A stretch of DNA of 64,000 nucleotides from Pseudomonadales bacterium. Lineage in GTDB: Bacteria > Patescibacteriota > Microgenomatia > UBA1400 > PJMF01. Within the stretch, counting starts at the first letter, position 1. Each line of letters begins with the position of its first letter. Location of the stretch: positions 184,216 through 248,215 of the forward strand of contig JACKFX010000001.1 in NCBI GenBank assembly GCA_020632255.1. The letters are read 5' to 3'. The position numbers and the translations under genes were made by a program. The notes below the pieces were generated by a model. That model was given only the letters and a program-made list of their open reading frames with translations, had not been told where the DNA came from and ran no database searches. This document shows positions 1 to 64,000 of this stretch, piece by piece.

Positions 1-1133
1 TCAACACCACGTTCTCCCCAACCGATAGGAACAATAATACCATCTGCTGCTTTAAGGTCGTCTTGGGCAGTAGAATTTTTCTTCTCAAGATCTTCTGCTT
101 TAATAAATTTGATTTCAAGCTCGGTATCACTGTGTACGGCAGCAAATTCAAGTGATTCGAGCAACGAAACATAGGAATCCTTGAGTTCAAAATTTCCGGT
201 TGAGAGATACTTGGCAATGATGGCGATAGTAACTTTGTGTTTCTTTTCGCTGTTGAGTTTTTTGACAAAGTCTTCCCATTCCTGAAGATTGCTTTTTCCT
301 TCTGGGAGGTGTAGTTTTGCCAGAACTTTGGTGTCAAAGTTTTGGGCGGCGAGTACTGGAGGTACTTCATAAATACTGCCGAGATCTGGATTAGAAATGA
401 CGTCTTCTCTACTCATGTTTGAGTAGAAAGCAACCTTTTCCTTACGTTTTTCGTCAATCATGTACTCTCCTCGACCGACGATAAAGTCGGGTTGGATCCC
501 CATTGACTGGAGAGCACTGACAGAGAGCTGAGTTGGTTTTGATTTGAGTTCATTAATGTGTGAAGGATTTGGGAAGTAGGTTACGTGTACGTGGACTGTA
601 TCTTCTGGTGCCTGGAGATTCATGATACGGTAGGCTTCGTAGTAGATTTGGTTTTGGTACTCTCCTGCGGTTCCACCGAGTTCGACTAAACAAATGTCAA
701 AATCTTCACCGGCAGCTTTAATCCGGCGAATAGCTTCTTGTGGCACGTAGAGCCAGGCATCAACTGTGGCTCCACCATAGGCAAGATTCTTAGTATTTTC
801 AATGACAGAAGAATAAATCTGACCCAAAGTGGTGAAATTTTTCTTGCCAACTTCTTGATCTAAAAAACGCTCGTAAGAACCGAGGTCGAGGTCGGCTTCA
901 AGTCCATCTTCACAGAGGAAGACGTCACCGTGTTCGATCGGGTTAATGTTTCCAGAATCAATATTGAGATAGTTTTCGCATTTAATGTTGGTCACTTTGT
1001 AGCCGCGGTTTTTGAGGAGCAACCCAAGGGATGCGGCTGTAATGCCTTTCCCAAGACCTGACAGAACACCGCCAGAGACGAAAACATATTTAGTAGTTGA
1101 TGTTGATGTGGGGGTTTTTCCATGAGTGCTCAT
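1..1133 (-). CDS. pyrG: CTP synthase, N-terminal ~377 aa; the 3' end runs off the window start
   Basis: Manual minus-strand translation from the ATG at 1133-1131 gives MSTHGKTP...KYVFVSGGVLSGLGKGITAASLGLLLKNRGYKVT..DSGNINPIEHGDVFLCEDGLEADLDLGSYERF, the classic PyrG N-terminal synthetase motif. Not in the ORF track because it is incomplete. Confidence 0.85.
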   Translation of the reverse strand, partial: MSTHGKTPTSTSTTKYVFVSGGVLSGLGKGITAASLGLLLKNRGYKVTNIKCENYLNIDSGNINPIEHGDVFLCEDGLEADLDLGSYERFLDQEVGKKNFTTLGQIYSSVIENTKNLAYGGATVDAWLYVPQEAIRRIKAAGEDFDICLVELGGTAGEYQNQIYYEAYRIMNLQAPEDTVHVHVTYFPNPSHINELKSKPTQLSVSALQSMGIQPDFIVGRGEYMIDEKRKEKVAFYSNMSREDVISNPDLGSIYEVPPVLAAQNFDTKVLAKLHLPEGKSNLQEWEDFVKKLNSEKKHKVTIAIIAKYLSTGNFELKDSYVSLLESLEFAAVHSDTELEIKFIKAEDLEKKNSTAQDDLKAADGIIVPIGWGERGV

Positions 1134-1269
1134 GGAAGTATATTGTAGCGTAATTGGAAGCAAAGTCAAAGGGGAAAAATGATATAGTAAAAACTATCAG
1201 GCTTAATTTATCTAGAAGTTGTGGATTTGAGATAGTTAGACCACAAAATTTGGTATAGTTTTATACATT

Positions 1270-3015
1270 TCATAATATAGTATAGATAGATTTATCAGAT
1301 TGCATCTCCTGAGGAAGTTGTTCAACAATTGAAAAAATTGGCATCATGTCAGGTCCATAAATTGTTTTAAGAGGTTGCACGACTGTACTGAGTTGATCAT
1401 CATTTAGACATCCATACTTGAAAATATAGAGTATATTGGGTTTTATTTCTTGATGGTCCGGACATTCTCCAGGATTAAAGGTATATTCATTGAGTTGAAC
1501 AACAGGTTTATTGGGTTGGAATAGATCTCGCTTCATTGCTGTAGGAATCTTTTGATAATCTTCTGGAGGATAGCTGGTATATAAGAGATAGTATGTGTGT
1601 GGAGTATCTCCAGCTTCAAAAAAAATGATAGAATCATATTTTTCTTTGATAGATTCAGAATAGGTATATACTTCTTTATACCCAAATGATCTGTGTCGTG
1701 TTGTCTCAAATGGTGTGTGAGCAATGTATTGTTTTACAAAAAATCCAAAGTTAAAAATATAGAGTAATCCAAGTATAGAAAATGCAGTATGTGCTAGCAC
1801 TGAATGCTTATTCTTAAGGTAAGTGAAGAGATAGTCTACCCCACTTGCTGCAAAGATAAGAAGCACAATAAATAGATATAATGCTCTTTTCACATTTGGA
1901 GCATCTGTTACAGTAACTGCTCCTCCAAGCGGGGCTATTAGGAGCCAGAGTAGTAAAAATTGCTTTTCCTTTGTTGATAATTTTCCGTTGAATAGTCCAA
2001 GAATAATAAATGGAACTAAAATCAACAAGATAGGACCAACCTGAGGAACAAGATATCGTTTATGAAATCCCCCGTCATTAAACAAGAAACTTACGTCAAA
2101 ATAGTCGAGATATAAATGAGCTAGATCAAATCCAAGGTTTATAATTTTATTAGTGTACATTCGGGTATAAAAAATTGGAAGTTCAGCAATTCCTTCTCTT
2201 GTAAAAATTACTTCAAGTTGTTGTGGAGTTCTGCCATGGGTAAAGACTGAAGTATTTTGGAAACTCATTTGGTTCCCTGATGTAGCAAAAATACTCAACG
2301 CTGAAATAATAAAAAGTGAAACAGCAAAAATGATTTGAGATAGACGGTTTTTTACTGAAATGCTGTTCCACAAAAAGTACATCACAGCTACATGAAGTAA
2401 AGGCAATACGACACGGGTTGCGTTATAGGTGAATAGGGCCATAAGGTAAGAGAGCACCACCAGCACCAAGTATTTTGTATGTTTTTTTCTTGTCCATGCA
2501 TGGAAGAAGAGAAAGCCGATCAATGAGAAGAAAAGAGCTGTGAGAGCTTCACTGCCAGCTCTTGATTGGACTACCATCCATGGAGAAAATGTGACCAGCA
2601 CTGTCGTAAGTTGCGCGAGTCTCTCCTTTTTGAAAAAAGTTTTGATAAATACATAGGTTATTGGAATGAGAATTGTTCCAATTAGAATGGCAGGGAATCT
2701 TTCGGCAAGCTCTGTAAGCCCAAGAAAGGGAATTGTGAGGGTAACTAAGTAATTATATCCTCCTGGTGGATAGTCGCCCAAAGCTTTAAAATGGAGGGGT
2801 AATAATCTTCCCCACTCATCTTTACCTGTTTTGAGGATACTATATGCACTATAGGCGATGCCCGCTTCGTCACGATGAAACCCATATGGGAGTTCTGGCT
2901 GGCGATAGAAGCGAATAATAAAACCAATGATAGTTAGAAAAACGAGAAAAAGAACTGTCTTATTTGAAAAGGTATTCTTAATTATTGAAAGAAGTGATGA
3001 ACGTTTTTTTTCCAT
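1270..3015 (-). CDS. GT-C fold integral-membrane glycosyltransferase (GT39/GT83-like, PMT/ArnT family)
   Basis: 581 aa with many predicted TM helices. First-loop motif FHRDEAGIAYSAYSILKTGKDEWG is a GT-C DE motif. Paralogous to the ORF at 7306-9135. Confidence 0.55.
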   Translation of the reverse strand: MEKKRSSLLSIIKNTFSNKTVLFLVFLTIIGFIIRFYRQPELPYGFHRDEAGIAYSAYSILKTGKDEWGRLLPLHFKALGDYPPGGYNYLVTLTIPFLGLTELAERFPAILIGTILIPITYVFIKTFFKKERLAQLTTVLVTFSPWMVVQSRAGSEALTALFFSLIGFLFFHAWTRKKHTKYLVLVVLSYLMALFTYNATRVVLPLLHVAVMYFLWNSISVKNRLSQIIFAVSLFIISALSIFATSGNQMSFQNTSVFTHGRTPQQLEVIFTREGIAELPIFYTRMYTNKIINLGFDLAHLYLDYFDVSFLFNDGGFHKRYLVPQVGPILLILVPFIILGLFNGKLSTKEKQFLLLWLLIAPLGGAVTVTDAPNVKRALYLFIVLLIFAASGVDYLFTYLKNKHSVLAHTAFSILGLLYIFNFGFFVKQYIAHTPFETTRHRSFGYKEVYTYSESIKEKYDSIIFFEAGDTPHTYYLLYTSYPPEDYQKIPTAMKRDLFQPNKPVVQLNEYTFNPGECPDHQEIKPNILYIFKYGCLNDDQLSTVVQPLKTIYGPDMMPIFSIVEQLPQEMQSDKSIYTIL

Positions 3016-3042
3016 TAGATAGTTTCTAGAGTATTATGAGCA

Positions 3043-6000
3043 TTATCTTAGCAAAGCGGCGACTTTCTTTTCTAGTTTTTCTGACCATTTAACGCCGTAT
3101 GGCAAGAGTAATTTTTGCGGTTCACCGCCGTTTGGAATCAAAATTAAGACACTGTTATCTCCTGGGTATTGTTTGAGTAGTGTGCCTAAGGCTTTGAGTG
3201 TGTCCTTGCTTGTTTTTCGTGGAATGAAAATTTCTTTGTGCACGCCGTTGGTTTCGTGTGTTATTTCTCCTGTGCTGGGTTTGCTGACTTTTTCGGCGAT
3301 TAGCTGCATTTCTTCATCTCGATAGTCGACTTTGGCTTTGATGAGCAGAACTGCATCATCTTGGATGGCATCTTTGTATTCATCATAGGTACGAGGAAAA
3401 AAGACTACATCGATGCTGCCGGTTGAATCCTCTAGTCGGCCAAAAGCCATATCTTTGCCTGATTTTCTGGTTTGAACAATGCGAAGGCGAGAAAGTACTC
3501 CACCAAACATGAAAGTATTGTTAGCGTGTAAGTTTGCGTCAAGATCGCCAATATCTTTAGAGATTCGATTAGAGATTGCTCGCAGTTGTGCTGCGAGTGG
3601 ATGATCGGTTAAATACATGCCCAACAACTCTTTTTCAAAGGATAAGAGCTCTTGCTGTGGGTACTCTGGTAGCTGAGGGAAGTCGTCTTTGAGTTCGTTA
3701 GCATTAGTTTCGACATTTGCGAATAAGCTGTCTTGACCATCAATATTAGATTCAAGTTTTGCTGCTGATTTGCGAATGTTCTCCAGGTTTTCAAGCATAC
3801 TGGCGCGTGTGCCAAATGAATCCATTGCCCCAACTTTTATAAGGCACTCGAGGGTTGTTTTGTTGACTTTCCGGCCATCAGTTTCGTTAATAAATTGAGT
3901 CAGCGAAGTAAATTCTCCTATCTCATTTTTTGTTTCGACAATATTTTCAATCGCTTTGCTACCAACATGTTTTATAGCATTGAATCCAAAGCGGATAGCC
4001 AAACCTTCAAGTGAGTTTTTATTCTTTTCAATGATAAACTCAGCATCAGATTTATTAATGTCAGGAGGCAAAATCACGATACCCATTTTTTTACTCCCTT
4101 CGACAGCAGCAGAAATTTTCTCATCGGCGTTCATGGAGTGCGATGCAGCCTCGACACTCATCAAAGCAGTCATGTACTCGACTGGGAAGTTGGCTTTCAG
4201 GTAGGCAGTTTGGTAGGAAATCATCGCATAACTGGCAGCGTGCGCTTTGTTGAACCCGTAGTTTGCGAATGCCATGATGTACTGCCAGACTTTTTCGGCC
4301 ACCTCTTTTGAGTAGCCTCGTTTGCCAGATTCTAATATGAAGCGTTTTTTATTTTCTTCCAGAATTTTGATTTTCTTTTTACCCATGGCGCGGCGGATCA
4401 TGTCTGCTTCACCTAGTGAATAGCCGGCCATGAGTGAGAAAATTTGCATCACTTGCTCTTGGTAGACCATGACTCCGTAGGTTTCCTCAAAGACTTCCTT
4501 GAGTTTTGGGTGCAGATATTCAATCTTATCGGGGTTGTGTTTTCCTTCAATAAATTGTGGAATAAGTTCCATCGGTCCCGGACGGTACAATGCAAGTAAA
4601 GCTGAAACATCTGAAAACTGGCTTGGTTGAAGGCTGCGCGCAACCCGGCGCATGCCTGCCGACTCAAGTTGAAAGACGCCCATGGTTTCGCCACGAGAAA
4701 GCAGTTCGTAGGTTTTTTTATCATCGAGAGCAAGGTTATCAAGATCAAGATCAATATTTTTATATTTTTTAATAAGCTCAAGACAAAACTGTATGGTGGA
4801 AAGATTCCGCAGTCCAAGAAAGTCAAACTTGAGTAGTCCAATGGCATTATCGTCGACGTTACAGTCGAGTGCATACATGTCGTACTGGGTAATCATTTTC
4901 CCTGATTTTGAATCTTGTTGAATTGGCGTGTAGTTGTGCAGTGGTTGGTCAGCAATAATTACGGCGGCAGCATGCATACTGGAGTGACGTACTACACCTT
5001 CAACACGTTTGGCCATATCGATAAGTTTGCGATACTTGGGTAGTTGGTAGTATTCTGAAAGTTCTGGAACTTGCTGGATTGCTTGGTCAAGTGAAGTTTT
5101 TTTACCTGGATCTGCTGGAATAAGTTTGGCGATCATGTCTGGTTCTTCGTAGGGCATTCCCAGCACACGACCAATGTCTCGAATCGAGACGCGAGCTTCC
5201 ATACGACCAAAAGTAATCACATGAGCGACTTGTTCTACTCCATATTTTTCAGAACAGTACTGAATGACTTCATCACGGCGGACATCAGCAAAATCAAGAT
5301 CGATATCAGGAGGAGTTGGACGTTCGGGATTGAGGAAACGCTCGAACGGTAAGTTGTGTTCGAGGGGATTGATGGTGGTAATGCCTAAACAGTATGAAAC
5401 TAGTGACCCGGCGGCGCTGCCTCTTCCTGGGCCCACAGCAATCCCCTGCTCTTTGGCCCAGTTCACAAAATCTTGGGTGATGAGAAAGTACGCAGAGTAG
5501 CCTTTGGTTTGAATGATGTCGATCTCGTATTCAAGCCGTTCAATCATTTCTTTAGTTGGTTTTCCAAACTTTTCATAGAGTTTTTCGTGGGAGTATTTAT
5601 CAAAGAATGAGTCGATGGTTTCACCTTCCGGAATCTCGTAGTTAGGGAAAATCAGCTGACCAGTTTTGATAAAAAGGTTGCATTTTTCGGCTATTTCGAC
5701 GGTGTTGGAGATTGCTTCCGGAAGGTCATGGAAGAGCTCAATCATTTCCTCTTGTGTTTTGAGGTAATAGTCGGGGCTGCTCATTTTCATACGTTTGGTG
5801 TCTGAAATGAGTTTGCGAGTGCCCACACAAATTAATGCATCTTGGGCAGGAGCATCTTCTTTAGTAAGGTAATGAACGTCGGCGGTAGCTACTAGTTTAA
5901 TGTCGAGGTCACGACTTATCTTGATGAGTTTGGTATTCAGGTCTTCGAGGAAGTCGATTTCAGGATGGCGCTGAATTTCCACATAGAAGTCATCGCCAAA

Positions 6001-6555
6001 GTGATGTTTAAATTCTCTAAAGAGTGTGGTAGCTTCATCGTCACGGCCTTCTCGCAGCATGCGATTGAAGTAGCTGGATGGACAACCACTGAGCACAATA
6101 ACTCCCTCGGAGTGTTCAAATAAGAGATCTTTATCGATGCGGGGTTTATACGAAAAACCTTCCAGATTTGCTATGGAAGTAAGTTTCATGAGGTTACGAT
6201 ACCCAACCTCATTTTTGGCTAGTAAGGTGAGGTGAGTTTGATCGGTGCCCATTTTGGTTTGCTTATCGAATCGGGAGTTTTTGGCAACATACGCTTCGAC
6301 CCCAATAATTGGTTTGATGCCCTCTTTTTTACAGGCATTGTAGAAGTGCAAGCACCCATACATCCCACCATGATCGGTGATGGCTAAAGCATCCATGCCC
6401 AGTTTTTTTGCTTGATCGATGAGTTTGTGATGTTTGTGGTGAGGATTAATGATGTTTAAACCATCGAGCATCGAGTACTCTGTGTGCAAGTGGAGGTGCA
6501 CAAACTGAGTGGTACGTGTAGCTGGTGCTGATTGTTGTTCTGTTGTGTCTGACAT
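3043..6555 (-). CDS. dnaE: DNA polymerase III alpha subunit
   Basis: 1170 aa. N-terminal PHP domain (HLHLHTEYSMLDGL, ITDHGGMYG), polymerase core, C-terminal OB region. Confidence 0.9.
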   Translation of the reverse strand: MSDTTEQQSAPATRTTQFVHLHLHTEYSMLDGLNIINPHHKHHKLIDQAKKLGMDALAITDHGGMYGCLHFYNACKKEGIKPIIGVEAYVAKNSRFDKQTKMGTDQTHLTLLAKNEVGYRNLMKLTSIANLEGFSYKPRIDKDLLFEHSEGVIVLSGCPSSYFNRMLREGRDDEATTLFREFKHHFGDDFYVEIQRHPEIDFLEDLNTKLIKISRDLDIKLVATADVHYLTKEDAPAQDALICVGTRKLISDTKRMKMSSPDYYLKTQEEMIELFHDLPEAISNTVEIAEKCNLFIKTGQLIFPNYEIPEGETIDSFFDKYSHEKLYEKFGKPTKEMIERLEYEIDIIQTKGYSAYFLITQDFVNWAKEQGIAVGPGRGSAAGSLVSYCLGITTINPLEHNLPFERFLNPERPTPPDIDLDFADVRRDEVIQYCSEKYGVEQVAHVITFGRMEARVSIRDIGRVLGMPYEEPDMIAKLIPADPGKKTSLDQAIQQVPELSEYYQLPKYRKLIDMAKRVEGVVRHSSMHAAAVIIADQPLHNYTPIQQDSKSGKMITQYDMYALDCNVDDNAIGLLKFDFLGLRNLSTIQFCLELIKKYKNIDLDLDNLALDDKKTYELLSRGETMGVFQLESAGMRRVARSLQPSQFSDVSALLALYRPGPMELIPQFIEGKHNPDKIEYLHPKLKEVFEETYGVMVYQEQVMQIFSLMAGYSLGEADMIRRAMGKKKIKILEENKKRFILESGKRGYSKEVAEKVWQYIMAFANYGFNKAHAASYAMISYQTAYLKANFPVEYMTALMSVEAASHSMNADEKISAAVEGSKKMGIVILPPDINKSDAEFIIEKNKNSLEGLAIRFGFNAIKHVGSKAIENIVETKNEIGEFTSLTQFINETDGRKVNKTTLECLIKVGAMDSFGTRASMLENLENIRKSAAKLESNIDGQDSLFANVETNANELKDDFPQLPEYPQQELLSFEKELLGMYLTDHPLAAQLRAISNRISKDIGDLDANLHANNTFMFGGVLSRLRIVQTRKSGKDMAFGRLEDSTGSIDVVFFPRTYDEYKDAIQDDAVLLIKAKVDYRDEEMQLIAEKVSKPSTGEITHETNGVHKEIFIPRKTSKDTLKALGTLLKQYPGDNSVLILIPNGGEPQKLLLPYGVKWSEKLEKKVAALLR

Positions 6556-6674
6556 GGATAGCGTAAGAGTATCATACAGTATCTTATGCTTGTTATAAGC
6601 GTTGAATTTTTGAGTAACTTATCAGTAATACAATAAATGCTTGTTGAATCAGTTTTTTTTCAGTATATCATATC

Positions 6675-7181
6675 ATGTTCAAATTTTTTCCATCAATTCA
6701 TAAAAAAAATTTCTCCCAGAAAGGGTTCACATTAATTGAACTATTAATTGTGGTAGCAATCTTAGCAATTTTGTTAATTGTTACTTTGGTAGCGCTACGA
6801 CCAGCTGAACGTTTGGCTGATGCTCGCGATGCACGTAGAGGTGTCGATGTCAATCAGTTTTTAACAGGAATTCATGAGTGTGTGATTGATGGCGATACTG
6901 ACTTAACTACTTGTTTAGTAACACATACGGTTGGTGATGTGTATGAGATTGTCGCGTCTGGAACTACCACAGGCTGTGATGATGTGTGTACTTCTGTTAC
7001 CTCTGACACTCATTGTTTAGCGCTCGATAACACACTTTCTGATTACTTCATTGAGTTACCAGCTGATCCCGGCGGTGTGGCTACTGGTCACACGGAGTAC
7101 ACCGTTCAGGTGTACAGTAACGGTATGACAGTGATTGAGGCTTGTTCTGCCGAAAACAACACCATTAAAGTTTCACGATAA
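6675..7181 (+). CDS. type IV pilin / pseudopilin with prepilin N-terminal cleavage-methylation motif
   Basis: N-terminus MFKFFPSIHKKNFSQKG|FTLIELLIVVAILAIL is a class III signal peptide (G/FTLIE with a hydrophobic stretch). 168 aa. Confidence 0.75.
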   Translation: MFKFFPSIHKKNFSQKGFTLIELLIVVAILAILLIVTLVALRPAERLADARDARRGVDVNQFLTGIHECVIDGDTDLTTCLVTHTVGDVYEIVASGTTTGCDDVCTSVTSDTHCLALDNTLSDYFIELPADPGGVATGHTEYTVQVYSNGMTVIEACSAENNTIKVSR

Positions 7182-7305
7182 CTACGCATTTTATATCACT
7201 TTGATATATTTATATATAGAAAAACATGACTTTTTTGCTCGATTTAGCCTGGTGGAGGGCTAAAAATGGGTTTGCTCAATTTTTAGCAGAAGATGCCTTC
7301 TTTTG

Positions 7306-9135
7306 CTAATTAGGGATTTCAGCCGATGTTTCCATCTTTGATGTACCACAGTTTTGTGAAACTAAGTTTTTGATGTCATCGGGGATGGTATTTGTAGTAT
7401 AGATATATCCAATTGGTGGGTTTAGATGATATCTGTTTGTATCCATGATGGTGTTGTCCTCAAGGTGGAGTTCAGGATTAGTTGAGTAAGCATCGGAGTA
7501 TGAGCTTGGTAACAAGCTGAGAAGGTCAAAGTCGCTGACAATGAGTGCATTTTCTGTAGTAATCATGCAGATGTCTATTTTATGTACAGAGACTGAGCCA
7601 TAGTCGAAGACTTCGACATCGGTATGAGCATGTTGTGTTTGAATGCGGGTTGGGTCCATTTGGGTGTAGAACGGATAAAACAGGTAGTTTTCTATTAGCT
7701 CAGGTGACAAATAGACGTGTGAATAATCTGAGAGGGTGTAGTCTTTGGTGAGTTGGTGGAGAGTAGTTTGAGCGTCTCCTTGCCAAGACAAGTAGGAATC
7801 TTCTGGAAAGTAGCGATACAAATCCACAAAATAGAGTGAGGTGTTGTAGACAATTGTTAACGTTAGACCAAGCAAAGCAATTTCTGTTAGTTGAAGTTGC
7901 TGTGAGATCTTCCATGATGAAAGTTTTTTGGAAAGATACTCGACCCCCACAGTAGCAAAATAAATGTACGCTGGCAACTGAATAAGAGTTCTACCTGAGT
8001 GTGGTACATCATCGCTGAGTGTCGATGGTAAAACACCAAGTAGTAGCCAAAGAAGGAAGAACGTATCAACCTTTTTTCGTTTTGAAAAATAGATTCCTAC
8101 TCCAATAAGTGGAAGGGTTACTAATAATAAATTGCCATGTCTGTTAAAACCATGCCGTGCGCTGAGGGTATTGTCAAACCATACGAATGATGGATCAAAA
8201 TGAACCATATAGTTTTTAGCTAATACATAGGTGCCGGTAATCATTTTGTTTGCAAAGAGGCGAACTTCGGGGAGATTCAGGACTACACTCCGGAAGAGTG
8301 ATTCGTTGGTATCATTTTGAATCATTGGTTTGTTGAGTATGAAAACGGCTTCTGCGCGTGCTCCTGCTCCACTAAAGACCGAAGCTACAAAGATGACTAC
8401 GGTAAAGAGTGCTACAAGCACATAACTACCGAACAATGCTTTTGATGTACTGAAATTCTTCCACACAGTTTTTAAATCAAAGAGCATGAAGTATGAAAAA
8501 AGTAGTAAAGGAACAAATAGCCGAGCTGAGTTATAGGTATACATTGCTAGGAGCAGAACGACGGCGCCACTATATTTGAACAGATTCTTTTTTGAGATAA
8601 ACAATGCTATGCCAGCTACTAAGAAAAAGAAGGACACAATTGGATCCATTGCGGCTCGGCTGTAATGAACAAGCCAGGGTGCGGTTGCGAAAAGAACAAG
8701 ACTCAGTAATTGCAAAAAAGTTTTGTATTTTGATGTCTCAAAGAGTGCAAGTTGTCGAAGCATGAGCCACCAAAAAAAGGTACTGAGTGCACCCATCACT
8801 GCCACTGGCAGACGTGAGGCAAAGGAATTCAGACCAAACAGTGCAATAAATGGAACTTGGAGATAGCTGAGTAGTGCAGGTTTAAAATCACCAAAGGATC
8901 TTAGAAAGATTGGAAAGCTTGTTCCCCACTCATCTTTTCCTGTCTTGAGTAAGCTGAAGGCATTATAAGAGTAGGCAACTTCATCCCAGTTTAATCCTGA
9001 GGGAAAAACATCTAGTTTCCAAAATTTGAACAGCGTGGCACTAATCAGGACTAGTGCAAGAAGTCCAATAGCAACCCACAAAATAACAGTCGATACTTGT
9101 TTAGAATACTTCATTCTCAAAAAAGTATAGCACAC
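7306..9135 (-). CDS. GT-C fold integral-membrane glycosyltransferase (GT39/GT83-like), paralog of 1270-3015
   Basis: 609 aa, multi-TM. Motif NWDEVAYSYNAFSLLKTGKDEWG matches the paralog's DE-loop. Confidence 0.55.
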   Translation of the reverse strand: MCYTFLRMKYSKQVSTVILWVAIGLLALVLISATLFKFWKLDVFPSGLNWDEVAYSYNAFSLLKTGKDEWGTSFPIFLRSFGDFKPALLSYLQVPFIALFGLNSFASRLPVAVMGALSTFFWWLMLRQLALFETSKYKTFLQLLSLVLFATAPWLVHYSRAAMDPIVSFFFLVAGIALFISKKNLFKYSGAVVLLLAMYTYNSARLFVPLLLFSYFMLFDLKTVWKNFSTSKALFGSYVLVALFTVVIFVASVFSGAGARAEAVFILNKPMIQNDTNESLFRSVVLNLPEVRLFANKMITGTYVLAKNYMVHFDPSFVWFDNTLSARHGFNRHGNLLLVTLPLIGVGIYFSKRKKVDTFFLLWLLLGVLPSTLSDDVPHSGRTLIQLPAYIYFATVGVEYLSKKLSSWKISQQLQLTEIALLGLTLTIVYNTSLYFVDLYRYFPEDSYLSWQGDAQTTLHQLTKDYTLSDYSHVYLSPELIENYLFYPFYTQMDPTRIQTQHAHTDVEVFDYGSVSVHKIDICMITTENALIVSDFDLLSLLPSSYSDAYSTNPELHLEDNTIMDTNRYHLNPPIGYIYTTNTIPDDIKNLVSQNCGTSKMETSAEIPN

Positions 9136-9164
9136 TTACCCAGAGAACATTTGGTGTGTGTTTG

Positions 9165-10499
9165 CTATTTTTTGAGTTCTTTCATGAGGGTAGTTCGCAG
9201 TACGTTTGGATCAACCTTTTTGCCAAGCACACGCATCACTTGGCCAATAAAGAATCCAACGACTTTTGTATCTCCATTTTGGTATTTCTCTACTGCGTCG
9301 GCATTTGCTTCTTTGATTTTGGTAATTGCTGCAACAAGTTCGCTGGTGTCAACGTCATCTGTTTTGCTCAGGTCGGCTACTTTTTTTGCTACAGCAGTTG
9401 GATCTTCACCTTCACTAACAGTAACCTTTTTGTTGACAATTGCATTAGCCACGGCGTTAGGTTTTTCTGCGATTGCAAAGACGGTTTCGAGCCATTCGGC
9501 GTAGGGGCGCTCGGCAGTTAGTTGCTCTGCATACTTACTTTCGATTCCGAACTCTTTTTCCCAACGTGCTGCTTTAGCTTTTGGCAGTTCAGGAATTTCT
9601 GCAGCTAACTCATCGATCCGCTTCTGAGTGAAGCGAATTGGTGGCAAGTCAGGATCTGGGAAGTAGCGGTAGTCTTCGGTGTCTTCTTTGGTGCGCTGTG
9701 AGAAAGTCTCACTCTTGTTTGGATTCCAGCCTCGGGTTTCTTGGGCTGGGGTTTCACCGGCCTCTAAGAGTTCATCATGGCGTTCCATTTCGTAGGCAAT
9801 GGCCTGTTCGACAAAGCGGAAGGAGTTGATGTTTTTAACTTCAACTTTATAGTCAGGAAGTTCTTCTTGGCCTTCAGGACGAATTGATATGTTGGCTTCC
9901 AGACGCATGCCCCCCTGCTCCATATCGCAGTCGGCAATATCGAGGTAGCGCATAACCTGACGCAAGGCCTTTCCGTACTCTTTGGCTTGCTTGGCTGACT
10001 TGATGTCTGGCTCGGTGACGATTTCAATCAAAGGCACGCTACTGCGGTTGTAGTCAATCAAACTGACTTTTTTGCCATCAACGGTTTTGTGCTGAAGCTT
10101 TCCAGTGTCTTCTTCGAGGTGAATGCGGGTGATGCGCACCGGTCCTTCAGAAGTTTCGACCACACCCTCATAACAGAAGGGAATGTCATACTGGCTAATC
10201 TGATAGGCCTTTGGCAAGTCAGGGTAGAAGTAGTTTTTACGATCAAACTTAGAAAAGAGATTAATCTTACAGCCAAGCGCGAGCCCAAGTTTAATGGTCC
10301 ACTCAATTGCAGTTTTATTGGCCACTGGCAAACCACCTGGCATACCTAAACAGGTTGGACAGGTATAGATGTTTGGTTTTTCTGCTCCGAATGGATCATT
10401 CTTACAGCCACAGAACATCTTGGATTTGGTTTTGAGTTCGGCATGGACTTCCATTCCACACACAAGCTCGTACTTGGTTTTTGGTGTTGAATCTGTCAT
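9165..10499 (-). CDS. gatB: Asp-tRNA(Asn)/Glu-tRNA(Gln) amidotransferase subunit B
   Basis: YELVCGMEVHAEL...CGC motifs typical of GatB. The likely true start is MTDSTPK, the 12th residue of the track ORF, avoiding overlap with gatA. Confidence 0.85.
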   Translation of the reverse strand: MTDSTPKTKYELVCGMEVHAELKTKSKMFCGCKNDPFGAEKPNIYTCPTCLGMPGGLPVANKTAIEWTIKLGLALGCKINLFSKFDRKNYFYPDLPKAYQISQYDIPFCYEGVVETSEGPVRITRIHLEEDTGKLQHKTVDGKKVSLIDYNRSSVPLIEIVTEPDIKSAKQAKEYGKALRQVMRYLDIADCDMEQGGMRLEANISIRPEGQEELPDYKVEVKNINSFRFVEQAIAYEMERHDELLEAGETPAQETRGWNPNKSETFSQRTKEDTEDYRYFPDPDLPPIRFTQKRIDELAAEIPELPKAKAARWEKEFGIESKYAEQLTAERPYAEWLETVFAIAEKPNAVANAIVNKKVTVSEGEDPTAVAKKVADLSKTDDVDTSELVAAITKIKEANADAVEKYQNGDTKVVGFFIGQVMRVLGKKVDPNVLRTTLMKELKK

Positions 10500-10504
10500 A
10501 GGTC

Positions 10505-11875
10505 CTACTTTCTGTTTCTCCAGGTATTCCACGGGGTAGCTTTTTCGAATGCGTCAGCTACTTGGATCATTTTTTCTTCTTGCCACATTGGGGCGACGAT
10601 GTTCATACCGAGGAAGAGATTGGTTTCTTCATCTCGGTAGCATGGGACGTTAATTCCTGGTAAGCCGCTGAGGGAGCTTGGCTCCAAGAGCATATCTTCG
10701 AGCTCACCAAACATGGCTGCGCCATCGGTGGCGCCAACTTTTTTGGCATACCCTGGTGATGTTAACGACACTAGGACGTCAAATTTTTTAAAGAGTTCTT
10801 CGTAGTCTTTGATGTAGAGTGATCGGACTTTCTGTGCCGTGTTGTAGTACTGATCGGCATAGCCTTTGCTGAGTGTATACGTTCCAAGCATAATTCGTCG
10901 TTTGGCTTCATCGCCAAAGTGACTGCGGTCATTGCCGTAGCGGATGCCGTCAAAACGACCAAGATTGCTACTCACTTCTCCGCGCTGAACCACGGTGTAT
11001 ACGCTAATAGCATAGTGAGGATCGAGGGCGTCTACTTTTTCGACTGTGGCGCCAAGTTTTTCGAAGGTTTTGAGTTGTTCTGCTAGGATTTTGTTGCCAT
11101 CTTCGAGGCCTTCAATATCGTGGTAGACATAGCCAATTTTCATGCCTTTGATTGGTTTGTCGATAGCTTTGGTAAAGTCAGGAACTGGCTGGTCACCAGT
11201 GGTGCCATCGTATTTGTCATGGCCGGCGATGTGAGTTAAGAGAATGGCCGCGTCTTCGACTGTCTTGGTCATTGGTCCTGGACTGTCGGTTGAGGATGCC
11301 ATTGGCACGACGCCATAGCGGCTGCAGCGGCCATACGTTGGCTTTAAGCCAACAATGCCACACCAGGCAGCTGGTTGGCGGATCGATCCCGCAGTTTCAG
11401 TTCCGAGTGCAGCAATTGCCATATCTGCGGCCACAGCTGCAGCGCTTCCACCGCTCGATCCGCCAGGCAAATGCTCTGGATTTCGAGGGTTGAGGGTTCG
11501 CCCGTACTGTGAAGTTTCAGTTGAAGATCCGTGTGCCCAAGCATCAAGGTTGGTTTTTCCCAAAACTGAACCACCTGCTGCTTTTAATTTCGCTATAACT
11601 GTGGAGTCATACTGTGGGATAAACGTATCTAGCACTGTGGAAGAAGCAGTGGTTCGTATTCCTTTGGTACAGTAGTTGTCTTTGACAGCGATAGGAATGC
11701 CTTTGAGCGCAGCTGTACTTGGTGAAGCTTCTGCGTTGTTTACCGTCAAATAAACATTGAGAGAGTCATTTTTTTCTGAAATGGCTGTGTGTAGGTCCTT
11801 GTGTACTTCAGCCAGGGTTATCTCTCCTGACTCAAGCAGGTCGAGCACTTCTTTGAGAGTTTTTGTTTCTAACAT
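10505..11875 (-). CDS. gatA: Glu-tRNA(Gln) amidotransferase subunit A (amidase signature family)
   Basis: Amidase signature GGSSGGSAAAVAA...GTETAGSIRQPAA. Lies in a gatC-gatA-gatB operon. Confidence 0.88.
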   Translation of the reverse strand: MLETKTLKEVLDLLESGEITLAEVHKDLHTAISEKNDSLNVYLTVNNAEASPSTAALKGIPIAVKDNYCTKGIRTTASSTVLDTFIPQYDSTVIAKLKAAGGSVLGKTNLDAWAHGSSTETSQYGRTLNPRNPEHLPGGSSGGSAAAVAADMAIAALGTETAGSIRQPAAWCGIVGLKPTYGRCSRYGVVPMASSTDSPGPMTKTVEDAAILLTHIAGHDKYDGTTGDQPVPDFTKAIDKPIKGMKIGYVYHDIEGLEDGNKILAEQLKTFEKLGATVEKVDALDPHYAISVYTVVQRGEVSSNLGRFDGIRYGNDRSHFGDEAKRRIMLGTYTLSKGYADQYYNTAQKVRSLYIKDYEELFKKFDVLVSLTSPGYAKKVGATDGAAMFGELEDMLLEPSSLSGLPGINVPCYRDEETNLFLGMNIVAPMWQEEKMIQVADAFEKATPWNTWRNRK

Positions 11876-11877
11876 GG

Positions 11878-12180
11878 TTACTCCTGGTCGATGATTATTG
11901 GTACAACGATAAACCCCTCATGGGTTTCTTTGGCATTTGCGAGGGCCTCTGCTTGAGTGAACATGTGTGCTTCATCAACAACATCTTCGCGTAGCACATT
12001 TTCAAGGCCTGTGACTTGGTGTGTTGGTTCAACTTTGCTGGTGTCGACAGATTGTAAATTGGCAACGACATCCAGTGTTTCTTCAAATGCGTCAGCAAGA
12101 TCAGTGACTTCGCCCTCGGTCACCGGAATGTTTGCAAGGTTAGCAATGTGTTTCACCTGTTGTGGTGTGATCGTGCTCAT
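11878..12180 (-). CDS. gatC: Glu-tRNA(Gln) amidotransferase subunit C
   Basis: 100 aa, MSTITPQQVKHIANLANIPVTEGEV, immediately upstream of gatA in the operon. Confidence 0.75.
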   Translation of the reverse strand: MSTITPQQVKHIANLANIPVTEGEVTDLADAFEETLDVVANLQSVDTSKVEPTHQVTGLENVLREDVVDEAHMFTQAEALANAKETHEGFIVVPIIIDQE

Positions 12181-12214
12181 AGGTCCTTTCCATTATTCAC
12201 AAAAAACTCAATGT

Positions 12215-12243
12215 AAATAAAAACGAGTCTCTGGGGACTCGTT
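12215..12243 (-). terminator. intrinsic terminator between htpX and gatC
   Basis: On the minus strand, hairpin AACGAGTC-ccCAGA-GACTCGTT followed by TTTTT. It could also act as an attenuator ahead of gatCAB. Confidence 0.5.
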
Positions 12244-12339
12244 ACACATACAAGCAACCGCCCCCTCTTGGGATTAGCTTTGTTGCTCGTCTTGTTGATT
12301 ACTAGATTTCATTTCTAGTTCGTATGATACCACAGAGTT

Positions 12340-13254
12340 TTAGAGTTGTGATCCACCTGTTCCCATGTTCCTAAGAATCTGAATTCTCTCTTGAATTGGC
12401 GGATGTGTCATAAAGAATTTTGCGAACGAAACGTTGGTATTTTTGAGTGGATTGGTAATATACAGGTGAGCCGTGGCTTTATTGGCAGCTTCAAGTGGCT
12501 CAGTATCCATGCTAAGCTTTTCAAGTGCGCGAGCCAAGCCTTCTGGATTTTTGGTAATTGCTACTCCATTTGCGTCTGCAAGGTATTCACGCTTACGTGA
12601 AATAGCTAACTGAATGAGTTTGGCGATTAACGGAGAAAGAGCTGCCATCAATACTGCAGCAATCATCAAGAGAACTCTAACTTGTCCTTCTCCACTCGAG
12701 TCTCGGTCTTTTCTGCCATATAATCGAGATCGCAACAACATGTCAGAAAATAATGCCAGAAAACCGACCAAAACTGTAACAACTGCCATTAATCTGATGT
12801 CGTAGTTTTCAATGTGAGATAACTCGTGAGCGATTACACCCTCAAGTTCGGGCCGTTCAAGTCTGGCAAGAATGCCAGTTGTACAGCAAATAACTGCATG
12901 CTCGGGATCTCGACCTGTGGCAAAGGCATTCATGGCCGTGTCATCAATTACATACAGTTTGGGAACAGGCAAGTGACGACTGTGGGCGAGATTTTCTGCA
13001 ATAGTATAAAAATCAAAGTACTCTTCTCTCGTGACCTCACGAGCACCGGAAATACTTAAGATGAGTTTATCGGACCACCAGTACGAGCTAAATGAAGTGA
13101 TTCCCGAGAAAATGAGTACAAGACCTACAATACTCAAATCATAGCCAAAGCCTTCTGCCATGACCCAACTAGCAGCTCCCACAAAGAGCACGAACAGTAT
13201 CATGATAATGAGGGATCGTTGCTTATTTTGCGAAATTAACTGGTAGTGAGTCAT
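12340..13254 (-). CDS. htpX: HtpX-like M48 zinc metalloprotease
   Basis: HEXXH motif (HELSHIENYD), N-terminal TM helices, 304 aa. Confidence 0.8.
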   Translation of the reverse strand: MTHYQLISQNKQRSLIIMILFVLFVGAASWVMAEGFGYDLSIVGLVLIFSGITSFSSYWWSDKLILSISGAREVTREEYFDFYTIAENLAHSRHLPVPKLYVIDDTAMNAFATGRDPEHAVICCTTGILARLERPELEGVIAHELSHIENYDIRLMAVVTVLVGFLALFSDMLLRSRLYGRKDRDSSGEGQVRVLLMIAAVLMAALSPLIAKLIQLAISRKREYLADANGVAITKNPEGLARALEKLSMDTEPLEAANKATAHLYITNPLKNTNVSFAKFFMTHPPIQERIQILRNMGTGGSQL

Positions 13255-13285
13255 AGCGTCTCGTTACTTAGTCAATGCGGTATCT

Positions 13286-13876
13286 TTATTCTAAGTTGAC
13301 CTTAGGATCTTGCATCTCTGCAGAAGAAACCTCAACATGAGAACCACTCATTGGAGTCTCAAGTCCTTTTTCTGGCTTGAAGCCAAAGAGGCCGGCTACA
13401 ATACTAGAAGGGATTGTGACTAATTTCTGGTTATAATTTTGGCTTAAGTCGATGACAGTTCGGCGTGCATACATGAGTTTATCTGCAGTGTCGGTGAGTT
13501 CCATCATGAACTTACTGATAGTTTGGTCAGATTTTAGTTCAGGATTGCTCTCAACCAAAATTTGCATTTTTGGCACGATGTTGGCAATTTCTGTGGCTGC
13601 ATTTTCGATGTCAGCTGCTTTTCCACTTTCTTGAGCAGTTTCAACAGATTTTCGAGCATCTGTGAGCATCTTGTAGACGTCCTTTTCTTGCTTGAGGTGT
13701 CCTTTGACAGCTGTTTGCAAGTTGGGAATCAGAGAGGCTTGACGTTTGAGTTGATTTCCAATTTCTTGAATGCTGGCCGTAATTTGAGTTTTGAGAATTT
13801 GAAGTCCGTTATAGACAGAGATAACATAGAAGCCCACAATAAGTGCGATGACTCCGAGTGCGATTAAGATTTCCAT
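13286..13876 (-). CDS. lemA: LemA family protein
   Basis: N-terminal TM (MEILIALGVIALIVGFYVISVYNGLQ) then coiled-coil, as in LemA. LemA is commonly paired with HtpX/TPM genes. Confidence 0.7.
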   Translation of the reverse strand: MEILIALGVIALIVGFYVISVYNGLQILKTQITASIQEIGNQLKRQASLIPNLQTAVKGHLKQEKDVYKMLTDARKSVETAQESGKAADIENAATEIANIVPKMQILVESNPELKSDQTISKFMMELTDTADKLMYARRTVIDLSQNYNQKLVTIPSSIVAGLFGFKPEKGLETPMSGSHVEVSSAEMQDPKVNLE

Positions 13877-13969
13877 AGGTACCTTTCTGACGATATGTCT
13901 TGTTCATCCCTATTCTACACTATTTTTTGTTTGTCGAAAGGTTTATCAAGAAATGTGGCTCATTTGGCC

Positions 13970-13998
13970 TTGGCAACTGAAAATAAATACAGTATAAT
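13970..13998 (+). promoter_or_regulatory. sigma70-like promoter for tRNA-Asp
   Basis: TTGGCA (13970-13975), 17 bp spacer, TATAAT (13993-13998). The tRNA starts about 25 nt downstream. Confidence 0.5.
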
Positions 13999-14023
13999 TA
14001 GCTCTCGTTAACAGACGTTACGT

Positions 14024-14099
14024 GGACCCGTGGTGTAGTGGTTAACATGCTTCCCTGTCACGGAAGAGATCGCCGGTTCGACTCCGGTCGGGTTCGCCA
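14024..14099 (+). tRNA. tRNA-Asp (anticodon GTC)
   Basis: Cloverleaf by eye: acceptor GGACCCG/CGGGTTC, anticodon loop CTGTCAC, T-arm GGTTCGACTCC, encoded CCA. Confidence 0.85.
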
Positions 14100-14106
14100 T
14101 AGTATG

Positions 14107-14132
14107 AAAAAAGACCGTTAGGTCTTTTTTTT
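14107..14132 (+). terminator. intrinsic terminator after tRNA-Asp
   Basis: AAGACC-gtta-GGTCTT followed by TTTTTTTT. Confidence 0.7.
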
Positions 14133-14164
14133 ATACTATGCTGATCTCAGTCCTGAATTGAGCC

Positions 14165-14283
14165 CCACGTTCTGCCACATGGTGAGTGACACCTGTCACG
14201 AACCAGGTTAATGCATGCGAGCTTCACAAAGTAGAAGTAAATAGTAGCGAGTCGTAGATCCCGGTCGGGTTCGCAAGTTTTAT
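14165..14283 (+). pseudogene. decayed tRNA-Asp-like duplicate (pseudo-tRNA)
   Basis: Three patches colinear with tRNA-Asp: catggtgagtga (D-arm-like), CCTGTCACG (anticodon arm, exact 9-mer) and CCGGTCGGGTTCGC (T-arm/acceptor, exact 14-mer). About 60 nt of unrelated sequence sits between the last two. Confidence 0.4.
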
Positions 14284-14294
14284 TTTATATTGAT

Positions 14295-14866
14295 ATATAA
14301 CTTGATTTCCCCGCGGCTCTGCCGCGCGGAACCTTGTAGGAAGGTGCGGAAACCCTCGGTTTCTGCGACAATTGAGGGATGAGTCCAGTCAAGACCTTCC
14401 ACAACGCGTACGATACGCACTACCACATCGTCTTTCCTGTTAAGTATCGAAAAAGTTTGCTAACCAATGAAATTCTGCTCGCGATAGTGGAAATCGCGCA
14501 AGAAATCAGTGAACGGTACGACATCGAATTTGAAAAGATTGGTACCGATCAAGATCATATCCATATACTCGCCTCATTTGCCCCAAAATACTCAGGAAGC
14601 GATGTCGTACGAATCTTTAAAAGCATCACTGCCAAGCAACTGTTTGCGCGATTTCCTCACCTTCGAAAAGAATTATGGGGAGGGGAATTTTGGAGTGATG
14701 GATTTTATCTGGCTACGGTTGGCGAGAGGGGGAACTGGAAAGCAGTTGAACGATATGTCGCCAACCAAGGAAAGACGATGAATTTACCCCAACAACTCCA
14801 ATTACTCACCTAACTGACTGGACTCATCCCTCGTGATACCCCGCTGGCTCTGCCGCGGGGAAATTC
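14295..14866 (+). mobile_element. IS200/IS605-family insertion sequence, tnpA only (IS200-like)
   Basis: Single Y1 HUH transposase ORF flanked by imperfect subterminal hairpins with a shared core: left ccccGCGGCtctGCCGCGcgg (14309-14329), right ccccgctGGCtctGCCgcgggg (14839-14860). The right end is fused in-frame into a truncated MFS gene. Boundaries are approximate. Confidence 0.7.
14379..14813 (+). CDS. tnpA: IS200/IS605 family Y1 (HUH) transposase TnpA
   Basis: 144 aa. HxH motif (DHIHIL), catalytic Y region (GFYLATVG), N-terminal YHIVFPVKYRK, typical of IS200 TnpA. Confidence 0.85.
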   Translation: MSPVKTFHNAYDTHYHIVFPVKYRKSLLTNEILLAIVEIAQEISERYDIEFEKIGTDQDHIHILASFAPKYSGSDVVRIFKSITAKQLFARFPHLRKELWGGEFWSDGFYLATVGERGNWKAVERYVANQGKTMNLPQQLQLLT

Positions 14867-15496
14867 ATTAGTTTTGAATAATTCTCTTATTCCCTCTTTT
14901 GTTTGTTTTATGTAGTTTTGCCATGAAAAAACATAACTATCTATTGGTGGTTCTGAAAGCCAAAAGCTAACAATCAGTGCAAGTAACTTCATAATGGCTA
15001 AGGCAATAAAAGGTAAACCAGGATTCATTTTGTACATGAATCCACCTATAATGCTAGCAATAGCCAATGTCAGCATTTTTATTGATGAAATATTACCAAG
15101 AACTTTTTCATATTTAGATTCTTCTTTGTTGGTCAGGAGTGAATCATAGATCAAAGCTTCATTTGTTCCTGAACTTAAAACTCCTCCAATTGTTGCAACC
15201 ATCACTCCTGAAGCAAGGATAAAAAATGAGTTTGCTAAACCCATTAACATATTTCCTAAGAACCCAAACAGAAATGAAAGCATTAGTGTTTTCTTTTTTC
15301 CAAGTAGATCAGCAATTGCTCCTGTAGGTATTTCTCCTACTACTGAAGTAATGATCATTACAGATTCTAGTAATCCTATGCCTGCATAATTTGTATATCT
15401 TAAATAAAAAAGTACCCAGATTGCAGCCCAAAACCAGCTATAGTCAAAAGCTGTAATTAAGTACATCAAAGTAATATTTTGTTTTTGTTTTTTCAC
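14810..15496 (-). pseudogene. MFS transporter, N-terminal half only (about 6 TM), truncated by IS insertion
   Basis: The 228-aa ORF has MFS-like TM helices. Its last ~20 codons (…EFPRGRASGVSRGMSPVS*) are translated from the IS right-end hairpin and the tnpA stop region. No C-terminal half is present downstream. Confidence 0.6.
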
Positions 15497-15732
15497 AATA
15501 GTAATTTTACCATGTAATTAGGTGATAAGATTTATACTAGTTCCATTAAAAGCTAGGTATATAACTAGGAAAAACTTGGTGTATACCCTATCTCATTAAT
15601 ACTAACCCAGTTAGGCATCACGTTTAAAATTTTCTCAAGTGAGTTGTATAGTGGTTCTACACAATTCCGTTCTAGTTCGCAAAACATATATTACATTGAT
15701 AAATCAATCTATATCTTATCATTTCATTTTTT

Positions 15733-15764
15733 GTAAAAAAACCCAGTCGCGTAGGACTGGGTTT
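15733..15764 (-). terminator. intrinsic terminator of the 15789-16319 gene, possibly bidirectional
   Basis: A-run, then ACCCAGTC-gcgtagg-ACTGGGT, then TTT. On the minus strand the hairpin is followed by TTTTTTT. Confidence 0.6.
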
Positions 15765-15788
15765 GATAGTAAATTCCGATAAAACTTG

Positions 15789-16319
15789 TTACTGGTTGTC
15801 ACCCTGTACAATCCATCGTGAGATGAAGTTAGCACAAATGTGACTAAATACAGCGGAAACTAATCCACCGTACCAGCCCAATGTGAGCCAAATAAAAGAA
15901 TACAGCATGTGAAAGACGCTTCGTTTGTCATGAATGGCTAAAAACCAGACCATTTGGACTAACGCAATCACTAAGATGAACAACCCTTTTTCTGCTGTCT
16001 GAATTTCCATATTAACGACTGCTTTGATTGTGATAATCGCAGCTAACCGAATAATATGTTCTTCAAACACAGCCATCTTCAACAAGTGAAGATGGTCAGA
16101 TTCACCTACTTGCATTCCCTTTTTGGTGGTCACTACAGCAATTAAGGCTGGAATAATGAATCCAGCGATAAGTGCTAAACCAGTAACAACAGGAGGAGTT
16201 TTGACCCAGATGTCTAAAACATTCTCCCCCAGATAGTAATTATATACTGCCGCAATGGCAGAAATAATTACTGCGTATACAAGAAATCTATTCGACTTCC
16301 AAGCAAGAAACTTTAACAT
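15789..16319 (-). CDS. hypothetical small integral membrane protein
   Basis: 176 aa, 4-5 hydrophobic helices, no recognisable motif. Confidence 0.4.
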   Translation of the reverse strand: MLKFLAWKSNRFLVYAVIISAIAAVYNYYLGENVLDIWVKTPPVVTGLALIAGFIIPALIAVVTTKKGMQVGESDHLHLLKMAVFEEHIIRLAAIITIKAVVNMEIQTAEKGLFILVIALVQMVWFLAIHDKRSVFHMLYSFIWLTLGWYGGLVSAVFSHICANFISRWIVQGDNQ

Positions 16320-16674
16320 GATCTTTTGCTCCTCATGTTTTTATTCGAAATTTTAATTTGCTTGATCTGAACCACTGTTTTATTAGTAATTCAAATCATT
16401 TATATTATGGGATATAATTGTTGTTTTGTCAATCAGGCCTACTCGATGAAAACTAGGCAAAATGCCAGGCGCGAGGCCTGGCATTTCTTAATTTCACCAC
16501 TTCAGTGAGTTGAATCTGGCACGGAAGTGCCAGAAAAACAGAAAACCACCCGCTATGCGGGTGGAAATAAGAGTGCTTTAGCACGAAGAAATCTTTAGAT
16601 AAGAGAAACCACCTTTCTATTTGATAGGATTAGTTTTGGTACAAACAATCCGTAGAAAGGCGGTTTAATTTAGT

Positions 16675-17124
16675 ATGGCAGAAAGTCTAGCACACACCAA
16701 GTGGATGTGTAAATATCACATAGTATTTACACCAAAGTATCGGAGAAAAGCAATATACTGCAGGTTAAGAAAAGATCTACAAGAAATAATAGTAGATCTA
16801 TGCAAATGGAAAGGGATAAAAATAGTGGAGGGACACATGATGCCAGATCATGTGCATGTACTCTTATCAATACCACCAAAATATAGTGTGTCTAGCATAA
16901 TGGGGTATTTGAAAGGCAAAAGTGCCATGATGATATTTGATCGGCATACAAACTTAAAATATAAGTACGGAAGAAGGAACTTTTGGGCAACAGGATATTA
17001 TGTATCAACAGTGGGATTGAATGAAAAAACAATCAGAAAATACATCCGTGAACAAGAGAAAGCAGATTTGATAACAGACAAGTTAACAACAAAAGAATAT
17101 GAAGACCCTTTTAAGGGTAGCTAA
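16675..17124 (+). CDS. tnpA: IS200/IS605 family Y1 transposase TnpA, second divergent copy
   Basis: 149 aa. YHIVFTPKYRR, HVHVLLSIPPKYS (HuH) and GYYVSTVG (catalytic Tyr) motifs. Only moderately similar to the first tnpA, so a different IS. Confidence 0.85.
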   Translation: MAESLAHTKWMCKYHIVFTPKYRRKAIYCRLRKDLQEIIVDLCKWKGIKIVEGHMMPDHVHVLLSIPPKYSVSSIMGYLKGKSAMMIFDRHTNLKYKYGRRNFWATGYYVSTVGLNEKTIRKYIREQEKADLITDKLTTKEYEDPFKGS

Positions 17125-17367
17125 GAAATCAGTCCACAGAGATAGCATCATTTAGGTGCTGGAAGTAACAAGCCCTTATAGGGCTCAGTCAAGCCACGTC
17201 CTATGGGCGTGGTCCTGACTTCCTTTGCAGAAAACTCTGCACAGCTATGAACGAGGGTTAGCCGCGGAGCGGATAAGCCTGAGCTGTGCGGAGAGAATGG
17301 CATATCACTCGGAGAGTGATATGCTGTTAGCATGAAAACTTGTTTTCATGAGTTGCGGAGCCGAGGA

Positions 17368-17412
17368 AACTCCGTAGTCAGCGTAGCGTACTGCGGAGAG
17401 GACGTCATTAAC
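17368..17412. repeat. ~45-bp repeat 'R', copy 1 (ggaaacTCCGTAGtCAGCGTAGCGTACTGCGGaGAGGACGTCaTTAA)
   Basis: Near-identical copy at 48961-49005. Both copies abut the 3' end of a minus-strand small gene. Confidence 0.7.
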
Positions 17413-17423
17413 AAATTCTGTCA

Positions 17424-17825
17424 TTAATGCTGGTCGAAGTGAACTTGATACACAGCATAGCAAGCAGCTCTTTCTTTTGGTTGTTCGGGATTAAAGCCCT
17501 TGAAAGTGATGTGTACATCATATACAGCATGGTTCCATCTAGCAGTCCCGATTACAAAAGATTGCCCGATAGTTCCAGGAAGGTGCAGGTTGCAGTTTTT
17601 TGTAAACAGCGGCGTAAGCAGTTCGCGCAGCTGATAGGCCATCACTGCATTAACCAGAAAAATCGGTTGGCAGTAGCGACGGCAGAACACAACTTCCTTG
17701 GTAATATATTTCTTCCAAAATGGGAAAGGCCGAGAGGTGCTTGTAAACTCAACCGGAACCGCTGAGTAAATCAGATCGGGGCCAATTTCTAGAAATACTT
17801 GATTTTCACCATTTTTCAATTCCAT
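17424..17825 (-). CDS. hypothetical protein (133 aa)
   Basis: Good expression signals upstream: AAGGAGG 9 nt before the ATG and an extended -10 (TGTATAAT). No recognisable domain. Confidence 0.45.
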   Translation of the reverse strand: MELKNGENQVFLEIGPDLIYSAVPVEFTSTSRPFPFWKKYITKEVVFCRRYCQPIFLVNAVMAYQLRELLTPLFTKNCNLHLPGTIGQSFVIGTARWNHAVYDVHITFKGFNPEQPKERAACYAVYQVHFDQH

Positions 17826-17981
17826 ATGCGAGATCCTCCTTGGACTGTATTTGGAATATTTGAATTTCGACAGCTGTTAAAGATACTTGAATTATACACT
17901 ATAGGATTATCTGTGGCAAGCCAAGACCTGAAGTCAGCTTTTTTTTTCTGCAATTCCATTTATAATAAGTCTGTTCCAAGT

Positions 17982-18054
17982 GCCGGGATAGCTCAGCTGG
18001 TAGAGCGGCGGTATCGTAAACCGTAGGTCAGGGGTTCGAATCCCCTTCTCGGCT
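17982..18054 (+). tRNA. tRNA-Thr (anticodon CGT); CCA not encoded
   Basis: Acceptor GCCGGGA/TCTCGGC, D-arm GCTCAGCTGGTAGAGC, anticodon loop ATCGTAA, T-arm GGGGTTCGAATCCCC. TATAAT at 17961-17966 upstream. Confidence 0.8.
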
Positions 18055-18122
18055 CACTAATTATTAGCACCCGAGGTAAGCTCTACTTGGCTACTCAGTC
18101 AGCTTTGCTATAATGGAGTCAT

Positions 18123-18842
18123 ATGACACCTCGAAAGCCAATTCCCTCAAGAAAAGTTCGTAAGGAAAAGCAGAAGGCGGTTCGGCAGACAGTAGCATTA
18201 TTGGGCTTTGCTGTGGTAACGTTGCTTGTTTTTGTGTTTATCATTATTCCTATCTTTATTAATGGTTTCAACTCATTTTTAGATTCGAGTAATCCCTTCG
18301 AGCAAGAGGACAAGATTCCGCCACAGGTGCCAATTATTTCTGCCCCAGTTGAGGCAACTTTTAGCGCACAAATTGCGGTTTCTGGGTTTGGAGAACCAGA
18401 AAGCAAACTCATTTTCGTTTTGAATGGTGAAAAATTCGACGAGCTCACCATCGCCGAAGATGGCACGTTTGAAGCTGAACTTGATTTGATTGAGGGTGAA
18501 AACACTATCGCTGCCTATTCTGTGGACGAAGCAGGCAATGAGTCAGAAGTAAGCAGAACATTTACTACCATTCAGGATGCTACCGATCCTTTGTTGGACG
18601 TTTCAAACATTGAGGATGGTATGACCGTCGAAACTAGAAAGAATCAAAACTTTTCAGTTGAAGGTACCACCGATCCTGGTGCTAAAGTCTACATCAATGG
18701 CCGGGTAGTCTTCCCAAATAGTGAGGGTGGTTTTAGACAATCAGTGCTCCTAGCCGAGGGTGAAAATATCCTTCTGATTGAAGCTGTCGATAAAGCCGGC
18801 AATCGCACGAGTGTCGAAAAAAAGGTTACCTATATTCCTTAG
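18123..18842 (+). CDS. membrane-anchored protein with tandem bacterial Ig-like domains
   Basis: N-terminal TM, then two ~80-aa segments with a GENTI/GENIL...D(E/K)AGN...S/T pattern typical of Big/invasin-like beta-sandwich domains. Confidence 0.45.
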   Translation: MTPRKPIPSRKVRKEKQKAVRQTVALLGFAVVTLLVFVFIIIPIFINGFNSFLDSSNPFEQEDKIPPQVPIISAPVEATFSAQIAVSGFGEPESKLIFVLNGEKFDELTIAEDGTFEAELDLIEGENTIAAYSVDEAGNESEVSRTFTTIQDATDPLLDVSNIEDGMTVETRKNQNFSVEGTTDPGAKVYINGRVVFPNSEGGFRQSVLLAEGENILLIEAVDKAGNRTSVEKKVTYIP

Positions 18843-20016
18843 AGAGTCCTAAAAATACCAATAAGCTACTCACCAAGACAAATGGTTGGAGGAGTGTGTT
18901 GTTGAATTGGGTAATTACAAACAGTATGCCCAGGAGCAAGAGAGTGAGACGAGCGTGTTTTTTGTTTAGTTGTTTAACTGTCACAACCAGTGCGTGGCCG
19001 AACGCAATCAGACCCCACAGACCTGTTCCTGTTAAGATGAAAAGTACAAGAGAGTCATCTACTCTGGCTTGATTTGGCACAACTGTAACTCTTAACTGCG
19101 TTTCAGAGTCATTGATTGCAGAGGTATAGAGTCCAGTGCCAATCAAGAGTTCTTGCTCAGATTGCGGAAGTGAGTGTGAGACCGTCGCAGCTCGGGCAGC
19201 AATACTACTGGTTCGTAAGAGTTTGGTACCCTCACCTCCTATGTGTGAAACTGAAAGAACCCCATAGGTAGCTAAGATGGCTACGGTTACGGAAATTCCG
19301 AGGTAGATAGTTTTTTGAAGTTTTAGCGACGTTAGCCAATATATCCAGAAGATGATAAGGCCAAGATAACTTGCTCGAGAAAAAGTGAGTAGAACCCCTA
19401 GGGTGAAAAGGAGTAACAACCCTCCTGAAAGCAGTCGATGTTTGATAATGGGGCGCGCAGCAATGATGGTCACTAAGCCAAGGAGAAAGAGTGCTCCCAT
19501 AAACGCGGGATCAAGTTGGGTGCCAATCATTCGGTAGTAATGATCATCAAAACCGAGCACAGAGAGAAAGCGAGTGTCTGGTATGAAGACAAGCTGAAGG
19601 AATCCGATGAGTGCTGTAATTGAAACGAGACCTAATCCGCCGACCAAATAATGGTTGGGTGTCAGTTTTGAAAACCGAGCCAGCGCCCAGGCAAAGGTAA
19701 GATGCACGCTAACTCGAGCAAGATATAAGAGCGGTACGAGCGAAAAAGTAGTTGTCAGTGCAAGTGCTGTGGTAAGTGCAGCAATGAGAATGAATGGGTG
19801 CCAGTGCTTGGTGGCAGTGTATGTTTTGAAAGCAGCAGCTGAAAGCGTGGAGTTGTTGAGTGCCAAGAGCCAGCCAGTCCAAAATACGATCAAGATATCA
19901 TGAGGATAGAGAGTTACACCAGAAGAAAGTGAAAATCTTCCAAGTTGTCCAAGTGACAAAGCTCCGACCAAAATCCAGAGTAGCAGTCGCTCGCTATTTT
20001 TTTGTTGCAGTTTCAT
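18826..20016 (-). CDS. O-antigen ligase/polymerase-like (Wzy_C/WaaL family) polytopic membrane protein
   Basis: 396 aa, ~10-12 TM helices with a large loop. Sits with GT2 and flippase genes. Confidence 0.4.
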   Translation of the reverse strand: MKLQQKNSERLLLWILVGALSLGQLGRFSLSSGVTLYPHDILIVFWTGWLLALNNSTLSAAAFKTYTATKHWHPFILIAALTTALALTTTFSLVPLLYLARVSVHLTFAWALARFSKLTPNHYLVGGLGLVSITALIGFLQLVFIPDTRFLSVLGFDDHYYRMIGTQLDPAFMGALFLLGLVTIIAARPIIKHRLLSGGLLLLFTLGVLLTFSRASYLGLIIFWIYWLTSLKLQKTIYLGISVTVAILATYGVLSVSHIGGEGTKLLRTSSIAARAATVSHSLPQSEQELLIGTGLYTSAINDSETQLRVTVVPNQARVDDSLVLFILTGTGLWGLIAFGHALVVTVKQLNKKHARLTLLLLGILFVITQFNNTLLQPFVLVSSLLVFLGLSKEYR

Positions 20017-20740
20017 AGGTTGATATTCTTACAATGAGTGAATGAAGGCTCATAAGCACCGAGTACACGAATCCGCGTATACCATCTCGAAAGCCTTGTT
20101 TGATGATAAAAGTAAAAATAAATTTTGCTGGTGGATAGGTTACAAGTTCTATGAGAGTACGGTGCTGAGGTTGGTTCTTGTGAGTGCCAATTTCTGTGGC
20201 ATATTTGGTGACATCTGCAAGAAAGGTGCTAACGTTTTTATGCGCAAAGTGGAGTACATGGAGTTCTGAGGCGGAAATGCTTCCTTGGGTTGTGGCTGTT
20301 TCGTGAATACTGCCGGTAAATTGACTGAATTTTTTGTGAACGAGTCTGACGATTTGTTGGTTGCCAGCTTCGCCATATTTGAGTTTTTTACCCAGAAAGA
20401 CATCCTGTCGAGTGATGGTGTATGCAGTTGCCTGGGAGTTGGAGATGCGGTGCATGAGGGTGTTTGCATCAAACGGTTGAAGTTCTTCATCACTATCTAA
20501 AAAGAAAACCCAGTCATTTGATGCATTCTTGAGTGCTGCGTTTCTTACTGCCGAAAAATCGGTGATGGGCCTGTGTGGGCCAGGAATGATTTTGGCACGA
20601 GGATGTGGCAGATTTTTTTTCTGGATAGAAACAGAGTTGGTGACGATAATGAGTTCATTAAAATGAGAGAGCGTACGAACAGCTTCTTCAAGATGATCAG
20701 TTGTATTTGTCAGAATAATTGCAGTGATGGGAAGCATCAT
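19994..20740 (-). CDS. family 2 glycosyltransferase
   Basis: GT-A fold features: VFFLDSDEE (DXD) and an N-terminal Rossmann-like region. 248 aa. Confidence 0.65.
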   Translation of the reverse strand: MMLPITAIILTNTTDHLEEAVRTLSHFNELIIVTNSVSIQKKNLPHPRAKIIPGPHRPITDFSAVRNAALKNASNDWVFFLDSDEELQPFDANTLMHRISNSQATAYTITRQDVFLGKKLKYGEAGNQQIVRLVHKKFSQFTGSIHETATTQGSISASELHVLHFAHKNVSTFLADVTKYATEIGTHKNQPQHRTLIELVTYPPAKFIFTFIIKQGFRDGIRGFVYSVLMSLHSLIVRISTYETATKK

Positions 20741-21999
20741 GACTTCTTAAAAAGGCTTTGATATAAACCGTATACGATAATAGGTAATGAAATAATTCTT
20801 GAGGTAATCAGAGCTGCAGCAGCACCAGCTATGCCGTTTTCGATGCTCCAGAAGTAAATAAGTGGAATCATGATGATGACTGCAACTCCAAGTTGCAGAT
20901 TTACGTATGTGAATCGTTTTGCTGCCATGAGGACCGAGGTGCCTTGCATTGTGACAGCTTGTAAGAGTCCGGCTATTCCGAGTAAAGGTAAGTAGCTTGC
21001 TACTTCACTCCACTCTGCTCCTAATAAGATTGAAACGACAAGATGAGGAAAGATGATGAGCGGCAAGGTGCCAAGAGTTGCAATGCCGAGTGTGACTAGA
21101 CTTGAGCGGAGGAAGGCGCGGCGCAGCCGCGCCTGATCATCGACAATTTTGGTGAAAATTGGCAGTGTGCCATGGTAAGCAGATTTGGTAATGTCGAAGT
21201 TTACCTTGTGACCAATGCTATAGCCATTGTGGTACAAACCAAGATTATAGGTACCTAACGTTTTTCCGAGTACCAAGTTATCGGCATTTTCATGGGCATA
21301 TGACAGCAGTGCTGAGAGGCTCAGCCACTTAGCATTGCCATAAATTGCTTTAGCTCTGCTGGCAAAGTACTTAAACTTTGGTTTAATTTCAAAAAAGATG
21401 AAGGAAATTAGAACTTCAAAAACTGCTGCACCAATCATGGCAAGCACTAGGGCAAAGAATGATCTCATCCATAATCCTAAGAGAATAGCTAATATGACAT
21501 CTACGACGGTCAGAGAGAGTCGATAGCCACTGTCCTTGAAGAATTCTAAGTTTTTGTGGAGAGAGATAATACTTGGGTTAATAAAGCCTTTGATAATAGG
21601 AACCAGTGCTGCTATGGCAATGTAGAAAGGTAAATCTGGCATAGTGTAAAAGACTCCCATGCCTAACCCAAGCAGAACCATAAAAATACCAATGATGAAG
21701 CCCCGAATGATGGCAATGACCCAGGCAGTGTCAACAAAGTACGTAATCGATCGTTTTGATTGTAAAATAGTGAAGTTAACGCCAGTTTGGGTAAAGGCTT
21801 CAACGATGCCAAGGGCGATAGTGATAAGTGAGAAGGTTCCGAAGTCAGTGGGAGAAAGTAAGCGCGCTAAGATGGAAATTTTCAACACAACCAAAGCACT
21901 TTGTAGTACTTTGAGAATTGTTTGCCAACTAAAACCAGAGATTGCGTTTTTTGTATATCCCACAACTTCCATTATACCGATTTCTTTCGGAAAAGACAC
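20737..21999 (-). CDS. Wzx-type oligosaccharide flippase (MOP superfamily)
   Basis: 420 aa, ~12-14 TM helices. Gene context is GT2 plus ligase-like. Confidence 0.55.
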   Translation of the reverse strand: MSFPKEIGIMEVVGYTKNAISGFSWQTILKVLQSALVVLKISILARLLSPTDFGTFSLITIALGIVEAFTQTGVNFTILQSKRSITYFVDTAWVIAIIRGFIIGIFMVLLGLGMGVFYTMPDLPFYIAIAALVPIIKGFINPSIISLHKNLEFFKDSGYRLSLTVVDVILAILLGLWMRSFFALVLAMIGAAVFEVLISFIFFEIKPKFKYFASRAKAIYGNAKWLSLSALLSYAHENADNLVLGKTLGTYNLGLYHNGYSIGHKVNFDITKSAYHGTLPIFTKIVDDQARLRRAFLRSSLVTLGIATLGTLPLIIFPHLVVSILLGAEWSEVASYLPLLGIAGLLQAVTMQGTSVLMAAKRFTYVNLQLGVAVIIMIPLIYFWSIENGIAGAAAALITSRIISLPIIVYGLYQSLFKKS

Positions 22000-22044
22000 T
22001 TTGTCCTTGAAATATACTTTGATTGAGGTAATAATTAAATCGTT

Positions 22045-22617
22045 ATGAATCCTCTTAAATCACTTTCCAGTTTTTTTCTTGACATGGTCGAAACTGTTGT
22101 CATCGGGTTATCAATATTTTTGGTTGTGTACCTCTTTTTCATGCAGCCTCACCAGGTCAATGGTCAGTCAATGGTACCAAACTTTCAAAGTGGTGAGTAT
22201 GTTTTAACCGACAAGGTGAGTTACAAGATGGGTGATCCAGAGCGTGGAGATGTGGTGGTTTTTCATGCCCCAGAAGCTGCGCACTGTCCCGAAGGCACTG
22301 GATGTGACTTTATTAAGCGAGTTCTTGGTGTCCCTGGTGATAGTATTGAAGTTAAAGAAAATGCAATTTGGGTTAACGGAAGTATGCTTGACGAGCCATA
22401 CATCCCAGCAGATTTCGAAATTCTTCCCGGTATGTTTACTAAGGATCGTGTGGTAACGCTCGGTCCGGACGAATACTTTGTCTCTGGTGATAATCGTCCT
22501 TACTCTTCAGACTCAAGAGCTTGGGGTCCTATTAGTAAGAGTGATATTGTTGGAAAAGCTTTTTTCCGCTATTGGCCACTCGAAAAAGCAGGCACTATTG
22601 AAACCTATCGCCACTAA
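22045..22617 (+). CDS. lepB: signal peptidase I
   Basis: GQSMVPNF (catalytic Ser box), RGDVVVF, KRVLGVPGD (Lys box), VSGDNRPYSSDSRAWG box E. N-terminal TM. Confidence 0.85.
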   Translation: MNPLKSLSSFFLDMVETVVIGLSIFLVVYLFFMQPHQVNGQSMVPNFQSGEYVLTDKVSYKMGDPERGDVVVFHAPEAAHCPEGTGCDFIKRVLGVPGDSIEVKENAIWVNGSMLDEPYIPADFEILPGMFTKDRVVTLGPDEYFVSGDNRPYSSDSRAWGPISKSDIVGKAFFRYWPLEKAGTIETYRH

Positions 22618-22642
22618 TTTTTTCTTTGAAAAATGTGAAGGG

Positions 22643-23506
22643 CTACTCGTCTTGCTTGCCGGTAGTGAGTTCCATGATGCGAGCAAGATCTTTTTCAGTC
22701 TTTTGGGCATCACCTTTGAGTGTAATGGTAATTTTGGTTTGGCGTAGAGATCGTTGAAGTTTGACTGTTGATTTTGATTTGAGTACCCGTTTGAGTCGCT
22801 TTTCCCAAACTTTCATTTCTTCAAGCATTTGTGACACAGATTTTGCGGAACGGTGCAGGTTGGTGCTTCTTTGCCCAATCTCTTCTTTAGCTAACCTAGC
22901 CAACTGCTCTGCCTGGCGAACTGATGCATTGGTCTTAAGAATTTTTTTATAGACTTGCACCATTTTATGCGGATCCTTAATGCCACTGATTGCTCGAGCA
23001 TGTCCCTCGTCAATCAACCCACCTAAAAGTCCATCTTTAATAGCGTCAGGAAGTTTTAAAAGCTTAAGTGAGTTAACTACGTATGCAAGTGATTTAGAGA
23101 CTTTTTCAGCAACTTGTGTATCAGTATAATTAAAATTACGTTTTAGTTGTTGAAATGCCTGTGCACGTTCGATCGGACCTAAATCGATGCGTTGGACATT
23201 CTCGACAATAGCCATTTCTAGCATCTGTTTAGGAGTGACCTTTTTGGTAATCACTGGGACAGTTTTGAGTCCTGCTTGCTGTGAAGCCCGCCATCGACGC
23301 TCTCCTGCAATGATTTGGTAGCCAGCTGGTGTCTGAGTAACAACGAGTGGCTCGAGCACACCGTGCTCTTTGATAGAGGCAGTCAACTCATCAAGATCTT
23401 CAGTTTTGATCAGGTTGAGATCTCTGGGTTGGAAGGGATTGGGTTGTAATAATTCGATAGAAAGTTCTTTAATTAGTTGATCTGTCATGTGAGCAAAGTA
23501 TAGCAA
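22643..23506 (-). CDS. parB: chromosome partitioning protein ParB/Spo0J
   Basis: ParB N-terminal box ([10 protein letters not shown] ... GERRWRA) plus HTH region. Confidence 0.8.
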
Positions 23507-23591
23507 TTGATCCGGGTTTTTTCCAGAGGAAAAGCATCAAAAAGGCTGGCGCGTTGCGCCAGCCTCCTGAATTCAATTCTTTTGGTGTTAC

Positions 23592-23849
23592 TTATTTTGA
23601 AACAACATTAACAACAGTTTTACCAAAGCGCTTGCTAAATGCAACTGCTCCGTCGATCATAGCAAAGATGGTGTGGTCTTTCCCCATTCCAACGCCTTTA
23701 CCAGCTTTATATTTAGCACCACGTTGGCGGAGAATGATGTTTCCAGAAATGACGGACTCTCCACCAAATTTCTTAACACCAAGACGCTTTCCGTGACGCT
23801 TACCTTGTTTGTGTTGATTAACTTTACCAGATGCTTTAACGTGTGACAT
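23592..23849 (-). CDS. rpmA: 50S ribosomal protein L27
   Basis: 85 aa, [14 protein letters not shown]...RQRG.K...G..VG.GKDHT, classic L27. Confidence 0.9.
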
Positions 23850-23872
23850 ACGGGCCTTTATTTAGTTTTTGA

Positions 23873-25039
23873 TTAACTTCGCTTGTTATATTCTAATTTA
23901 TAGATTGTTCTTCGAACAATAGCTTGTGAACGACTGTATTCAATCGGTTCAGAACTGGTAGTGTACCCCAAATTCCCCAAGCTGTCAATGAATTTTTTCA
24001 TTGAGAAGGTGTGTTTTTTACCACTTTTATCTTCGATAGTAACTGTTGGCATGACAATCACAATGGTAGCTTTGTCTGCTAAAACTTGTGTCCAGTGTTT
24101 GAATGCCCCTTTATAGAGTCGTTCAAGCCCTTTAAAAATGTATGGGACTTTGGCGGGATTTGGTCGAGGCTTTCCGAGGAATGGCTCGGTTACAATAAGA
24201 TCAATTTTTTTTGTTGGAGTAACTTTGCTGACCTCGCCAGTCATAACTTCAGGAGTTACTGACATAGTAAGCACATCAGAATACCAGGCTATATTAGTTT
24301 TCGTACCTTTTGTAGCAACTGGATCAAGATCAGAACCGACCAGATTTGTTTTACCAACAGCAAGAGCTTCGAGTAACACGGTTCCAGATCCACAGAACGG
24401 ATCATAGATCACTGGTTGTGAATCGATGTCGAATGACTCAAGCCCCCAATTGAGCATCATTCGTGCAACTTTTGGTGGAAGCATACCTTTTATTCGGTCT
24501 GCGTAGGGTTTTTCGCGGTCAACTTCTGTCCAGGCATCAATGTTTTGGACAGCTACTGTTTTACCAATAATCGTGCCAGAGTTAGTACCAATTAAACAAA
24601 TTTCTTGTACAAATGATTTATGAAGTAAGAGCGCAGAAGGAACACCTCCACGAGGACCGTCTTTCAACTGAACTTTGTATCCAAGGTTTTTGAGGTGATT
24701 TTTAATACTGATTGCATCAAAAACAGGCAGGTGATCTCGGCCAATTTCGGCAAGACCATACACAACTTTGTCTTTTTCTGTCTCACGAATGAGTGCTTTG
24801 GTAGCTATTTCAATGATGTCTTCGTTGCTTGGTTTTTCGAGAAGGTCAAGTTCGCGAATAACTTTGACTGTGCCACCAAGCTGATTAAGGAGTGCAATGG
24901 CCTGATCGTCTGAAGCAAGTTCAGCAGTTCCGATCAACTCATGGGTATGAATAATGCGAATAGTACTACGCGCAACAGCCCTGAGTTCAGCGAGAGAAAA
25001 TTCTGGAGTGTTACCAAAAAGAAAATGATAGATATTCAT
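23873..25039 (-). CDS. class I SAM-dependent RNA methyltransferase (THUMP/Trm11/RlmL-like, UPF0020 type)
   Basis: Motif I DPFCGSGTVLLEA, motif IV-like TEPFLG, long N-terminal ferredoxin/THUMP-like region. Located between rplU and rpmA. Confidence 0.5.
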   Translation of the reverse strand: MNIYHFLFGNTPEFSLAELRAVARSTIRIIHTHELIGTAELASDDQAIALLNQLGGTVKVIRELDLLEKPSNEDIIEIATKALIRETEKDKVVYGLAEIGRDHLPVFDAISIKNHLKNLGYKVQLKDGPRGGVPSALLLHKSFVQEICLIGTNSGTIIGKTVAVQNIDAWTEVDREKPYADRIKGMLPPKVARMMLNWGLESFDIDSQPVIYDPFCGSGTVLLEALAVGKTNLVGSDLDPVATKGTKTNIAWYSDVLTMSVTPEVMTGEVSKVTPTKKIDLIVTEPFLGKPRPNPAKVPYIFKGLERLYKGAFKHWTQVLADKATIVIVMPTVTIEDKSGKKHTFSMKKFIDSLGNLGYTTSSEPIEYSRSQAIVRRTIYKLEYNKRS

Positions 25040-25116
25040 AGTTTGTTAGACAACCGATAGTGGGTTCGTCCCCTTGCGACCTGGTGAGGTCATAACGTCT
25101 ACAAACCAAATGCGAA

Positions 25117-25431
25117 TTACGCTTTGATTTTTGTGACCTCGACTAAAGTCTGAGGTTGCTTGTGTCCTTGGACCTTGCGGTATTTAGATTTTGACTTGTA
25201 TTTTGCCACACGAATCTTAGGTGCACGGTTGTGCTCTGTTACCTTAAGAGTAACTTCAGCACCTGCAACTAAAGGTTCGCCAATTTTGACTTCTTTGCCA
25301 TCTGATGCAAGAAGAACGTCGGTAACTTTAAGGGTTTTACCTTCTTCAGTATCCAGGCGAGCTATGGTGATCTTGTCTCCTTCGCTAACCTTGTATTGTT
25401 TACCACCGATTTGAATGATTGCGTATGACAT
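25117..25431 (-). CDS. rplU: 50S ribosomal protein L21
   Basis: MSYAIIQIGGKQYKVSEGD, 104 aa, upstream of rpmA as usual. Confidence 0.9.
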   Translation of the reverse strand: MSYAIIQIGGKQYKVSEGDKITIARLDTEEGKTLKVTDVLLASDGKEVKIGEPLVAGAEVTLKVTEHNRAPKIRVAKYKSKSKYRKVQGHKQPQTLVEVTKIKA

Positions 25432-25492
25432 ACTTGATGAACTTTCTTAGTTTATATATTTTGCTCTTAGAACATAGAATTATAGCACAAAG

Positions 25493-26560
25493 TTATGAAA
25501 CGTGCAGTGTCAATTCTTTTCTCTGGGTCCTTATATCCGCCTGTAGAAGTCCTAGAGTAGCAGAAACAGTGATAACCGAGCTGCCTCCATATGACAGTAG
25601 TGGTAACGTAATGCCTGTGATTGGTAGCAATCCCATATTCATACCCATGTTCACAAAAGATTGCAACAAAATTTGTGCGGTGACCACATACACGAAATAC
25701 ACTACAGTTTTTTCTTTTGTTGTTCGAGCAGTGTGAAGTAAAAATAATACCAAGCCTAAGTATAAAGAGATGACGAGCATAGAACCTACAAAGCCGAATT
25801 CTTCAGCTATTGAGGAAAAAATGAAGTCAGTTTGACGCTCTGGTAAAAAACGCAGATGAGATTGCACGCCTTGTCCGAGTCCCCTACCCCAAAATTGCCC
25901 TGATCCTACTGCAATCATTGATTGGTTAGCGTTATAACTTGCTCCAGTAAGATCTGCAGTTGGGTCGATAAAACTAGTAATTCGCTGTTTTTGGTAAGGT
26001 TGAAACACAAAAACCCAGGCAATCGCCACAGTTGCCAGCCCTATTCCAAGCATTGAGAGAATTTGTTTACCAGAAATGGGTAAAAATAACGCAAGTGGGG
26101 CCAAGCTTGCTAGGTATACAATTGTTGTTCCGAGATCTGGTTCAATCAAAATAAGCCCTGCAGGTACTGCTATCAAGAATGCCCAATACACCATGTTTTT
26201 GACAGTAATGTACTTAGTTTTACCTATAAGTGAACTAATGTAGAGGCCGACAAGCGGGATTGCTAACTGAGAAGCCTGTAGAGCAAAGAGTCCTCCAACA
26301 TCAATCCATCTGGCAGTATTTCTGGTTTGGAGAGAGATTGCTAGTGTGAGTATGAGGAGTGCGATCGTAATACCATACCCAAAGACACTCAGTTGTAAAA
26401 TTCGTTTCCAGGATAGCCGGGAAAGGGTGATAAAACTTACCCCTCCAACTACAAAAAAGAGCAGCTGTCTTGAGGCTAGCGCCGGAGCAATACTACTGAG
26501 TGTTAAGACGCTCAAGAGCCCAAGCAAAATTAGTAGTGCTGGAAGAAACCAATATCGCAT
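25493..26560 (-). CDS. SEDS family peptidoglycan polymerase (RodA/FtsW family; probably RodA, since an ftsW sits in the dcw cluster)
   Basis: 355 aa, ~10 TM. SEDS motifs (PDLGT, large loop with W...G). Paralog of 35947-37029. Confidence 0.7.
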   Translation of the reverse strand: MRYWFLPALLILLGLLSVLTLSSIAPALASRQLLFFVVGGVSFITLSRLSWKRILQLSVFGYGITIALLILTLAISLQTRNTARWIDVGGLFALQASQLAIPLVGLYISSLIGKTKYITVKNMVYWAFLIAVPAGLILIEPDLGTTIVYLASLAPLALFLPISGKQILSMLGIGLATVAIAWVFVFQPYQKQRITSFIDPTADLTGASYNANQSMIAVGSGQFWGRGLGQGVQSHLRFLPERQTDFIFSSIAEEFGFVGSMLVISLYLGLVLFLLHTARTTKEKTVVYFVYVVTAQILLQSFVNMGMNMGLLPITGITLPLLSYGGSSVITVSATLGLLQADIRTQRKELTLHVS

Positions 26561-26613
26561 TGTCCCTGTTGTACCATTTTGTCTTGCTGGTAATCAAGCT
26601 AGAACAAGATGTT

Positions 26614-29418
26614 TTACTCTTTGAGAGCAAGTTCTCCACCTTTTTCTAAGGTAACGTTTGTTTTTTCTTCGATTTCGCTTTGCCAGTTAGTTGGCCACTC
26701 TGGAGCAGTCACAACAGCAGCAGTATCGAATGAAAGATTGGCTTTCTTACGAAGACGCTGGATTGAGCGCATCAGTTCACGGGCTTCACCTTCTGCTTTG
26801 AGTTGATCGGTTAACTCGGTTTCGAGTTTAACTGTAAGCGATTCTGTGCTGTGATTCCAAGTAATGTCTTTGACATTAACTTCATCAAGCAAGACCTGGA
26901 GAACATCATCCGCTGGTTTGGGGAGTTGTACGAATGCAGTCACCATAGGCAATGGCTGACGCACTTTAATGCCAGCTTCGCGGCGCTGTGCATGGGTTTC
27001 GGCAACCACCTTGCGGACTGCTTCCATGCTTTCTTCAAGCTCAGCATCCATGGCACTTTCGTCTGCAGTTGGCCAATCGGTGTGATGTATACTTTCGTCT
27101 TCAGTTACCAAATGCTGATACAGCCACTCACTGAAGAACGGCGTGAACGGAGCAAAGAGCTGGGCTAAGCGAACTAAGACAATTCCAAAGACTTTGACCG
27201 ACTCTTGATTGGTGCGTAAACGGTCGCGGCTTCGGCGAAGGTACCAGGTTGAGACTTCGTCAACAAAGCTCATCAAGGTTCGACTGGCTTTAACAACGTT
27301 GTAGGCATCCATGTACTCGGTAACTTCTTTGGTGACATGTGCCAAGCGGCTCATGATCCAACGGTCCATAATGTCCTCTGGTTTGAGTTTTTCAGAAAGG
27401 TTTACAGTTGCGTCTCCTGCATACAGCTTGAAGAATGAGACCATGTTATACCAGATCACAAAAACTTTTTTGCGGATGTCAGAAACTTCCCGTTCGTTAA
27501 AGTTGAGATTTTCTGACTTCATCACAGTTGAACTCATGAGGTACAAGCGCAGACTATCAACCCCATACTCGTTAATGAGAGTCATTGGATCAGGGTAGTT
27601 TTTCTTTGATTTACTCATTTTGGTACCGTCTTCCGCGAGGATAGTTCCAGTGGTGAGGGTGTTTTCCACGGCATTCTTACCAAAGACACCAACCGACATG
27701 ACATGCATGGTGTAGAACCACGCACGAGTTTGGGCGATGTACTCACTCACAAACTGAGCTGGGTAAGTACTCTCGAACTCTTCTTTGTTTTCGAATGGAT
27801 AGTGTTTTGAAGCAAATGGCATCGAGCCAGATTCCACCCAACAGTCGAAGACTTCAGGGATACGGGTGCCTTTGATGGTTTTGTCGTCATCAACCCAGAC
27901 TTCGATGTCATCGAGGTACTCGCGATGAAGGTTTTCAACTTGAGCAGCGCGGTCGCTGTCAACAGCCCATTCTTTAAGCTCTGCAACAGAGCCAATCACT
28001 CGCTGGTCACCATCTTTGCTACGCCAAACGGGCAGTGGGGTTCCCCAGTAACGTGAGCGTGATATGTTCCAATCTGGAGCAGTTTCAAGACCTTTTCCAA
28101 ATCGTCCGTACTTGAGATGTTCTGGGAACCAGTTGATGTTTTCGTTTTGTGCAATGAGGTCATCTTTAAGTTTTTGAACATTTATAAACCAGGCTGGGAC
28201 GGCGTTGTAGTACAAAGGAGTGTTACAGCGGTAACAGAATGGATATGAGTGAGTGATCTTCTCTGCTCGATGCATTAGGCCACGTTCTTCGAGATCGGCA
28301 TTGATAGTTTTTTCGGCGCCCTTGTAGAATTTTCCGGCGACGATTTCCACAAAATCAAGGAATTTACCTTCATCATTTAGGGTTGGAACCAGTGGCAAGT
28401 CTGCTTCGAGTGCCAATGCATAGTCATCTTCACCAAAAATGGCGGCGGTATGTACAATTCCAGTACCATCTTCCAGACTGACAAAGTCAGCAGCGAGGAC
28501 GCTCCAGGCATTTGGTTTGTCTGATTGGACGTAGTCATACAGTGGCTCGTAGTGAAGGCCGATGAGCTCAGAGCCTTTAACGGTTTTAAGTACTTTGTAG
28601 TCTTCAATAAAAACCTTTTCTGCAAGTGCTTTAGCAGCCCAGAGTTTTTGGCCATGTTGTTCAACTTGAACGTAGTCAGCTTCGGTATCAACGGCTAGAC
28701 CAACGTTCCCTGGTAGAGTCCAGGGAGTGGTTGTCCAAGCGACGAGGTATTCGTCAGTAGCATCAACAACTTTGAATTTCACATAGACTGAGTGATCTGA
28801 AACATCTTCATACGAGTTATCCATGGCAATTTCGAAGTTTGAAAGTGGTGTACTACAGCGAGGACAGTACATAACCACCTTTCGGCCTTCATAAATCAGC
28901 CCTTTATCAAAGAGCTGTTTGAAACCCCACCAGACCGATTCCATAAAGGTAGCGTCCATGGTTTTGTAGTTGTTTTTGAAGTCGACCCAGCGGCCGAGAC
29001 GAGCAATGATTTTTTCCCACTCAGTATCGAGACGAAGCACTTCCATCTCACAAGCTTGATTGAACTTGTCGATACCGAGCTCTTCGATTCCTTTTTTTCC
29101 GCCCTTGATGTCGAGTTTCTTCTCGATCATGTTCTCAATTGGCAGCCCATGGCAGTCCCAGCCCCAAACACGCTCAACCCGGTAGCCCTTCATGGTCCAG
29201 TATCGTGGAATGACGTCTTTTGAAGTTGAACCCAACAAGTGTCCATAGTGAGGGAGACCAGTTGCAAAAGGAGGCCCATCATAAAAAACGTAAGCTTTAT
29301 CATTAGGACGCATCTCAACTGATTTTTCGAATGCTTGAGTGTCTTGCCAGTACGCAAGAACATCCTCTTCCATTTGGGGGAAGTTGGGTTGGGTCGGTAG
29401 AGTGTGTTGTTTTGGCAT
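26614..29418 (-). CDS. ileS: isoleucyl-tRNA synthetase
   Basis: Class I HIGH region PPFATGLPHYGHLL (IleRS-type), KMSKS motif (KMSKSKKN), 934 aa. Confidence 0.85.
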   Translation of the reverse strand: MPKQHTLPTQPNFPQMEEDVLAYWQDTQAFEKSVEMRPNDKAYVFYDGPPFATGLPHYGHLLGSTSKDVIPRYWTMKGYRVERVWGWDCHGLPIENMIEKKLDIKGGKKGIEELGIDKFNQACEMEVLRLDTEWEKIIARLGRWVDFKNNYKTMDATFMESVWWGFKQLFDKGLIYEGRKVVMYCPRCSTPLSNFEIAMDNSYEDVSDHSVYVKFKVVDATDEYLVAWTTTPWTLPGNVGLAVDTEADYVQVEQHGQKLWAAKALAEKVFIEDYKVLKTVKGSELIGLHYEPLYDYVQSDKPNAWSVLAADFVSLEDGTGIVHTAAIFGEDDYALALEADLPLVPTLNDEGKFLDFVEIVAGKFYKGAEKTINADLEERGLMHRAEKITHSYPFCYRCNTPLYYNAVPAWFINVQKLKDDLIAQNENINWFPEHLKYGRFGKGLETAPDWNISRSRYWGTPLPVWRSKDGDQRVIGSVAELKEWAVDSDRAAQVENLHREYLDDIEVWVDDDKTIKGTRIPEVFDCWVESGSMPFASKHYPFENKEEFESTYPAQFVSEYIAQTRAWFYTMHVMSVGVFGKNAVENTLTTGTILAEDGTKMSKSKKNYPDPMTLINEYGVDSLRLYLMSSTVMKSENLNFNEREVSDIRKKVFVIWYNMVSFFKLYAGDATVNLSEKLKPEDIMDRWIMSRLAHVTKEVTEYMDAYNVVKASRTLMSFVDEVSTWYLRRSRDRLRTNQESVKVFGIVLVRLAQLFAPFTPFFSEWLYQHLVTEDESIHHTDWPTADESAMDAELEESMEAVRKVVAETHAQRREAGIKVRQPLPMVTAFVQLPKPADDVLQVLLDEVNVKDITWNHSTESLTVKLETELTDQLKAEGEARELMRSIQRLRKKANLSFDTAAVVTAPEWPTNWQSEIEEKTNVTLEKGGELALKE

Positions 29419-29702
29419 GGTTTTTTCCTTTGCTCTTTCTGTGTTGTAGTTACAAAAAGAACCCTCTCAGGTCCGCGATACTTCGCGAACTTGAGAGGGT
29501 TCTCTACTTTTTCAGTAGTAACGGTACCACCTCTTCTTTTTCTCGGTTCCTGCTGTTACGGGCTTACCCGGACTGGTCTAGTGTGCTTGTGAGCTGCACA
29601 AGCGGTTCTTCAGTCTGCGTTTTTGCTTTTGGTTTGACCCAAGGGGCAAAATTGTTGAGCGATGATCAACATGGGACGCAGGTAGTTATCTCAGTTATTA
29701 TA
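29419..29702 (-). promoter_or_regulatory. ileS leader: putative T-box riboswitch with promoter and intrinsic terminator/attenuator
   Basis: On the minus strand: TATAAT (29697-29702); stem I-like helix (CTGCGT...ACGCAG) enclosing ATC-containing loops; T-box-like AGAGGTGGTACCGT (29521-29534); perfect 12-bp terminator AGAACCCTCTCA...TGAGAGGGTTCT (29458-29503) then TTTTT, immediately before the ileS ATG. Confidence 0.55.
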
Positions 29703-30252
29703 TAGTATAGTGTCAACCTCGATTAGTAGTAATTGATTGAACGCTAGTTTGTCCAGGTTATGCCTTTAACAAAGGCTTTAGTATGTTCTTCTGGAATTTC
29801 AGTTGGAATGATTTGATTGTCAGCTGATTCGAACATGATCATATTTGGAGCAATCATGTCGCCTGCAATTGCATATTTACTCCATCTAAAGACATGGGAA
29901 ACTGGACTTTTTTATTAGTGTCATCAAAAAAAAGTAAAACTTATTTTAGACACATAAGTAGGCTAGCAATGATCTAACTTCTTGCATTTTCTGCAATACA
30001 AATCAATTTGACCCCTGAAGGCTTTCATTGTACCAAGAGTATGTCTGGTACATACATTGAGATCTTTGTCACATAAATTATTTATATTTCTCATCAGGCT
30101 GGTATAGCTTTCTTAAAAGATATGACTCAGTTACCAAAATATCAGAAAAAACAGAAGATCTTTAGTTATTTTGATACATGCTTTGCAAATTATATAGTAA
30201 AAATTCGAGAGTGTGTTGAAACTACCTTAATTAGGATTCACCTAATAACGCT

Positions 30253-31167
30253 CTAGTATCTACCGCAGGAAATCCTAGCACGTGCATCTCTAATGGCGGC
30301 CAGGACTGTATCTTTGGGTAGATCACTAATCATTTTTTCTTGCGTATCGGTTTTGTAACCAAACGTAACGGGAGTAGTCGTTATTGTATGCTGCGAAAAT
30401 GTATTGGTTGTAAAGTTGTATACCTTGGTTGTCTTTGTAATCATAGGTTCTGTATATACCACGTTAGTTCCATTAATATCCTCTGTTAGAGCAATGGCCA
30501 AAATCATACCACTCTTTGAGGTGATCATTTCAAGCATCGAATTTATCCCATTAGTGATTTTTTCTGCTTTATAGAACGTTGCATCTCGAGGCCAGGTTAC
30601 AGCACGAACCTCTCTGATTCCCAAAGATTGTGCCACATCATCCAGTAATGCTCTATTCGACTCCCTTCTTATAAGGGGTGGGTAAATACCAAGTGCGACC
30701 GATTCGATAAATTCTTCACAATCATACTCATTACCAGCTATATCGACTACCGAAACCATTTCCCCATTCCAATTGGGACCAGTACTCTGAGCAGTCTGGA
30801 AATATCCCAAAAAACCATCTGGTCTTGGAGTTACTTTAAGCTCAAAATCTTCTATATCTCTAATAAAAAGTTCAGCTACAATATCCTCATTCTCTGTCAA
30901 GGCTGCACTGATTGCAGCAGTATCAGGAACCCTTGCAGCGATTTCTCTATGTCTTTTTTCTTTTGCCTCATCTATCATTTGTTGGGTCTGCGCTCTATGG
31001 TCAGCAACTTTCCTTAGTGCAACTTCATGTAGGTTGGTCTGCGTTTGAGCCTCTGCTTCTTGAGTCTGTCTTTTTCCGGTAATAATCTTCAGAATTCTTC
31101 TTATCACAATAGATAACCTAGTGTCTTGTGTTTTCTCTCTAGGTGCTTCGCTAATATTTTCATGCAT
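30253..31167 (-). CDS. hypothetical protein (304 aa) in an AT-rich island
   Basis: No recognisable motifs. Flanked by long AT-rich non-coding DNA (29703-30252 and 31168-31415). Confidence 0.45.
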   Translation of the reverse strand: MHENISEAPREKTQDTRLSIVIRRILKIITGKRQTQEAEAQTQTNLHEVALRKVADHRAQTQQMIDEAKEKRHREIAARVPDTAAISAALTENEDIVAELFIRDIEDFELKVTPRPDGFLGYFQTAQSTGPNWNGEMVSVVDIAGNEYDCEEFIESVALGIYPPLIRRESNRALLDDVAQSLGIREVRAVTWPRDATFYKAEKITNGINSMLEMITSKSGMILAIALTEDINGTNVVYTEPMITKTTKVYNFTTNTFSQHTITTTPVTFGYKTDTQEKMISDLPKDTVLAAIRDARARISCGRY

Positions 31168-31415
31168 AGTAGGAACTACTATACTACTTTCTTTGAGTAT
31201 AAAACAAGGTAAAGTTGATTGTTATTCACTATTCAAATTGATGCAGATACTGATAAAATGTGTCGTTTCTAATTTCTTGAAGATTTTGCATTTTGTTTTT
31301 TATGAATCCCTAGATGCTTTCAATCTCATTAATATGATTTTTTCTTGAGTTCTTTTTGCTCCGAAGTAACTCCGATTTACTTTTTTATTTAACACGTTGA
31401 AATTGCTTGAAATAA

Positions 31416-32741
31416 TTATTTTCGACGTCTCAAAAACGCAGGAATCTCGAACTCATCCGAGAGATCATCATCGGTTTGTGGTTCGACTGGTTCGGATTTC
31501 TTTTCTTCCTCATCTTCGGCTGGGGAGTCACCAAATGCATCTGATTGTACGAATGGATTAGTAGTGCTTGAAATTTGGGCGGTAGTCATTGGTTGAGTGT
31601 AACCGTCAGGTGCTCGATCGATTTTAGGTTGGGCTGTTTCACTCTCCTCTTCTTGTTGTGGACGAATGCGACTTCTTGAGTCAGAAGAATAAGCTCCGAA
31701 GATTGGTTTGTTGGAAGCAGCAAAGCCCATTTGTTTGTCATCAAAACCGGTAGCAATCACGCTGATCTTAATTTTGTTGCCCATTTCTTTGTTGATGGTG
31801 GCACCAAAAATGATGTTGGCATCAGGATCAGCCGCGTTAGCAATGATGGTTGAAGCGTCAGAGACTTCGGTCATGGTCATGTCTTCGCCACCAATGATGT
31901 TGTAAAGGATGCCATTGGCACCTTCAATCGAGACTTCAAGGAGTGGTGAGGCAATGGCCATGCGAGCGGCAGTTTGAGCGCGGTTCTCACCGCTGGCTTC
32001 ACCAATACCCATCAGAGCGGAGCCTGATTCGGTCATAATAGTCTTTACGTCAGCAAAGTCGACGTTAATGAGTCCAGGAACCGTAATCAAATCTGAGATA
32101 CCCTGTACACCTTGGCCGAGCACGTTATCAGCCAGCTTGAACGCATCAAGTAGGGTCATTTTCTTATCGACCACGTCCATAAGACGTTGGTTAGGAATAA
32201 CAATGAGGGTGTCGACGGCGTCTTTGAGACCGGCAATACCTTCTTCGGCGGTGTGCATGCGACGGACACCTTCGAAAGCAAACGGCTTTGTAACTACTGC
32301 CACAGTCAAAGCACCCGCTTCTTTAGCAATTTCAGCAATCACTGGTGAAGCGCCGGTACCGGTTCCTCCACCCATACCGGCAGTGATGAACACCATATCG
32401 GTATCGTACAGTAGGTCTTTAATTTTTTCGTAGGATTCTTGGGCTGCAGTTTGACCAACATCGGGGTCTGCACCAGAGCCAAGTCCTTTGGTGAAGTTAT
32501 TGCCAATTTGCAGTTTTGTTTCTGCTTGTGAAGTTAAGAGGGCTTGTGCGTCAGTGTTAACAGCGATAAACTCGACGCCGTTTATCTTTCCAGAAGTGAT
32601 CATTGAGTTGACTGCGTTACCACCGCCACCGCCAACACCAATGACTTTAATTTTTGCGAATGTTGTGTTGTTGGGTTTAACTAATGCCATACTGTCGAAC
32701 CTTCTGACTACTCTTAAATCGTATTGGTGTGAGCCTATCAC
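31416..32741 (-). CDS. ftsZ: cell division GTPase FtsZ
   Basis: Tubulin signature GGGTGTG ([16 protein letters not shown]), NTDAQ, long acidic C-terminal linker. Confidence 0.92.
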
Positions 32742-32795
32742 AGAAAAGCTTGTATATCAAAGTGTACCATTCTACCTAGAAAATGCAATCTGAAA

Positions 32796-34103
32796 TTATG
32801 GTAAGAGTGATTTGATAAGTGAGCCAACTTTGTTGGGCAATTTGCCAATTGAGCCGAAGCTACTAAAGACCGATCCAATTGAGAAACTGGAAACAGTATC
32901 CACTTGACCATGGCGAAGGCCATAGTGAAGCAAACCAATGGCAGTCGCATACAACGGTGAGTTAATATCTTTAACCAAACCATCTAATTTTGTTGGTTCC
33001 CCTACTCTCGCAGGAAGGTTCAGCTCACGCTTGGCAACCTCTGAAATCTGAAGAGTGAGTGCTCCACCACCAGTAATAATGACGCCGGCCGGAATGTCTT
33101 TGAGGAGTCCTTGATCTTTTAAAACATCTCCAACCAGTCCAAAAATCTCTTGCATGCGTGGGAGCATAATGCCTTCGGCAATGGTCTTCTTAGAAAGAAT
33201 TTCGTCACTATCTGAGTTATCATACTCAGATAGTTTGATGGTATCAGCTTTTTTCTTGCGTTTGCTAAAATCTGCTTTTGATTCACCTGCGTGTGGAGTA
33301 AGTGTTTTCATTTTTTCATTCGAAAGATCAACTTTAATTTTTTCGGCGGTGTCTAAACTTACGCGGCAACCAAGCGCAATGTCTTGGGTGATGTGACGGG
33401 CCCCGATCGGAATCGATCCAGAATATTCCAGTGAACCTTCGACGTAGGCACAAATCGAGGTTGAACCAGCGCCTATATCAACCAAAGCAACGCCCAATTC
33501 TTTTTCAGTTTCTGACAGTACAACTCCTGCAGCTGAAATACCTGAGAACACAAACTCATTGACGGTGATACCAAGGTCTTCGATACATTTTTCTAAGTTA
33601 CGAAGTGCTGTCGACATGCCAGTAATGATGTGAGCTTCAGATTCTAGTCGGACCCCAGTCATGCCAACTGGATCTTTGATACCATCCTGAGAGTCAACCT
33701 TATAGTCCTTGGGAATGACATGAATAATTTCACGATCCGATGAGAGTGAAATTGCGCGAGCCGCCTCAATTACTCGTTCAACATCATTATTAGTAATTTC
33801 TTGATTTGGAGTAGCGACTGCCACGACCCCAGTACTATTTTGTGATTTTACATGTGCTCCACTAACAGAGACATACGCCGACTTAACTTCAAGCCCAGCC
33901 ATGCGTTCTGCGCCATCTAGGCTTTCGGTAATAGTTTCGAGTACTTTTTCGAGATCAATTATTTGGCTTTTTCTCATGCCACGTGATGGCACTACAGAAA
34001 CACCAACTACTTGGAGAGATCCTTCGTTATTCACCGAGGCGATGAGGGTGACACATTTGTCGGTACCAACGTCAATTCCAGTTATAATTTTATTATGTGG
34101 CAT
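32796..34103 (-). CDS. ftsA: cell division protein FtsA (actin-like ATPase)
   Basis: ITGIDVGTDK N-terminal phosphate-1 motif, actin fold, position upstream of ftsZ. Confidence 0.88.
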   Translation of the reverse strand: MPHNKIITGIDVGTDKCVTLIASVNNEGSLQVVGVSVVPSRGMRKSQIIDLEKVLETITESLDGAERMAGLEVKSAYVSVSGAHVKSQNSTGVVAVATPNQEITNNDVERVIEAARAISLSSDREIIHVIPKDYKVDSQDGIKDPVGMTGVRLESEAHIITGMSTALRNLEKCIEDLGITVNEFVFSGISAAGVVLSETEKELGVALVDIGAGSTSICAYVEGSLEYSGSIPIGARHITQDIALGCRVSLDTAEKIKVDLSNEKMKTLTPHAGESKADFSKRKKKADTIKLSEYDNSDSDEILSKKTIAEGIMLPRMQEIFGLVGDVLKDQGLLKDIPAGVIITGGGALTLQISEVAKRELNLPARVGEPTKLDGLVKDINSPLYATAIGLLHYGLRHGQVDTVSSFSIGSVFSSFGSIGKLPNKVGSLIKSLLP

Positions 34104-34127
34104 ATATGTGTTACTAGCATACCAAAA

Positions 34128-34829
34128 TTACTCATCTGTGCGTAGTACTGGGTACTTATAACGCAGGTCGATTTCTCGAAGCGGTTTTGGTAGTGTTTGC
34201 GCTTCGTTTGAGTTGAGTACTGCCTCAAGTTCTCGTACGTGTTGCGCGGTGTTTTCGAGAGGCATGAATACATTAATGTCCTCTTTAGTGGTTAGCTCTA
34301 GCGTATTCGCATCTATCCATCTTCTATTTTGCAGTTCAAGAGAGCTTTTGTAAAGAGAAAAGCTGAACTGGGTTAATTCAGAGTGATACTTTGGCAGCAT
34401 GGTGCTGTTTTCGGTTACTGATGCAATTGGGAGTTGGGTTGTAATTAAAAGTGTTTCTGTAGTGTCACCTTGTTCCATTGCAGAAGCTGCTACGATCATA
34501 CCGTTTTCGTAGACTGTCCAGACCGTACTCTCTTCATCTTGTAACAGATAGACAGGTTTCTCTTTCTGAAGAATGATGAAGATGCTTCCAGGAAGTTGTT
34601 TCTTGAGGGAAGTGAAGATGAGCGTTTGGTCAGTAAGTAAAGCTGGTATTTCATTGTCGAAACGAGTAAAAAACAGTGATTTGCCAACCAATGGCACAAA
34701 TTGATTTCTTTCTGACTCAGTGCACTCTCGCTCACCAACAATGCACACAATAGTGGATACTCTCGTTGCATAAGAGGCGACTGCAAACGCAATGAGTACC
34801 AAGACGAGTAGGCTTAGATTTTTTTTCAT
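34128..34829 (-). CDS. ftsQ: FtsQ/DivIB-like bitopic division protein
   Basis: N-terminal TM (LSLLVLVLIAFAVASYA), ~200-aa extracytoplasmic domain, canonical position between murG and ftsA. Confidence 0.5.
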   Translation of the reverse strand: MKKNLSLLVLVLIAFAVASYATRVSTIVCIVGERECTESERNQFVPLVGKSLFFTRFDNEIPALLTDQTLIFTSLKKQLPGSIFIILQKEKPVYLLQDEESTVWTVYENGMIVAASAMEQGDTTETLLITTQLPIASVTENSTMLPKYHSELTQFSFSLYKSSLELQNRRWIDANTLELTTKEDINVFMPLENTAQHVRELEAVLNSNEAQTLPKPLREIDLRYKYPVLRTDE

Positions 34830-35950
34830 GAAGGTAGGATACGAGAAAGTTCCTCAAACAATTTTTGACTGCCAGCAGCTTGCTCAGATTGTTCTCGTTC
34901 AAGAGCGCGCTTGTAGGCTTTATGCTTTTTGTCGAGGTGCTCAACTTCCGCTAGGAGTACTTCGGGAGAAAGATCTTTTTGTGGAATGAGTACAGCTTGT
35001 TTGGTATCGGCAAGCGCTTTGGCATTGAGGTACTGCTCATTTTGGTGTGAGAAGGGTAGTGGTATATAGATAGTGGGAATGTGTCTGAGGCTTAATTCTT
35101 GTAGAGTGTTTGCACCGGCCCGAGAAATTGCTATATGGGCATGTGTGTAGACCCATGCCAAGTCTTCAGCAGAAATCCACTCACGCACGAAATACTTCTC
35201 TTGGGTATTTTGTGAAAGCTTTTTCTTTTCGTACTCAAGTTCTTTTTTGTAGTTACGTAGTGTGGTCTTGTTTCCACATTGATGAATGACAATATACTTG
35301 CGGGTCAGTTGTTGTAAACACTGAGCTATGGTGGTGTTGATAATTTCTGATCCTTGACTACCTCCAACAATAAACAAGATTTGATCTTTTGATTTAGTAG
35401 AAAACCACTCTGGTTTTTGGTCTGATGTTTTTAATATGGATGCTCGAATTGGATTACCAGTCATGGCAACATGTTTGTTTTTGACCATGCGAGCGGTTTC
35501 GGGATACGTGACCGCAACTAAGCGCGCAAATCGACTCACTAACCCATTGGCAAATCCAATACTTCTTGTTTGTTCATGAACAATAATAGGAACTCGCATC
35601 ACCCAAGCGGCGAGTGCAAGTGGAACGCTTAAGTAGCTTCCAAACGAAAGGTAGGCGTCAGGTTTTTCTTTTGCAAAAATACTCACAGACGTAAAAAACG
35701 CTTGAAGTGTTTTAAAAAGTGAGTAGGGAATAGCGAAGAAGGATCCTTCCCCAAGTTTACCAGAATCAAATGCAATAAAGGGGATGTTTCTTTTTTTTAT
35801 CGCTTCTTTTTCTTTGGCTTTTTGTTTGGTAGTTGCTCGTGAATAAATTCTGCCGACAAAAACAAAGGAATACTCAGTTGAGCGTTCGCGAACATAATCA
35901 ATAAATGCGAGAGCTGGTGTAAGGTGCCCTCCCGAAATCAGGATCTTCAT
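34826..35950 (-). CDS. murG: undecaprenyldiphospho-muramoylpentapeptide beta-N-acetylglucosaminyltransferase MurG
   Basis: MKILISGGHLTPALAF (G-rich loop), GT28 C-terminal domain. Start placed at the internal ATG (35950), giving an ATGA overlap with the ftsW stop; the track ORF's N-terminal extension is spurious. Confidence 0.8.
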   Translation of the reverse strand: MKILISGGHLTPALAFIDYVRERSTEYSFVFVGRIYSRATTKQKAKEKEAIKKRNIPFIAFDSGKLGEGSFFAIPYSLFKTLQAFFTSVSIFAKEKPDAYLSFGSYLSVPLALAAWVMRVPIIVHEQTRSIGFANGLVSRFARLVAVTYPETARMVKNKHVAMTGNPIRASILKTSDQKPEWFSTKSKDQILFIVGGSQGSEIINTTIAQCLQQLTRKYIVIHQCGNKTTLRNYKKELEYEKKKLSQNTQEKYFVREWISAEDLAWVYTHAHIAISRAGANTLQELSLRHIPTIYIPLPFSHQNEQYLNAKALADTKQAVLIPQKDLSPEVLLAEVEHLDKKHKAYKRALEREQSEQAAGSQKLFEELSRILPS

Positions 35951-37029
35951 GCAGCTACCTTTCTTCCCAAACGTATTACTATTCCTGAAGCAAACAATAT
36001 CATGACCTGAGCTGATCTTCCATAGGAGAAAAATGGCAGTGGCATACCTGTAAGCGGAATGAGTGCGACAACAGCGCTGAGGTTTAATAAAATCTGCAAC
36101 CCAATCCAAAATAAGATACCCATACCCAAGAGTCTTTCAGAATCAGAAATATCTGCTTGTTGAATAGATCGATAGCCGGTGTACAAAAAGAACAGTAACG
36201 AGGTAATGATTGCTACTGCTCCCACAAAACCAACTTCTTCTGCAATTATGGCAAAAATGGAGTCAGTGCTGGCTTCGGGAATATATGAGTATTTTTGATG
36301 AGAATTACCGATGCCTTGTCCCCAGAGTCCACCTCTTCCTAAAGCGAGAGTAATTTGTCGAATATGAAAACTAGCTCCCAAGGGATCAGATTCTGGATTT
36401 AAAAAAGTTGTGAGACGTTCCATGCGGTAAGGAGAAGTTACAATTGCAACCAGTACTAAAGGTAGCGCAACAGCTCCTAACAATAAGAAATGTTTTATGC
36501 TGCCACCCGCCAAAAAAAACATTGAGATGGCAATGGCCCCTATTAGCAAGAGCGATCCTAGGTCGGGTTGTAGAATGATAAGGAGTGCAGGGATAGCAGT
36601 CAGAAATAAAAAAGGGCCAATCTTTTGGTGTTTTTGCATCCATGCTGCAAAGTACGCGATGAGGCCGAACTTTAAAAACTCAACAGATTGAAATCTGATC
36701 CCTCCAAGAGATATCCATCGTTGAGCACCATTTAAATCAAGTCCTATACCGGGAAGCAAGGTGAGTAGTAAGAGCAGTATCCCACCAGCATAAAGAAGTG
36801 GACCAAATGTAATCCAGAGTTTTGGAGGAACGCAAAAGCCGATGATCAGGGCAAGTGTGCCGAGCCCGAGGCCAATTAGGTGTTGATGCAAAAAGTGGTA
36901 CTGACTTCCAAAGGTCGAAAAACTTTCTGCTGTAGATGCCTCGAAAACAAACAAGGTGCCTAAAAATGATAGTCCCAGTACTATAAGCAACAGCAAGATC
37001 CATTTTGGAAATGGCAGGCGTTTTTTCAT
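35947..37029 (-). CDS. ftsW: SEDS family lipid II flippase/peptidoglycan polymerase FtsW
   Basis: 360 aa, 10 TM, SEDS motifs, in dcw context between mraY and murG. Confidence 0.8.
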   Translation of the reverse strand: MKKRLPFPKWILLLLIVLGLSFLGTLFVFEASTAESFSTFGSQYHFLHQHLIGLGLGTLALIIGFCVPPKLWITFGPLLYAGGILLLLLTLLPGIGLDLNGAQRWISLGGIRFQSVEFLKFGLIAYFAAWMQKHQKIGPFLFLTAIPALLIILQPDLGSLLLIGAIAISMFFLAGGSIKHFLLLGAVALPLVLVAIVTSPYRMERLTTFLNPESDPLGASFHIRQITLALGRGGLWGQGIGNSHQKYSYIPEASTDSIFAIIAEEVGFVGAVAIITSLLFFLYTGYRSIQQADISDSERLLGMGILFWIGLQILLNLSAVVALIPLTGMPLPFFSYGRSAQVMILFASGIVIRLGRKVAA

Positions 37030-37047
37030 AATTATTGGTGTGTCTCT

Positions 37048-38088
37048 TTATAACACGGCTAGCCAAACGCCAAAGATGGTTAACATGATTTGGACGAGCC
37101 ATGCGCGCTGGACAATTTTTGGTTCGGTCCATCCATGACGTTGCAATGTCAAGTGAATTGGTGCAGCGGGGATAAGTTTTCTTTTTAGAAAACGTTTTGA
37201 CATCAATTGGGCAAATGAGCTGAAGATTTCTAATACAAATATGGCACCGATAATTACTAAGGCAATCACTTTTCCAAGTAGTAAGCCAATGACCGCTAAC
37301 GTTGCCCCGAAGGCTAGTGAGCCGACGTCTCCCATAAAAATACGAGCTGGAAAGACATTAAAATACAAGAATGAAATCAACGATCCAATGAGTAAAGCGA
37401 TAAATAGCGATGTTGGGACATCAAGAATTGATGCCGAAAGGTACCACAATCCAAAGAGTGAGATCATCAACACTCCAGATGCCAATCCATCGAGACCGTC
37501 AGTAATGTTAACTGCATTTGCAAACGCCACAATGGTGAACATTGCAAAGGGAATGTACATCATACCTAGTTCGAACGTACCAATAAATGGAATATGCACA
37601 AACGAGATCCCAAGTTGAAAGTACAGCATCAAACTCACAATTAATGCCAAAATAAGTTGGAGCACCAATTTGTGTTTCATTCTTAAACCGAAAAAGCCAC
37701 TCGAAAATTTAAAAAACTTTTTGATGTCATCATACAATCCAAGTATTCCAAAAGACAGAAAAGTAAAGAAAATAATATTGACTTCGGCAACAACCGATCG
37801 GTGATTGCTGGTAATATCCACACCAAAATGTTTGAGAGCTGGCAGTAATAGAGCAAAGAGTGTAGAAACAACGGCTATAACTAAGAGGCCTCCCCCAACA
37901 GGCACACCAGCTTTATCTTTGTGAAATGCGTCAAAGATTGGTGTTAGTTTACCAAACACATCTCGAGTAATCTGCTTAGCTCTTTGAAATTTGAGTTTAT
38001 ACAAGATGTCAATAAAGGGCACAACAAGCACGCTCGTCACGATAAACGAGAGTAGGAGTACGCTTAGTGGTATTGCCATTCCAGACAT
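37048..38088 (-). CDS. mraY: phospho-N-acetylmuramoyl-pentapeptide transferase MraY
   Basis: Polytopic, DD motif (LYDDIKKF), NAVNITDGLDGLA, HH motif region. Confidence 0.85.
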   Translation of the reverse strand: MSGMAIPLSVLLLSFIVTSVLVVPFIDILYKLKFQRAKQITRDVFGKLTPIFDAFHKDKAGVPVGGGLLVIAVVSTLFALLLPALKHFGVDITSNHRSVVAEVNIIFFTFLSFGILGLYDDIKKFFKFSSGFFGLRMKHKLVLQLILALIVSLMLYFQLGISFVHIPFIGTFELGMMYIPFAMFTIVAFANAVNITDGLDGLASGVLMISLFGLWYLSASILDVPTSLFIALLIGSLISFLYFNVFPARIFMGDVGSLAFGATLAVIGLLLGKVIALVIIGAIFVLEIFSSFAQLMSKRFLKRKLIPAAPIHLTLQRHGWTEPKIVQRAWLVQIMLTIFGVWLAVL

Positions 38089-38103
38089 GAATAATCTTTC
38101 TAG

Positions 38104-39420
38104 TTACTTTCGCTCAATTTTTGCTCCCATCGAACGAAGACGTTCATCGAGGGCTTCATACCCTCTGTCGACATGTTCGATGCCAGAAATCTCTGAGGTT
38201 CCTTCTGCTATCATAGCAGCCATGATAAGGGTTGCGCCATGACGTAAATCTTTAATACGAAACTTTCCAGCTTTGAGTTTTGCAGGGCCATGGATTTTGA
38301 TAGCGTGGTTATTTTTTGGGCCATCATTTTCTAGGTCAAAATTGTAGACTTTTTCTGGGTGAGCAACTTCTGGATTATATTTTTCGATGGTAGCTCCCAT
38401 TTGTTTAAGCTCTTCAACATATTGAAAACGATTCGCCATAATTGTTTCGTGAATGACACTCTCGCCTTCACACTGTGTAGCCAGGGTAGCCCAGAGTGGT
38501 TGCCAGTCGGTCATAAAGCCAGGTTCAATTTCGGTGGTGATATCAGCAGCTTTGAGCGGGCCTTTATAGAAAAAACGAATCCCATAATCGCCGACCTCAT
38601 ACCCTGCCCCAATTTCATCCAGTTTCTCAAGAAAAGCTGTTAAGTGTTCATGGCGAGCATTTTCGATAATTACATCACCCTTGGTAGCAATGGCGGCACA
38701 AGCATAGCTGACTGCTTCGTTACGATCTGGCAGAAGTCTATGAATAGCTCCTTCGAGCGAGTCAACTCCTCGAATTTCAATGACTCGATGAGTGCGGCGT
38801 CGAACCTGAGCTCCCATTTTATTGAGGAAAGAAATGAGGTCATCAATTTCTGGTTCCTCTGCTGCATTCTCAAGGATGGTGGTGCCTTCAGCCAGTACTG
38901 CGGCCATGATCAGCGTTTCAGTTCCTGTGTGTGAGTTCTTAGTAAATCGATAGGTAGTTCCCACCAGTTTTTTACAGGTAGCATGGAACATGCCGTTTTT
39001 ATATTCAACTTCTGCACCAAGGGCGCGAAGACCATCCCAGTGTCTATCGAGTGGACGCTTGCCAATCTTGTCTCCTCCTGGAGCTGGAACAACTGCTTTT
39101 CCAAACTTAGCTAAGAGTGGAGGGATAAACATGGTTGAAAATCGACCTTGTTCACCGTGTTCTTTATCGATAACGTGGTTAGTAAGTGTGCTGGGGTCAA
39201 TAAAGATAGCTCGCTCCCCTGCTCGATTTACTTTTCCGCCCAGGTACTGAATGATTTTACTGACTAGTTCAACATCTGAAATTCGGGAAAAATTAAGTAG
39301 ACGGGATTCTGAGGAAGCCAAGAGTGAAGCAATCATCAACTTATATGAGGCATTTTTTGCTCCCCCGATACGTACTGATCCGTGGAGTGGAGTTCCACCA
39401 GTTACAAAAAAACTTGGCAT
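38104..39420 (-). CDS. murA: UDP-N-acetylglucosamine 1-carboxyvinyltransferase MurA
   Basis: GGTPLHGSVRIGGAKNASYKLMIASLLA, EPT fold, catalytic Cys region. Confidence 0.88.
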   Translation of the reverse strand: MPSFFVTGGTPLHGSVRIGGAKNASYKLMIASLLASSESRLLNFSRISDVELVSKIIQYLGGKVNRAGERAIFIDPSTLTNHVIDKEHGEQGRFSTMFIPPLLAKFGKAVVPAPGGDKIGKRPLDRHWDGLRALGAEVEYKNGMFHATCKKLVGTTYRFTKNSHTGTETLIMAAVLAEGTTILENAAEEPEIDDLISFLNKMGAQVRRRTHRVIEIRGVDSLEGAIHRLLPDRNEAVSYACAAIATKGDVIIENARHEHLTAFLEKLDEIGAGYEVGDYGIRFFYKGPLKAADITTEIEPGFMTDWQPLWATLATQCEGESVIHETIMANRFQYVEELKQMGATIEKYNPEVAHPEKVYNFDLENDGPKNNHAIKIHGPAKLKAGKFRIKDLRHGATLIMAAMIAEGTSEISGIEHVDRGYEALDERLRSMGAKIERK

Positions 39421-39440
39421 ACTCTCTTTCTAATTACTTA

Positions 39441-40403
39441 CTATTCTAAGTAAAAAACTTCTTCGTGTAATTCTATTTTATATTTTTCTTTAACAGTACT
39501 TTTGACTAGTTTGATCAATTCTTTTACATCTTGGCTGGTACCAGTGCCATCATTTTCAAACCATGCTGCATGCTTTGAACTGACACGGATGCCACCCACG
39601 CGGGTGTTTTTGAGACCCGCTTGATCAATAATGTAGCCGCCTGGCACAAATTCTTTCTGTGCAAAGTCAGGGAAGGTTTTTCTCAGCGCTTCGGTGTTGG
39701 GAACATTTTGGAAGATACAGCCTGAACTTGGGATGCCGAGAGGTTGGGTGTTGGCTCGGTACTCAGTTGCATGAGTAATTTTTTCTTGTGATTCTTGTGG
39801 ATTGCCAGCTTTGAGACCGAAATTAACTTCTAAGATAATTTCATTTGATTTTTGAAAGCGCGACTGTTCATAGGCAAACTCACACTCTTCCGCTGGAATC
39901 CATCGAGTATCTCCATTAGGAGAAACTGCATGCACCGCAAGTACATGTTCACCAATTAAGTCCTGCAAATAGTGAGCATTATTATATATGGCGCCGCCCA
40001 GTGTTCCAGGAACGCCCAAAAAATATTCTAGCCCTGTCAGGCCCCAGGACACCGTCTTGGCCACGAGCGGCGCCATTTTAGCGCCCGCTCCGGCTCGTAC
40101 CACTGTCACTCCATTTTTAGTCGTTTCTTTTTTTTCAACTACATCAAAAGCCATTCTAACTACAATTCCAGCTACACCTTTGTCAGAGACTATGACGTTG
40201 CTCGCACCGCCTAAGATAGTTAGTGGAATCTCATTTTGATTACAGTATTTTTGAAGCGATCCAAAAATACTCGGATCACTAACAGTGACGAATGCTTCTG
40301 CTGGTCCACCAATTTTCATGTAGGTAAACGGTGCCAACGGCACGTTGTACTGCCACGTAAGCATTGGAAATTCAGCGTCTAGTTTGGCTCGGAGTGTATT
40401 CAT
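39441..40403 (-). CDS. murB: UDP-N-acetylenolpyruvoylglucosamine reductase MurB
   Basis: FAD-binding N-terminus (TYMKIGGPAEAF, ILGGASNV), MurB C-terminal domain. Confidence 0.85.
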   Translation of the reverse strand: MNTLRAKLDAEFPMLTWQYNVPLAPFTYMKIGGPAEAFVTVSDPSIFGSLQKYCNQNEIPLTILGGASNVIVSDKGVAGIVVRMAFDVVEKKETTKNGVTVVRAGAGAKMAPLVAKTVSWGLTGLEYFLGVPGTLGGAIYNNAHYLQDLIGEHVLAVHAVSPNGDTRWIPAEECEFAYEQSRFQKSNEIILEVNFGLKAGNPQESQEKITHATEYRANTQPLGIPSSGCIFQNVPNTEALRKTFPDFAQKEFVPGGYIIDQAGLKNTRVGGIRVSSKHAAWFENDGTGTSQDVKELIKLVKSTVKEKYKIELHEEVFYLE

Positions 40404-41818
40404 ACGCGTTCGAGTGCCTTATAAATATCACCTGCACCTAGGGTCAGCACGACGCTCCCATGGGGAAGCTCTTTTATTTTATTTGCTAGGCTTTGATAAT
40501 CAGGTAACACTGGAATTGTACCAGTAAATCCAGTGGCTGTAATCTCATCAGCCAGTAGTCGGCTTGAGATGCTCTCATCAACTGATTCACGAGCTGAGGC
40601 AAAGATATCAAGTAATATCAAGTTTGGAGCGAGTGATAGTGCTGCAGCAAAATCGCCGAGCAATGCTTTTGTTCTAGAGTATGTGTGTGGCTGAAAAGCT
40701 ACAAAAATTTCTTTATGTGGAAACCAGTTTCTAGTTGCGCGAATTACTGCTTCAATTTCGGATGGATGATGGGCATAGTCATCAAAAACCATCAAGTCGA
40801 GGTTGGTTTCTATGCGTTCAAATCGACGTTTTGTTGATGCAAACGAGCTGAGTGCTTCGACTGATTTTTCCAAATCTATACCGAGCGAGTCACACGCAGC
40901 TAGTGCGGCTACGGCATTTTCGACATTATACCGTCCAGGTACCTGTAAGGTGATTTTATAGCGAGTGTTGTTTGCAAGTAGTGTTGCCCTGGTGACACCA
41001 TTTTTTGAACCTTTTTCATCATAGTCATACAGGTAGTCACAATTGCCTACTGCTCCGAATGTTCGAACTTCACTTGCACTATATGTTGTAACTTCTGCAA
41101 CATCTTTTTCATTGAGAATCAATACTCCGCCAGGTTTGATTTGATTAAAAAAGTTGGCATAGGCTTTTTTTGTTTCTGCAAAATTTTTATATACGTCCGG
41201 GTGGTCATACTCGAGGTTTGTACAGATGGTACAGAAAGGTTTGAGATATGAAAACCGAGGCGTAGGTTGAGCTCCATGTGCAACTTCTTCGGGATTAGTT
41301 ACGTATTCATCAGCTTCAGCAACGAAGTATTCGCTGTCTTGTTCCCATACGCCAGTTCGAGTCAGGTTAACAATTTCTCCAACACCAACTGAATAACTTG
41401 GATGAAGATCTAGTTTTGATAAAATCCATGTAAGCATAGCAGATGTGGTAGATTTCCCGCCAACACCACACACAGCAATGCCCTTCTTTGTGTTATAGAT
41501 ATGGCCCAATGCTTCTGCTTGAGAGTAGGTTGGAATGCCTAACTTTGTAGCCTGTTGAACAAGAGGATTTTTGGCTCCCTTATGTGCTGCGGTGTACACT
41601 ACGCAATCAACATTTTTGGGAATGTGGTGTTCGAACCCAGGAAGACAGGTAATGTTGAGAGCATCTAACTGAGGCTGGGTGACAAACTCATCGACCACGT
41701 CACAACCTGATACTGTTTTACCAAGATCAACCAAAATTTGTGCTAAAGAGGTCATAGCCACCCCTTTGATTCCAACGAGGAAAAAGGATTGATAGACCGG
41801 AAAAGGTTGTTCTGTCAT
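40400..41818 (-). CDS. murC: UDP-N-acetylmuramate--L-alanine ligase MurC
   Basis: FFLVGIKGVAMTSLAQIL Rossmann N-domain, Mur ligase central P-loop (GVGGKSTTSAM), C-terminal domain. Confidence 0.85.
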   Translation of the reverse strand: MTEQPFPVYQSFFLVGIKGVAMTSLAQILVDLGKTVSGCDVVDEFVTQPQLDALNITCLPGFEHHIPKNVDCVVYTAAHKGAKNPLVQQATKLGIPTYSQAEALGHIYNTKKGIAVCGVGGKSTTSAMLTWILSKLDLHPSYSVGVGEIVNLTRTGVWEQDSEYFVAEADEYVTNPEEVAHGAQPTPRFSYLKPFCTICTNLEYDHPDVYKNFAETKKAYANFFNQIKPGGVLILNEKDVAEVTTYSASEVRTFGAVGNCDYLYDYDEKGSKNGVTRATLLANNTRYKITLQVPGRYNVENAVAALAACDSLGIDLEKSVEALSSFASTKRRFERIETNLDLMVFDDYAHHPSEIEAVIRATRNWFPHKEIFVAFQPHTYSRTKALLGDFAAALSLAPNLILLDIFASARESVDESISSRLLADEITATGFTGTIPVLPDYQSLANKIKELPHGSVVLTLGAGDIYKALERV

Positions 41819-41823
41819 ATCTG

Positions 41824-42801
41824 TTATTCCATGATCTGTTTGAGCACCGCTGCCAGTTTCTTATAGTCGTGGCGAAGTAGTGATCTATATGCTCTATCAT
41901 GTTTCTTTTTGTGATGGACTTTGGTATTGATGAGTGGTGCGCGAAGAACTTTGTTGTTTTCTCCCATATCATCTTCAACAGGATATTCTTTCACCGAAGC
42001 ATATAACTGCAGTGCATCTGCAGGAATTTCATCACTATTAATGACAATGTGGGTAACATCTGTACCGAGTGCGGCCTCAATCTTTTTTAGATGATCCGAG
42101 GTTGTCATACCGTTCGTTTGGGTAAACCGAGTCATCAAATTGGCAATGTAGACTTTTTTGGCTGTAGAATTTCTGAACAGATCTGGGATCTCAGGTAGAA
42201 CCAGGGTAGCCATGATGCTGGCATAAAAATCACCAGGTCCGATAATGATAATATCTGCCTCCGTAAGTGCTTGTACAGCTTTTGGATTGAGTGAACACTG
42301 TGGTGTAAGCGCAACGTGATCAATGGCAACGGGTTCTTCAGGATTTTCATCAAGGATATGTTCGCCAACAACAACATTTCCATTCGAGTAGTGAATTTCG
42401 AGATCAACAGTATTTTCGGTTACAGGGATGACGGTTCCTGTGAGGTTGAAAACTTTTTCTGCAATTTCGAGAGATTTGGTGGTACTGCCAGTCATGTCTT
42501 GAAGGGCTGTTAAGATCAGGTTTCCAAGGTTATGCCCCTTTAAGCCCGTACCCTTTTCAAATCGGTACAGCAGTATGTTTTGAATCCACTCTTGTCCATC
42601 GATGTCGGCGAGTGCTGCTAGAGATTGGCGCAAGTCCCCAACTGGCTGAAAGCCAAACTCATCACGAATACGACCAGTAGATCCACCAGAATCAGAAACA
42701 GCGATAATAGTTGTAATATCCCAGTTAAGATATTTTAAGGCAGAAACAACAGTAAACGTGCCAGTTCCTCCGCCCATGACAACGGCTTTAGGTTTGTTCA
42801 T
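41824..42801 (-). CDS. YvcK/CofD-like gluconeogenesis-factor family protein (UPF0052)
   Basis: MGGGTGTFTVVSALK...AVSDSGGSTGRIRDEFGFQPVGDLRQ is the hallmark YvcK motif. Confidence 0.75.
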   Translation of the reverse strand: MNKPKAVVMGGGTGTFTVVSALKYLNWDITTIIAVSDSGGSTGRIRDEFGFQPVGDLRQSLAALADIDGQEWIQNILLYRFEKGTGLKGHNLGNLILTALQDMTGSTTKSLEIAEKVFNLTGTVIPVTENTVDLEIHYSNGNVVVGEHILDENPEEPVAIDHVALTPQCSLNPKAVQALTEADIIIIGPGDFYASIMATLVLPEIPDLFRNSTAKKVYIANLMTRFTQTNGMTTSDHLKKIEAALGTDVTHIVINSDEIPADALQLYASVKEYPVEDDMGENNKVLRAPLINTKVHHKKKHDRAYRSLLRHDYKKLAAVLKQIME

Positions 42802-42802
42802 A

Positions 42803-44038
42803 TTATCGTAGGCTTTCTAAGGCTGCTTCTTGATCGCTCCATGGATACTCTGTTGTTCCGAAACACATACTTTTTTCATGTCCTTTTCCCAAAATAGCAA
42901 CAACATCACCAGTTTTTGCCAGCTCTTTGATTGCGTAGGCAATGGCTTTTCCTCTGTCAGGTATAGAAATGATTTTATCGTGTCCCTCTTGGAGATTTTC
43001 TTTCATTTGCCGGATGATACTCCAGACGTTTTCGGTACGAGGATCTTCAGCAGTAAAAATGACAATGTCTGCGAGTTCTACACCAATGGTCCCCATGATA
43101 GGTCGTTTACTTCGATCTCGAAGACCAGCAGCTCCGTAGACGGCAATCAAGCGGCCTTTCTTCTTATTTTTTTTCATATGATCGCGCAGCGCAGAAAGTG
43201 TTGCTTCGAGTCCTTGTGGTGTGTGGGCAAAGTCAACGACAACTTCAAATCGTTTGTTCGTTGGTACAAACTGCATTCTGCCTGCTATGCCAGGAAAATC
43301 TGTAATTCCTTCGCAGTAGTGGTTATCATTTACACCTGCTTCTTTTGCCATGACAAATGCCAAGCGGGCATTTTGTTGATTATATTTTTCTGGGAAGCGC
43401 TCTTTGATGGCTGTAGCAACTTTACCGGGGAGTTTCATATCTTCACTGTACTGCTTCACAGTTGTTTCAATTGAAAGGTATTTTTTGACGCGGTGAAAAG
43501 ACACGTCATCGGCATTGATTACTACAACCTCACCTTTACGCAGGAGTTCTGCTTTTGCAGCTAGGTACTCTTCATAGGTCACATGATAATCAAGGTGCTC
43601 GGCTGAAATGTTGGTGAGACCAACGATTGTTGGGGTTACTCCCCAAGTTCGATATTGATACATACCATGTGAAGTTACTTCTAACACCAAATGAGTGTAG
43701 CCTTTTTTGACCATCATGTGCATAAATCGTTGTAAGTCTTGAGGTTGTGGTGAGGTGACATGGAAGCCTGTATCAATTTCTTCATCCCCAAGATAGGCAG
43801 CGACAGTGGTGAGCAGTGCAACTTTGTACCCCTGAGCTTTCAAAACGTGATACAAAATGGTGGAAGAAGTTGTTTTTCCGTCGGTACCGGTAATGGTAAA
43901 GATAGTTAGTTTTCTAGCTGGGAAACCATACTTAATTTGTCCAGGTAACCCTTTAAGGAGTCCTGTCTTAAGAAAGTGATATGGACGTTTGATTTTGTAC
44001 AGTGCTAAAGGTATGACTGTGTTCATCATATGTTTCAT
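42803..44038 (-). CDS. murE: Mur ligase, MurE-like (short form lacking the usual N-terminal domain)
   Basis: ITGTDGKTTSS P-loop, LEVTSHGM, DFAHTPQGL and LGKGHE motifs matching MurE. Only 411 aa. Confidence 0.65.
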   Translation of the reverse strand: MKHMMNTVIPLALYKIKRPYHFLKTGLLKGLPGQIKYGFPARKLTIFTITGTDGKTTSSTILYHVLKAQGYKVALLTTVAAYLGDEEIDTGFHVTSPQPQDLQRFMHMMVKKGYTHLVLEVTSHGMYQYRTWGVTPTIVGLTNISAEHLDYHVTYEEYLAAKAELLRKGEVVVINADDVSFHRVKKYLSIETTVKQYSEDMKLPGKVATAIKERFPEKYNQQNARLAFVMAKEAGVNDNHYCEGITDFPGIAGRMQFVPTNKRFEVVVDFAHTPQGLEATLSALRDHMKKNKKKGRLIAVYGAAGLRDRSKRPIMGTIGVELADIVIFTAEDPRTENVWSIIRQMKENLQEGHDKIISIPDRGKAIAYAIKELAKTGDVVAILGKGHEKSMCFGTTEYPWSDQEAALESLR

Positions 44039-44080
44039 TATATAGTTTTTACCTTACATCGCCAGAGCTGATTGTGTTTG

Positions 44081-45922
44081 TTATGGTACTATCGCTTCTG
44101 TTTCCGATGTTTCATTTTCATCTTCCGCGTTTCGACTTTCATAGAGATTAGGTGGTACATCAAGCATTAGCAGAAGATCATCAGCTATGCTGTACCACAA
44201 GGGGGCAGCAGTTTCAGCAGCCCATGGAGAGGATTTTGGTTCAACTAATTTTACCAGCATAATAAAAGCTGGCTCGTGTGCAGGTGCAAACCCAATGAAA
44301 CTGGCGATGGTTTTGTCTTCTTCATATCCACCGTCTGGAGAAGGTATCTGGGAGGTTCCTGTTTTTGCTGCGACGCTGTAGGCATCCCGAGCTGTCCATT
44401 GAGCTTCACCACTATGGGCTGAGGTAATCATCATGTCTACCACCTGTCGTGCGGCATCTTCTGAGACGACACGACCTTCAGATTTTGGTTCTACTAGTGT
44501 TTCCTGTCCAGATTCATCCTCAACTTTCTCAATGATGTAGGGGCGCATCATCTCACCCTTATTTGCGATTGAGCCAATAGCACGAATGAGTTGCATGCTA
44601 GTGGTGCTAATTCCTTGGCCAAATGAGATAGTAGCTAACTCGACAGGGCCGAATTTAGCAGGAAATGGTGTCTTAGTATCTTCGTGTACATCCATATGAA
44701 GTTCTTCACCAATCTTGAATTTTCGCAGGTAGTCCTCGAACGTATCTGCCCCAAGTAATTCGGAAATGAAAATCATAGCAGTGTTATCTGATTTGGCGAG
44801 TACATCTTCTATGGTGATGTTGGGGTTATAGACATCGTTCCAGGTACGAATAGTGTATTTTCCAAAGACTCTGGGTTTATCACAAACGGGACATATGGTT
44901 TCTGCAGTAATTTTGCCTGCATCAACACCAGCAGCTACAGTTAAGACTTTAAGTGTCGAACCAGGTTCATAGGTTGATACAACACTTGGGTTTTTGTATA
45001 GCTCAGCTGGGTAATCTGAAAAGTGTTTAGGATCATAGGCTGGCAATGTAGCCATACCCAGAATTTTGCCGGTATGTGGATCCATAACAATAATTTCGCC
45101 AGATTTTGCGCCATACTTTTTTAGAGCGTTTTCAAGGGAAGTATAAAGTAAGTACTGTACATCTCTGCGAATTGTTGTTGTCACCGAGCGACCATTAATT
45201 ACTCCAGTCTCGCTGTCATTGCTTCCGAACAACTTTCGACCTAAAGCATCAGTAATGACAGTGGATAATGACTTGCGCGCAGAAAGTTCTTTATTCAGTG
45301 CCCCCTCAATTCCAAAATACCCCGTGTCTTCACCATCTTCATTTTTGCCCACAAACCCGGTGACTGTTGCAGCTATAGATGCCTCAGGGTACCAGCGCTG
45401 TTCGTACTCATCAAAGCCGATTGCAAAAAGCTCGAGTTTTTCAATGGTATCTTTGGTTTCTTGGCTGACAGGCTGAAACAGTGAGATCCAGTTGCGATCT
45501 TTTTGACTGAGTTTCTCTGCCAGATGAGTTTTGAGGGCATCGGTTTGTTCGGAAAGCTCAGCCGCAGTACTAGCAGTTAGCTCAGGTTGTAAGAGTGATG
45601 CTAGTGTTGTAGCCAGTTCTTCAGGAGGAGTGGTAATGATTTTGGGTTGAGCGAAAAGGCGGTAGACGGTTTCGTTCGCAACAAGCGGGAAGTTGTCGGC
45701 AGAAAAAATTAATCCTCTGCTGCCAACCACGGAGGTAGATCGTGAGTATTGATTGTCTGCAGCAGCCTGGAGCTTTGGTGCTTCAAGTACCTGCCAGTAA
45801 AAAAGACGAACTACTACTGCCAAAAAGCCGAGAGACATGCAGATAAATACTATGCGAGCGCGAAATGCTTGAGTAGTTGGTTGGTGTTCTTTGACCATAC
45901 GTTTCTTAGGCAGTTGTATCAC
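44081..45922 (-). CDS. ftsI: penicillin-binding protein 2/3 (FtsI-type transpeptidase)
   Basis: N-terminal TM, dimerisation domain, transpeptidase motifs STLK (EPGSTLKV), SDN (AKSDN), KTG (AKTGTS). Confidence 0.85.
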   Translation of the reverse strand: MIQLPKKRMVKEHQPTTQAFRARIVFICMSLGFLAVVVRLFYWQVLEAPKLQAAADNQYSRSTSVVGSRGLIFSADNFPLVANETVYRLFAQPKIITTPPEELATTLASLLQPELTASTAAELSEQTDALKTHLAEKLSQKDRNWISLFQPVSQETKDTIEKLELFAIGFDEYEQRWYPEASIAATVTGFVGKNEDGEDTGYFGIEGALNKELSARKSLSTVITDALGRKLFGSNDSETGVINGRSVTTTIRRDVQYLLYTSLENALKKYGAKSGEIIVMDPHTGKILGMATLPAYDPKHFSDYPAELYKNPSVVSTYEPGSTLKVLTVAAGVDAGKITAETICPVCDKPRVFGKYTIRTWNDVYNPNITIEDVLAKSDNTAMIFISELLGADTFEDYLRKFKIGEELHMDVHEDTKTPFPAKFGPVELATISFGQGISTTSMQLIRAIGSIANKGEMMRPYIIEKVEDESGQETLVEPKSEGRVVSEDAARQVVDMMITSAHSGEAQWTARDAYSVAAKTGTSQIPSPDGGYEEDKTIASFIGFAPAHEPAFIMLVKLVEPKSSPWAAETAAPLWYSIADDLLLMLDVPPNLYESRNAEDENETSETEAIVP

Positions 45923-45964
45923 ACCCTACGTGCCCGGTGAAGCAGTGAGCTCAAAACGTGATAG

Positions 45965-46255
45965 TTACAGTGCTGTGTACGCAACTGCAGAGCTGGCAGA
46001 AATGACGAGTGGATGTGCAATTGGTTGGTAGCCATCAAGTGAGTATGATGAAGTGACCGAAACAAGTGCATTTTCTCGAGCAATGGTGCTGGCAAGTTGA
46101 TTTTTTTCTTGGCGGAGTTCCTGAATTTGAGATTCAACTTGGGCAACCTTTTTGCCGTGGTTTACAACTAAGCTTCCCTGAACGATGGTTATCACAGCCT
46201 GGAGTGCCACGAGTGTGACGAGCGCTGCGTAATAGATGGTTACCTTCTTGTTCAT
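45965..46255 (-). CDS. ftsL: FtsL-like small bitopic division protein
   Basis: 96 aa, one TM (IYYAALVTLVALQAVITIV) then a coiled coil, between rsmH and ftsI. Confidence 0.5.
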   Translation of the reverse strand: MNKKVTIYYAALVTLVALQAVITIVQGSLVVNHGKKVAQVESQIQELRQEKNQLASTIARENALVSVTSSYSLDGYQPIAHPLVISASSAVAYTAL

Positions 46256-47148
46256 TATAGCTTTCTAAGTGCTCGGAGTTTGGCACTGCGCGACCGGTAA
46301 TTTTCGGTTATTTCTTTTTCAGTTGGTTGTAGTGGTTTTGGTGTTAAGACTTCAGCAAGTTTGTTTTTTTCGAATGCTTTGAACTGTTGTTTAACAAGTC
46401 TATCTTCCCCATCGTGGAAAGATATGCAGACGAGTGTTCCTGCTGGATTTAAAACACTGAATGCACTGGGAAGTGCATCGCTAATCTCATCGAGTTCGCT
46501 ATTTACGGCTATGCGCAACGCTTGAAATACTTTCGTTGCGGGGTTAATTCCAGGACGTGTATGTCGTTTAACTTTGGCAACAATGTCAGCAAGTTGTTTG
46601 GTTGTAGAAACAGGAGTCTTAGCTTGTTTGACGGCTTTAGCGATTGCTTTTGATTCTTCTTCTCCACCAAAATCTTTAAAGAGATCTGCTAATTGGTTTT
46701 CTGGAATAAGTGCCAAAATGTCTTTTGCCATGACTCCAAGTCGAGTGTCCATGCGCATATCAAGTTCGCCATCTCCTTCAAAACTAAAACCTCTGTTTGC
46801 AGAAGTGAGTTGTTCTGTGCTGGTTCCGAAATCAAAAAGTGCCCCCGATATTTCGAGGTCTTTTTCTGTCTCAATCCGTAGCGCTCGAACAGACTGTTCA
46901 ATTTTGCTGAAACTTTCGTGGACGAGGATAAGCCGACCATCGATTATTTCGTGAGCAAACGTTTCCCTGCCATAGGCGATAGCCTCATGGTCCCAGTCGA
47001 AGGCAATGACATTGCCACCAGCTTTTAGGATTGCTTTAGTGTGCCCACCTCGGCCAAAGGTTCCGTCGATATACCAGCTTCCTGATTGGACATTCAGGAA
47101 TTCGATGGCTTCGTGGAGTAATACTGAAATATGCATATTAGTTTTCAA
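46255..47148 (-). CDS. rsmH: 16S rRNA (cytosine1402-N4)-methyltransferase RsmH (MraW)
   Basis: HISVLLHEAIEFL...YIDGTFGRGGHTKAIL, canonical MraW N-terminus. Confidence 0.88.
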   Translation of the reverse strand: MKTNMHISVLLHEAIEFLNVQSGSWYIDGTFGRGGHTKAILKAGGNVIAFDWDHEAIAYGRETFAHEIIDGRLILVHESFSKIEQSVRALRIETEKDLEISGALFDFGTSTEQLTSANRGFSFEGDGELDMRMDTRLGVMAKDILALIPENQLADLFKDFGGEEESKAIAKAVKQAKTPVSTTKQLADIVAKVKRHTRPGINPATKVFQALRIAVNSELDEISDALPSAFSVLNPAGTLVCISFHDGEDRLVKQQFKAFEKNKLAEVLTPKPLQPTEKEITENYRSRSAKLRALRKL

Positions 47149-47596
47149 TTTCTTCGGCTATTTGAGATGCACGTGATTCAATTTCATCTAGGTAGGTGTG
47201 GTAGGTATTGCGATCCCACATTTCTATGTACGAATAACTTCCTACTACCACAACATCTTTTTGAATCTTGGCAAAATCAGTCAAGTACTCGGGCAGTTGT
47301 ACTCGACCATTTCCATCCGGAGTCACTTCTTGCGCTTCATTTGTCATTAAACGAATAAAGTCACGATGAGTTTTTTTTGTAAACGAGCGGGCTTCTAGTT
47401 TCTCGAGTTCTGCAGTGAATTTTTCTGCTTCAAAGAGGAATAATCCTCCATCAAGACCTCGAGTTATGATCCAGGCTGATGCTTTCGATCGAAAAGCCTT
47501 TGGTAGTGATACTCTGCCTTTGTCTTCAACTCTGTGATAATATTTACCTATATACATTTTCTTATCAGACAGTTTACCACTTTTTACCACTATCAA
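47138..47596 (-). CDS. mraZ: transcriptional regulator MraZ
   Basis: MYIGKYYHRVEDKGRVSLPKAFR, duplicated MraZ/SpoVT-AbrB domains, first gene of the dcw cluster. Confidence 0.85.
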   Translation of the reverse strand: MIVVKSGKLSDKKMYIGKYYHRVEDKGRVSLPKAFRSKASAWIITRGLDGGLFLFEAEKFTAELEKLEARSFTKKTHRDFIRLMTNEAQEVTPDGNGRVQLPEYLTDFAKIQKDVVVVGSYSYIEMWDRNTYHTYLDEIESRASQIAEEIEN

Positions 47597-47686
47597 GAAT
47601 AAGTATGCTACACCCCAAGCATTTTGTAAACACTAAGATGACCCGAAAACATAGGCCAAATAGCTAATATGATATAATAAATAGCT

Positions 47687-48697
47687 ATGAGACGTTTGGA
47701 GCAAATATCACAGCAGTCGTCGTCTGAGCGTTTTCAATTGGGAAACGCAGAAATTTTTATTGGACCTTCATTTACTTGTGGAACTTCGCACATAAATATT
47801 GAAGAATCTGGACTTTCTACTTTATTAGATAAAAACAGTTTTTCACTCTCACCAGTGATGCATAAGTTTATCCAGAATGAAGGTGAACCACTTGTAAACT
47901 ATCTGGGAGCTATTATATTGTTTTTTACTAGGATTGAAAGAAAATATGTTCAAAAATCAGAAACTTGTGGTAGGTGTGATGTATTTGGCGTACCAAGAAT
48001 TTGTATTTGCAGTAAAGATACCTTTTATAGGATTCGTGGAAATCCACCTCCACCAGAATGGGCGGGAATATATGTCTGGTTTGATGGAACAGTAGTATGT
48101 CAAGCCGATTACTTAGTCGCCGCACTGTCAGGCACTGAGTTTGTTGGAAAACAAGTAGATGGGAGATCATTTATTCGTGAAATAGGACATGAACTACGAC
48201 ATTCGTATCAAGACATACTTTTCTATTATGAAAATGAAAGTTTATGCAAACATGCACAGAAATATGATTTATGGTTCTTTGAAGGTTTAGTTGAAGCAAT
48301 GGATACCACAAGTGTAGGTATGTCATTTAGTACTTTTTCGGAGCGATTTAGACCATTTTTACTAAAACATCCAAATTTTTCGTTTATGGATATTAGATCT
48401 TCGTTTTGGAATTACGATACCTCTCCGGTAATTGATAACCTGATGTATCAGTATTCTCGATTTTTTGTACAGTATTTGCTTCCTTTTTTTGATAGAGCTC
48501 TGCTTTCAACGTTGCGGGGTCATCATATTTCAGCGGAGTTCTCAAGCATATATATCATGATTGAACAATTCTCTGATGCTTATTCTGATGGTTATCGGGG
48601 GACATTCTTGGAGTTCATATCCGAAAAAATTGGGTTAACTGTTGAATTACTTCAGCAAATAGAGGCAGATTTTCAGAAGAGTATACTTGCCTGCTAA
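47687..48697 (+). CDS. hypothetical protein with HEXXH zinc-metallopeptidase-like motif
   Basis: 336 aa, GHELRHSYQD (HEXXH) in the middle of the protein. Otherwise unrecognised. Confidence 0.4.
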   Translation: MRRLEQISQQSSSERFQLGNAEIFIGPSFTCGTSHINIEESGLSTLLDKNSFSLSPVMHKFIQNEGEPLVNYLGAIILFFTRIERKYVQKSETCGRCDVFGVPRICICSKDTFYRIRGNPPPPEWAGIYVWFDGTVVCQADYLVAALSGTEFVGKQVDGRSFIREIGHELRHSYQDILFYYENESLCKHAQKYDLWFFEGLVEAMDTTSVGMSFSTFSERFRPFLLKHPNFSFMDIRSSFWNYDTSPVIDNLMYQYSRFFVQYLLPFFDRALLSTLRGHHISAEFSSIYIMIEQFSDAYSDGYRGTFLEFISEKIGLTVELLQQIEADFQKSILAC

Positions 48698-48840
48698 CAG
48701 TGATTCATAGCATTTCATAAAAAATATGGTTATCTGGTGTATGCTCATAGATTGTGAATGTGGTCTATCATAAAAAGCTCTTCAGGCAGGAAGAGCTTTT
48801 TTAAATGTATTATGTATTTTGATTAATTGGATACAACCAC

Positions 48841-48935
48841 ATATGCGTCCATCAACTCAACAGTTGTGCTGGTAGTTTTGCCATCCATTGCGGTCTCGAA
48901 GCTTGTCCACTCGGTTCCATTCCAGCCTGCAATGA
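48841..48935 (-). pseudogene. orphan duplicate of the 3' (C-terminal) ~95 nt of the 264-aa gene at 54511-55305
   Basis: Near-identical, same orientation as 54519-54613 (ccatcaactcaacagttg(t/c)gctggtagttttgccatcca(t/c)tgcggtctcgaagcttgtccactcggttccattccagcc), then diverges. No ORF context. Confidence 0.65.
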
Positions 48936-48960
48936 AGATTGTTCTTCACGAATGGTGGCT

Positions 48961-49005
48961 GCCAAGGAAACACCGTAGCTAGCGTAGCGTACTGCGGGGA
49001 GGACG
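48961..49005. repeat. ~45-bp repeat 'R', copy 2
   Basis: ggaaacaCCGTAGcTAGCGTAGCGTACTGCGGgGAGGACGTCgTTAA, matching 17368-17412 at the right end of IS200-like element 2. Confidence 0.7.
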
Positions 49006-49052
49006 TCGTTAAGTACTTGAAAATCTTCTTTAATTAAATGAAATAAGGATAT

Positions 49053-49343
49053 TTATAAGGATAATTGCTTTTCTATATCAAGAATTTCATTTTTTGAGAA
49101 AAGACTAAGTAGCATAGAAATATATGAGTTTCTTTCTTTCAAATCAAGAATTTCTTCCCAAGGATTAAATTTGAGATGAAGTTCTAGTGGATGTGGTTCG
49201 TTTATTACTCTTTTAGTAGTGTCAATTTTTATGGCTGTAACTTTGGCTTGTTCCTCAGTACCGAGTTTGGGAACGTCATGTTTATTGATAACTAAAACTT
49301 GATCGGCTAACTTTGCAATTGGGTATATTTCAGCTTGGGTCAT
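49053..49343 (-). CDS. small (~96 aa) partner protein of the giant repeat protein; candidate immunity/antidote-type protein (inference)
   Basis: Start set at the ATG at 49343 (MTQAEIYPIAKLAD...), not the TTG used by the track. AGGAGA Shine-Dalgarno overlaps the giant gene's TAG stop. 60-70% identical paralog at 54062-54355. Confidence 0.6.
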   Translation of the reverse strand: MTQAEIYPIAKLADQVLVINKHDVPKLGTEEQAKVTAIKIDTTKRVINEPHPLELHLKFNPWEEILDLKERNSYISMLLSLFSKNEILDIEKQLSL

Positions 49344-49350
49344 TATTCTC

Positions 49351-52300
49351 CTAGTACACAACTAATTCTACTGTATGATCTGGGTTTTCTCTATTATATC
49401 TATCAACCGCTGTTCTCATTTCAGAAATTTCATACTCAGCTATACCATTACCTAGTGATAAGTGAATTGAGGTAATGTCAGTCATATCTAAGCTTCCATG
49501 AATTTGAATTTCTGAATACGAACTATCGAGTGCAGGTACCAGTGATGGAACTGAGAAGTCAGTCTTGGTTGCCTCCCAAAATCTGATCACATTGTATTTT
49601 TTAAGTGCAGACAAGTAATGAGGTTTTTGAACTGGAGAAGGCGGTCGGTCGTTATTTAAACTATCACCAAAAAGGAAAGTAGACTTCTTTTTGGCCTCAT
49701 TAGCAATTCTACAGCCGGCACGACCATATTGTACGACTGTATTTTCGGGAGGATTTTTTCCCACAGAGTTTAAAACGCCATTATTATCTGGGGTAAAGTA
49801 GCCATAAATAGTTCTTGATTGAGGTTTGTAACTTGTTTCATCTGGAAAACCAAAAGTTCTTAGTTCAAAAGCAGCTCTGTAAGAATTAGAAAGACACCCT
49901 CCTGAAGTTTGGGTTTCAAACTGGCTCTTCCATCTTTTGTCTCTTGGAAGAATATGATTCAGGAGAACGCTTACATCTGTGGCTCTAAAGAGTTGTGATT
50001 GGTCCATAGAAACTTCAGTATAGCGTTGAATCTCATCTAAGAATTCTATCAGTGATAGCCCTTCTTTTCTAAGAATTGTTCTTATGTCTCCATGCTCTTC
50101 GATAGATTCTAAGAATCTTTGCTCGTAAATGAGGATATTCTTAAGCAGAGTGATCTCAAGATCAGGATTTGCTTCGACGTTCATTTTTACACTATCCCAA
50201 TCAGCCATATATTCGATGGTGACATCGGATAATTTATTAATATCGAGTTTGTTTACTTTCTCATCATCGGGGAATTTACGTTTTATTTCAATAAGTTGAA
50301 AGAGAGCCTTTTCTTTAACTTTTTCAAAGGCTTCGGCTTGTTCTGCATTTCTTTCTCTTCTGAGAGAAAACATTCTTTTTCGCTTTTCAATTCTTTCTTT
50401 CGAAAAATACGTTATATCAAAAGTCGTACCAAGATATTGTGCAGCCGAAAGGAACATATGAATTTTTTGATGTTCTTGTGCATATGTGATTAGTTCTTTG
50501 GTTTTTACATCCCTGTCATATCCGGAAAGGCTGTCATAATCTATTCCCAAGTAGGAAGCAACAATCTTATTTTCAACCACGCTAAAGGCAAAAGTCATCA
50601 TTTGTCGAAGATCTGTTAGATCACTTTCGTTTAAGTCTGTGGGCAAATCTTCAATTAGTTTAATGTTGTTAACACGTTCTTCGATTGATTTTTGTCTTTC
50701 AGTAACTTGCTCATTTGTAAAGTACGACAGATTAATATCATCATGAGTGTACTTCATACTTGCAAGCAACTTATCGATGATGGATCTTTTTCCAGCAAGC
50801 TCTATTACTTTGCTAATAGTTGAATTAAGGTAGTGACCAGAAACATCCGAGTATTTGATTCCAATCAGGCCGCAAATTTTTTTTATCTGCTGATTTTCCT
50901 TAACAACACTATAAATAGTTTCAATCAGTACTTCAGTATCCGATGAATTTAAGTTTTCAGGAAATTGGGTGCTTAGTTGTTCTATTTTTCTTTTTCTTTC
51001 TTCACCAGCACTACTCGTGAATTCAGTGATATCAATTTCCTCTTTGATATATTTGATAGCAGAAACAAATTTTTGCATCGCATTGTTATTCTGACTTGAA
51101 TCAAGCATTATATGAACTTTATTGTGTAAATCTCCATCAAGAGATGCATATTCGATGTTTAAGTAGTGTGAGAGTAGTTTGACTTCGACAGAAGCAAACG
51201 ATTCATTTGAGATAATTTGCTTTAAGCAAACAAAACTGTAGTCGTCAAATGTATTCGGGATACTTTCGTTGATTTGAATTTGTTCAGCCATTTCAACGAT
51301 TATTTGATTTCTTCTCTCAATTTCTGCAATTGAGAAAGAATCAAGACCATCATCGTTTAAGACGAATTTTGCAGCTGCGATAAACTTGTTAAGTTGTAAC
51401 CTCTTTTTTGCAATAACAAGCAGGTGCTCAACCATATCACTCTCATAGTAATCATCAATTTCAAAGTAATCTACACCGACAAAAGCGCTGATCAAGACAA
51501 TCTGACTTTTAGAGAGAGCATTTTTGGTTTTTTTCTTCAATTCTTCAAATAATTCTGGGTCAAGATCTTCTGGGAAGTCGTTAACGGATTCCAGCATCTT
51601 TTGTTGACGTTTCTCAATATTGCTTTCGGTAAATTGGGAACAATCAAGATCAGGATTAAGAGAACTAAAAGCGGAAAGGAATTTATTGGTAAGAAAGTGC
51701 TCTTGTGAGTATTTTAGAAGTTTACCTGCTTTTTTGATGGCGCTAACATCACTGAACTCATCAGGACCTATATTCATATATGCTAGTATGACCCTGATAT
51801 CATCCTCAGAAATGTTTTCAAGAACAAGAGGGTATAAGATGTGGTATGTTAATTCATCCAGTTTCTGAGGAAAATCCTCATTAAATACAATTTTATCAGC
51901 TTTTTCTTGGACAATCCTTTTTGCTGCTTCTATGCTTTCTATTGTAAATTCTGATAAAGAAATATGATCAATTGTCACCTCAACAGCTGACAAAAATTTA
52001 TTAACCTGTGCTTTTTCTTTGACTAATCGAAGTGTATTCTGCACTTTATCACTTATATAATAGCCTTCGACATCTTCCATACTAAGACCTAATGCATCTA
52101 AAATTTGCATAAGTTCAGCTGCAGTTATTTCAAACTGGATTTCTTCAAGAAGTCTAGTTTCATAGTAAGCGTCAATAGTAGTTGGATATTTATTAGCTGT
52201 TGCCTCCATCTCCTTTTGTTTGTTATCGATATATTCTTGGGTGAATCGCGTGAGATCGAGGTCTTTTTCGAGGTACACTACGGCTGAAAGAAGTTTATCT

Positions 52301-53952
52301 AGTAGTGAGTGTTCATTTGCATACTCAATAAGACTAGTGATTTTTTGATGGGTAAAATCGCCCTCTAGACTGTCGTAGTCAGCGCCAATATAGGCAGCGA
52401 TAACTTTTGAGTCCTCTTTCTCAATTTTCCAAGAGAGCTCACTAACTAAGTTATTAAGATACAATTGGCTCACTGATTTTGGATACTCACTACGCAATGT
52501 AATTGCTATTACGGATTCTTCAATATATCTACGTCTTTTATCAATATCTTCTTTTGTATAGTATGTCAAGTCAAGTCCATCAAAGAGAATGCTAATTGCT
52601 GAGAGAAATTTGTGTGTCACTTTTTTTTCTTGGACTTGATTGAAAATATTTGCAATTTCTCTGGAATAAGTTCGATCTTCAATACTTACGTATGGAATAT
52701 CAAGAAAGGTGCATAATGAGTTGATTATGTCATCATCAAGAAATGCATCCTTAATCTCTTCAAGAAGAATGTTAAAACTAGTTTGATCTAGTGTAGGATA
52801 AAAAACATCTTGAGATGCTTCTAAAGCAGCAGCTCTCTTTTTTAAAGATTCTTTTGTAAAAATCTTAAAGTCACCTGGGATATATTCTTTTCGGTAACTT
52901 GCGAAATAGATTACAGCTGACAGAAGCTTATGCATCACTGCATGATCTTGTGCATATCTAATTATGTTTTTTGCTTCAGTAGAGTAGTGTGACGCTTCCA
53001 CCTCTTCGTAGTCTGCTCCAATAAATGCAACGATTCTTTTGGCTTCATATTCAGAATGTATATTTCTTGAAATGACTCTCGTTAGTTTTGTTATACTTAA
53101 AACATCAAGTGATTCTGGGTAATCTTCTTCTTTGGCAGCAAGCTTTTCATTCAGTTTGAAAATTTCGTGGTAAAATTCTAAATCGACCTCATCTTTTTTG
53201 ATGTATTGCACTGCTGATAAAAACCTATCAAAAAGAGAATTGCCTTCTGCAAATTCAATCAGCGATGCAAATTCAATCTGCGATGAGATGCTTGTCGTGT
53301 GTGTTTCAGAAACAATCAACTCAGGATCTGCCCCGATATATTGAGCAATTACCTTTAATTCTGACTTTGTAAGTTTGTGTTGTAATTGTTCTGTCAGTGT
53401 ACGAATGTCATGTCCACTTAATGATTTTGGAAATTCATCAATGTAGGGAATTTTATCAGCTTCTTCTACTAGTTCCTCTTTTTCTCTCCTAGTTCTTGCT
53501 ATATCAAGCGCCATCAGTCTTGCGGGGGAGTCCGCATATAAACCAGGTGTTGAAATAGAACTATATGGTTCGCGTCTAGTCAATATATCTCTTATATCGT
53601 AGGAATCAAAAGGAGCATATAAATCGGATTTTTTCTCTTCTGATGTAGGGAATTTAATATCTGGGAAATCTTCTCCAATTCTAATTTTAAGGTCATCAGT
53701 TTCAAACCTAATACCTGGGAAATCTTCTCTAATTTCAAGGCCCTCGGTAGTAGCGGGTGTCATTATATCTACATCACCTAAAGGCTCTGAAATAGTTTCT
53801 TCTGGGTGAGTTTTTTTCATTGCGCGTCGAAGCATTCTAGCGAGTATACTTTTGCCAAATGAATACGGTGTATCGTCATCACCTATTTTGTAGTCAGGTT
53901 TATCTGGGTGTGACTCAATTAGCTTCTTGAATTCGTGAAATTCTGTTGTCAT
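49351..53952 (-). CDS. giant (1533 aa) repeat protein: unique N-terminal region, ~10 tandem ~105-aa novel repeats, distinct ~250-aa C-terminal domain
   Basis: Repeats share (I/V)xx(Y/F)(I/L)G(A/I)DY(D/E), then ~30 aa later (K/R)(F/L)LSA(V/I)xY(I/L/F), then D(L/I)(T/D)x(F/Y)(T/S)xE. No signal peptide, no known motif seen. TATAAT 7 nt upstream of the ATG suggests a leaderless transcript. Confidence 0.7.
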   Translation of the reverse strand: MTTEFHEFKKLIESHPDKPDYKIGDDDTPYSFGKSILARMLRRAMKKTHPEETISEPLGDVDIMTPATTEGLEIREDFPGIRFETDDLKIRIGEDFPDIKFPTSEEKKSDLYAPFDSYDIRDILTRREPYSSISTPGLYADSPARLMALDIARTRREKEELVEEADKIPYIDEFPKSLSGHDIRTLTEQLQHKLTKSELKVIAQYIGADPELIVSETHTTSISSQIEFASLIEFAEGNSLFDRFLSAVQYIKKDEVDLEFYHEIFKLNEKLAAKEEDYPESLDVLSITKLTRVISRNIHSEYEAKRIVAFIGADYEEVEASHYSTEAKNIIRYAQDHAVMHKLLSAVIYFASYRKEYIPGDFKIFTKESLKKRAAALEASQDVFYPTLDQTSFNILLEEIKDAFLDDDIINSLCTFLDIPYVSIEDRTYSREIANIFNQVQEKKVTHKFLSAISILFDGLDLTYYTKEDIDKRRRYIEESVIAITLRSEYPKSVSQLYLNNLVSELSWKIEKEDSKVIAAYIGADYDSLEGDFTHQKITSLIEYANEHSLLDKLLSAVVYLEKDLDLTRFTQEYIDNKQKEMEATANKYPTTIDAYYETRLLEEIQFEITAAELMQILDALGLSMEDVEGYYISDKVQNTLRLVKEKAQVNKFLSAVEVTIDHISLSEFTIESIEAAKRIVQEKADKIVFNEDFPQKLDELTYHILYPLVLENISEDDIRVILAYMNIGPDEFSDVSAIKKAGKLLKYSQEHFLTNKFLSAFSSLNPDLDCSQFTESNIEKRQQKMLESVNDFPEDLDPELFEELKKKTKNALSKSQIVLISAFVGVDYFEIDDYYESDMVEHLLVIAKKRLQLNKFIAAAKFVLNDDGLDSFSIAEIERRNQIIVEMAEQIQINESIPNTFDDYSFVCLKQIISNESFASVEVKLLSHYLNIEYASLDGDLHNKVHIMLDSSQNNNAMQKFVSAIKYIKEEIDITEFTSSAGEERKRKIEQLSTQFPENLNSSDTEVLIETIYSVVKENQQIKKICGLIGIKYSDVSGHYLNSTISKVIELAGKRSIIDKLLASMKYTHDDINLSYFTNEQVTERQKSIEERVNNIKLIEDLPTDLNESDLTDLRQMMTFAFSVVENKIVASYLGIDYDSLSGYDRDVKTKELITYAQEHQKIHMFLSAAQYLGTTFDITYFSKERIEKRKRMFSLRRERNAEQAEAFEKVKEKALFQLIEIKRKFPDDEKVNKLDINKLSDVTIEYMADWDSVKMNVEANPDLEITLLKNILIYEQRFLESIEEHGDIRTILRKEGLSLIEFLDEIQRYTEVSMDQSQLFRATDVSVLLNHILPRDKRWKSQFETQTSGGCLSNSYRAAFELRTFGFPDETSYKPQSRTIYGYFTPDNNGVLNSVGKNPPENTVVQYGRAGCRIANEAKKKSTFLFGDSLNNDRPPSPVQKPHYLSALKKYNVIRFWEATKTDFSVPSLVPALDSSYSEIQIHGSLDMTDITSIHLSLGNGIAEYEISEMRTAVDRYNRENPDHTVELVVY

Positions 53953-53959
53953 AGAAAAA

Positions 53960-53965
53960 ATTATA
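53960..53965 (-). promoter_or_regulatory. -10 box (TATAAT) 7 nt upstream of the giant gene's ATG; possible leaderless transcript
   Basis: Minus strand reads taggTATAATtttttctATGACA. No Shine-Dalgarno is present. Confidence 0.35.
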
Positions 53966-54061
53966 CCTATTTTTTATTGGCTATGTAATAACAAAAAAAG
54001 GAATTTTTTATAGTAAAATATTTTGACCAAGTACTGAATTAAAACAAGCTTAACTGTAACT

Positions 54062-54355
54062 TTATTTTTTCAGTTGTGATTCGATATTACTCATTGTTTC
54101 TTTGGAGAAAAGTCTTAAAAGCATAGACATATAGGCATTTCTCTCATTTTGATCAACAATTTCTTCCCAAGGATTAAATTTGAGATGAAGTTCTAGTGGA
54201 TGTGGTTCGTTTATTACTCTTTTAGTAGTGTCAATTTTTATAGCCTTAACAGTAGCTTGTTTTCTAGGATTTCCAAGTTTAGTTACGTCACTTTTATTAA
54301 TTACTAACAGTAAGTCGGCAAGTTTAGCTATTGGGTAAATTTCGGGTTTTTTCAT
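54062..54355 (-). CDS. small partner-protein paralog (97 aa) of 49053-49343
   Basis: MKKPEIYPIAKLADLLLVINKSDV...KIDTTKRVINEPHPLELHLKFNPWEEI is colinear with the partner protein. Confidence 0.6.
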   Translation of the reverse strand: MKKPEIYPIAKLADLLLVINKSDVTKLGNPRKQATVKAIKIDTTKRVINEPHPLELHLKFNPWEEIVDQNERNAYMSMLLRLFSKETMSNIESQLKK

Positions 54356-54369
54356 ATTAAGTATATAAC

Positions 54370-54500
54370 CATCTCAACGGGATAATCTGGATATAGTTGA
54401 TTATACTCTAAGACTGCTTGTTTCATCTGACCAATTTATTTTCGGGTGATATTATTATTCTTTGATAGATGAATTGAGGTAATATCATTCATGGTAACTT
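54370..54500 (-). pseudogene. degenerate remnant of a giant-protein C-terminal coding end (orphan C-terminal cassette)
   Basis: 54380-54500 aligns by eye at ~65-70% identity with the last ~45 codons of the giant gene (49365-49500), e.g. gata(g/a)(a/g)tgaattgaggtaat(a/g)tca, with indels and frameshifts. No ORF remains. Confidence 0.55.
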
Positions 54501-54510
54501 CACCATTGAA

Positions 54511-55305
54511 TTAGTTGCCCACCACAACATACGCTTCCATCAACTCAACAGTTGCGCTGGTAGTTTTGCCATCCACTGCGGTCTCGAAGCTTGTCCACTC
54601 GGTTCCATTCCAGCCCATGATGGTGAGTGCACCTTCATGTTTTGCACGGATGCTGAGTTCTGCTTCACCTGAAAGAATTGTATTACTGGTCAAAGAATAA
54701 ACTTCTGAAGCTAACTTACCTTCAAGTTCGCCTGGGTATCCTGGAGAGTTGTAGATAATCAGCAAGCTGTTTCGAGCCAAATCTTCAGAATCAATCTGAA
54801 AAAAGGCATCTTTGGAAGCAAAGGCTGTTTCGCCGTTGTTTTCAATGTATTTCCAGTCAGACTTAAGGTCATAGTTGTTGTCTCCTGTGTAGAAAGCTCG
54901 GAGTTCTCCCCCCTTCACATCTTCGTGATAGGTACATGATCCACCTGCACTACAGCTGCCAAGCAAGATTTTATCTTCTGCAGGCAGGCTCATCAGGTCA
55001 ATCTCACCAAAGGCACCCTGGAGGAGTGAACCCGTTTGGTACTCAAGTTCGTACTCTGCAGCATCTGCAGCCAGTTTAACTTCTTCAACTTCAATGACAA
55101 CATTTCGGCTATCAACAGGGACGATGCGCATGTATGGGCGTTCTGCGACGTCGATGACATTGTAGTTACGTATAGTGGTTTTCTTTTTTGTTGGCTCCTC
55201 TGTAGCTGTTTCTGCAGGTTTGCGGGTCATCATGTAGGCACCGACACCGATACCGAGTAACACCAAGACAGCTACGACACCTGCAATAACTTTTTTATTC
55301 TTCAT
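54511..55305 (-). CDS. hypothetical membrane-anchored/secreted protein (264 aa)
   Basis: N-terminal TM/signal anchor (VIAGVVAVLVLLGIGVGAYMM), then a mostly beta-type domain. Its 3' end is duplicated at 48841-48935. Confidence 0.5.
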   Translation of the reverse strand: MKNKKVIAGVVAVLVLLGIGVGAYMMTRKPAETATEEPTKKKTTIRNYNVIDVAERPYMRIVPVDSRNVVIEVEEVKLAADAAEYELEYQTGSLLQGAFGEIDLMSLPAEDKILLGSCSAGGSCTYHEDVKGGELRAFYTGDNNYDLKSDWKYIENNGETAFASKDAFFQIDSEDLARNSLLIIYNSPGYPGELEGKLASEVYSLTSNTILSGEAELSIRAKHEGALTIMGWNGTEWTSFETAVDGKTTSATVELMEAYVVVGN

Positions 55306-55350
55306 AATACTCTTTCGTACTTAGTACTTTCCTTTTTTGAAGGATAACTT

Positions 55351-56760
55351 CTACTCTAGCATGGAGGCAATGTATGCTTCAAGATCGGCGATCTTGATTC
55401 GGACTTGATCTGTTGTGTCACGGTCACGTACAGTGACACTCTCATCTTCGAGAGATTCAAAGTCAACGGTAATACACATTGGGGTTCCAATTTCATCCTG
55501 ATACAGGTAGCGTTTACCAATATTTCCCCGCTCGTCCCAAGTTATAGTAAACTTGGCTGAGAGTTGGTTGTAGATTTCTTTTGCCTTGTGTACGAGTTCG
55601 GGTTTGTTCTTGAGTAGTGGGAACACAGCAGCCTTGTAGGGAGCCAAGGATGGTTTGAGTTTAAGCACCGTACGGTTTCGCTCTGCATCTTCTTCATATG
55701 CATCGGTTAAGACCATCAAGAAAGCACGGTTAATACCCAGCGCAGGCTCGATCACATGAGGAATAAAAACTTCGTTCGTATGTGGATCTCTGTACTCAAG
55801 TGATTGGCCTGAGTGTTCCATGTGTTGCTTGAGGTCATAGTCAGTTCGGTAGGCAATGCCCCAGAGTTCCTTCCAACCAAAACTAAAGTTGTAGTCGAGG
55901 TCGTAAGTGTCTTTACTGTAGAAGCTGCGTTCGGCATCAGAGTGACGGCGCCATCGCAGGTTCTCTTCTCGGACACCAAGTACAGCAGTCACAAAAGTGT
56001 GCATGTCGAACTTCCACTCTTCAAGGAGCTCTTCCCACTTGGTTTGGTTTGGGTTGAAGAAGTACTCGATTTCTGCTTGTTCGAACTCGAGGGTTCGGAA
56101 GACAAACTGACCGGTAGTAATTTCATTGCGGAAGCTTTTACCCATCTGACCCACACCAAACGGCAACTGCACTCGAGTAGAGTCTAAAATATTGCGGAAG
56201 TTAGTAAAGATTCCTTGGGCGGTTTCTCCGCGCATGTAGATCTTAGATTTGTCGTCGGCAACAGTACCGATGGCGGTTTCAAACAGGAGGTTAAAGGCTT
56301 TTGGCTCGGTGACGGCGTTACCATCAGGGCTCAAGATCTTGTTTTCGGTAATGAAAGCTCCCATTTCCTCTACGGAAAGGTCTTCGACTACCATACTTTC
56401 AAACTCAGTTTTGCCATTTTTAACCTGGCGTGCTATCCAGTCTTCAATTAAGTGATCAGCGCGGTAGCGTTTTTTGGTGACTACATCATCTACTAGAGGA
56501 TCACTGAATGATCCCACATGGCCAGACGCAACCCAGGTGTCAGGATGCAGTAAGATTTGTGAATCAAGACCGACCATATCTGCACGGCGAGAAATAAAGG
56601 TATCCCACCAGGCATTCTTAATGTTGCGGAGCAACTCAGAACCTAATGGACCGTAGTCGTATGAGTTGGCGAGACCACCATAAATGTTTGATGTGGGATA
56701 GACGAACCCGCGGCGTTTGGCGAGAGCTACAATAGTGTCGAGTGATGGTTGCTTTGGCAT
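55351..56760 (-). CDS. glyQS: glycyl-tRNA synthetase, alpha2 (GlyQS) type
   Basis: MPKQPSLDTIVALAKRRGFVYPTSNIYGGLANSYDYGPLGSELLRNIKNAWW, class II motifs. Start moved to the internal ATG (56760) because the upstream in-frame extension overlaps the leader RNA. Confidence 0.85.
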   Translation of the reverse strand: MPKQPSLDTIVALAKRRGFVYPTSNIYGGLANSYDYGPLGSELLRNIKNAWWDTFISRRADMVGLDSQILLHPDTWVASGHVGSFSDPLVDDVVTKKRYRADHLIEDWIARQVKNGKTEFESMVVEDLSVEEMGAFITENKILSPDGNAVTEPKAFNLLFETAIGTVADDKSKIYMRGETAQGIFTNFRNILDSTRVQLPFGVGQMGKSFRNEITTGQFVFRTLEFEQAEIEYFFNPNQTKWEELLEEWKFDMHTFVTAVLGVREENLRWRRHSDAERSFYSKDTYDLDYNFSFGWKELWGIAYRTDYDLKQHMEHSGQSLEYRDPHTNEVFIPHVIEPALGINRAFLMVLTDAYEEDAERNRTVLKLKPSLAPYKAAVFPLLKNKPELVHKAKEIYNQLSAKFTITWDERGNIGKRYLYQDEIGTPMCITVDFESLEDESVTVRDRDTTDQVRIKIADLEAYIASMLE

Positions 56761-56966
56761 AGAACCCTTTCTGGTTTTACCCCTTGGGATATAAATAATC
56801 CCTACAGTACTAATCATACGTGTAGGGACCCTGCCGGGCGGTTCCACCCTCGTTCCACGCGGTTGCATTTGCAGGTGCGTGACACTTTTTTGTGAGAATA
56901 CTTACTTCCTTACTTGAGAGAAAGGTCACTTGCCAAGGGTGAAAGCTATCTGGCCAAATTATAGCA
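56761..56966 (-). promoter_or_regulatory. glyQS leader: putative glycine T-box riboswitch with extended -10 promoter and terminator
   Basis: On the minus strand: TGCTATAAT (56958-56966); specifier-like CTTGGCAAG with GGC followed by A; T-box-like AGGGTGGAACCGCC (56836-56849); terminator TCCCTACA...TGTAGGGA (56799-56828) then ATTATTTAT. Confidence 0.55.
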
Positions 56967-57212
56967 CATATCCAACCACTTTTGCACTGACTATGTTGTC
57001 AGTCACTCTCCTGACTATACGTTAGCAAGAGTGGCCACAACAAACTGATCTTTAACAGGGTTATTAGGTTTCTCCATATAAGAGATGAACGTTTGGCTTG
57101 TTGGCTACATAAAAAGCAACACAGAGCTTATATATCTGTAGGTTGTGTGTTGTTTTTTACTGTCGTCCAGCAGTAAGCTGGACTTTTTGAATTTACTTTA
57201 AGGAGAATTGAA

Positions 57213-57794
57213 ATGAACTTTTACGGTTTTGATCGCACAGGAAAGTTGGTTTTTGGATTTGAAGTCAAAGAAGAAAAAAATGAACGCAGCAGCCATCCGC
57301 AACGCAAAGTTGTAGTTGGCAAGCGTTTCTTAAATGTTCGTTGGCCTGTACAAGCCAACAAGGACGGCCGAATCTTGGCCGGCTCCTTCGATTTATCCAA
57401 CCGGTTCCCCACCATCGTCAATAAAGGCGATGATGGGGGAAATAATACTGCCATCATCTTCGATGCTTCTGGCTTGCCGATGTGCAAGCTGGAAGTTAAG
57501 ATTTATCGTGAAAACGAAGAAGTCGAGCCAGAAGTGTATTTGGCTGACTTTGGGGAAGGAGTTGGGACGAAATTTGTTACAGCTCTTGTAACACTTCATG
57601 AGGGTGATGAGGTTGAAGTAACTTCATCCTATCGCGGCGACGAGTACGTCGTTGCAAAAATCACCTGGGAAGATGGAAAGCCGGTTCGCTGGCAAGCCTC
57701 TTCTCAAGAACTGGCGAAGATGAAAACTGCCCAGTCCCACAAAACGGCTGACCGCACGCGGCGGCGCCTGAATTGGGAACAAAAACATAAATAA
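57213..57794 (+). CDS. hypothetical protein (193 aa)
   Basis: Strong Shine-Dalgarno (AAGGAGaattgaaATG). Terminator follows directly. No recognisable motif. Confidence 0.5.
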   Translation: MNFYGFDRTGKLVFGFEVKEEKNERSSHPQRKVVVGKRFLNVRWPVQANKDGRILAGSFDLSNRFPTIVNKGDDGGNNTAIIFDASGLPMCKLEVKIYRENEEVEPEVYLADFGEGVGTKFVTALVTLHEGDEVEVTSSYRGDEYVVAKITWEDGKPVRWQASSQELAKMKTAQSHKTADRTRRRLNWEQKHK

Positions 57795-57810
57795 TGCCTA
57801 GCACCCCTTA

Positions 57811-57842
57811 AAGAAAAGCCCCACTCGAGAGTGGGGCTTTTT
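57811..57842. terminator. bidirectional intrinsic terminator between the 193-aa gene and murF
   Basis: A-run, then AGCCCCAC-tcgaga-GTGGGGCT, then TTTTT. Confidence 0.7.
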
Positions 57843-57846
57843 GCGT

Positions 57847-59178
57847 CTACATGAGTTTTTTTCGGCGCATATTCCAGTACTCGCCTCTTCTGCATAATAA
57901 CTCTTCAGCTAGCTCTGGATGTGACATGAGTTGCTCAACTGCAATTTCCAAGAGTAACGTATTCTGTGAAGACTTCACCAGTAAAATATCACCCTGTTGT
58001 AAAAACGTTTCCAAGAAGTCCGCAGCTTCAACTGCAGTCGCAAACCACTGGGTTTGGATATTTTTCCGTTCTAATACTGGTAAGCCATATTGTTTCATTT
58101 GTGGTCCCACCAAAAACACGGCTTGGCAGTGTCTAGCGGCTGCCTCTGCCACCGTTGTGTGTTCGATTTCTGCCATACTTCCTATTTCCCTGATATCTCC
58201 TAGGAGTGCTATGCAGCGTTTAGCACCAAGCTTGGGGAGCATCTCGAGCATTTCAACAGTTGGTTTGGTTGAAGAATTATAGCTACTGTCCAAGATGGTT
58301 ACGCCGTTTTTTCCTTCGATGAGCGTTGATCGGCCTGGTTCAACCGTAAAATGCGTCTCGATATTGCGAATAGCTTTCTTAATCGGAACATCAAATGCCA
58401 CAGCAGTTGCCAGCGCAGCGGCAAAGGTATATCCGTAATGCTCAGCCAGGGCATAGTCCTTGATAAAGAGTGGGTGTTCTTTTTCAGAAACCTCGAATAC
58501 AAACTCCGTTCCTTTTAAGCTAGGTATTGAGCTAATAATTCTGATGGCAGCATCTTTATTTTCGCCAAAAGATACCACCTGTGCAGAAACGTTTGGCAGC
58601 AAATCAGCCAGCTCTTTTTGATCCGTATTAACAACTGCAGTGGCAGTTGACGGGATCTCAGTAACAATTCGTCCCTTTTCCTCAGCGATAAGCCTGGTAA
58701 GTTGGGCACGACGTTTGACAGGATCTGTTTCAGTCACCAAAAAGTCAAATGGTTCTGAGTGCATGGGCGCGGCATTGAGCATAATGCCAATATTTGGCTT
58801 CAAAATAGTTAGTAGATATGCCATGTTTTTTGGAGGCAGTGGGCTGTCGATACCCATTTCGGCTACTAAGACATTATAGCGTTCCCAGTTAGTCAACAGT
58901 TTCCAGATAGTCAAAACTGCAATTCTAAGCCAATCTTTGATTGAAAAATCGTGTGGTTTGATGCCGAGTATTGATAACGGCAGTCCTGTTTCAGAGTTAG
59001 CATTAAAGGAATACTTCAGCTTAAACTCTGGCAGTAAGGCAGCAACGACTGCGTGTTGGGTCGACGTTTTCCCAGCACTGCCGGTGAGGCCCACGATGGT
59101 GGGACGATTTTTGAGGAGCTGCAGTTTTGCAGCCAGCCGAATATAGGTCAAAAAGATCCAGGTAATTTTTTGTTTCAT
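57847..59178 (-). CDS. murF: Mur ligase family, MurF-like (UDP-MurNAc-tripeptide--D-Ala-D-Ala ligase)
   Basis: P-loop GLTGSAGKTST, NANSETGLPLSILG (MurF N.NN.IG.PLT motif), LDSSYNSSTKP and LLGDIREIGS (MurF DxYNANP/LGDMxELG equivalents). Confidence 0.6.
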   Translation of the reverse strand: MKQKITWIFLTYIRLAAKLQLLKNRPTIVGLTGSAGKTSTQHAVVAALLPEFKLKYSFNANSETGLPLSILGIKPHDFSIKDWLRIAVLTIWKLLTNWERYNVLVAEMGIDSPLPPKNMAYLLTILKPNIGIMLNAAPMHSEPFDFLVTETDPVKRRAQLTRLIAEEKGRIVTEIPSTATAVVNTDQKELADLLPNVSAQVVSFGENKDAAIRIISSIPSLKGTEFVFEVSEKEHPLFIKDYALAEHYGYTFAAALATAVAFDVPIKKAIRNIETHFTVEPGRSTLIEGKNGVTILDSSYNSSTKPTVEMLEMLPKLGAKRCIALLGDIREIGSMAEIEHTTVAEAAARHCQAVFLVGPQMKQYGLPVLERKNIQTQWFATAVEAADFLETFLQQGDILLVKSSQNTLLLEIAVEQLMSHPELAEELLCRRGEYWNMRRKKLM

Positions 59179-59186
59179 AGAACCTA

Positions 59187-59732
59187 TTACTTCTCTACTC
59201 GTAAAAATTCATAACTTCGCAGCGGTTTGCCAATCAATGACTGCAAATAGTCGGTGATGGTCTCATGCGCTGACTGAGTTGGGTCTTGGAACCCAAGTTT
59301 AGTGATCAGTTCTGAGAGCTGTTCACGAATAACTCGAGCTGAGCTTTGGTTGTATACAATTTGGTTGCGCAATTTAATGGCGCGGATGAAGACCTCCGGT
59401 TCAATTTCTTCTTCAACAAAGAGTTTATCCAAAATTTCTAAAATCTGAGATAGCTGGCGAAATGAGGTTAAGTTTTGCACCATCTTGCTGGTATCGTCGA
59501 CTAAAGTAGTTTGGGTCAAAATAGGCAAAGATTTAGTGACCACAAAATGTGCGGTTACCAGTGCCCCTGGTTCAAGATAGGCTCGGTTACTCGATTTAAT
59601 TTTCCGAACGCCTTTGGCTACACAGGCAAATCTACCCATTTCTTGAGAAAGTAAGGTGATAATTCTATCAGTTTCACCCACATTAGTTCGGCGAAGAACC
59701 AAACATTTGTGGGTGAAGCTTTTTATTTTCAT
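59187..59732 (-). CDS. recO: RecO-like recombination mediator (short; N-terminal OB-fold domain only)
   Basis: LVLRRTNVGETDRIITLLSQEMGRFACVAKGVRKIKSS...LEPGALV matches the RecO N-terminal pattern. Only 181 aa. Confidence 0.5.
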   Translation of the reverse strand: MKIKSFTHKCLVLRRTNVGETDRIITLLSQEMGRFACVAKGVRKIKSSNRAYLEPGALVTAHFVVTKSLPILTQTTLVDDTSKMVQNLTSFRQLSQILEILDKLFVEEEIEPEVFIRAIKLRNQIVYNQSSARVIREQLSELITKLGFQDPTQSAHETITDYLQSLIGKPLRSYEFLRVEK

Positions 59733-59747
59733 GCTGTTTTCTGGTGT

Positions 59748-61844
59748 TTAGAACGGTGTGGTGTAAGTGATGTCTTTATCGACAGTGACGAGTTCTTGAC
59801 CACCAGTAACATCAAAGAGGACATCAAAGGTTTCGAGGCCACCTTGCTTCCAAACCTTTCCAACATATTCTTCTTCATTCTCATACGGAACTGTGTAGGT
59901 AAAGCTTAACTTAGCGGTACCAAGTGGTTCCAGGATAAAGAATCCATCGATAACGGTAAAGCCGTTTTCATCATAGACACGTGCTTCCTCATTAAATCCA
60001 GTGGCTTCAACAAGCTCAGCTCCTTGAGGGATATATAACCGTGTCCAGTCGCGAAGGGTTGAGTTAAGGCACAAGAGTCCAGCTTCGAGACTACAGTTGT
60101 CTGCACGGCGAGGATTCTTGTAGGTAATCTCAACAGTTTTTTCGATTCGACCATTCACAGGTGCGCTGACAACTTGTTCGACATCATACGTCACAAACAA
60201 GTTTGATTTAGCACCTCCAAGGTTAGCGTTAACAATTGCCAAAAAGTCTTCTCCATTTTTTGGAGGAGTCATTCGTCCAGCAGCCTGAGCTAACTCTGCG
60301 GCTGCTTGATGGTCTTCATCTAAGAAATAGAACTGCACGTTACGACCAGCGATGGAAGCAAAACCTTCTGCAAAGAGTTCTGGCCACAGTTGTTTTGGCG
60401 CAGCATAGGCTTTGCTAAGCAGTGCACGCATGAGTGGGCCCAAGATACCCTTGCGGTCGTCACGAAGATATGGAGTTGGTTTGGTAATAATCTCGGACAG
60501 CACATAGATAATTTCTGGACAGTCACAACGAGGATCATTCTCTGCAGAGAAGGTGCCATATCCGGGTACCTCAACTGGACCAAGGACTTTCATGAGACTA
60601 GTTAAGAAATGTGTGTCGACTGCAATGATACCATCAATGTTGTCTGGCTCACCTTTAATACCTGTGTAGCTCTCGTAAAACTTATCCATAGACTCTTTGA
60701 AGTCGGGGGAAATGTTCATGTCTCGGAGGTTCCAGTAGCGCTCAGTGGTTAAGTAGCGTCCAAGCTCTTCAGGAATTGGTTCAGTTTTAGTAAATTTTTG
60801 GTCGAGCTCATAAATATCATCAGATTTTTCGGCTTCGACTTTTCCATCAGTAATGTTAATGATGGCGTATGCGGTTAAGAACCCACCTGTGGGGCGAAGT
60901 TCATTGTCATTTTGGAATAAGACTAAGTATTTCTTAGTTTCACCATTGGCACCGGCGACTGAAGGAAGTTGCTGGAGCACAGGTCGGTACTCAGTCAGTG
61001 AAGTGCTGGCGCCGGCGGCAAGTTCTTGAGCTTGCTCAATCATGGCTCGAACCTCAATATCGCCAACTTTTTCTGGATAGTGATTGGGATCAATTTGTGC
61101 CAGTTCAGATCCAACAATACGTAAGTCTTCACCAATGGAGTCAAGTTCTGGTGAAATTTTTTCAAGTGTTTCCAAAATAATTTTGACGCGATCTTCGGTG
61201 GTGCCACCTTGGAAAGGTTGGTCACCGCTAAAACCGAGGACATCAGCATAGGGACTCACAGCGTTCAATGCTTTTGTGGCGGCAGTGAGACCAGCATCTG
61301 CGGCTGCTAACCCATGCAAGCCATCAGAGTAATATCGATTTGCGAATGGAATATAGCTCATGAACGAAAGTTTTTGATACGTTGTGGTGATGTCATCAAG
61401 TCTCGTGTTAATTTCGGCTACTTTTTCTTGAGTAGCAGGAAGGTTTTGGGTTTTGAATAAGTCGTATGCCTCTTTTCCTACTTGAGTAGACTCGAGTGCT
61501 TGTTGCTTCATTTGGGAGGCAACCCCGTATGCATAGACACTAAGGGTGCCAAGAATACTAAGTAGTACCAGTGTAAGAATTGCAACACCAGCAATGATTT
61601 TGTGTTTGCGGGTAAGATTTTTAAGGTCAAACCCCGATAATTTCATTTCTTTAGTATCCATAGATGTGGTTTCTTCTTGAGTAATGGTATCTTTTTTTTC
61701 TGAGATAGAACTGAGTACTTTTTTTGTGGATGGGTCTAGTTCTGGTTCTGCTGTTTCAGGAAAATCCGGTGAGTTTGGATCAATAAATTCAGAATCTTGA
61801 GCAGTGAGATTTTTTTTCGACATAGCGTAAGTATAGCAAATCAA
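59748..61844 (-). CDS. large hypothetical protein (698 aa) with one TM after a ~90-aa acidic N-terminus
   Basis: TM IIAGVAILTLVLLSILGTLSVYAYGV, long extracytoplasmic region. Next to polysaccharide genes. No motif recognised. Confidence 0.4.
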   Translation of the reverse strand: MICYTYAMSKKNLTAQDSEFIDPNSPDFPETAEPELDPSTKKVLSSISEKKDTITQEETTSMDTKEMKLSGFDLKNLTRKHKIIAGVAILTLVLLSILGTLSVYAYGVASQMKQQALESTQVGKEAYDLFKTQNLPATQEKVAEINTRLDDITTTYQKLSFMSYIPFANRYYSDGLHGLAAADAGLTAATKALNAVSPYADVLGFSGDQPFQGGTTEDRVKIILETLEKISPELDSIGEDLRIVGSELAQIDPNHYPEKVGDIEVRAMIEQAQELAAGASTSLTEYRPVLQQLPSVAGANGETKKYLVLFQNDNELRPTGGFLTAYAIINITDGKVEAEKSDDIYELDQKFTKTEPIPEELGRYLTTERYWNLRDMNISPDFKESMDKFYESYTGIKGEPDNIDGIIAVDTHFLTSLMKVLGPVEVPGYGTFSAENDPRCDCPEIIYVLSEIITKPTPYLRDDRKGILGPLMRALLSKAYAAPKQLWPELFAEGFASIAGRNVQFYFLDEDHQAAAELAQAAGRMTPPKNGEDFLAIVNANLGGAKSNLFVTYDVEQVVSAPVNGRIEKTVEITYKNPRRADNCSLEAGLLCLNSTLRDWTRLYIPQGAELVEATGFNEEARVYDENGFTVIDGFFILEPLGTAKLSFTYTVPYENEEEYVGKVWKQGGLETFDVLFDVTGGQELVTVDKDITYTTPF

Positions 61845-61851
61845 GAAGAGT

Positions 61852-62517
61852 TTACCACTTGGAGATCATTGCCTGTGGGGTCTTGAACAAAATTGAGATA
61901 TCCTCAAGTATAGATTGTCTCTGGGCATACTCGGCATCCATTTTAGCACGGACTTTGAAGGGAACTTCATTGCGTCCGCTCGTTTGCCAGGGTCCGGTAA
62001 TGCCAGGTTTTACAGAAAGGATTAGCGGTTTGTACTCTTTTGTGCTTGGATATTTTTGAGTTTGCTCATCGAGTTCTTTCATTACGTACGCTCGAGGCCC
62101 AACCATGCTCATTTCTCCTCTAAGCACGTTGAGCAATTGAGGAAACTCATCGATAGTGAGTGATCGGAGCACTTTACCTAGTTTGGTAATACGAGGATCA
62201 TTTTCAATTTTCCAGTCACCCTCTTTGAATTGCTTGAGAAGCTTTTTATTTTTCTTATGTAAAATTTCATCTGCATTTGGAATCATCGAGCGGAATTTGT
62301 AAAGGAAAAACTCTTCTCCATTTTGACCAACACGTTTGTGTTTGAAGAATATTGGGAACCCAGAATCAAGGTAAATCAAGATTGGGACAACAATCCAAAA
62401 AGGTAAAAATGCCAAAATAAGTCCAAGTGATACTACAATATCGAGTATGCGTTTTTGTTGTTGATAATTCATAGGTACTAGCTTACTAAATCTTAAATCA
62501 GAGGGCAATTCTAACAT
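61852..62517 (-). CDS. polyprenyl-phosphate sugar phosphotransferase (bacterial sugar transferase, WbaP/WcaJ C-terminal domain family)
   Basis: Single N-terminal TM plus the conserved FLYKFRSM and PGITGPWQTSGRN motifs. Confidence 0.75.
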   Translation of the reverse strand: MLELPSDLRFSKLVPMNYQQQKRILDIVVSLGLILAFLPFWIVVPILIYLDSGFPIFFKHKRVGQNGEEFFLYKFRSMIPNADEILHKKNKKLLKQFKEGDWKIENDPRITKLGKVLRSLTIDEFPQLLNVLRGEMSMVGPRAYVMKELDEQTQKYPSTKEYKPLILSVKPGITGPWQTSGRNEVPFKVRAKMDAEYAQRQSILEDISILFKTPQAMISKW

Positions 62518-62550
62518 GGAATTGCTCAGAATAAAAACTACCTGAGGTGA

Positions 62551-63654
62551 CTAGAGATATTCGTCCTTTTTCTCTTCTTTAAGTCTTTCTACAATTTTCT
62601 TAACATCTTGAGAACGATCTTTGGGAATAATCATTAAAATCTCTTCAGTATCAATGACCACCATATTATCAACGCCAACCAAGGCCACCAGACGACCATC
62701 AGCGTGAATTAAGTTGTTGTGAGAAGAGATTGCTAATGTATGGTTTTCTTTATGATCAGAGATAATCACGTTTCCGGAGATATCTTTTGTTTCAAGATCA
62801 TAGACAACTTTCCAGTCGCCAACATCGTCCCAGCCAAAATCACCTGGAATAAGCACGAGGTTGTTGGCTTTTTCACTAATGGCATAATCTACCGAGATAG
62901 CTTCTGCCTTCTCATACACATCAGGTAGCGCTTGATGGAATGCTCCAGAATCTAGCTTATCAAGATGTTTAGTTTGTTCATACATATCGGGCATGTGTTC
63001 TCTGAAGGCTTCAGAAAGTGTTTCAGCAGCCCAGACGTACATGTTGGCATTCCAGAAGTACTTGCCAGTTGCAATAAAGCCGCGTGCGGTGGACTCATTT
63101 GGTTTTTCGGTGAAGCTATCTACCTTGAAAAGTGAGAGGCCTTTTGCAAGTTTTTCTAGATCTTCTCCAATTTTAATGTAACCAAAACCAGTTGCTGGTC
63201 GGTTTGGAGAGATACCAACAGTGACCAGACTCTTTTTTCTATAGGCAACCATGGCAGCTGCCTTCATTACTCTGACAAACTCTGCTTTGTTGGTAACAAT
63301 ATGATCGGACGCCATATTAATGACAACTGCATCAGGATCAAGTGATTTGGCAAATAATGCACCTGTCAACATTGCGAGCGCTGTATCGCGTTTAGCTGGC
63401 TCAGCGATAATATTTTGAGTCGGAACATTGGGGAGTTGTTCAATGATTTCTTCTTTATAGAGAGCATTAGTTACTACAATAATGCGATCCCAAGGGATGA
63501 ATGCAGAAATACGATTGGCAGCAATCTGCATCATAGTTTCAGTACCTACAAGTTTTAAAAACTGCTTAGGGGTCTTTTTTCGAGACTTTGGCCACAAGCG
63601 TGTTCCACCTCCGCCGGCTAAAATAACCGCGTATGTGTGATCTAGATGTGACAT
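62551..63654 (-). CDS. mannose-1-phosphate guanylyltransferase-type sugar nucleotidyltransferase
   Basis: AVILAGGGGTRLWP (G-rich NTP loop), KQFL, GT-A nucleotidyltransferase fold. 367 aa, so no cupin/isomerase C-terminal domain. Confidence 0.7.
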   Translation of the reverse strand: MSHLDHTYAVILAGGGGTRLWPKSRKKTPKQFLKLVGTETMMQIAANRISAFIPWDRIIVVTNALYKEEIIEQLPNVPTQNIIAEPAKRDTALAMLTGALFAKSLDPDAVVINMASDHIVTNKAEFVRVMKAAAMVAYRKKSLVTVGISPNRPATGFGYIKIGEDLEKLAKGLSLFKVDSFTEKPNESTARGFIATGKYFWNANMYVWAAETLSEAFREHMPDMYEQTKHLDKLDSGAFHQALPDVYEKAEAISVDYAISEKANNLVLIPGDFGWDDVGDWKVVYDLETKDISGNVIISDHKENHTLAISSHNNLIHADGRLVALVGVDNMVVIDTEEILMIIPKDRSQDVKKIVERLKEEKKDEYL

Positions 63655-63683
63655 AAGGTCCTTTCATACTCTGATCCTGTGGA

Positions 63684-64000
63684 TCAGATGTTGCTGTCAT
63701 TTTTTAAACGTATGATACTATCATACACATAATCGTTCATTTTACTAGTGAATACCTTAGTACTACAGCTTGTGGCCTGCGCTTGCAAAGTACTGGAACG
63801 CCAGTTGATTGTTGTAAGTTGAGAAAGTGCTGTTTGTACCGCTAACACTGATTCTTCGTGAATGTGGATGGCAGATTCTTGGTTTTTGAGTACTTCACTC
63901 ACACCACTTTCAGCATGTAGAATACTCGGAGTTCCAAGAGTTGCTGCTTCGAGAGCAGTGATGCCAAAATCTTCAAGTCCTGGCATGATAAGGCTTTGGG
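63684..64000 (-). CDS. GT4/GT1-type glycosyltransferase, C-terminal part; the 5' end runs off the window
   Basis: EDFGITALEAATLGTPSIL is the GT-B C-terminal E..FG...EA motif. The reading frame stays open past position 64000. Confidence 0.6.
   Translation of the reverse strand, partial: QSLIMPGLEDFGITALEAATLGTPSILHAESGVSEVLKNQESAIHIHEESVLAVQTALSQLTTINWRSSTLQAQATSCSTKVFTSKMNDYVYDSIIRLKNDSNI

Follow-up and report, generated by a model that had tools for sequence, protein, structure and literature searches.

The interval between tRNA-Asp and tRNA-Thr

The analysed stretch of 64 kb, hereafter the window, belongs to a Patescibacteria (CPR) genome. ARAGORN and Rfam found exactly two tRNA genes in it, tRNA-Asp(GTC) at 14024-14099 and tRNA-Thr(CGT) at 17982-18055, both on the plus strand. 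Besides these, the initial annotation had listed a tRNA-Asp-like copy, two IS200-like elements, half of an MFS transporter gene, a membrane-protein ORF and an orphan ORF, and every item was found where it had been placed. The interval had been taken for an accessory or decay patch within syntenic housekeeping DNA, which the flanks bear out: collinearity holds on the left (LemA-HtpX-GatCAB-DnaE) in relatives of as little as ~74% identity and on the right in a ~95% relative.

The comparison with a close relative concerns one ~95%-identical strain (contigs L005 and L025). As expected for an island, this strain lacks IS2 (the second IS200-like element) and the tRNA-Asp-like copy at tRNA-Asp, and its DNA beyond that gene is different, but it retains ORF176, ORF133 and tRNA-Thr in the same order at 87-98% identity. 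The island is therefore not the whole tRNA-to-tRNA interval, as had been proposed. Only tRNA-Asp anchors the variable block, which covers ~14100-15683 and has repeats of that gene's tail at its borders; three direct copies of the 3′ end are present. ORF176, ORF133 and tRNA-Thr would then be lineage-specific backbone, not cargo.

ORF176 (15789-16319, minus strand; 98% nucleotide identity to L005) encodes a predicted all-helical membrane protein of 176 aa and has its own terminator, as annotated, with a stem-loop and T-run read directly at 15735-15761. We found no match for it in Pfam, NCBIfam, PHROGs, PADLOC or PDB. The AF2 model shows six helices (pLDDT 58), and the motifs EExxxR, FxxxH and HxxxN, picked by eye, resemble those of CPBP proteases, a candidate likeness. 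ORF133 (17424-17825, minus strand) is a lineage-restricted orphan of 133 aa. Its strong Shine-Dalgarno sequence GGAGG and a promoter-like TTGCCA-17-TATAAT (17919-17891) were recovered, but the TG of the annotated extended -10 was not flagged by the scan. In L005, ORF176 and ORF133 are adjacent at the same TTAA, and the bidirectional terminator hairpin located at 16459-16487 in the window directly follows ORF133.

IS200-group elements and the MFS pseudogene

Both IS200-like elements proved genuine. Their transposases are full-length matches to Y1_Tnp / NF033573 (TnpA1, 14379-14813, 120 bits in Pfam and 127 bits in NCBIfam; TnpA2, 16675-17124, 135 and 151 bits, respectively; both on the plus strand) and are 31% identical to each other. 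TnpA2 is 78% identical to the IS200 tnpA of Ligilactobacillus. IS1 is a complete element of about 573 bp (14298-14870, plus strand), whose left and right ends share a 29-nt direct repeat; it consists of a left-end hairpin (14310-14331), tnpA, a right-end hairpin (14840-14861) and the tail GAAATTCATTA. Hairpins of the same type (ATWCCCCGYGG...CCRCGGGG) and the tail GTTYATTA are found also in plasmid copies from Legionella (64% aa) and Nitrosomonas (57% aa). IS2 is a complete element of 729 bp (16492-17220, plus strand), inserted 3′ of TTAA (16488-16491).

In most respects these elements resemble the IS200 group of the IS200/IS605 family (e.g. IS200 and IS608), which moves by single-strand 'peel and paste'. 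They are 573-729 bp long with a single HUH/Y1 TnpA of ~145 aa, carry subterminal imperfect palindromes, oriented alike at the two ends, and lack terminal inverted repeats (PMC5027513, PMC3201880). The target next to their left end is short and AT-rich (TTAA or TTTA), the likely ribosome-binding site of IS2 is covered by a stem-loop (16606-16666), and the top strands of both lie on the G-rich plus strand, the orientation expected for a lagging-strand template (PMC5027513, PMC3201880).

Two features set IS1 apart from the group, 26 extra nt past the stop codon and, across the ORF, four perfect long-range helices nested in one another; both are missing in the Legionella and Nitrosomonas relatives. 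These helices lie between 14374 and 14832 on the plus strand: 18 bp (14374-14391/14815-14832, covering the Shine-Dalgarno sequence, the ATG and the next 11 nt), 13 bp (14426-14438/14768-14780), 13 bp (14489-14501/14644-14656) and 11 bp (14516-14526/14600-14610). Shuffled IS1 sequences contained on average 0.03 such helices and at most one. The RNA fold of IS1 has z = -7.3, compared with -1.1 and +0.3 for the two relatives, and the 3′ arm of the 18-bp helix sits in the 26-nt insert that they lack.

Next to IS1 lies an MFS transporter pseudogene (14871-15496, minus strand) which retains the N-terminal ~209 of ~366 codons. That a truncated gene reads into the right end of the IS had already been annotated, and it agrees with both the MFS_1 profile (positions 2-179 of 347) and the alignment with relatives of 345-370 aa, which ends at about residue 210. 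The final ~18 codons of the ORF (14810-15496, minus strand) run into the right end of IS1. We searched for the missing C-terminal half by tblastn, as the initial annotation had proposed, and it is absent from the whole 64 kb. At 0.30-0.37, the GC content of the pseudogene is below the window mean of 0.42. IS1, moving as single-stranded DNA, would have come to abut the MFS gene at about codon 209, and a deletion or rearrangement adjacent to it may have taken away the 3′ half. Because IS1 was found in one context only, we infer its mobility and its part in the deletion.

IS2 and the repeat SE

The initial annotation treated 'IS200-like element 2' as one unit. In fact it joins IS2 to an unrelated, hairpin-rich repeat of 187 nt, SE (17221-17407, plus strand), which is followed by TTAA (17408-17411). 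Identical copies of IS2 in contigs L001 and L002 lie in different flanks, diverge from the window after 17220 (17223 for L002) and lack SE. Three different flanks of IS2 are thus known, while L005, with a single TTAA, has neither IS2 nor SE. At the left junction, IS2 is preceded by TTAA in the window and by TTTA in L001, in agreement with the rule that IS200/IS605 elements insert with their left end 3′ of a fixed tetranucleotide (PMC5027513).

SE folds stably on either strand (z = -5.5 on the plus and -6.1 on the minus strand) and has no Rfam match at E<=1. The right 77 nt recur in a partial second copy at 48931-49007 on the plus strand (nhmmer E = 5.6e-9; blastn 82% over 82 nt), which also ends in ...GGACGTCG followed by TTAA and likewise sits immediately 3′ of a gene on the minus strand. 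The left halves of the two copies share no similarity, and neither has terminal inverted repeats. In the copy at 48.9 kb, the hairpin arms CATGAAAAC/GTTTTCATG are replaced by TGAAGA/TCTTCA. SE therefore resembles REP/BIME- or MITE-type repeats in being hairpin-rich, intergenic, just 3′ of a gene and at least partly recurrent, with one hairpin preserved through compensating changes. It differs from them in the lack of terminal inverted repeats and in that 77 of 187 nt recur, and the neighbouring TnpA2 is not a REP-associated tyrosine transposase, for which it scores 35 bits (cut-off 80) against its 151 bits for IS200.

The entire 916 bp are missing at the single TTAA of the relative and have TTAA on both sides in the window, as expected if IS2 and SE were a single transposon, be it a long-right-end variant or one that arose when read-through beyond the normal right end mobilised the flank. 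We find this unlikely, as the two other IS2 copies continue into unrelated DNA, the right part of SE recurs without IS2, and the SE hairpins are unlike those at the IS2 ends. More plausibly, IS2, which is unrelated to IS1 and multi-copy in the organism, inserted 3′ of TTAA between the stop codon of ORF133 and its terminator, and adjoins SE, both occupying the same TTAA. The junction between IS2 and SE is supported by the window alone.

The sequence comes from a metagenome-assembled genome whose taxonomic label is doubtful, and assembly across the multi-copy IS2 could be wrong, which would speak for a binning or assembly chimera. We regard such a chimera as extremely improbable. In other SRA runs, three independent Logan contigs are 100% identical to the window over 14068-15394, 14270-15171 and 14299-16520, and the junctions are not an assembly artefact. 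Moreover, ORF176 and ORF133 meet at one TTAA in the relative, and therefore the two flanks of IS2 and SE belong together.

Copies of the tRNA-Asp 3′ end and the mini-insert

The tRNA-Asp gene is functional according to ARAGORN and Rfam (63 bits) and is preceded by a promoter-like TTGGCA-17-TATAAT at 13970-13998. In the relative (L025), the gene ends in ...GTTCGCAAAAAA without CCA, and the DNA after it is unrelated, with a LysM ORF, tRNA-Gly and a gene for a secreted protein. The last bases of tRNA-Asp in the window, the encoded CCA and everything downstream are insert-derived. A bidirectional terminator-like hairpin (A-run, stem, T-run; 14098-14140; inverted repeat of 15 nt, 93%) directly follows the gene and forms the left part of a mini-insert, whose 157-nt body (14100-14256, plus strand) ends in a conserved module, CATGCGAGCTTCACAAAGTAGAAGTAAATAGTAGCGAGTCGTA (14214-14256). 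The module motif occurs once in the window, and the RNA fold of the mini-insert is not unusual (z = -0.6).

Behind the module lies a displaced, attR-like 3′ end of tRNA-Asp (14257-14276, plus strand), which starts from T-loop G57, reads GATCCCGGTCGGGTTCGCAA and lacks CCA. Positions 14261-14274 repeat 14084-14097 with 14/14 identity (direct-repeat family D5), and neither ARAGORN nor Rfam (E<=1) calls a tRNA in this stretch. The 'pseudo-tRNA' of the initial annotation exists as a tRNA-Asp-like copy, but it is best read not simply as a decayed copy but as the right-hand, attR-like repeat of a 157-nt insert which supplied the last bases of the tRNA, the CCA and the terminator. Upstream of it there is a weak relic of a tRNA 5′ half, TGGTG-AGTG-ACA-CCTGTCACG (p about 0.01 against shuffles).

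A third tRNA-Asp relic, overlooked previously, is located at 15639-15683 (plus strand; repeat families D5 and D14). It consists of a D-arm-like GTTGTATAGTGGTT (p about 0.015) and the 3′ end CCGTTCTAGTTCGCA and lacks the anticodon arm. Contig L005 ends at exactly this position in an intact ACTCCGGTCGGGTTCGC, followed by the identical flank next to ORF176.

A sister insert is present in tRNA-Thr of the relative. It is 144 nt long, has the same layout with an analogous hairpin at the same place, shares the 43-nt module and is flanked by a perfect 24-nt repeat. Window positions 14214-14262 match L005 2632-2584 at 85.7% identity over 49 nt, and in L005 this piece immediately precedes the displaced tail of tRNA-Thr. 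The overlap between the L005 alignment blocks is exactly 18038-18061 (plus strand), the unoccupied 24-nt site at the end of tRNA-Thr in the window that is duplicated around the insert in the relative. The tRNA-Thr of the window is thus a clean and precise empty site.

A tandem duplication of tRNA-Asp followed by decay, with no site-specific integration, as implied by the earlier 'decayed copy', would account for the colinear remnant (D-arm and anticodon loop) ahead of the second copy and for the D-arm-like 14-mer of the third relic. We nevertheless consider it quite improbable. Duplication could not give rise to the 157 novel nt, to the encoded CCA or to the terminator, and leaves unexplained both the same 43-nt module beside the tRNA-Thr tail of the relative and the clean single-copy tRNA-Thr site of the window. 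Nor is a tRNA-Thr 5′ half detectable in the L005 insert (p = 0.69).

Discussion

Taken together, the interval is probably a mosaic, with tRNA-Asp as an integration hot spot on which more than one ordinary mobile-DNA process has acted. Site-specific insertions targeting the T-loop/3′ end of this gene, catalysed by a trans-acting recombinase, would have piled up by tandem accretion and left the three direct tail copies, so that the live gene now terminates in element-borne sequence (CCA and terminator). Behind it would follow the integrase-less mini-insert, an older MFS-bearing block and the decayed relic marking the original ORF176 junction. A ~74% relative has a large serine recombinase and a TraG-like ATPase after the same tRNA-Asp; therefore the site has been used repeatedly.

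In the accretion model, cis-mobilizable elements (CIMEs) are att-flanked remnants without integrase (Pavlovic 2004, reviewed in PMC5704250), and this published model fits the layout. As in tRNA-linked islands and CIMEs, direct repeats of the tRNA 3′ end stand in series with decayed content between them, the tRNA is restored by element-borne sequence, no recombinase is present in cis, occupancy varies between strains and a clean empty site is present. The locus differs in that its att-bounded units, at 144-157 nt, are extremely small, with a putative excision and a putative cognate recombinase, two related units occupy different tRNA species, and one relic keeps part of the tRNA 5′ half. Three points count against the accretion reading. 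There is no integrase of any kind within the 64-kb window, so the recombinase is hypothetical; mini-inserts in two different tRNAs are not easily produced by a single sequence-specific integrase; and the 5′-half remnants in the third relic and, weakly, in the mini-insert are unpredicted by pure 3′-end displacement.

Alternatively, the mini-inserts could be not decay remnants of larger islands but a distinct miniature, non-autonomous family homing to the conserved tRNA T-loop (GGTTC|GA), each member bringing a replacement tRNA tail and terminator and able to switch tRNA species. We hold this to be rather doubtful, with evidence on both sides. Two members in two tRNAs (Asp and Thr) have their junction at the same T-loop position, nearly equal lengths (157 and 144 nt) and parts in the same order; the 43-nt module alone is conserved (86%) with the rest unalignable, which suggests a constrained architecture rather than random deletion; and occupancy of both sites differs between ~95% identical strains. 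However, there are only two copies, they show no evident promoter, significant fold or encoded function, and scans for the exact motif in 185,579 species genomes, in JGI metagenomes and in IMG/VR gave chance coding matches only. The perfect 24-nt repeat, with 6 nt beyond the tRNA, also has the look of an ordinary attP/attB core.

Under the favoured reading as a mosaic at the tRNA-Asp hot spot, the locus is of a kind already known, combining a tRNA hot spot, tandem accretion and IS decay. Its one less usual part is the ~150-base insert, which is found also in a different tRNA gene of a sister strain.

Content and origin of the interval

The interval between the tRNA-Asp and tRNA-Thr genes adds another example to a well-known kind of locus, the tRNA integration hot spot, here with IS200 insertions, tandem att scars and decaying genes. 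Exactly two tRNA genes are present in the 64-kb window, tRNA-Asp(GTC) at 14024-14099 and tRNA-Thr(CGT) at 17982-18055 (ARAGORN, Rfam). The tRNAs and ORFs listed for the interval in the initial annotation were recovered as described using these tools together with Pfam and NCBIfam. With the threshold set to E<=1, the Rfam search of 13-19 kb gave, besides the tRNAs, only a pair of chance matches below threshold. The remainder of the window is housekeeping DNA (DnaE, GatCAB, HtpX, LemA, IleS, FtsA/FtsZ and the mur/dcw cluster). The + strand is G-rich over the whole 64 kb and nearly all genes lie on the - strand; provided that the leading strand is the one indicated by GC skew, most genes would be head-on to replication. 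The top strands of both IS elements are on the + strand.

The source MAG carries the NCBI label 'Pseudomonadales bacterium' (locus tag H6773_01065). LemA and the MFS fragment have their nearest homologues in Woesebacteria, Pacebacteria, Beckwithbacteria and the "Patescibacteria group", and these homologues, together with a gene content typical of Patescibacteria/CPR, identify the organism as a CPR bacterium despite its NCBI name. Window segments 14068-15394, 14270-15171 and 14299-16520 are found at 100 % identity in independent Logan contigs from other sequencing runs and, given these contigs, the arrangement is genuine.

Extent of the variable segment

The initial annotation had taken the whole interval for a tRNA-flanked accessory and decay region, which was right in kind but wrong in extent. 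For comparison we used a close strain from sample SRR26387399 (~93-95 % nucleotide identity in the flanks), represented by two informative contigs, L005 and L025. Contig L005 is collinear with window positions 20623-18038, 18061-17408 and 16491-15666, and therefore ORF176, ORF133, tRNA-Thr and the right flank are conserved with their order unchanged. It lacks 16492-17407 together with one copy of TTAA (17408-17411), and its junction at this place is a single TTAA. Contig L025 is collinear through the left flank to the end of tRNA-Asp (window 14097) and beyond this point has unrelated DNA that encodes a LysM-type ORF, tRNA-Gly(CCC) and a secreted protein. A relative further removed (~74 % identity; contig L026, Logan SRR18162975) carries, after the same tRNA-Asp, a large serine recombinase of 583 aa with Resolvase, Recombinase and Zn_ribbon_recom domains, and a 902-aa DUF87/TraG-like ATPase. 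As the DNA 3′ of tRNA-Asp differs in L025 and L026, this side of the gene is a recurrent integration site. The truly variable part, judged from these sequence comparisons, is the tRNA-Asp-proximal one rather than the whole tRNA-to-tRNA interval.

Some further details of these contigs were noted. The recombinase frame of L026 (3482-5233) crosses the entire tRNA-Asp gene (5145-5220) antisense. Within L025 700-1000 (minus strand) we read a strong promoter-like TTGACA-17-TATAAT followed by a GC-rich leader of ~200 nt and then by the secreted-protein gene that lies downstream of tRNA-Gly(CCC). Related organisms in five metagenome assemblies gave five LemA-anchored contigs (L024, L030, L031, L032 and L033) whose 5′ ends all fall within tRNA-Asp, in the stretch from the D-arm to the T-loop, probably because the tRNA sequence is common to co-occurring strains with differing downstream DNA; they are therefore uninformative on the DNA beyond this gene.

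Three copies of the tRNA-Asp 3′ end

The 14-nt sequence CCGGTCGGGTTCGC (14084-14097) at the 3′ end of the live tRNA-Asp is repeated perfectly at 14261-14274, within the second tail (14257-14276), and a decayed third copy matches 11/14 positions at 15667-15680. Upstream of the third tail there is a D-arm-like 14-mer (12/14 identical, p about 0.015), and we therefore regard this relic (15639-15683) as a whole tRNA-Asp minus the anticodon arm. Contig L005 has its end at the same position, with an intact ACTCCGGTCGGGTTCGC and then the identical flank, so the relic represents the original junction of tRNA-Asp and ORF176. The live tRNA-Asp of the window ends ...GTTCGCCA with the CCA encoded; the second tail ends GTTCGCAAG, the tRNA-Asp of the relative ends GTTCGCAAAA, and the local tRNA-Thr is likewise without an encoded CCA. 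Because the CCA is confined to the live tRNA-Asp, the last bases of this gene are incoming DNA. The three tails show the pattern that site-specific insertion at the 3′ end of a tRNA gene leaves behind, together with tandem accretion and decay (PMC5704250). The flank after the second tail weakly resembles the native flank after the relic (p = 0.06).

As in tRNA islands and CIMEs, direct repeats of the tRNA 3′ part flank the segment and the upstream copy completes a functional tRNA. The segment does not qualify as an autonomous island, as the only ORFs between the repeats are the transposase TnpA1 and the MFS fragment, without a recombinase. No recombinase domain was detected among the scanned ORFs of the window, and a large serine recombinase linked to tRNA-Asp was found in the ~74 % relative only.

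Short inserts at two tRNA genes

The second tail had been described as a decayed tRNA-Asp copy, a pseudo-tRNA; it is instead the right repeat of a 157-nt mini-insert (14100-14256) lying between the first and second tails. A bidirectional terminator-like hairpin (14098-14140) stands immediately 3′ of tRNA-Asp, followed by an unremarkable stretch of ~70 nt and, at the right end, a 43-nt module (14214-14256). The other possibility, a functional intron-containing tRNA at 14141-14276, was rejected: ARAGORN found none there, Rfam with E<=1 found none in 14100-14300, no anticodon or T stem can be drawn when the sequence is read directly, and the fold has a z of -0.6.

Contig L005 contains a 144-nt insert directly after tRNA-Thr, bracketed by a perfect 24-nt repeat that spans from T-loop G57 to 6 nt beyond the gene. 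The tRNA-Thr of the window (18038-18061) is the exact single-copy empty site of this insert. Occupancy thus differs between the strains: at tRNA-Thr an insert is present in L005 and absent from the window, and at tRNA-Asp the window has an insert and L025 has none of this type. The 157- and 144-nt inserts align end to end with an identical order of parts and their conservation is confined to the module (86 % over 49 nt), which in both adjoins the displaced tRNA tail at the identical T-loop position. The two are less similar to each other than the surrounding genomes are, so they are separate family members and not recent mutual copies.

In the mini-insert of the window, the D-arm and anticodon loop of tRNA-Asp have left a faint colinear trace (p about 0.01); a tRNA-Thr 5′ half was not detected in the L005 insert (p = 0.69). 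Neither mini-insert received a tRNA call from ARAGORN or Rfam, and their RNA folds are ordinary (z = -0.6 and -1.4). Blastn in distant mode gave no match of the mini-insert to phages and plasmids. Exact-motif scans for the module sequence GCGAGCTTCNNAAAGTAGAAG gave 4 matches in GTDB species genomes, 12 in JGI metagenomes and 1 in IMG/VR, all of which are chance matches inside coding regions, with none adjoining a tRNA.

We read the mini-inserts, by analogy, as integrase-less att-flanked CIME-like units that would be served by a putative recombinase acting in trans. Excision from the window would join tRNA-Asp directly to ...GCAAGTTTTATTTTAT (attB), and the junction of the excised circle would be ...GCGAGTCGTA-GAYYCCGGTCGGGTTCGCCA-TAGTATG... 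(attP). The CIME-like model poorly explains why inserts occur at two tRNA species, and on this basis one may propose that the 144-157-nt inserts are an undescribed CPR class of miniature integrative elements hopping between tRNAs (Asp, Thr). We consider this proposal unlikely. Such elements would target the universally conserved tRNA T-loop and carry a replacement tRNA 3′ end and a bidirectional terminator. They would be recognised via the conserved 43-nt module with its GCGAG repeats, and a putative recombinase in trans would enable the change of tRNA.

IS1 and the truncated MFS gene

Both IS200-like elements proposed initially turned out to encode full-length, IS200-type Y1 transposases scoring above the curated cut-offs (23 for Pfam Y1_Tnp, 55 for NCBIfam transpos_IS200). 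TnpA1 (14379-14813, + strand) reached 120.5 bits and 126.9 bits, respectively, and TnpA2 (16675-17124, + strand) 135.3 and 151 bits. The HIHIL/HVHVL motif and the C-terminal RYV/KYI tyrosine are visible in TnpA1/TnpA2. The transposases share only 31 % identity, so IS1 and IS2 are two different elements. Both have imperfect subterminal palindromes in direct orientation at the two ends and lack terminal inverted repeats, as is typical of the IS200 group.

The subterminal hairpins of IS1 (14310-14331 and 14840-14861) are also present in the Legionella and Nitrosomonas copies. When we aligned IS1 with the plasmid-borne copies from Legionella longbeachae and Nitrosomonas (64 % and 57 % identical at the amino-acid level, respectively), the end hairpins ATWCCCCGYGG...CCRCGGGG and the right-end tail GTTYATTA were common to all, which places the element at about 14298-14870. 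No sign of mobility was obtained for IS1, as the exact TnpA1 is recorded solely at this locus.

The claim that the MFS gene is truncated at IS1 was borne out. The fragment (14810-15496, - strand) covers positions 2-179 of the 347 in the MFS_1 profile, only its N-terminal half, and aligns with relatives of 345-370 aa up to about residue 210, which is the IS1 end. Its best homologue, the identical MAG entry aside, is 60 % identical. The C-terminal half is absent from the window by tblastn. A functional transporter was rejected, since both six-helix halves (about 350-400 aa) are required. To the left of IS1 there are 21 nt and then the second tRNA tail, with no rest of the MFS gene, and we therefore infer a deletion or rearrangement beside IS1 that took at least ~470 bp. 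The GC content of the MFS block is 30-37 % vs the window mean of 42 %.

IS1 also contains four nested perfect long-range helices; 200 shuffles averaged 0.03. The outermost helix (14374-14391/14815-14832, 18 bp) covers the Shine-Dalgarno sequence, the ATG and the next 11 nt, and encloses helices of 13 bp (14426-14438/14768-14780), 13 bp (14489-14501/14644-14656) and 11 bp (14516-14526/14600-14610). The predicted fold of IS1 has a z of -7.3, the Legionella and Nitrosomonas relatives having -1.1 and +0.3, and the nested helices are absent in both. After the stop codon, IS1 has a 26-nt insert that the relatives lack, and the outer helix has its 3′ arm there. Translational self-repression, juxtaposition of the ends in the single-stranded transposition intermediate and quasipalindrome correction are all plausible explanations of these helices. 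That IS1 has evolved them as a whole-element panhandle, which would silence the transposase mRNA, pre-synapse the ends of the single-stranded DNA, or both, is likewise considered unlikely.

IS2 and the adjacent repeat

What had been annotated as a single second IS200-like element consists of IS2 and a separate hairpin-rich repeat, SE. An identical TnpA2 element occurs in other flanks in contigs L001 and L002. The match to the window covers 16484-17220 in L001 and 16492-17223 in L002, with divergence beyond and with the left limits set by the contig starts, and IS2 is therefore a multi-copy element of 729 bp (16492-17220). Of its hairpins, two (16513-16530 and 16547-16565) belong to the left end and two (17171-17185 and 17193-17214) to the right end. 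TnpA2 is 78 % identical to Ligilactobacillus copies. The mobility of IS2 is evident from its presence in three different flanks (window, L001, L002) and its absence in L005. The left junction is TTAA followed by IS2 in the window and TTTA followed by IS2 in L001, and the empty site of L005 has one TTAA; to the right of IS2, SE and a second TTAA mask any target duplication. Insertion 3′ of TTAA/TTTA is like the behaviour of the IS200/IS605 family, for which insertion 3′ of a fixed tetra- or pentanucleotide is expected (PMC5027513).

SE (17221-17407, 187 nt) is absent in the relative and is followed by the second TTAA. It is a series of near-perfect hairpins (z = -5.5 for the + and -6.1 for the - strand) with no Rfam match. 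When IS2 and SE were searched against plasmids, matching was limited to tnpA, and SE itself was unmatched (blastn, distant mode). A second, partial copy at 48931-49007 (E = 5.6e-9) comprises the right 77 nt of SE; it lies immediately 3′ of a gene on the minus strand and again ends with ...GGACGTC(A/G)+TTAA. Similarity is confined to these 77 nt, the left halves being unrelated; both copies are bracketed by TTAA, with spans of 187 vs 182 nt, and have no terminal inverted repeats (p = 0.25). One hairpin is kept in the second copy with different bases. A peptide common to the copies, NDVLxAVRYAxYGVS, can be read on the minus strand, yet the hairpin beside it is maintained with no conservation of amino acids; a coding origin was therefore rejected and SE is read as non-coding. 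A REP/RAYT system of SE and TnpA2 was also rejected, since TnpA2 reached 35.2 bits with NF047646, the model of REP-associated tyrosine transposases (cut-off 80), vs 151 bits for IS200. SE is thus an unclassified intergenic repeat that shares a TTAA with IS2.

The partial SE copy is situated at the edge of a second low-GC (0.36-0.39) accessory patch (47687-54355). This patch contains a 336-aa ORF without a Pfam match and, at 49351-53952 (- strand), the gene of a 1533-aa protein that includes an EAD7 effector-associated domain; small paralogous genes, 74 % identical, lie on either side of this large gene (49053-49361 and 54062-54355, both - strand).

ORF133 and ORF176

Neither ORF176 (15789-16319, - strand) nor ORF133 (17424-17825, - strand) had a match in Pfam, NCBIfam, PHROGs or PADLOC. 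ORF133 is a genuine orphan, for which searches in 5.8 billion sequences and in 1.8 billion representatives returned only its own MAG entry and an 84 % identical orthologue in the relative. Its structure prediction was poor and the fold matches were insignificant. ORF176 is a predicted six-helix membrane protein without a family match, unmatched also among PDB sequences, in which candidate CPBP-like motifs can be read by eye; its single-sequence AF2 model (pLDDT 58) was too poor for a fold search. As both ORFs are conserved in the relative together with tRNA-Thr, we regard them as lineage-specific backbone rather than cargo. The MFS gene is marked as a pseudogene.

Significance

The interval represents the textbook form of tRNA-linked genome plasticity, in a Patescibacteria lineage of small genome size whose mobile elements are little studied. 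Only two of its features might merit further work, the occurrence of mini-inserts at both tRNA-Asp and tRNA-Thr and the candidate panhandle of IS1. The IS1 helices may show, in a natural setting, how an IS200 transposase gene is shaped by structure in RNA or single-stranded DNA. The tiny att-flanked inserts, if mobile and able to switch their tRNA target, would be the smallest integrative elements known and would provide a handle on the putative recombinase behind them.

Follow-up and report, generated by a model that had tools for sequence, protein, structure and literature searches.

A compact IS200-group insertion sequence in which two long-range helices, conserved by covariation, pair the start and end of tnpA

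The window, by which we mean the whole 64-kb stretch of DNA analysed, carries one copy of a small insertion sequence in which two long-range helices, H1 and H2, zip the ends of the transposase gene together and loop out ~330 nt. H1 is conserved as a pairing and not as a sequence. Because the pairing is kept by compensatory mutations in dozens of relatives, the helix is a real part of the element and not a chance repeat. We propose, tentatively and with somewhat less than even confidence, that an IS200 subgroup, widespread and present mostly in Patescibacteria-type genomes, relies on a long-range, RNA-like fold in single-stranded DNA that is maintained by covariation and pre-assembles the element's ends for the transposase. 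The two helices would take in the start and stop of tnpA as well as its coding sequence and may permit an autonomous insertion sequence of only ~570 bp.

Results

A complete IS200-type element

The protein encoded by tnpA (accession MCB9800742.1) matches the Pfam family Y1_Tnp (E = 6e-35) and the NCBIfam transpos_IS200 equivalog (126.9 bits, cutoff 55). Its residues H60-I61-H62 and Y126...Q130 align with the catalytic HUH and tyrosine motifs of the solved ISDra2 and IS608 TnpA structures. By these matches, it is an IS200-type transposase. No tnpB or iscB lies within the element. The other ORFs listed there, one of 48 aa on the minus strand (14280..14426) and one of 90 aa on the plus strand inside tnpA (14509..14781), include none large enough for tnpB or iscB; an ORF at 14810..15496 on the minus strand is the readthrough tail of a flanking MFS ORF. 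The element belongs to a known family and is ordinary within it. It is IS200-type, very small, and has tnpA as its single gene. The region is an intact and probably active member of a distinct subgroup within the IS200 group of the IS200/IS605 family.

We retrieved 160 related loci for comparison. Copies with identical TnpA occur in at least five different flanking contexts (L163, L167, L169, L170 and L171). What these copies have in common with the window and with L003, L005, L084 and L085 is only the segment from (A)ACTTGATTT to ...GGGGAAATTCATT, which starts at window position 14299 or 14300 and ends at 14869. Because identical copies in other flanking contexts share nothing beyond these points, we place the ends at ~14299 and 14869 (Table 1). 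The identical copies are those of P0122, a cluster member 92% identical to the window TnpA and carried on 22 contigs, and the same element is thus found at different sites, as expected of a mobile element. One Nomurabacteria contig has three copies (L014, L016 and L017). The two contigs that encode exactly the window protein (L001 and L002) represent the same locus as the window, so they yield no new insertion site.

Comparison of the window flanks and of the other flank pairs revealed no target-site duplication. The left flanks end in TAT, AAT, TAC, TTT or TAA; they are T/A-rich, and a single tetra- or pentanucleotide is not definable. Terminal inverted repeats are absent, as the tips of the element, AACTTG... 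and ...TTCATT, do not repeat each other in inverted orientation. The relatives come overwhelmingly from Patescibacteria-type MAGs, and the MAG contig that holds the window, 262 kb long, carries the NCBI label Pseudomonadales. Gene-strand bias and GC skew disagree on the direction of replication.

Table 1. Coordinates of the insertion sequence and its features in the window
Feature	Position	Strand	Description	Basis
Whole insertion sequence	14299..14869	+	~571 bp; left boundary uncertain by ~1 nt	Flank comparison
Left-end tip/linker	14299..14308	+	AACTTGATTT; ~10 nt, up to the boundary with the hairpin	Flank comparison
Left-end imperfect palindrome	14307..14331 (hairpin 14309-14329)	+	TTCCCCGCGGC-tct-GCCGCGCGGAA; C14327 bulged	
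Small hairpin	14346..14366	+	GCGGAAACC-ctc-GGTTTCTGC; 9 bp; overlaps the -35/spacer region of the predicted promoter	RNAalifold on unfitted alignments
Predicted extended -10	14364..14372	+	TGcGACAAT; ends 6 nt before the ATG	Family alignment
H1 5' arm	14373..14391	+	-6 to +12 around the ATG	Repeat search; covariation in 52 relatives
tnpA	14379..14813	+	Y1/HUH transposase, 144 aa (H60-I-H62; Y126-x3-Q130)	ORF list, Pfam, NCBIfam, structure homologues
H2 5' arm	14426..14438	+	CATCGTCTTTCCT; codons H-I-V-F-P	Repeat search (13/13); covariation; RNAalifold
H2 3' arm	14768..14780	+	AGGAAAGACGATG; codons (Q)G-K-T-M, directly past the catalytic YxxxQ	Repeat search; covariation; RNAalifold
H1 3' arm	14815..14833	+	Begins 1 nt past the TAA	Repeat search; covariation
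Right-end imperfect palindrome	14839..14860	+	CCCCGC(T)GGC-tct-GCCGCGGGG; T14845 bulged	
Right-end linker	14861..14869	+	AAATTCATT; 9 nt	Flank comparison

Each end carries a GC-rich imperfect palindrome, and the two are direct repeats of each other on the same strand. The left one, presumed to be the TnpA binding hairpin, is conserved with compensatory changes in 46 and 34 relatives (two alignments), and the right one is likewise conserved with compensatory changes. An exact match to the hairpin core occurs only at the two ends of the element within the 64-kb window. A conserved ATT just 5' of the left hairpin may be a guide sequence, and a conserved ATA (in TGATA, 14834-14838) just before the right palindrome is a possible second one, both judged from sequence. 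The terminus reads ...ATT in the window, with TTGATT, TCATT or TAATT in relatives. Many relatives have a left-end linker of ~20 nt with an extra mini-hairpin, versus ~10 nt in the clade of the window copy.

The initial annotation had described an IS200-like element with subterminal imperfect hairpins at 14309-14329 and 14839-14860. Both hairpins are confirmed, each with one bulged base, and the transposase match together with the conservation of the hairpins in relatives supports the assignment. The two findings that it had named as refuting, a lack of other copies and hairpins not conserved in homologues, did not hold, since copies exist at other sites and the hairpins are conserved. By homology to the IS608 and ISDra2 TnpA proteins, and solely on that ground, we infer a single-stranded circular transposition intermediate. 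Derivatives without tnpA and solo hairpins were absent from all loci searched (~170 with flanks) and from the 64-kb window, and a hairpin-core scan of viral contigs gave unrelated single matches only. An Rfam search of 13900-15100 at E ≤ 10 returned nothing except tRNA.

H1 pairs the start of tnpA with its end

The arms of H1, GAGGGATGAGTCCAGTCA (14374-14391) and TGACTGGACTCATCCCTC (14815-14832), lie 423 nt apart and are complementary at 18 of 18 positions; a wobble between T14373 and G14833 lengthens the helix to 19 pairs. The 18-mer is found at these two places only in the 64-kb window, and two matches appeared in none of 100 shuffles. The initial annotation had reported this repeat as perfect, which it is, and had placed both the start and the stop codon inside it. 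The ATG (14379-14381) does lie within the left arm, but the TAA (14811-14813) merely adjoins the right arm, from which it is separated by C14814. In many relatives, the right arm covers the stop codon.

Many relatives whose TnpA is 55-95% identical to that of the window have 11-24 nt around the ATG that are complementary to a segment near the stop codon, in sequences that are quite different: L120 has AGGGGCATGAACCTCACG, also paired at 18 of 18 positions, L126 has GAGCGGATGGGCGTTA, L027 has AGTGGTATGACACTGAAGC, and in L144 the helix reaches 24 pairs. Cognate arms pair far better than do arms taken from different loci. We scored covariation in an ungapped alignment of 52 non-redundant arm pairs. 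In this alignment, which is anchored on the best register and so favours structure, although the anchor is the ATG/CAT triplet only and the covariation lies outside it, 70.6% of the cells were paired, versus 27-40% when the partners were slid. Changes on both sides were found in 221 cells, against 93±8 in shuffled sets (0/500), and the covariation score was 0.441, against at most 0.116 with the partners slid. The core of the helix extends from -5 to +5, and positions -4, -3, -1, +3, +4 and +5 each display three to four Watson-Crick pair types. In several relatives, the centre of H1 is interrupted by an A·G mismatch, which falls on the A of the ATG.

The right arm is not tied to the stop codon: its 5' end ranges from ~9 nt upstream to ~16 nt downstream of the end of that codon. 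Its distance to the right-end hairpin, read from the sequences of the relatives, is fairly fixed at ~12-17 nt. H1 is absent from more distant relatives, namely the Binatia, Atribacteria, Opitutales and Legionella copies, and in some of them, such as L021, L023 and L024 from Legionella, the stop codon is followed directly by the right-end hairpin. The window copy is the cleanest instance of H1, its perfect length being equalled only by L120. It had been singled out as an unusually clean example, and this holds for the copy, but the helix itself is a family-wide feature, accompanied by a second helix, and is not peculiar to it.

Inverted arms that flank a whole gene might also be a double-stranded DNA site, either bound by a dimeric protein or used as the crossover sites of an invertible switch that turns tnpA on and off; after inversion, the promoter would read a 5-codon ORF only. 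However, the arm sequences differ completely between relatives while complementarity is kept, which fits base pairing and not protein recognition. In addition, the element encodes no recombinase, 18 bp are too short for homologous recombination, and in all inspected loci that retain the left end, tnpA points the same way with respect to the promoter hairpin of the left end and the TTGATT tip of the right end. With the arm sequence free, the pairing kept and the orientation constant, we rejected the double-stranded site, whether switch or protein target, as highly improbable.

H2 lies within the coding sequence

H2 pairs 13 nt perfectly in the window copy. Among the relatives, 49 non-redundant ones share the pairing, and synonymous third codon positions show compensatory changes. 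Where the Val codon (GTC, GTT or GTG) faces the Lys codon (AAG or AAA), the pairs are CG in 36, UA in 9, GC in 2 and UG in 2 cases, and none is unpaired; in L018 and L019, an Asn codon (AAC) faces GTG. The Ile codon (ATC or ATT) faces the Thr codon (ACG or ACA) in the same manner. Coupled amino-acid changes also occur, with I→V accompanied by M→T in L022 and L120. Altogether, 38 cells of H2 were altered on both sides, against 13±3 in shuffled sets (0/500).

RNAalifold, run on an unfitted MAFFT alignment of 34 full elements, found H2, both end hairpins and the small left-end hairpin; it misses H1 because the 3' arm shifts among sequences. The outer pairs of the small hairpin covary as well (UA 24, GC 10, CG 5 and AU 4 at one pair; GC 23 and AU 20 at another). 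Folding of the window element paired H1 and H2 in both the MFE and the centroid structure, as single-stranded DNA (z = -9.2) and as RNA (z = -5.2), so the expectation of the initial annotation that the arms would pair in a predicted fold held at both levels. Compared with synonymous-codon shuffles, the coding sequence has an excess of structure in the window copy (z = -3.3), in L085 (-5.5) and in L098 (-4.1), though not in all copies. A third nested helix (14471-14501 with 14644-14674) was rejected because it was not recovered in the family consensus. We also dismissed the exact 34/34-nt register between H1 and H2 in the window as a coincidence, since relatives differ by 7-15 nt.

H1 and H2 occur together in 43 loci. 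Distant relatives (55-66% identity) have neither, so the helices are not essential to the family. That related subclades manage without either helix would suit a structure with no present function, such as a relic (for example, of an ancestral palindromic element that captured tnpA) or a by-product of repair or template switching in folded strands, and the perfect 18/18 pairing of the window copy could reflect recent homogenisation. A relic would decay, however. Instead, the pairing has been kept through many sequences, including synonymous and two-sided amino-acid changes, and the position of the helix is constant across lineages of 55 to 95% identity. We thus regard a functionless structure as improbable.

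The tnpA mRNA is predicted to be leaderless

A predicted extended -10 element lies directly upstream of tnpA. In the 58 helix-bearing relatives, the T at -12 is conserved in 75%, the A at -11 in 91% and the T at -7 in 89%. The pattern TAnnnT stands exactly 6 nt 5' of the ATG in 42 of these 58 loci, and helix-less relatives are similar. Further upstream, relatives have TTGAAA or TTGGAA at a 16-nt spacing. A simple promoter scan did not flag the window copy because its -35 element is poor.

Throughout the family, no Shine-Dalgarno sequence stands at a usable distance. The initial annotation had suggested that the inner repeat could sequester a ribosome-binding site together with the start codon. 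There is no such site to sequester: in the window, GAGGG stands directly against the ATG (a spacing of zero), and the family seems to be leaderless. From the fixed TAnnnT-N6-ATG arrangement and the lack of a usable Shine-Dalgarno sequence, we predict a leaderless tnpA mRNA, probably starting at A14379. In the host, Shine-Dalgarno-like motifs precede 5 of 32 large genes, and several genes have TATAAT 7-8 nt before the ATG.

Do the helices act in DNA or in RNA?

The initial annotation had offered pairing in the mRNA and pairing in single-stranded DNA as alternatives. Because the transposing top strand is identical in sequence to the mRNA, the pairing does not by itself decide between the two. 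Several of its properties favour single-stranded DNA. First, covariation in H1 is as strong at -5 to -1 as at +3 to +5, and 5-7 covarying pairs lie upstream of the predicted transcription start. These pairs would be missing from the element's own mRNA, which argues for single-stranded DNA or, at most, for read-through RNA. The small hairpin at 14346-14366, also upstream of the predicted start, covaries too and points the same way. Second, an RNA helix under selection is usually much more tolerant of G·U than of A·C. In the cores of the two helices, G·T is no commoner than A·C (29 versus 30 in total, 16 versus 15 in H1 and 13 versus 15 in H2, the sequences being related and the counts not independent), which again favours DNA. 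Third, H2 lies deep in the coding region and has no obvious role in occluding the start codon. Fourth, the 3' arm of H1 keeps its spacing to the right-end hairpin and not to the stop codon.

The main alternative is control at the RNA level. The helices would form in tnpA RNA, where the transcribed 3' arm would close over the AUG, be it the 5'-terminal one or the internal one of a read-through transcript. Transposase would then be made only by the first co-transcriptional ribosomes, or activation from outside would be blocked, and both RNA ends might be shielded from nucleases. The start codon is indeed central in H1 in every helix-bearing relative. In RNA folds, whose MFE and centroid structures both pair the arms, the AUG was unpaired with a mean probability of 0.83 in the first 100 nt and of 0.45 in RNA ending before the 3' arm; this value fell to 0.14 with the 3' arm present and to ~0 in read-through RNA. 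The scarcity of Shine-Dalgarno motifs in the host implies that structure at the start codon should matter greatly. The fold-back inhibition of read-through transcripts in IS10 and IS50 is a precedent. In IS200 itself, which is another, tnpA is strongly repressed by a stem-loop that hides the Shine-Dalgarno sequence (PMC4513863). However, a partner 430 nt away is a poor block to co-transcriptional initiation, occlusion of the start codon does not explain H2, and both the G·U counts and the pairs upstream of the predicted start speak against a helix selected in the element's own mRNA. On balance, we consider control in RNA a less likely, if serious, explanation of the two helices.

Taken together, these observations lead us to favour, at a little short of even confidence, a fold of the single-stranded transposon DNA in which H1 and H2 clamp the left and right ends for TnpA. 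The probability that remains beyond the readings considered here includes the case in which DNA and RNA levels act together.

Discussion

How might such a clamp work? H1 and H2 would form in the single-stranded top strand, the transposition substrate of this family, and would bring both end hairpins into one compact junction with a short duplex beside them. This junction would favour the synaptic complex of TnpA with the left and right ends, and hence would promote excision and stabilise the circular intermediate. Secondarily or alternatively, the mRNA would be closed over its start codon by this same pairing. In IS608, duplex DNA beside the single-stranded ends speeds cleavage by TnpA (PMC5027513), which makes a stem beside the ends plausible as a helper.

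Some observations sit less easily with a DNA clamp. A translational control element would look like H1, which has the start codon at its centre in every case. A partial answer is that near the left end only the discriminator and the first four codons can vary freely, and near the right end only the stretch past the stop codon. The helices are missing in relatives of 55-66% identity. The A·G mismatch at the ATG would matter less at the 5' end of a leaderless RNA than in a DNA helix, which it weakens. In vivo, folding would face competition from SSB, and the leaderless start is itself a prediction.

The IS200/IS605 family serves as the model for single-strand "peel and paste" transposition, and the TnpB and IscB nucleases arose within it. 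The requirements in cis recognised to date are, to our knowledge, a hairpin at each end, the guide and cleavage tetranucleotides, and the lengths of the linkers. If the helices do clamp the DNA, a conserved long-range helix pair that ties the ends together would be a new cis element, and a cis-acting DNA secondary structure would have been conserved by compensatory evolution inside a protein-coding gene. This raises a testable question: does folding of single-stranded DNA beyond the end hairpins control synapsis? If the helices act in RNA instead, they would clearly exemplify how a leaderless bacterial mRNA can limit dosage through 5'-3' closure. Either way, the family shows how far an autonomous transposon can be compacted, with its promoter inside the left end, a predicted leaderless mRNA, and structural elements written into the coding sequence. 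A literature search found no published start/stop or long-range helix in IS200 elements, and H1 and H2, the promoter-embedded hairpin and the leaderless layout are apparently undescribed in the literature found.

Comparison with known systems

In RAYT/REPtron and TIRYT systems, a Y1/HUH gene is also bracketed by inverted repeats or hairpins (PMC6006769). The hairpins of the window element are direct repeats and not inverted as in RAYT and TIRYT, and the tyrosine motif of its TnpA is of the class-1 Y-x3-Q type, unlike that of RAYT. A RAYT/REPtron identity was rejected: the window TnpA scores 28.8 bits with the RAYT model NF047646 (cutoff 80), the 64-kb window and the flanks of the ~170 loci contain no dispersed solo hairpins, and the gene is multi-copy and mobile.

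IS10 and IS50 resemble the window element in that the transposase start codon is paired within the transcript, so that transcripts arriving from outside go untranslated. They differ in that the pairing is local and upstream, and they are DDE transposons with no single-stranded DNA stage.

The TnpA proteins of IS608 (H. pylori) and ISDra2 (D. radiodurans) are homologous to that of the window (E = 7e-20 and 1e-17). In these elements, too, the imperfect palindromes of the two ends are nearly identical, lie on one strand and each have a base bulged out; strand specificity in IS608 is set by an extrahelical T of the hairpin (PMC5027513). Unlike the window element, both carry tnpB too. The right-end linkers are of similar length, 9 nt here and 10 nt in IS608 (PMC3597680). 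The left-end linker of IS608 is 19 nt long, and an 11-nt version is nearly inactive (PMC3597680), whereas the clade of the window copy has ~10 nt. We found no long-range pairing of left and right ends described in the IS608, ISDra2 and IS200 literature.

The nearest comparison is with IS200 (Salmonella) and IS1541 (Yersinia), which are also single-gene insertion sequences with a Y1/HUH TnpA, subterminal hairpins and no terminal inverted repeats. Canonical IS200 TnpA is ~25-30% identical to the window TnpA. IS200, at 707 bp, has been called the smallest of the insertion sequences that are (fully) autonomous (PMC4513863); the window element is only ~571 bp long. Both elements bury the region where tnpA translation starts in a helix (PMC4513863 for IS200), but the arrangement differs. 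IS200 combines a 5' UTR of ~100 nt and a strong Shine-Dalgarno sequence with a local stem-loop (nt 69-138), and it has an antisense RNA, art200. The window element has no usable Shine-Dalgarno sequence and a predicted leaderless mRNA; its start region finds its partner ~430 nt away, past the stop codon, and a second helix lies inside the gene.

Sequences flanking the IS

To the left of the IS200-like element (IS), the final 14 nt of the acceptor/T-arm region of a tRNA-Asp gene, CCGGTCGGGTTCGC, are found again as an exact second copy ~165 bp downstream, a short way before the IS. An exact repeat of this tRNA-Asp segment was obtained in 0 of 100 shuffles. The repeat resembles an att-type scar, such as an integrative element would leave at the tRNA gene, or else a tRNA fragment.

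On the right, an ORF that covers only positions 2-179 of the 347 in the Pfam MFS_1 model runs on into the right end of the IS. When we took the IS out on paper, the left flank gave this ORF ~26 more codons and then a stop. Read in this way, removal of the IS would not regain a full MFS gene: a deletion or rearrangement would thus have gone with the insertion or come before it.

Features in and around the IS (window coordinates)
Feature	Position	Strand	Remark
tRNA-Asp	14024-14099		
14-nt segment, tRNA copy	14084-14097		end of acceptor/T-arm region
14-nt segment, second copy	14261-14274		left of IS
Left-end hairpin, left half	14305-14317		
Purine block (GGAAGG/GGAAAG)	14339-14344		between left-end hairpin and promoter hairpin
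MFS transporter ORF	14810-15496	-	Pfam MFS_1 match, N-terminal half only
Right-end hairpin, right half	14852-14864		

Other copies of the IS and pairing within the element

Mixed flanks were seen among related loci. The identical IS copies L163, L168, L169, and L171 join the left flank of one locus to the right flank of another: L168 shares its left flank with L163 and has a different right flank, while L169 and L171 share the right flank of L163 and have a different left flank. Two accounts would fit this pattern: the copies recombined with one another, or assembly across the repeat produced chimeras. L017, one of three copies in a Nomurabacteria genome (contig JACKGF010000001.1), retains the promoter, the gene, the right end, and H1, the long-range helix with the tnpA ATG in its 5' arm and its 3' arm overlapping the stop codon or just past it. 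Its left-end hairpin is lost and a terminator-like host hairpin adjoins the -35 region; with that loss, L017 is, to judge from its sequence, an immobilised copy.

In several separate lineages, H1 places a G opposite the A of the ATG (3' arm ...TCAGGCC...). This A·G mismatch (L006, L088, L097, L103, L106, L108, L134, L137, and L138) sits at the centre of a helix that is conserved elsewhere along its length. The IS ends can also pair with each other: because both hairpins are near-identical palindromes, the left-end hairpin's left half and the right-end hairpin's right half show complementarity at 13/13 positions. The predicted minimum-energy DNA fold chooses this pairing, which replaces both local hairpins.

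Host gene layout and taxonomic label

Among the 32 ORFs in the window that reach 250 aa, 31 lie on the minus strand. The plus-strand GC skew is slightly positive overall, at odds with this gene-strand bias. We checked 32 large genes for initiation signals (31 ORFs of at least 250 aa plus the 196-aa LemA ORF) and found a Shine-Dalgarno-like motif in only five; several large genes have TATAAT 7-8 nt upstream of the ATG. These initiation signals suggest that translation in this host starts to a large extent on leaderless mRNAs or independently of Shine-Dalgarno sequences. The source MAG is labelled Pseudomonadales bacterium at NCBI, yet its IS relatives, low Shine-Dalgarno usage, 42% GC content, and gene-strand bias are unlike Pseudomonadales in look. 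The label may stem from an error in binning or in classification.

Left end of the IS family

The purine block, GGAAGG or GGAAAG, is nearly invariant across the IS family. The left tip of many relatives (e.g., L087, L091, L093, L097, L101, and L105) reads TATAATAC; between it and the main left-end hairpin stands a mini-hairpin that covaries (CGCgtaGCG, CCCgtaGGG, or ACCgcaaGGT). In these relatives, the left linker, the stretch between the left boundary and the left-end hairpin, is ~20 nt long. The window's clade is without this arrangement and its left linker is only ~10 nt; in IS608, a left linker of 11 nt is nearly inactive (PMC3597680).

Follow-up and report, generated by a model that had tools for sequence, protein, structure and literature searches.

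What kind of regulatory RNA, if any, resides in the leader of ileS in a genome of the Patescibacteria? The 284-nt leader in question lies on the minus strand of a 64,000-nt stretch of DNA, hereafter the window, and extends from a TATAAT hexamer to the ileS start codon (29419-29702; all leader features below are on the minus strand and are numbered by their positions in the window). The downstream gene (26614-29418, minus strand) encodes a 934-amino-acid isoleucine--tRNA ligase, as judged by a TIGR00392 score of 846 bits against a cutoff of 621. A first-pass annotation had interpreted the leader as a T-box riboswitch in a reduced-genome lineage, an assignment of the host that agrees with its placement in the Patescibacteria. 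The elements that it listed, namely TATAAT, CTGCGT/ACGCAG, an ATC triplet, the T-box-like sequence AGAGGTGGTACCGT and two terminator arms, are all present upstream of ileS where it had placed them.

The leader is strongly structured, with a predicted folding energy of -85.2 kcal/mol and a z score of -5.3, and none of 200 shuffled sequences folded as well. At its 5′ end, TATAAT (29697-29702) resembles a -10 element and is probably the leader promoter. No -35 hexamer was found at normal spacing from it in the window leader. In related loci TGnTATAAT or TATACT occurs at the equivalent position, approximately 15-30 nt upstream of the first helix.

To place the leader in a comparative context, we scanned for IleS proteins, keeping one genome per species, and obtained 80 ileS loci at 44-81% identity. 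All 80 come from metagenome-assembled genomes (MAGs) of the Patescibacteria or candidate phyla radiation (CPR) type, which include Microgenomates/Woesebacteria-like, Moranbacteria and Saccharibacteria representatives. Several of the related MAGs carry 'Pseudomonadales' labels that are plainly wrong. The sequence RAGGTGGNACC is found 50-250 nt upstream of ileS in about 45 of the 80 loci. The shared layout begins with the TGnTATAAT element, a base helix of 3-4 bp, a GA-rich internal loop and a hairpin of 5-7 bp whose 6-7 nt loop reads NNAUCRN. It continues with a helix flanking GAAGAA...(A)GUAGA, a CGGGUAAGCCCG hairpin followed by UAAYAGC, a linker, the T-box sequence, a further hairpin and a T-run.

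A single MAFFT alignment of 37 leaders misaligned the members that carry a three-way junction, including the window leader, and was replaced by a covariance model (R1) built from 18 simple-type relatives with the window sequence excluded. A search with R1 of both strands of 684 kb, made up of the 80 loci and the window, gave 49 matches with E values of 0.06 or less, comprising 48 relatives and the window, and every one of them lies in the sense orientation upstream of ileS and none elsewhere. The match in the window spans 29547-29630 with 45.2 bits (E 5e-9), and the next best in the 64 kb reaches 14.8 bits. In the alignment of the decoding domain (A3), standard pairs fill 95.1% of cells and both sides have changed in 16 of 17 pairs, although fitting A3 to the model inflates such percentages of pairing. 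The covariation score is 0.665, as compared with 0.155 for shuffled alignments (0 of 500 reach 0.665) and at most 0.107 for alignments slid out of register. These slid controls, together with the many pair types seen at each position, argue for a real covariation signal despite the fitting. The leaders share an architecture that is conserved and covarying, and this architecture is linked to ileS.

Canonical transcriptional T-boxes are those of Firmicutes, of which B. subtilis tyrS and S. aureus ileS are examples. The check set beforehand for the T-box interpretation, a search with the Rfam T-box model RF00230, gave no significant match in the window, either at the gathering score or, on segments of 451 nt or 138 nt, at E values up to 10. 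There was likewise no match at the gathering score (93 bits) in 16 related loci. Under permissive settings the whole model (positions 1-219) can be aligned with the leader of one relative, L003, at 37.2 bits and an E value of 4.5e-7. The alignment matches the GA motif at the base of Stem I, GAA...AGUA of Stem II, CGG...CCGUUA of IIA, Stem III and the T-box sequence, and 19 nt stand in place of 86 model positions of Stem I. A second relative, L004, scores 27.8 bits, below threshold. As RF00230 models a long Stem I that is absent from these Patescibacteria ileS leaders, the test is too strict in this setting, and the window copy falls outside the reach of Rfam because most of its Stem I is missing and Stem III is missing as well. 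Judged by sequence, the Patescibacteria ileS leaders are homologous to T-box leaders, without most of Stem I. Since the window copy itself has no RF00230 match, its homology to classical T-boxes is established through a chain of relatives.

The specifier region departs most from the initial structural proposal, in which CTGCGT/ACGCAG was taken as a long Stem I. The helix is real, but it closes a three-way junction with two hairpins. In the minimum free energy (MFE) fold the 5′ strand of this helix, P0 (CUGCGU, 29676-29681), pairs with ACGCAG at 29615-29620, where G29615 is common to the base of Stem II. In simpler relatives the same helix forms the base (C-stem) of Stem I. The junction carries P1, a short specifier hairpin of 6 bp (UGUUGA-UCAUCGC-UCAACA, 29653-29671), and P1b (29621-29651), a variable hairpin that RNAfold predicts in the window and in relatives and that is inserted between P1 and the 3′ strand of P0. 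The leader has no long Stem I of the kind that holds the specifier in an internal loop and carries an AG bulge and a distal double T-loop. The isoleucine codon noticed earlier does lie in an enclosed loop, at 29661-29663, but this is the terminal loop UCAUCGC of P1 rather than an internal specifier loop. The specifier sought by folding, AUC plus a purine, is found in this loop as AUC followed by G29660 (29660-29663), in agreement with the identity of the downstream gene.

Comparison among relatives supports the predicted P0 and P1 helices. P0 shows the compensatory variants UGCGU/ACGCA, UACGU/ACGUA, GCGC/GCGC, GUG/CAC and AGCGC/GCGUU. Among leaders with the three-way junction, compensatory change is also evident in P1 and in the base of Stem II, according to a scripted helix table that covers 10 of 18 sequences. 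The three-way junction of this sub-lineage causes R1 to pass over Stem I in the window, and the assignment of Stem I there consequently rests on the folds and on the helix table. Independent RNAfold predictions yield the P0/P1/P1b junction for the window and for most relatives of the sub-lineage, which comprises about 15 leaders and is the only group to carry P1b. The closest relative (L032, 81% IleS identity) has an identical layout built from different stem sequences. P1b has no conserved sequence across the window and its sub-lineage relatives, and thus would be neither an elbow-binding double T-loop nor a replacement for one. In A3, double changes occur in three of three pairs of the C-stem helix, and the specifier hairpin (helix 2) has compensatory changes in all six of its pairs and is 96% paired. 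Of 39 aligned leaders, 38 keep AUC in the apical loop and the other is a misaligned row, while the sequence of the surrounding stem varies freely. The base that follows AUC is A or G in all but one aligned leader.

Immediately 3′ of the specifier region is Stem II (29571-29615), which falls within the R1 match and has a base helix formed by GACUG (29611-29615) and CAGUC (29571-29575). All five pairs of this helix show compensatory changes and it is 96% paired. The base supports the two strands of an S-turn, AAGAAC (29605-29610) and CACUAGAC (29576-29583), and a variable distal hairpin (29584-29604). Among the leaders, the S-turn motifs GAAGAA and (N)UAGA are near-invariant. The IIA element that follows (29552-29570) contains the hairpin CGGGUAAGCCCG (29559-29570) and an F-box-like CCGUAA (29556-29561), and as a whole it is near-invariant in the 49 leaders. 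Its CGGG..CCCGUAA core is conserved, and one leader (L022) shows a double change from G-C to A-U. The AGC tail of the element could form a IIB pseudoknot in which two G-C pairs are invariant. Only 20 of 46 leaders can pair at the third position, and leaders of the Saccharibacteria type show a displaced register, a pattern that lends the pseudoknot no clear support. A purine-rich linker, AGGAACCGAGAAAAAGA (29535-29551), then leads to the T-box sequence without a Stem III. Counting the GC that precedes it, this 19-nt linker cannot form a hairpin. The distance from the decoding domain to the T-box sequence does not exceed 20 nt in 25 of the 49 leaders, and the remainder carry a hairpin insert of 30-85 nt.

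The T-box sequence AGAGGTGGTACCGT (29521-29534) forms the 5′ portion of a predicted antiterminator (29494-29534) that consists of helix A1 (AGAGG/CCUCU), a 7-nt bulge UGGUACC (29523-29529) and hairpin A2. Folded alone, this segment adopts the canonical T-box shape of a 5-bp A1, 7-nt bulge and A2 at -9.5 kcal/mol. The bulge with UGGN, which was to be sought by folding, is present, and an alternative antiterminator structure clearly exists. RNAalifold predicts the same arrangement for 41 leaders, with a 5-bp A1, a 7-nt bulge and A2, compensatory changes in eight of nine pairs and a fixed UGGNACC. The consensus is paired in 95.1% of cells, as compared with at most 58% when slid, although the segment ends in this alignment (A4) were picked by A1 complementarity, which inflates the pairing and leaves the A2 result as the only fully independent one. 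Helix A1 appears among the leaders as AGAGG/CCUCU, AAAGG/CCUUU, UAAGG/CCUUA, CCGGA/UCCGG and CUGGA/UCCAG.

The competing structure is an intrinsic terminator (29453-29503), predicted in the centroid fold as about 20 bp in two stacked helices followed by a UUUUU run, with an energy of -36.3 kcal/mol. The perfect 12-bp terminator described in the first-pass annotation is borne out in its arms, AGAACCCTCTCA (29492-29503) and TGAGAGGGTTCT (29458-29469), 12 nt each, and in the U-run that follows them (TTTTTG, with the T-run ending at 29453). Its position just before the ATG is not, as the terminator ends approximately 38 nt upstream. The proposal that the T-box-like element could pair with the 5′ arm of the terminator agrees with the A1/bulge/A2 fold and its overlap with that arm: the 3′ strands of both A2 and A1 lie within it (29492-29503), and the antiterminator and terminator helices are mutually exclusive. 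Bacterial tRNA-Ile generally carries A73, and the UGGU of the window bulge would fit this base. Across the leaders the N of UGGN is U in most, C in eight and A in two, and it differs even between near-identical leaders. Such variation would not be expected of a base that has to pair with A73, and it weighs against the T-box reading. The energies of the two structures are in line with the averages given in TBDB, -7.4 kcal/mol for antiterminators and -19.5 kcal/mol for terminators.

The interpretation of the ileS leader as a T-box, with which the study began, is sustained by the comparative evidence, which includes the R1 matches, the covariation, the AUC specifier, the UGGN bulge and the competing structures. 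With Stem I corrected as described above, the data support its description as a candidate T-box that couples a decoding module of the ultrashort Stem I type with an intrinsic terminator. We consider it very probable that this RNA is a functional tRNA-Ile-responsive T-box that controls ileS by transcription attenuation and antitermination. Its decoding half would be of the ultrashort Stem I type, displaying AUC plus a purine in the terminal loop of P1, backed by the S-turn of Stem II and the IIA hairpin with its F-box, and having no distal platform for the tRNA elbow and, in the window copy, no Stem III. The sensing half would be a standard T-box discriminator. By analogy with the established T-box mechanism we infer tRNA binding, discrimination between charged and uncharged tRNA, and termination. 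In this scheme uncharged tRNA-Ile(GAU) would read AUC with its anticodon, and its 3′ NCCA end would base-pair with the UGGU of the 7-nt bulge. These contacts would stabilize the weak antiterminator against the strong terminator, allowing RNA polymerase to read into ileS. With charged tRNA the 3′-end contact would be impossible and the terminator would form. Searches of the window and of 96 loci found no gene for tRNA-Ile.

An alternative is that the same T-box acts on translation, the hairpin serving as a sequestrator of the ribosome binding site rather than as a stop for RNA polymerase. All ultrashort Stem I T-boxes described are translational (bioRxiv 10.1101/2023.02.28.530422; PMC7583486), and in two relatives (L019 and L021) only a few nucleotides separate the ATG from the hairpin's 3′ arm, UAGAGGA, which could hold the Shine-Dalgarno sequence. 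Transcriptional T-boxes generally need a long Stem I platform that binds the tRNA elbow, a platform that is expendable with translational control (PMC7583486). By this rule a platform-less transcriptional T-box is mechanistically unproven, which counts against the explanation that we favour. Against translational control, the hairpin in the window is trailed by a U-run and stops about 38 nt short of the ATG, and the Shine-Dalgarno sequence AAGGA (approximately 29426-29430, within an initiation region of 29416-29431 that includes the ATG at 29416-29418) lies outside the helix, about 27 nt downstream of the hairpin and not paired with it. A hairpin that includes the 3′ strand of A1 and is followed by T5-8, with the Shine-Dalgarno sequence further downstream, recurs in 46 of 49 leaders; in most relatives, as in the window, that sequence lies well beyond the hairpin. 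The U-run after the hairpin and the distant Shine-Dalgarno sequence argue for an intrinsic terminator as the expression platform, and we regard regulation at the level of translation as unlikely.

Two further explanations dispute that the window copy senses tRNA. The leader could be a decaying, non-functional T-box: it lacks Stem III, which is regarded as part of a functional discriminator (PMC7583486), it has an insertion in Stem I, and it lies below Rfam detection as the copy most divergent from RF00230. Both structural peculiarities, however, recur in many independent relatives, the short linker in 25 of 49 and the three-way junction in about 15, and in those relatives all other helices are intact and covarying, with the layout of the closest relative the same as that of the window, which makes decay very improbable. 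Even less probable, to the point of being nearly negligible, is a plain terminator, attenuator or other leader without tRNA sensing, in which the T-box-like motifs would be chance occurrences or relics. The absence of an RF00230 match in the window would suit such a leader, as would the chance occurrence of GGTGGTACC in a coding region (18663-18671). This explanation would have to account for an AUC loop, S-turn, F-box and UGGNACC that 49 leaders have kept even where IleS identity falls to 44%, for compensatory changes in each helix, for R1 matches confined to the region upstream of ileS, and for the sub-threshold matches in relatives that run the length of RF00230. A tRNA-responsive T-box acting through its terminator remains the reading that we prefer.

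Ultrashort ileS T-boxes are known from Mycobacterium and Nocardia, with structures that include 6UFG and a co-crystal of N. farcinica ileS. Sherwood is said to have reported in 2015 that many, not all, of the atypical actinobacterial ileS T-boxes are translational. The TBDB model for translational ileS T-boxes is applied only to Actinobacteria, and it is for translational ileS T-boxes of this phylum that an ultrashort Stem I with the specifier in its apical loop has been described (PMC7583486; bioRxiv 10.1101/2023.02.28.530422). Recognition in these RNAs is backed by a Stem II S-turn formed by G37 A38 A39 and G67..A69 G70 A71 and by a IIA/B element (PMC7583486; bioRxiv 10.1101/2023.02.28.530422), and the F-box of N. 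farcinica ileS reads CCGUCA (PMC7583486). The leaders described here share with the actinobacterial RNAs the association with ileS, a short Stem I whose apical loop displays AUC plus a purine, the lack of a double T-loop, an S-turn of GAA and GUAGA, a IIA/B F-box of CCGUNA, and an antiterminator made of A1, a UGGNACC bulge and A2. Judged from the motifs quoted in PMC7583486 alone, the CPR leaders match them position for position. They differ in that the window has an intrinsic terminator with a U-run instead of a Shine-Dalgarno sequestrator, that the host belongs to the Patescibacteria (CPR), that the window copy and about half of the Patescibacteria leaders lack Stem III, and that a P0/P1/P1b junction replaces the simple stem base in the sub-lineage. 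With the RF00230-type T-boxes of Firmicutes the window leader has in common the competition between antiterminator and terminator, the T-box sequence AGAGGUGGUACCG, an S-turn in Stem II, the IIA/F-box and, in simple relatives, a GA-motif-like internal loop at the base of Stem I. It differs from them by the absence of approximately 67 nt of Stem I, so that it has no AG bulge, no distal loop and no internal specifier loop with an S-turn.

Earlier descriptions of an ultrashort T-box with a terminator may exist in the literature. A full-text literature search found no paper that links T-boxes to Patescibacteria, the candidate phyla radiation or Saccharibacteria, and the CPR is not named among T-box-bearing phyla in the literature examined. 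We put forward tentatively, as a possibility that falls somewhat short of probable, that the Patescibacteria possess lineage-wide minimal T-boxes of about 150-190 nt that are invisible to Rfam and that combine a platform-less ultrashort module with an intrinsic terminator, often without Stem III. If this is correct, and if these RNAs act co-transcriptionally, contact with the tRNA elbow would not be required for kinetic, transcriptional control by a T-box, and the joining of a platform-less decoding module to a terminator would offer a natural test of the platform rule for fast tRNA capture. The T-box of ileS, and that of glyS with it, would then be an old feature common to CPR, Actinobacteria, Chloroflexi and Deinococcus rather than a speciality of Firmicutes. 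The ileS leaders described here already place very probable tRNA-sensing riboswitches in the candidate phyla radiation, whose RNA regulation has hardly been charted, and show that standard RF00230 annotation misses a whole family of them. More practically, a scaffold this compact, often lacking Stem III, may be useful for structural and engineering work, and the conserved link to ileS could serve as a marker for leader annotation in CPR MAGs.

The 9-nt occurrence of GGTGGTACC at 18663-18671, which lies inside a 239-amino-acid ORF on the other strand, was considered as another T-box and rejected as a chance match. A second T-box in the stretch had been claimed upstream of glyS, and a T-box discriminator is indeed present before this gene. 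In a metagenome scan for glyS relatives the T-box motif occurred in only two of 15 loci, too few to solve the decoding domain of the glyS leader. Deinococcus radiodurans has exactly two T-boxes, those of ileS and glyS, and Dehalococcoides has that of ileS (Wels 2008, PMC2494555). The window likewise has T-box discriminators for ileS and glyS, in a lineage with few T-boxes, and so resembles these bacteria in its sparse repertoire.

A second T-box discriminator is located on the minus strand of the window at 56795-56965, upstream of glyS (55351-56760). Its elements follow in the order TGCTATAAT, then GAGGGUGGAACCGCCCGGCAGGGUCCCU, then a hairpin running from CCCUACAC to UGUAGGG, with an AU-rich tail. 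The base U73 of tRNA-Gly would fit the UGGA of this discriminator, and a possible short hairpin in the leader (UCAC-CCUUGGCAA-GUGA) would present GGC-A within its candidate loop. The glyS-leader T-box was matched neither by Rfam nor by R1, the covariance model of the decoding domain built from relatives of the ileS leader, and the T-box motif is present in only two of 15 metagenomic glyS relatives (L082 and L090).

The longest glyS ORF begins 36 codons 5′ of the likely ATG (56758-56760), and the extended portion (56761-56868, minus strand) crosses both the T-box and the terminator. The profile match to glycyl-tRNA synthetase begins only at residue 44 of this ORF. The 5′-extended start is likely to be a gene-start artefact for ORF callers.

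Among the 49 ileS-type leaders matched by R1, including that of the window, the variable base of the antiterminator UGGN bulge is other than U in 10. These carry either UGGC (loci L040, L038, L028, L008, L024, L014, L071 and L076) or UGGA (L020 and L025). Even near-identical leaders disagree at this position, with UGGC in L014 versus UGGU in L015 and L037. Such variation is unexpected if N must pair with the A73 discriminator base of tRNA-Ile.

Two related loci, L019 and L021, each carry a hairpin after the T-box (2949-3003 in both) that ends a few nucleotides before the ATG and whose 3′ arm (UAGAGGR) could hold the ribosome binding site. These leaders may therefore represent a translational or dual variant inside the same CPR T-box family; in L019 the decoding domain seems to be wholly absent. 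In three other relatives, the ileS-type T-box is situated 0.7-1.8 kb upstream of ileS. The intervening region encodes two paralogous proteins of ~200 aa in L018 (T-box at 1538-1700), ORFs of 198, 197 and 132 aa in L066 (1123-1310), and a single 137-aa ORF in L064 (2087-2290). Because one to three small ORFs stand between T-box and synthetase gene, a small operon may be under T-box control in these relatives.

In the window, ileS is flanked upstream by a cell-division gene region (30253-34103, minus strand) with ftsA (32796-34103), ftsZ (31416-32741) and an unassigned 304-aa ORF, and downstream by a rodA/ftsW-like gene (25493-26560, minus strand). Among the related genome records, many bear the title 'uncultured Pseudomonadales', yet their IleS proteins group with Patescibacteria. 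A 1533-aa ORF (49351-53952, minus strand), which had no match in an NCBIfam search, lies in a stretch with a G+C content of ~0.36-0.39, versus 0.42-0.45 elsewhere.

An exact GGTGGTACC at 18663-18671 (minus strand), inside a 239-aa ORF (18123-18842, plus strand), is a chance match rather than a T-box. The Rfam freshwater-2 motif gave a weak, sub-threshold match at 57166-57215 on the plus strand (25.6 bits at an E-value of 0.09, the gathering threshold being 49.9 bits), comprising the hairpin UCCAGCAGUAAGCUGGA, then AAGGAGAA, then the ATG of an ORF at 57213-57794.

Follow-up and report, generated by a model that had tools for sequence, protein, structure and literature searches.

A non-coding recombination scar beside a giant gene in a Patescibacteria genome, probably left by insertion-duplication at the tail of a conserved gene

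Orphan effector remnants are familiar from Rhs and CDI systems, where C-terminal displacement gives an arrangement comparable to the one described here. In E. coli, circularised donor DNA that integrated by a single crossover left duplications of 109-950 bp of the homologous locus (PMC3240628), and homology-facilitated illegitimate recombination (HFIR) has been invoked for T6SS effector-immunity arrays (PMC5361080). Mobile elements of the IS200/IS605 family are cut at their tips and produce no target duplication (PMC10055086). The present analysis concerns a short interval of the 64-kb window, by which we mean the whole stretch of 64,000 nucleotides.

The interval at 48698-49052 (355 bp) is a non-coding recombination scar of a known kind, which is well resolved and has no function of its own. 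On one side it is bordered by a 336-aa hypothetical gene (47687-48697, plus strand), which is low in GC, lineage-specific and convergent with the genes on the other side. These all lie on the minus strand and comprise small1 (49053-49343, 96 aa, ATG at 49343), found immediately downstream of the giant gene; the giant gene itself (49351-53952, 1533 aa); small2 (54062-54355, 97 aa, 74% identical to small1); a giant-like pseudogene remnant (54358-54505) and a gene for a 264-aa membrane-anchored protein (54511-55305), referred to here as 264, which is conserved across Patescibacteria and syntenic with glyS. The remnant retains the last ~47 codons of the C-terminal domain, contains an in-frame stop and starts ~2 codons past the 264 stop. 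An earlier note on this DNA had given the gene order correctly as 264 fragment, small, giant, remnant, small and 264, and its view of the interval as a rearrangement scar holding a non-coding orphan fragment of 264 is supported by the analysis below.

Two repeats define the scar. A repeat search of the window paired 48822-48927 with 54510-54615 in direct orientation (106 nt, 96/106 identical, 91%), and the match was confirmed by word-7 blastn (E = 3e-37), with a true offset of 5688. The copy designated T (54511-54615, minus strand) is the functional 3' end of 264. Its partner T' (48823-48927, minus strand) contains the final 34 codons and the stop of 264 and has no start codon; an in-frame stop lies just upstream, and the translation reads ...GWNGTEWTSFETAMDGKTTSTTVELMDAYVVVSN up to the terminal stop. 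A previous pairing of 48841-48935 with 54519-54613 had thus recognised a real orphan, though 10 nt out of register and extended past 48927, where the homology stops. The second repeat has a core at 48961-49012 matching 17360-17411 (52 nt, 88%) in the same repeat search, which word-7 blastn extended to 48932-49012 and 17332-17411 (82 nt, 82%, E = 2e-14). The extension takes in a further hairpin, in which an A-T pair is replaced by G-C in a compensatory change, and a 27-mer from the core occurs at these two sites only in the window, with 0 expected from shuffles. The ~45-bp repeat reported before at 48961-49005 and 17368-17412 is likewise real, but was paired 8 nt out of register and represents part of the 82-nt span. 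Four nucleotides, TGCA (48928-48931), join T' to the second repeat. The joint is the same in L010, a MAG from another sample, and in the ENA contig L025, so that it is present in three assemblies including the window, and two Logan contigs (L011 and L012) extend into T'.

The similarity between T and T' is distributed unevenly. Read in coding orientation, the inner 80 nt (block A' of T', 48848-48927, minus strand) are identical at 78/80 positions (97.5%) with 0/26 third positions changed, and the last 25 nt (block B0, 48823-48847, minus strand) are identical at 17/25 (68%) with 6/9 third positions changed. The third-position contrast between the blocks is significant (Fisher p = 5e-5), as is the max-chi2 breakpoint at position 80 (permutation p = 0.0017), within the scope of a mosaic inference resting on one 105-nt repeat with 10 differences, eight of which fall in the last 25 nt, mostly at synonymous sites. 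Over the last 25 nt, T and T' resemble each other no more than either resembles other genera (64-80%), and the tails of both are typical of the family (EAYVVVGN in T, DAYVVVSN in T'). Genus-level divergence between family-typical tails indicates that they diverged as working genes in separate lineages, the tail of T being of a different, deeply diverged type. The inner 80 nt appear to be of recent common origin. Block A' differs from T at two positions, both of them G-to-A changes in T' that alter the encoded residue; the base of T is kept in all three relatives at the A>T site and in L002 only at the V>M site, a pattern that fits the decay of a fragment no longer translated. Across the inferred breakpoint block, GCAACTGTTGAGTTGATGGAAGCGTATGT, T is identical to L002 at 29/29 positions, L002 being a relative of ~80% identity, and the block could therefore support a crossover even between diverged lineages. 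The mosaic could alternatively reflect later gene conversion of the inner 80 nt. A role for T' as a silent gene-conversion cassette for variation of the 264 protein was also considered and found no support, T' being a single 34-codon fragment with two changes in its inner block.

The sequences beyond the two stop codons differ in kind. An AT-rich spacer and a bidirectional intrinsic-terminator hairpin, AAAAAGCTCTTC-N6-GAAGAGCTTTTT (48772-48802, fold z = -5.9), make up the 62 nt past the T' stop, which align with the 62 nt past the 264 stop in L005 (z 4.8, 0/1000 shuffles) and in L006 (z 3.6). No alignment to the 264 downstream sequence of L005 or L006 was found past the T stop, where the giant remnant is present instead. 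Since the spacer and terminator downstream of T' match those of the relatives' 264 genes, whereas T runs into a giant-like remnant, the comparison identifies T' as the displaced native 3' end of 264 together with its native terminator.

The surroundings were compared in relatives at ~70-81% DNA identity, which share the order RecO - Mur ligase - GlyRS - 264 - variable slot - mraZ - mraW - ftsL - PBP. The content of the slot varies from one genome to the next: 485 bp with an 88-aa membrane protein gene in L005, an 87-aa and a 418-aa gene in L002, an alpha-2-macroglobulin gene and a Memo gene in L006, and the whole of 47664-54510 in the window, in which the 336-aa gene occupies the place of the relatives' 87-88-aa membrane protein gene. 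The GC content of 47664-54510 is 34-35%, against 44-47% in the flanking core genes, with T' (48%) and the second repeat (52%) as GC-richer patches. The scar probably marks the distal edge of a variable, low-GC region that lies between 264 and mraZ and was acquired horizontally. The earlier proposal that the giant and partner module was inserted or duplicated therefore holds to the extent that the module lies in what reads as inserted DNA (34% GC, with different content in relatives); T', as the displaced native end with its own terminator, is not merely a duplicated piece of that module. A conspecific genome with an empty site was not found, and four hypothetical 264 proteins with the T'-type or hybrid tails expected of such a site were all absent, by exact look-up, from a collection of 15 billion proteins. 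The window's own 264 protein is clustered in the protein collection under a 120-aa partial representative. Named members of the 264 and GlyRS families are Patescibacteria, Pacebacteria or Paceibacterota, and the label 'Pseudomonadales bacterium' appears to be wrong.

The second repeat led to a reassessment of the insertion sequences near 17 kb. The IS200 copy referred to previously as the second IS200-like element (16493-17220, plus strand, 728 bp) lies 3' of TTAAT and has the right end ...GGTCCTGACT. L015 and L016 also contain it, next to other right flanks; the sequence in common starts after TTAAT or TTTAT (~16493) and ends in the same right end at 17220. L014 is 99.7% identical to window 17220-17885 and has no IS200 copy; its junction, which adjoins rpsI, reads ...GTTTGTTAAT followed directly by TTCCTTTGCAG.... 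The missing IS200 copy in L014 and the flanks in L015 and L016 together establish that 17221-17412 is separate from the IS200 copy. This 192-nt segment, designated element E (plus strand), reads as a tnpA-less element of IS200/IS605 type with a left-end hairpin (z -4.6) and a right end of ~82 nt made up of a short hairpin and a motif hairpin; the left- and right-end hairpins are each preceded by AGRAAACTC. In L014 it stands directly 3' of TTAAT, with the same right flank as in the window. The repeat had been placed at the right flank of the second IS200-like element, which holds only loosely, as the IS ends at 17220, 111 nt before 17332. The distance from that end to the 45-bp core of the earlier note is 139 nt.

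A search of 596 Gb of GTDB representative genomes for the right-end motif returned one match, L001, which provides one autonomous example. There the motif lies at 690-735, after a tnpA stop at 671; the tnpA product matches NCBIfam transpos_IS200 (E = 9e-23), and a GGAAACCCCGTAG box is present at both ends, the left-end box within a hairpin. The left part of element E has a layout similar to that of the L001 left end, with a sequence alignment z of only ~3.2. We read element E as a candidate tnpA-less, PATE-like derivative of an L001-type element, and the window's IS200 copy as a later insertion at the same TTAAT.

The copy in the scar (48932-49012, plus strand) is an IS200/IS605-family right-end relic of ~82 nt, the left end and tnpA being missing, and element E is its intact counterpart. 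It comprises a small hairpin, a GGAAAC box, a right-end hairpin (CCGTAG-13 nt-CTGCGG) and the tip GAGGACGTCGTTAA, corresponds to only the right 82 nt of element E, and has a mismatch in the right-end hairpin (fold z -0.15). It is nearer to the L001 right end (89-96%) than to element E in its own genome (82%). The earlier attribution of the repeat to an IS200-like end is therefore sound at the level of the IS200/IS605 family, to which the right end would belong by these matches, and does not hold for the adjacent IS200 copy. The inner side of the relic lies within 4 nt of T', and its transposition-active tip faces small1. No clear microhomology was seen at the joint; there is a possible AGC/ATGA match around 48925-48935, blurred by later divergence, and the junction nucleotides would allow at most 3-4 nt. 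Because the relic is cut internally and its tip points away from T', while IS200/IS605 elements are cut at their tips, the joint is an illegitimate junction and not a transposase product. The idea that IS200-like ends mediated the rearrangement is not borne out, given this geometry and the fact that the end copies are only 82% alike. Recombination between the end copies at 17.3 kb and 48.9 kb was rejected on the same 82% identity and on the closer similarity of the 48.9-kb copy to the L001 element. Also rejected was an IS-like unit that would have a left end near 47664, enclose the 336-aa gene and T', and finish at the relic tip (49012), as no left-end-like sequence or TTAAT junction was found near 47664.

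The genes enclosed between T' and T look like an effector-plus-partner cassette with an adjacent orphan pair of remnant and partner, in which the effector and partner roles are predicted. The giant product contains EAD7 at residues 1115-1168 and a C-terminal DUF3626/SopF-like domain of effector type at ~1189-1533; EAD-type adaptors of the EAD7 group mainly recruit effectors (PMC7159879), and DUF3626 is the SopF family (PMC6682159). For the C-terminal ~345 residues, the family comprises 701 representative relatives. Among 150 listed, these are 135-2722 aa long and mostly carry the domain at their C-terminal end; the gathering score of DUF3626 is attained by some of them, and NUDIX, topoisomerase-IB, polyvalent-protein kinase or ADP-ribosyltransferase domains occur in some. 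In six other loci (L017-L021 and L024), a homologue of the small protein lies downstream of such a gene. The small protein was modelled with confidence (pLDDT 92), and Foldseek returned no significant fold match in the PDB; the giant C-terminal domain gave 0 matches in a sequence search of the PDB and none in a tblastn-type scan of IMG/VR. A word-indexed search for giant homologues recovered only near-identical copies of the gene itself, and the donor was not found. The products of small1, small2, the 336-aa gene, 264 and a 133-aa gene had no hits in PADLOC, NCBIfam or Pfam, and BLAST of 48700-54700 against phage and plasmid collections found nothing. A spurious sub-threshold FliL match was the sole match among those products. 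The small genes share an 84-nt exact repeat, R, at 49149-49232 in small1 and 54158-54241 in small2, and are ~70% identical outside it, against 97.5% for the inner block of T and T', indicating that the two duplications differ greatly in age.

The model that best accounts for the locus, at a probability of roughly 0.6, is insertion-duplication by a single crossover of incoming DNA, without mediation by an IS. The hallmark of insertion-duplication and HFIR is seen here, with one junction in homology, one illegitimate junction and duplicated recipient sequence. The homologous junction in 264, the illegitimate one at the broken IS end and the ~80-nt recipient duplication point to a single crossover of a circularised fragment; both this route, with its circular intermediate, and the order in which things happened are what we infer. 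On this model, the T-type tail would have entered the donor lineage earlier, from a more distant lineage. The incoming DNA would already have contained the final ~9 codons from a diverged allele of 264, the giant remnant, a small partner and a truncated IS200-family right end. One limit of this fragment would have lain ~105 nt ahead of the 264 stop and the other in the middle of that right end; the full-length giant gene may have been part of the same DNA or have been added later at R. Through one homologous crossover in ~80 nt of the 264 3' region, the circularised fragment would have integrated in Campbell style, with the incoming tail T keeping the 264 reading frame intact. The native tail T' and its terminator would thereby have been pushed ~5.7 kb downstream and fused to the broken inner side of the IS relic, where decay began. 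Before the insertion, the 264 gene would have ended in ...AMDGKTTSTTVELMDAYVVVSN, followed by the terminator now at 48772-48802, and the relic would have been a passenger at the end of the incoming fragment and not the agent of its entry.

Of the other origins that were weighed, one takes T and T' as attL and attR of a degraded integrative element, whose lost or distant integrase targeted the 264 3' end and whose attP supplied the replacement tail. Direct repeats 5688 bp apart do bracket the island, T does complete the 264 reading frame, attP-borne gene ends typically supply a diverged replacement tail, the L025 junction described below resembles an attP junction, and a second duplicated gene end adjoins tRNA-Asp in the same window. 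However, no recombinase domain was detected in the giant, small1, small2 or 336-aa products (Pfam, NCBIfam, PADLOC), the region was unmatched in phage, plasmid and viral collections, the 80-nt near-identical arm far exceeds what an integrase core needs, and one of the supposed att arms is a broken IS end, which is unexpected for a dedicated attP; we consider this origin unlikely. In situ tandem duplication of the 264 3' end with the giant and small module, followed by deletions and neutral decay, would explain why T and T' share lineage-specific residues (WNGTEWTSFETA) that are absent from relatives, and why small1 and small2, and the giant remnant, are clearly paralogous. Neutral decay, though, predicts an even spread of differences rather than the clustering of mostly synonymous changes at the gene end, and T' is flanked by the native terminator; the order of genes does not suit a simple tandem repeat either, since T' comes after small1 and the IS relic and not ahead of a giant copy, and the disparity in age between the small genes and the inner block also speaks against a common event. 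We regard such a duplication as improbable. The 82-nt repeat could in turn be a functional or REP-like structured element, for example a 3'-UTR or terminator module beside small genes, and not derived from a transposon, given that both copies lie 12-40 nt past the stop of a minus-strand gene and hairpin 1 shows one compensatory change. Against this, the same sequence in L001 directly follows an IS200 tnpA and is accompanied by a left end with the matching GGAAACCCCGTAG hairpin, the 48.9-kb copy folds no better than shuffled sequence, and the genes adjoining the two copies are unrelated. The motif is, moreover, very rare in public data. JGI metagenomes yielded 0 matches with two patterns, one with a variable loop, IMG/VR yielded 0, and Rfam had no match in 48600-49150; with two copies in the window and one in the GTDB representatives, three are known in total. 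REP/BIME-type families have tens to hundreds of intergenic copies per genome, and nothing of this kind was seen in the window or the public collections, which is as far as the common genome-wide REP-like element envisaged by the earlier note can be assessed. A structured element of this sort is very improbable.

Two contigs present alternative junctions and bear on whether the window is correctly assembled. In L010, window positions 47549-49232 run directly into 54158-54873, and each side is 100% identical to the window; the contig skips the giant gene and is without the 5,009 bp between the R copies in small1 and small2. In L025 the giant 3' end is followed by small1 and the relic, which is joined directly to T, the remnant and small2; from T onward it matches the window at 100%, with no change in the relic junction nucleotides. 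A circle, or 48928-54615 duplicated head to tail, would give just such a junction through a crossover in the 39-nt block identical between T and T', which counts in favour of the single-crossover model. The Logan unitigs break exactly at this block and at R. Both contigs may be assembly chimeras at the 84-nt and 39-nt exact repeats, or they may record amplification and excision of a cassette. The joins in L010 and L025 and the positions of the unitig breaks would also fit a window that is itself partly artefactual, with a tandem duplication collapsed or the giant unit misplaced by the contig. That the joint between T' and the relic is identical in three assemblies, that each unitig is used once in the window path, and that T and T' differ at 10 positions and hence are no collapsed repeat all make such an artefact improbable. 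If the junctions are instead genuine, the 5,688-bp unit from T' to T might be a live cassette without an integrase, excising as a circle or amplifying in tandem through the 39-80-nt block and re-entering the 264 3' end by host recombination, with R gaining or losing the giant gene independently. We hold this to be rather unlikely; were it so, a mobile conflict-gene cassette of Patescibacteria would be using the scar as a working attachment site, with L025 and L010 as alternative states of the cassette.

If insertion-duplication is the correct reading, the scar illustrates how a lineage-specific giant 'conflict' gene, combining EAD7 with a SopF/DUF3626-like domain, reached a streamlined Patescibacteria genome not by transposition but by recombining into a conserved gene's tail, in the variable hot spot that separates glyS-264 from the mraZ cell-division cluster. 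The preserved end of what appears to be the pre-insertion gene, with its terminator, makes the event reconstructable. The IS end is also reassigned by the analysis, and a miniature IS200-family element, as element E appears to be, is recorded in the Patescibacteria phylum. Should the alternative junction contigs be real, the repeats would still be driving changes in copy number or loss of the cassette, which would be relevant to strain-level variation in uncultured bacteria; should they not be, the locus is a matter of ordinary genome archaeology.

Compared with insertion-duplication in E. coli (PMC3240628), the locus has the same types of junction, with foreign DNA trapped between the copies and 80-106 nt duplicated here; in contrast to those experiments, the homologous arm is shorter, and the event is read from sequence alone. 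Islands that integrate at the 3' ends of tRNA or protein genes are likewise bracketed by gene-end repeats, with the island supplying the new tail and the displaced native tail found at the far border, but they differ from this locus, which has no integrase, a broken IS end on one 'att' side and a near-identical arm of 80 nt. With respect to the IS200/IS605 family, the relic matches the right end that follows the Y1 transposase gene of L001, and element E, sited 3' of a TTAAT that the neighbouring IS200 has also used, resembles PATEs in having hairpins at both ends and no tnpA (PMC3119063, PMC10055086, PMC7290912). The 48.9-kb copy, unlike these elements and PATEs, is a truncated right end that cannot transpose. 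Finally, the effector-immunity arrays of the V. cholerae T6SS (PMC5361080) similarly place a small partner after a full-length modular effector-type gene, and the 3' remnant of a second effector beside a diverged partner. Here, in contrast, the orphan pair is upstream of the full-length gene, no secretion system is evident, and the toxin and immunity roles are putative.

An alternative junction was present in L025 (ENA ERZ27309081, k141_19758), in which window positions 49453..48928 are joined to 54615..54200. The order across this junction is the IS relic (48932-49012), the functional 3' end of the 264-aa gene (54511-54615, minus strand), the giant remnant (54358-54505) and the partner gene small2 (54062-54355), and the window carries no such junction. 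Such a junction is expected if the 5,688-bp unit 48928-54615 exists as a circle or has been duplicated in tandem, or if the assembly is chimeric across the 39-nt identical block. A version of the locus devoid of the giant gene (49351-53952, minus strand) was found in L010 (GCA_020429005.1, JAGQLV010000128.1), which corresponds to window 47549-49232 followed by 54158-54873, with 100% identity to the window on either side of the joint. The joint lies at the 84-nt exact repeat 49149-49232 = 54158-54241, within small1 (49053-49343) and small2, around which the paralogous sequence of the two genes displays only ~70% identity. L010 may represent a true deletion or a pre-insertion variant, may reflect gene conversion, or may result from loop-skipping by the assembler.

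Elsewhere in the window, an IS200 copy is placed exactly between TTAAT and element E, the tnpA-less IS200-type element at 17221-17412 (whole arrangement 16488-17412). In L014, a locus from another assembly, the same E and a 133-aa gene (99.7% identity) follow TTAAT beside the rpsI terminator, and the left neighbour of E differs from that in the window. The sequences thus imply that a rearrangement with its breakpoint at the TTAAT target site separates the two arrangements. Upstream of the IS200 tnpA, Rfam gave a weak, sub-threshold match (19 bits, 16544-16659) to STnc490, which we take to be the Salmonella IS200 5'-UTR RNA; its Rfam description refers only to an Hfq-binding sRNA. A second scar of the displaced gene-end type was also observed in the window: the tRNA-Asp 3' end CCGGTCGGGTTCGC occurs at 14084-14097 and again 177 nt downstream at 14261-14274, shortly before the start of the first IS200-like element (tnpA 14379-14813).

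The 5' portion of mraZ, together with the sequence preceding the gene (47282-47663), shares 93% identity with the relatives L002 and L003, and 47565-47662 shares 90% with a further relative, L005, while the neighbouring core genes reach only 77-81% with the same relatives, a pattern that reflects either strong constraint or recent exchange. A second variable slot, flanked by glyS and the gene for the Mur ligase, was noted at 56869-57846; it holds an oppositely oriented 193-aa gene in the window, a 503-aa gene in L005 and a LysM protein in L006, and is empty in L002. In public records the source MAGs of the window and of L001 are both labelled Pseudomonadales; this label is probably wrong, because their gene content and protein relatives are those of Patescibacteria (Pacebacteria/Paceibacterota).

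The small partner proteins belong to a family of only about 7 clusters in 5.8 billion, with an invariant HLKFNPWEE motif, and the confident AlphaFold model (pLDDT 92) had no significant match among PDB folds. At L017 and L018, two tandem paralogues of the giant C-terminal-domain family are followed by a homologue of the small protein, and a PARP-domain gene adjoins. This C-terminal domain (49351-50400, residues ~1185-1533) is fused in other proteins to NUDIX, topoisomerase-IB, Kinase-PolyVal or ADP-ribosyltransferase domains, and its large family (701 representatives) is related to DUF3626/SopF.
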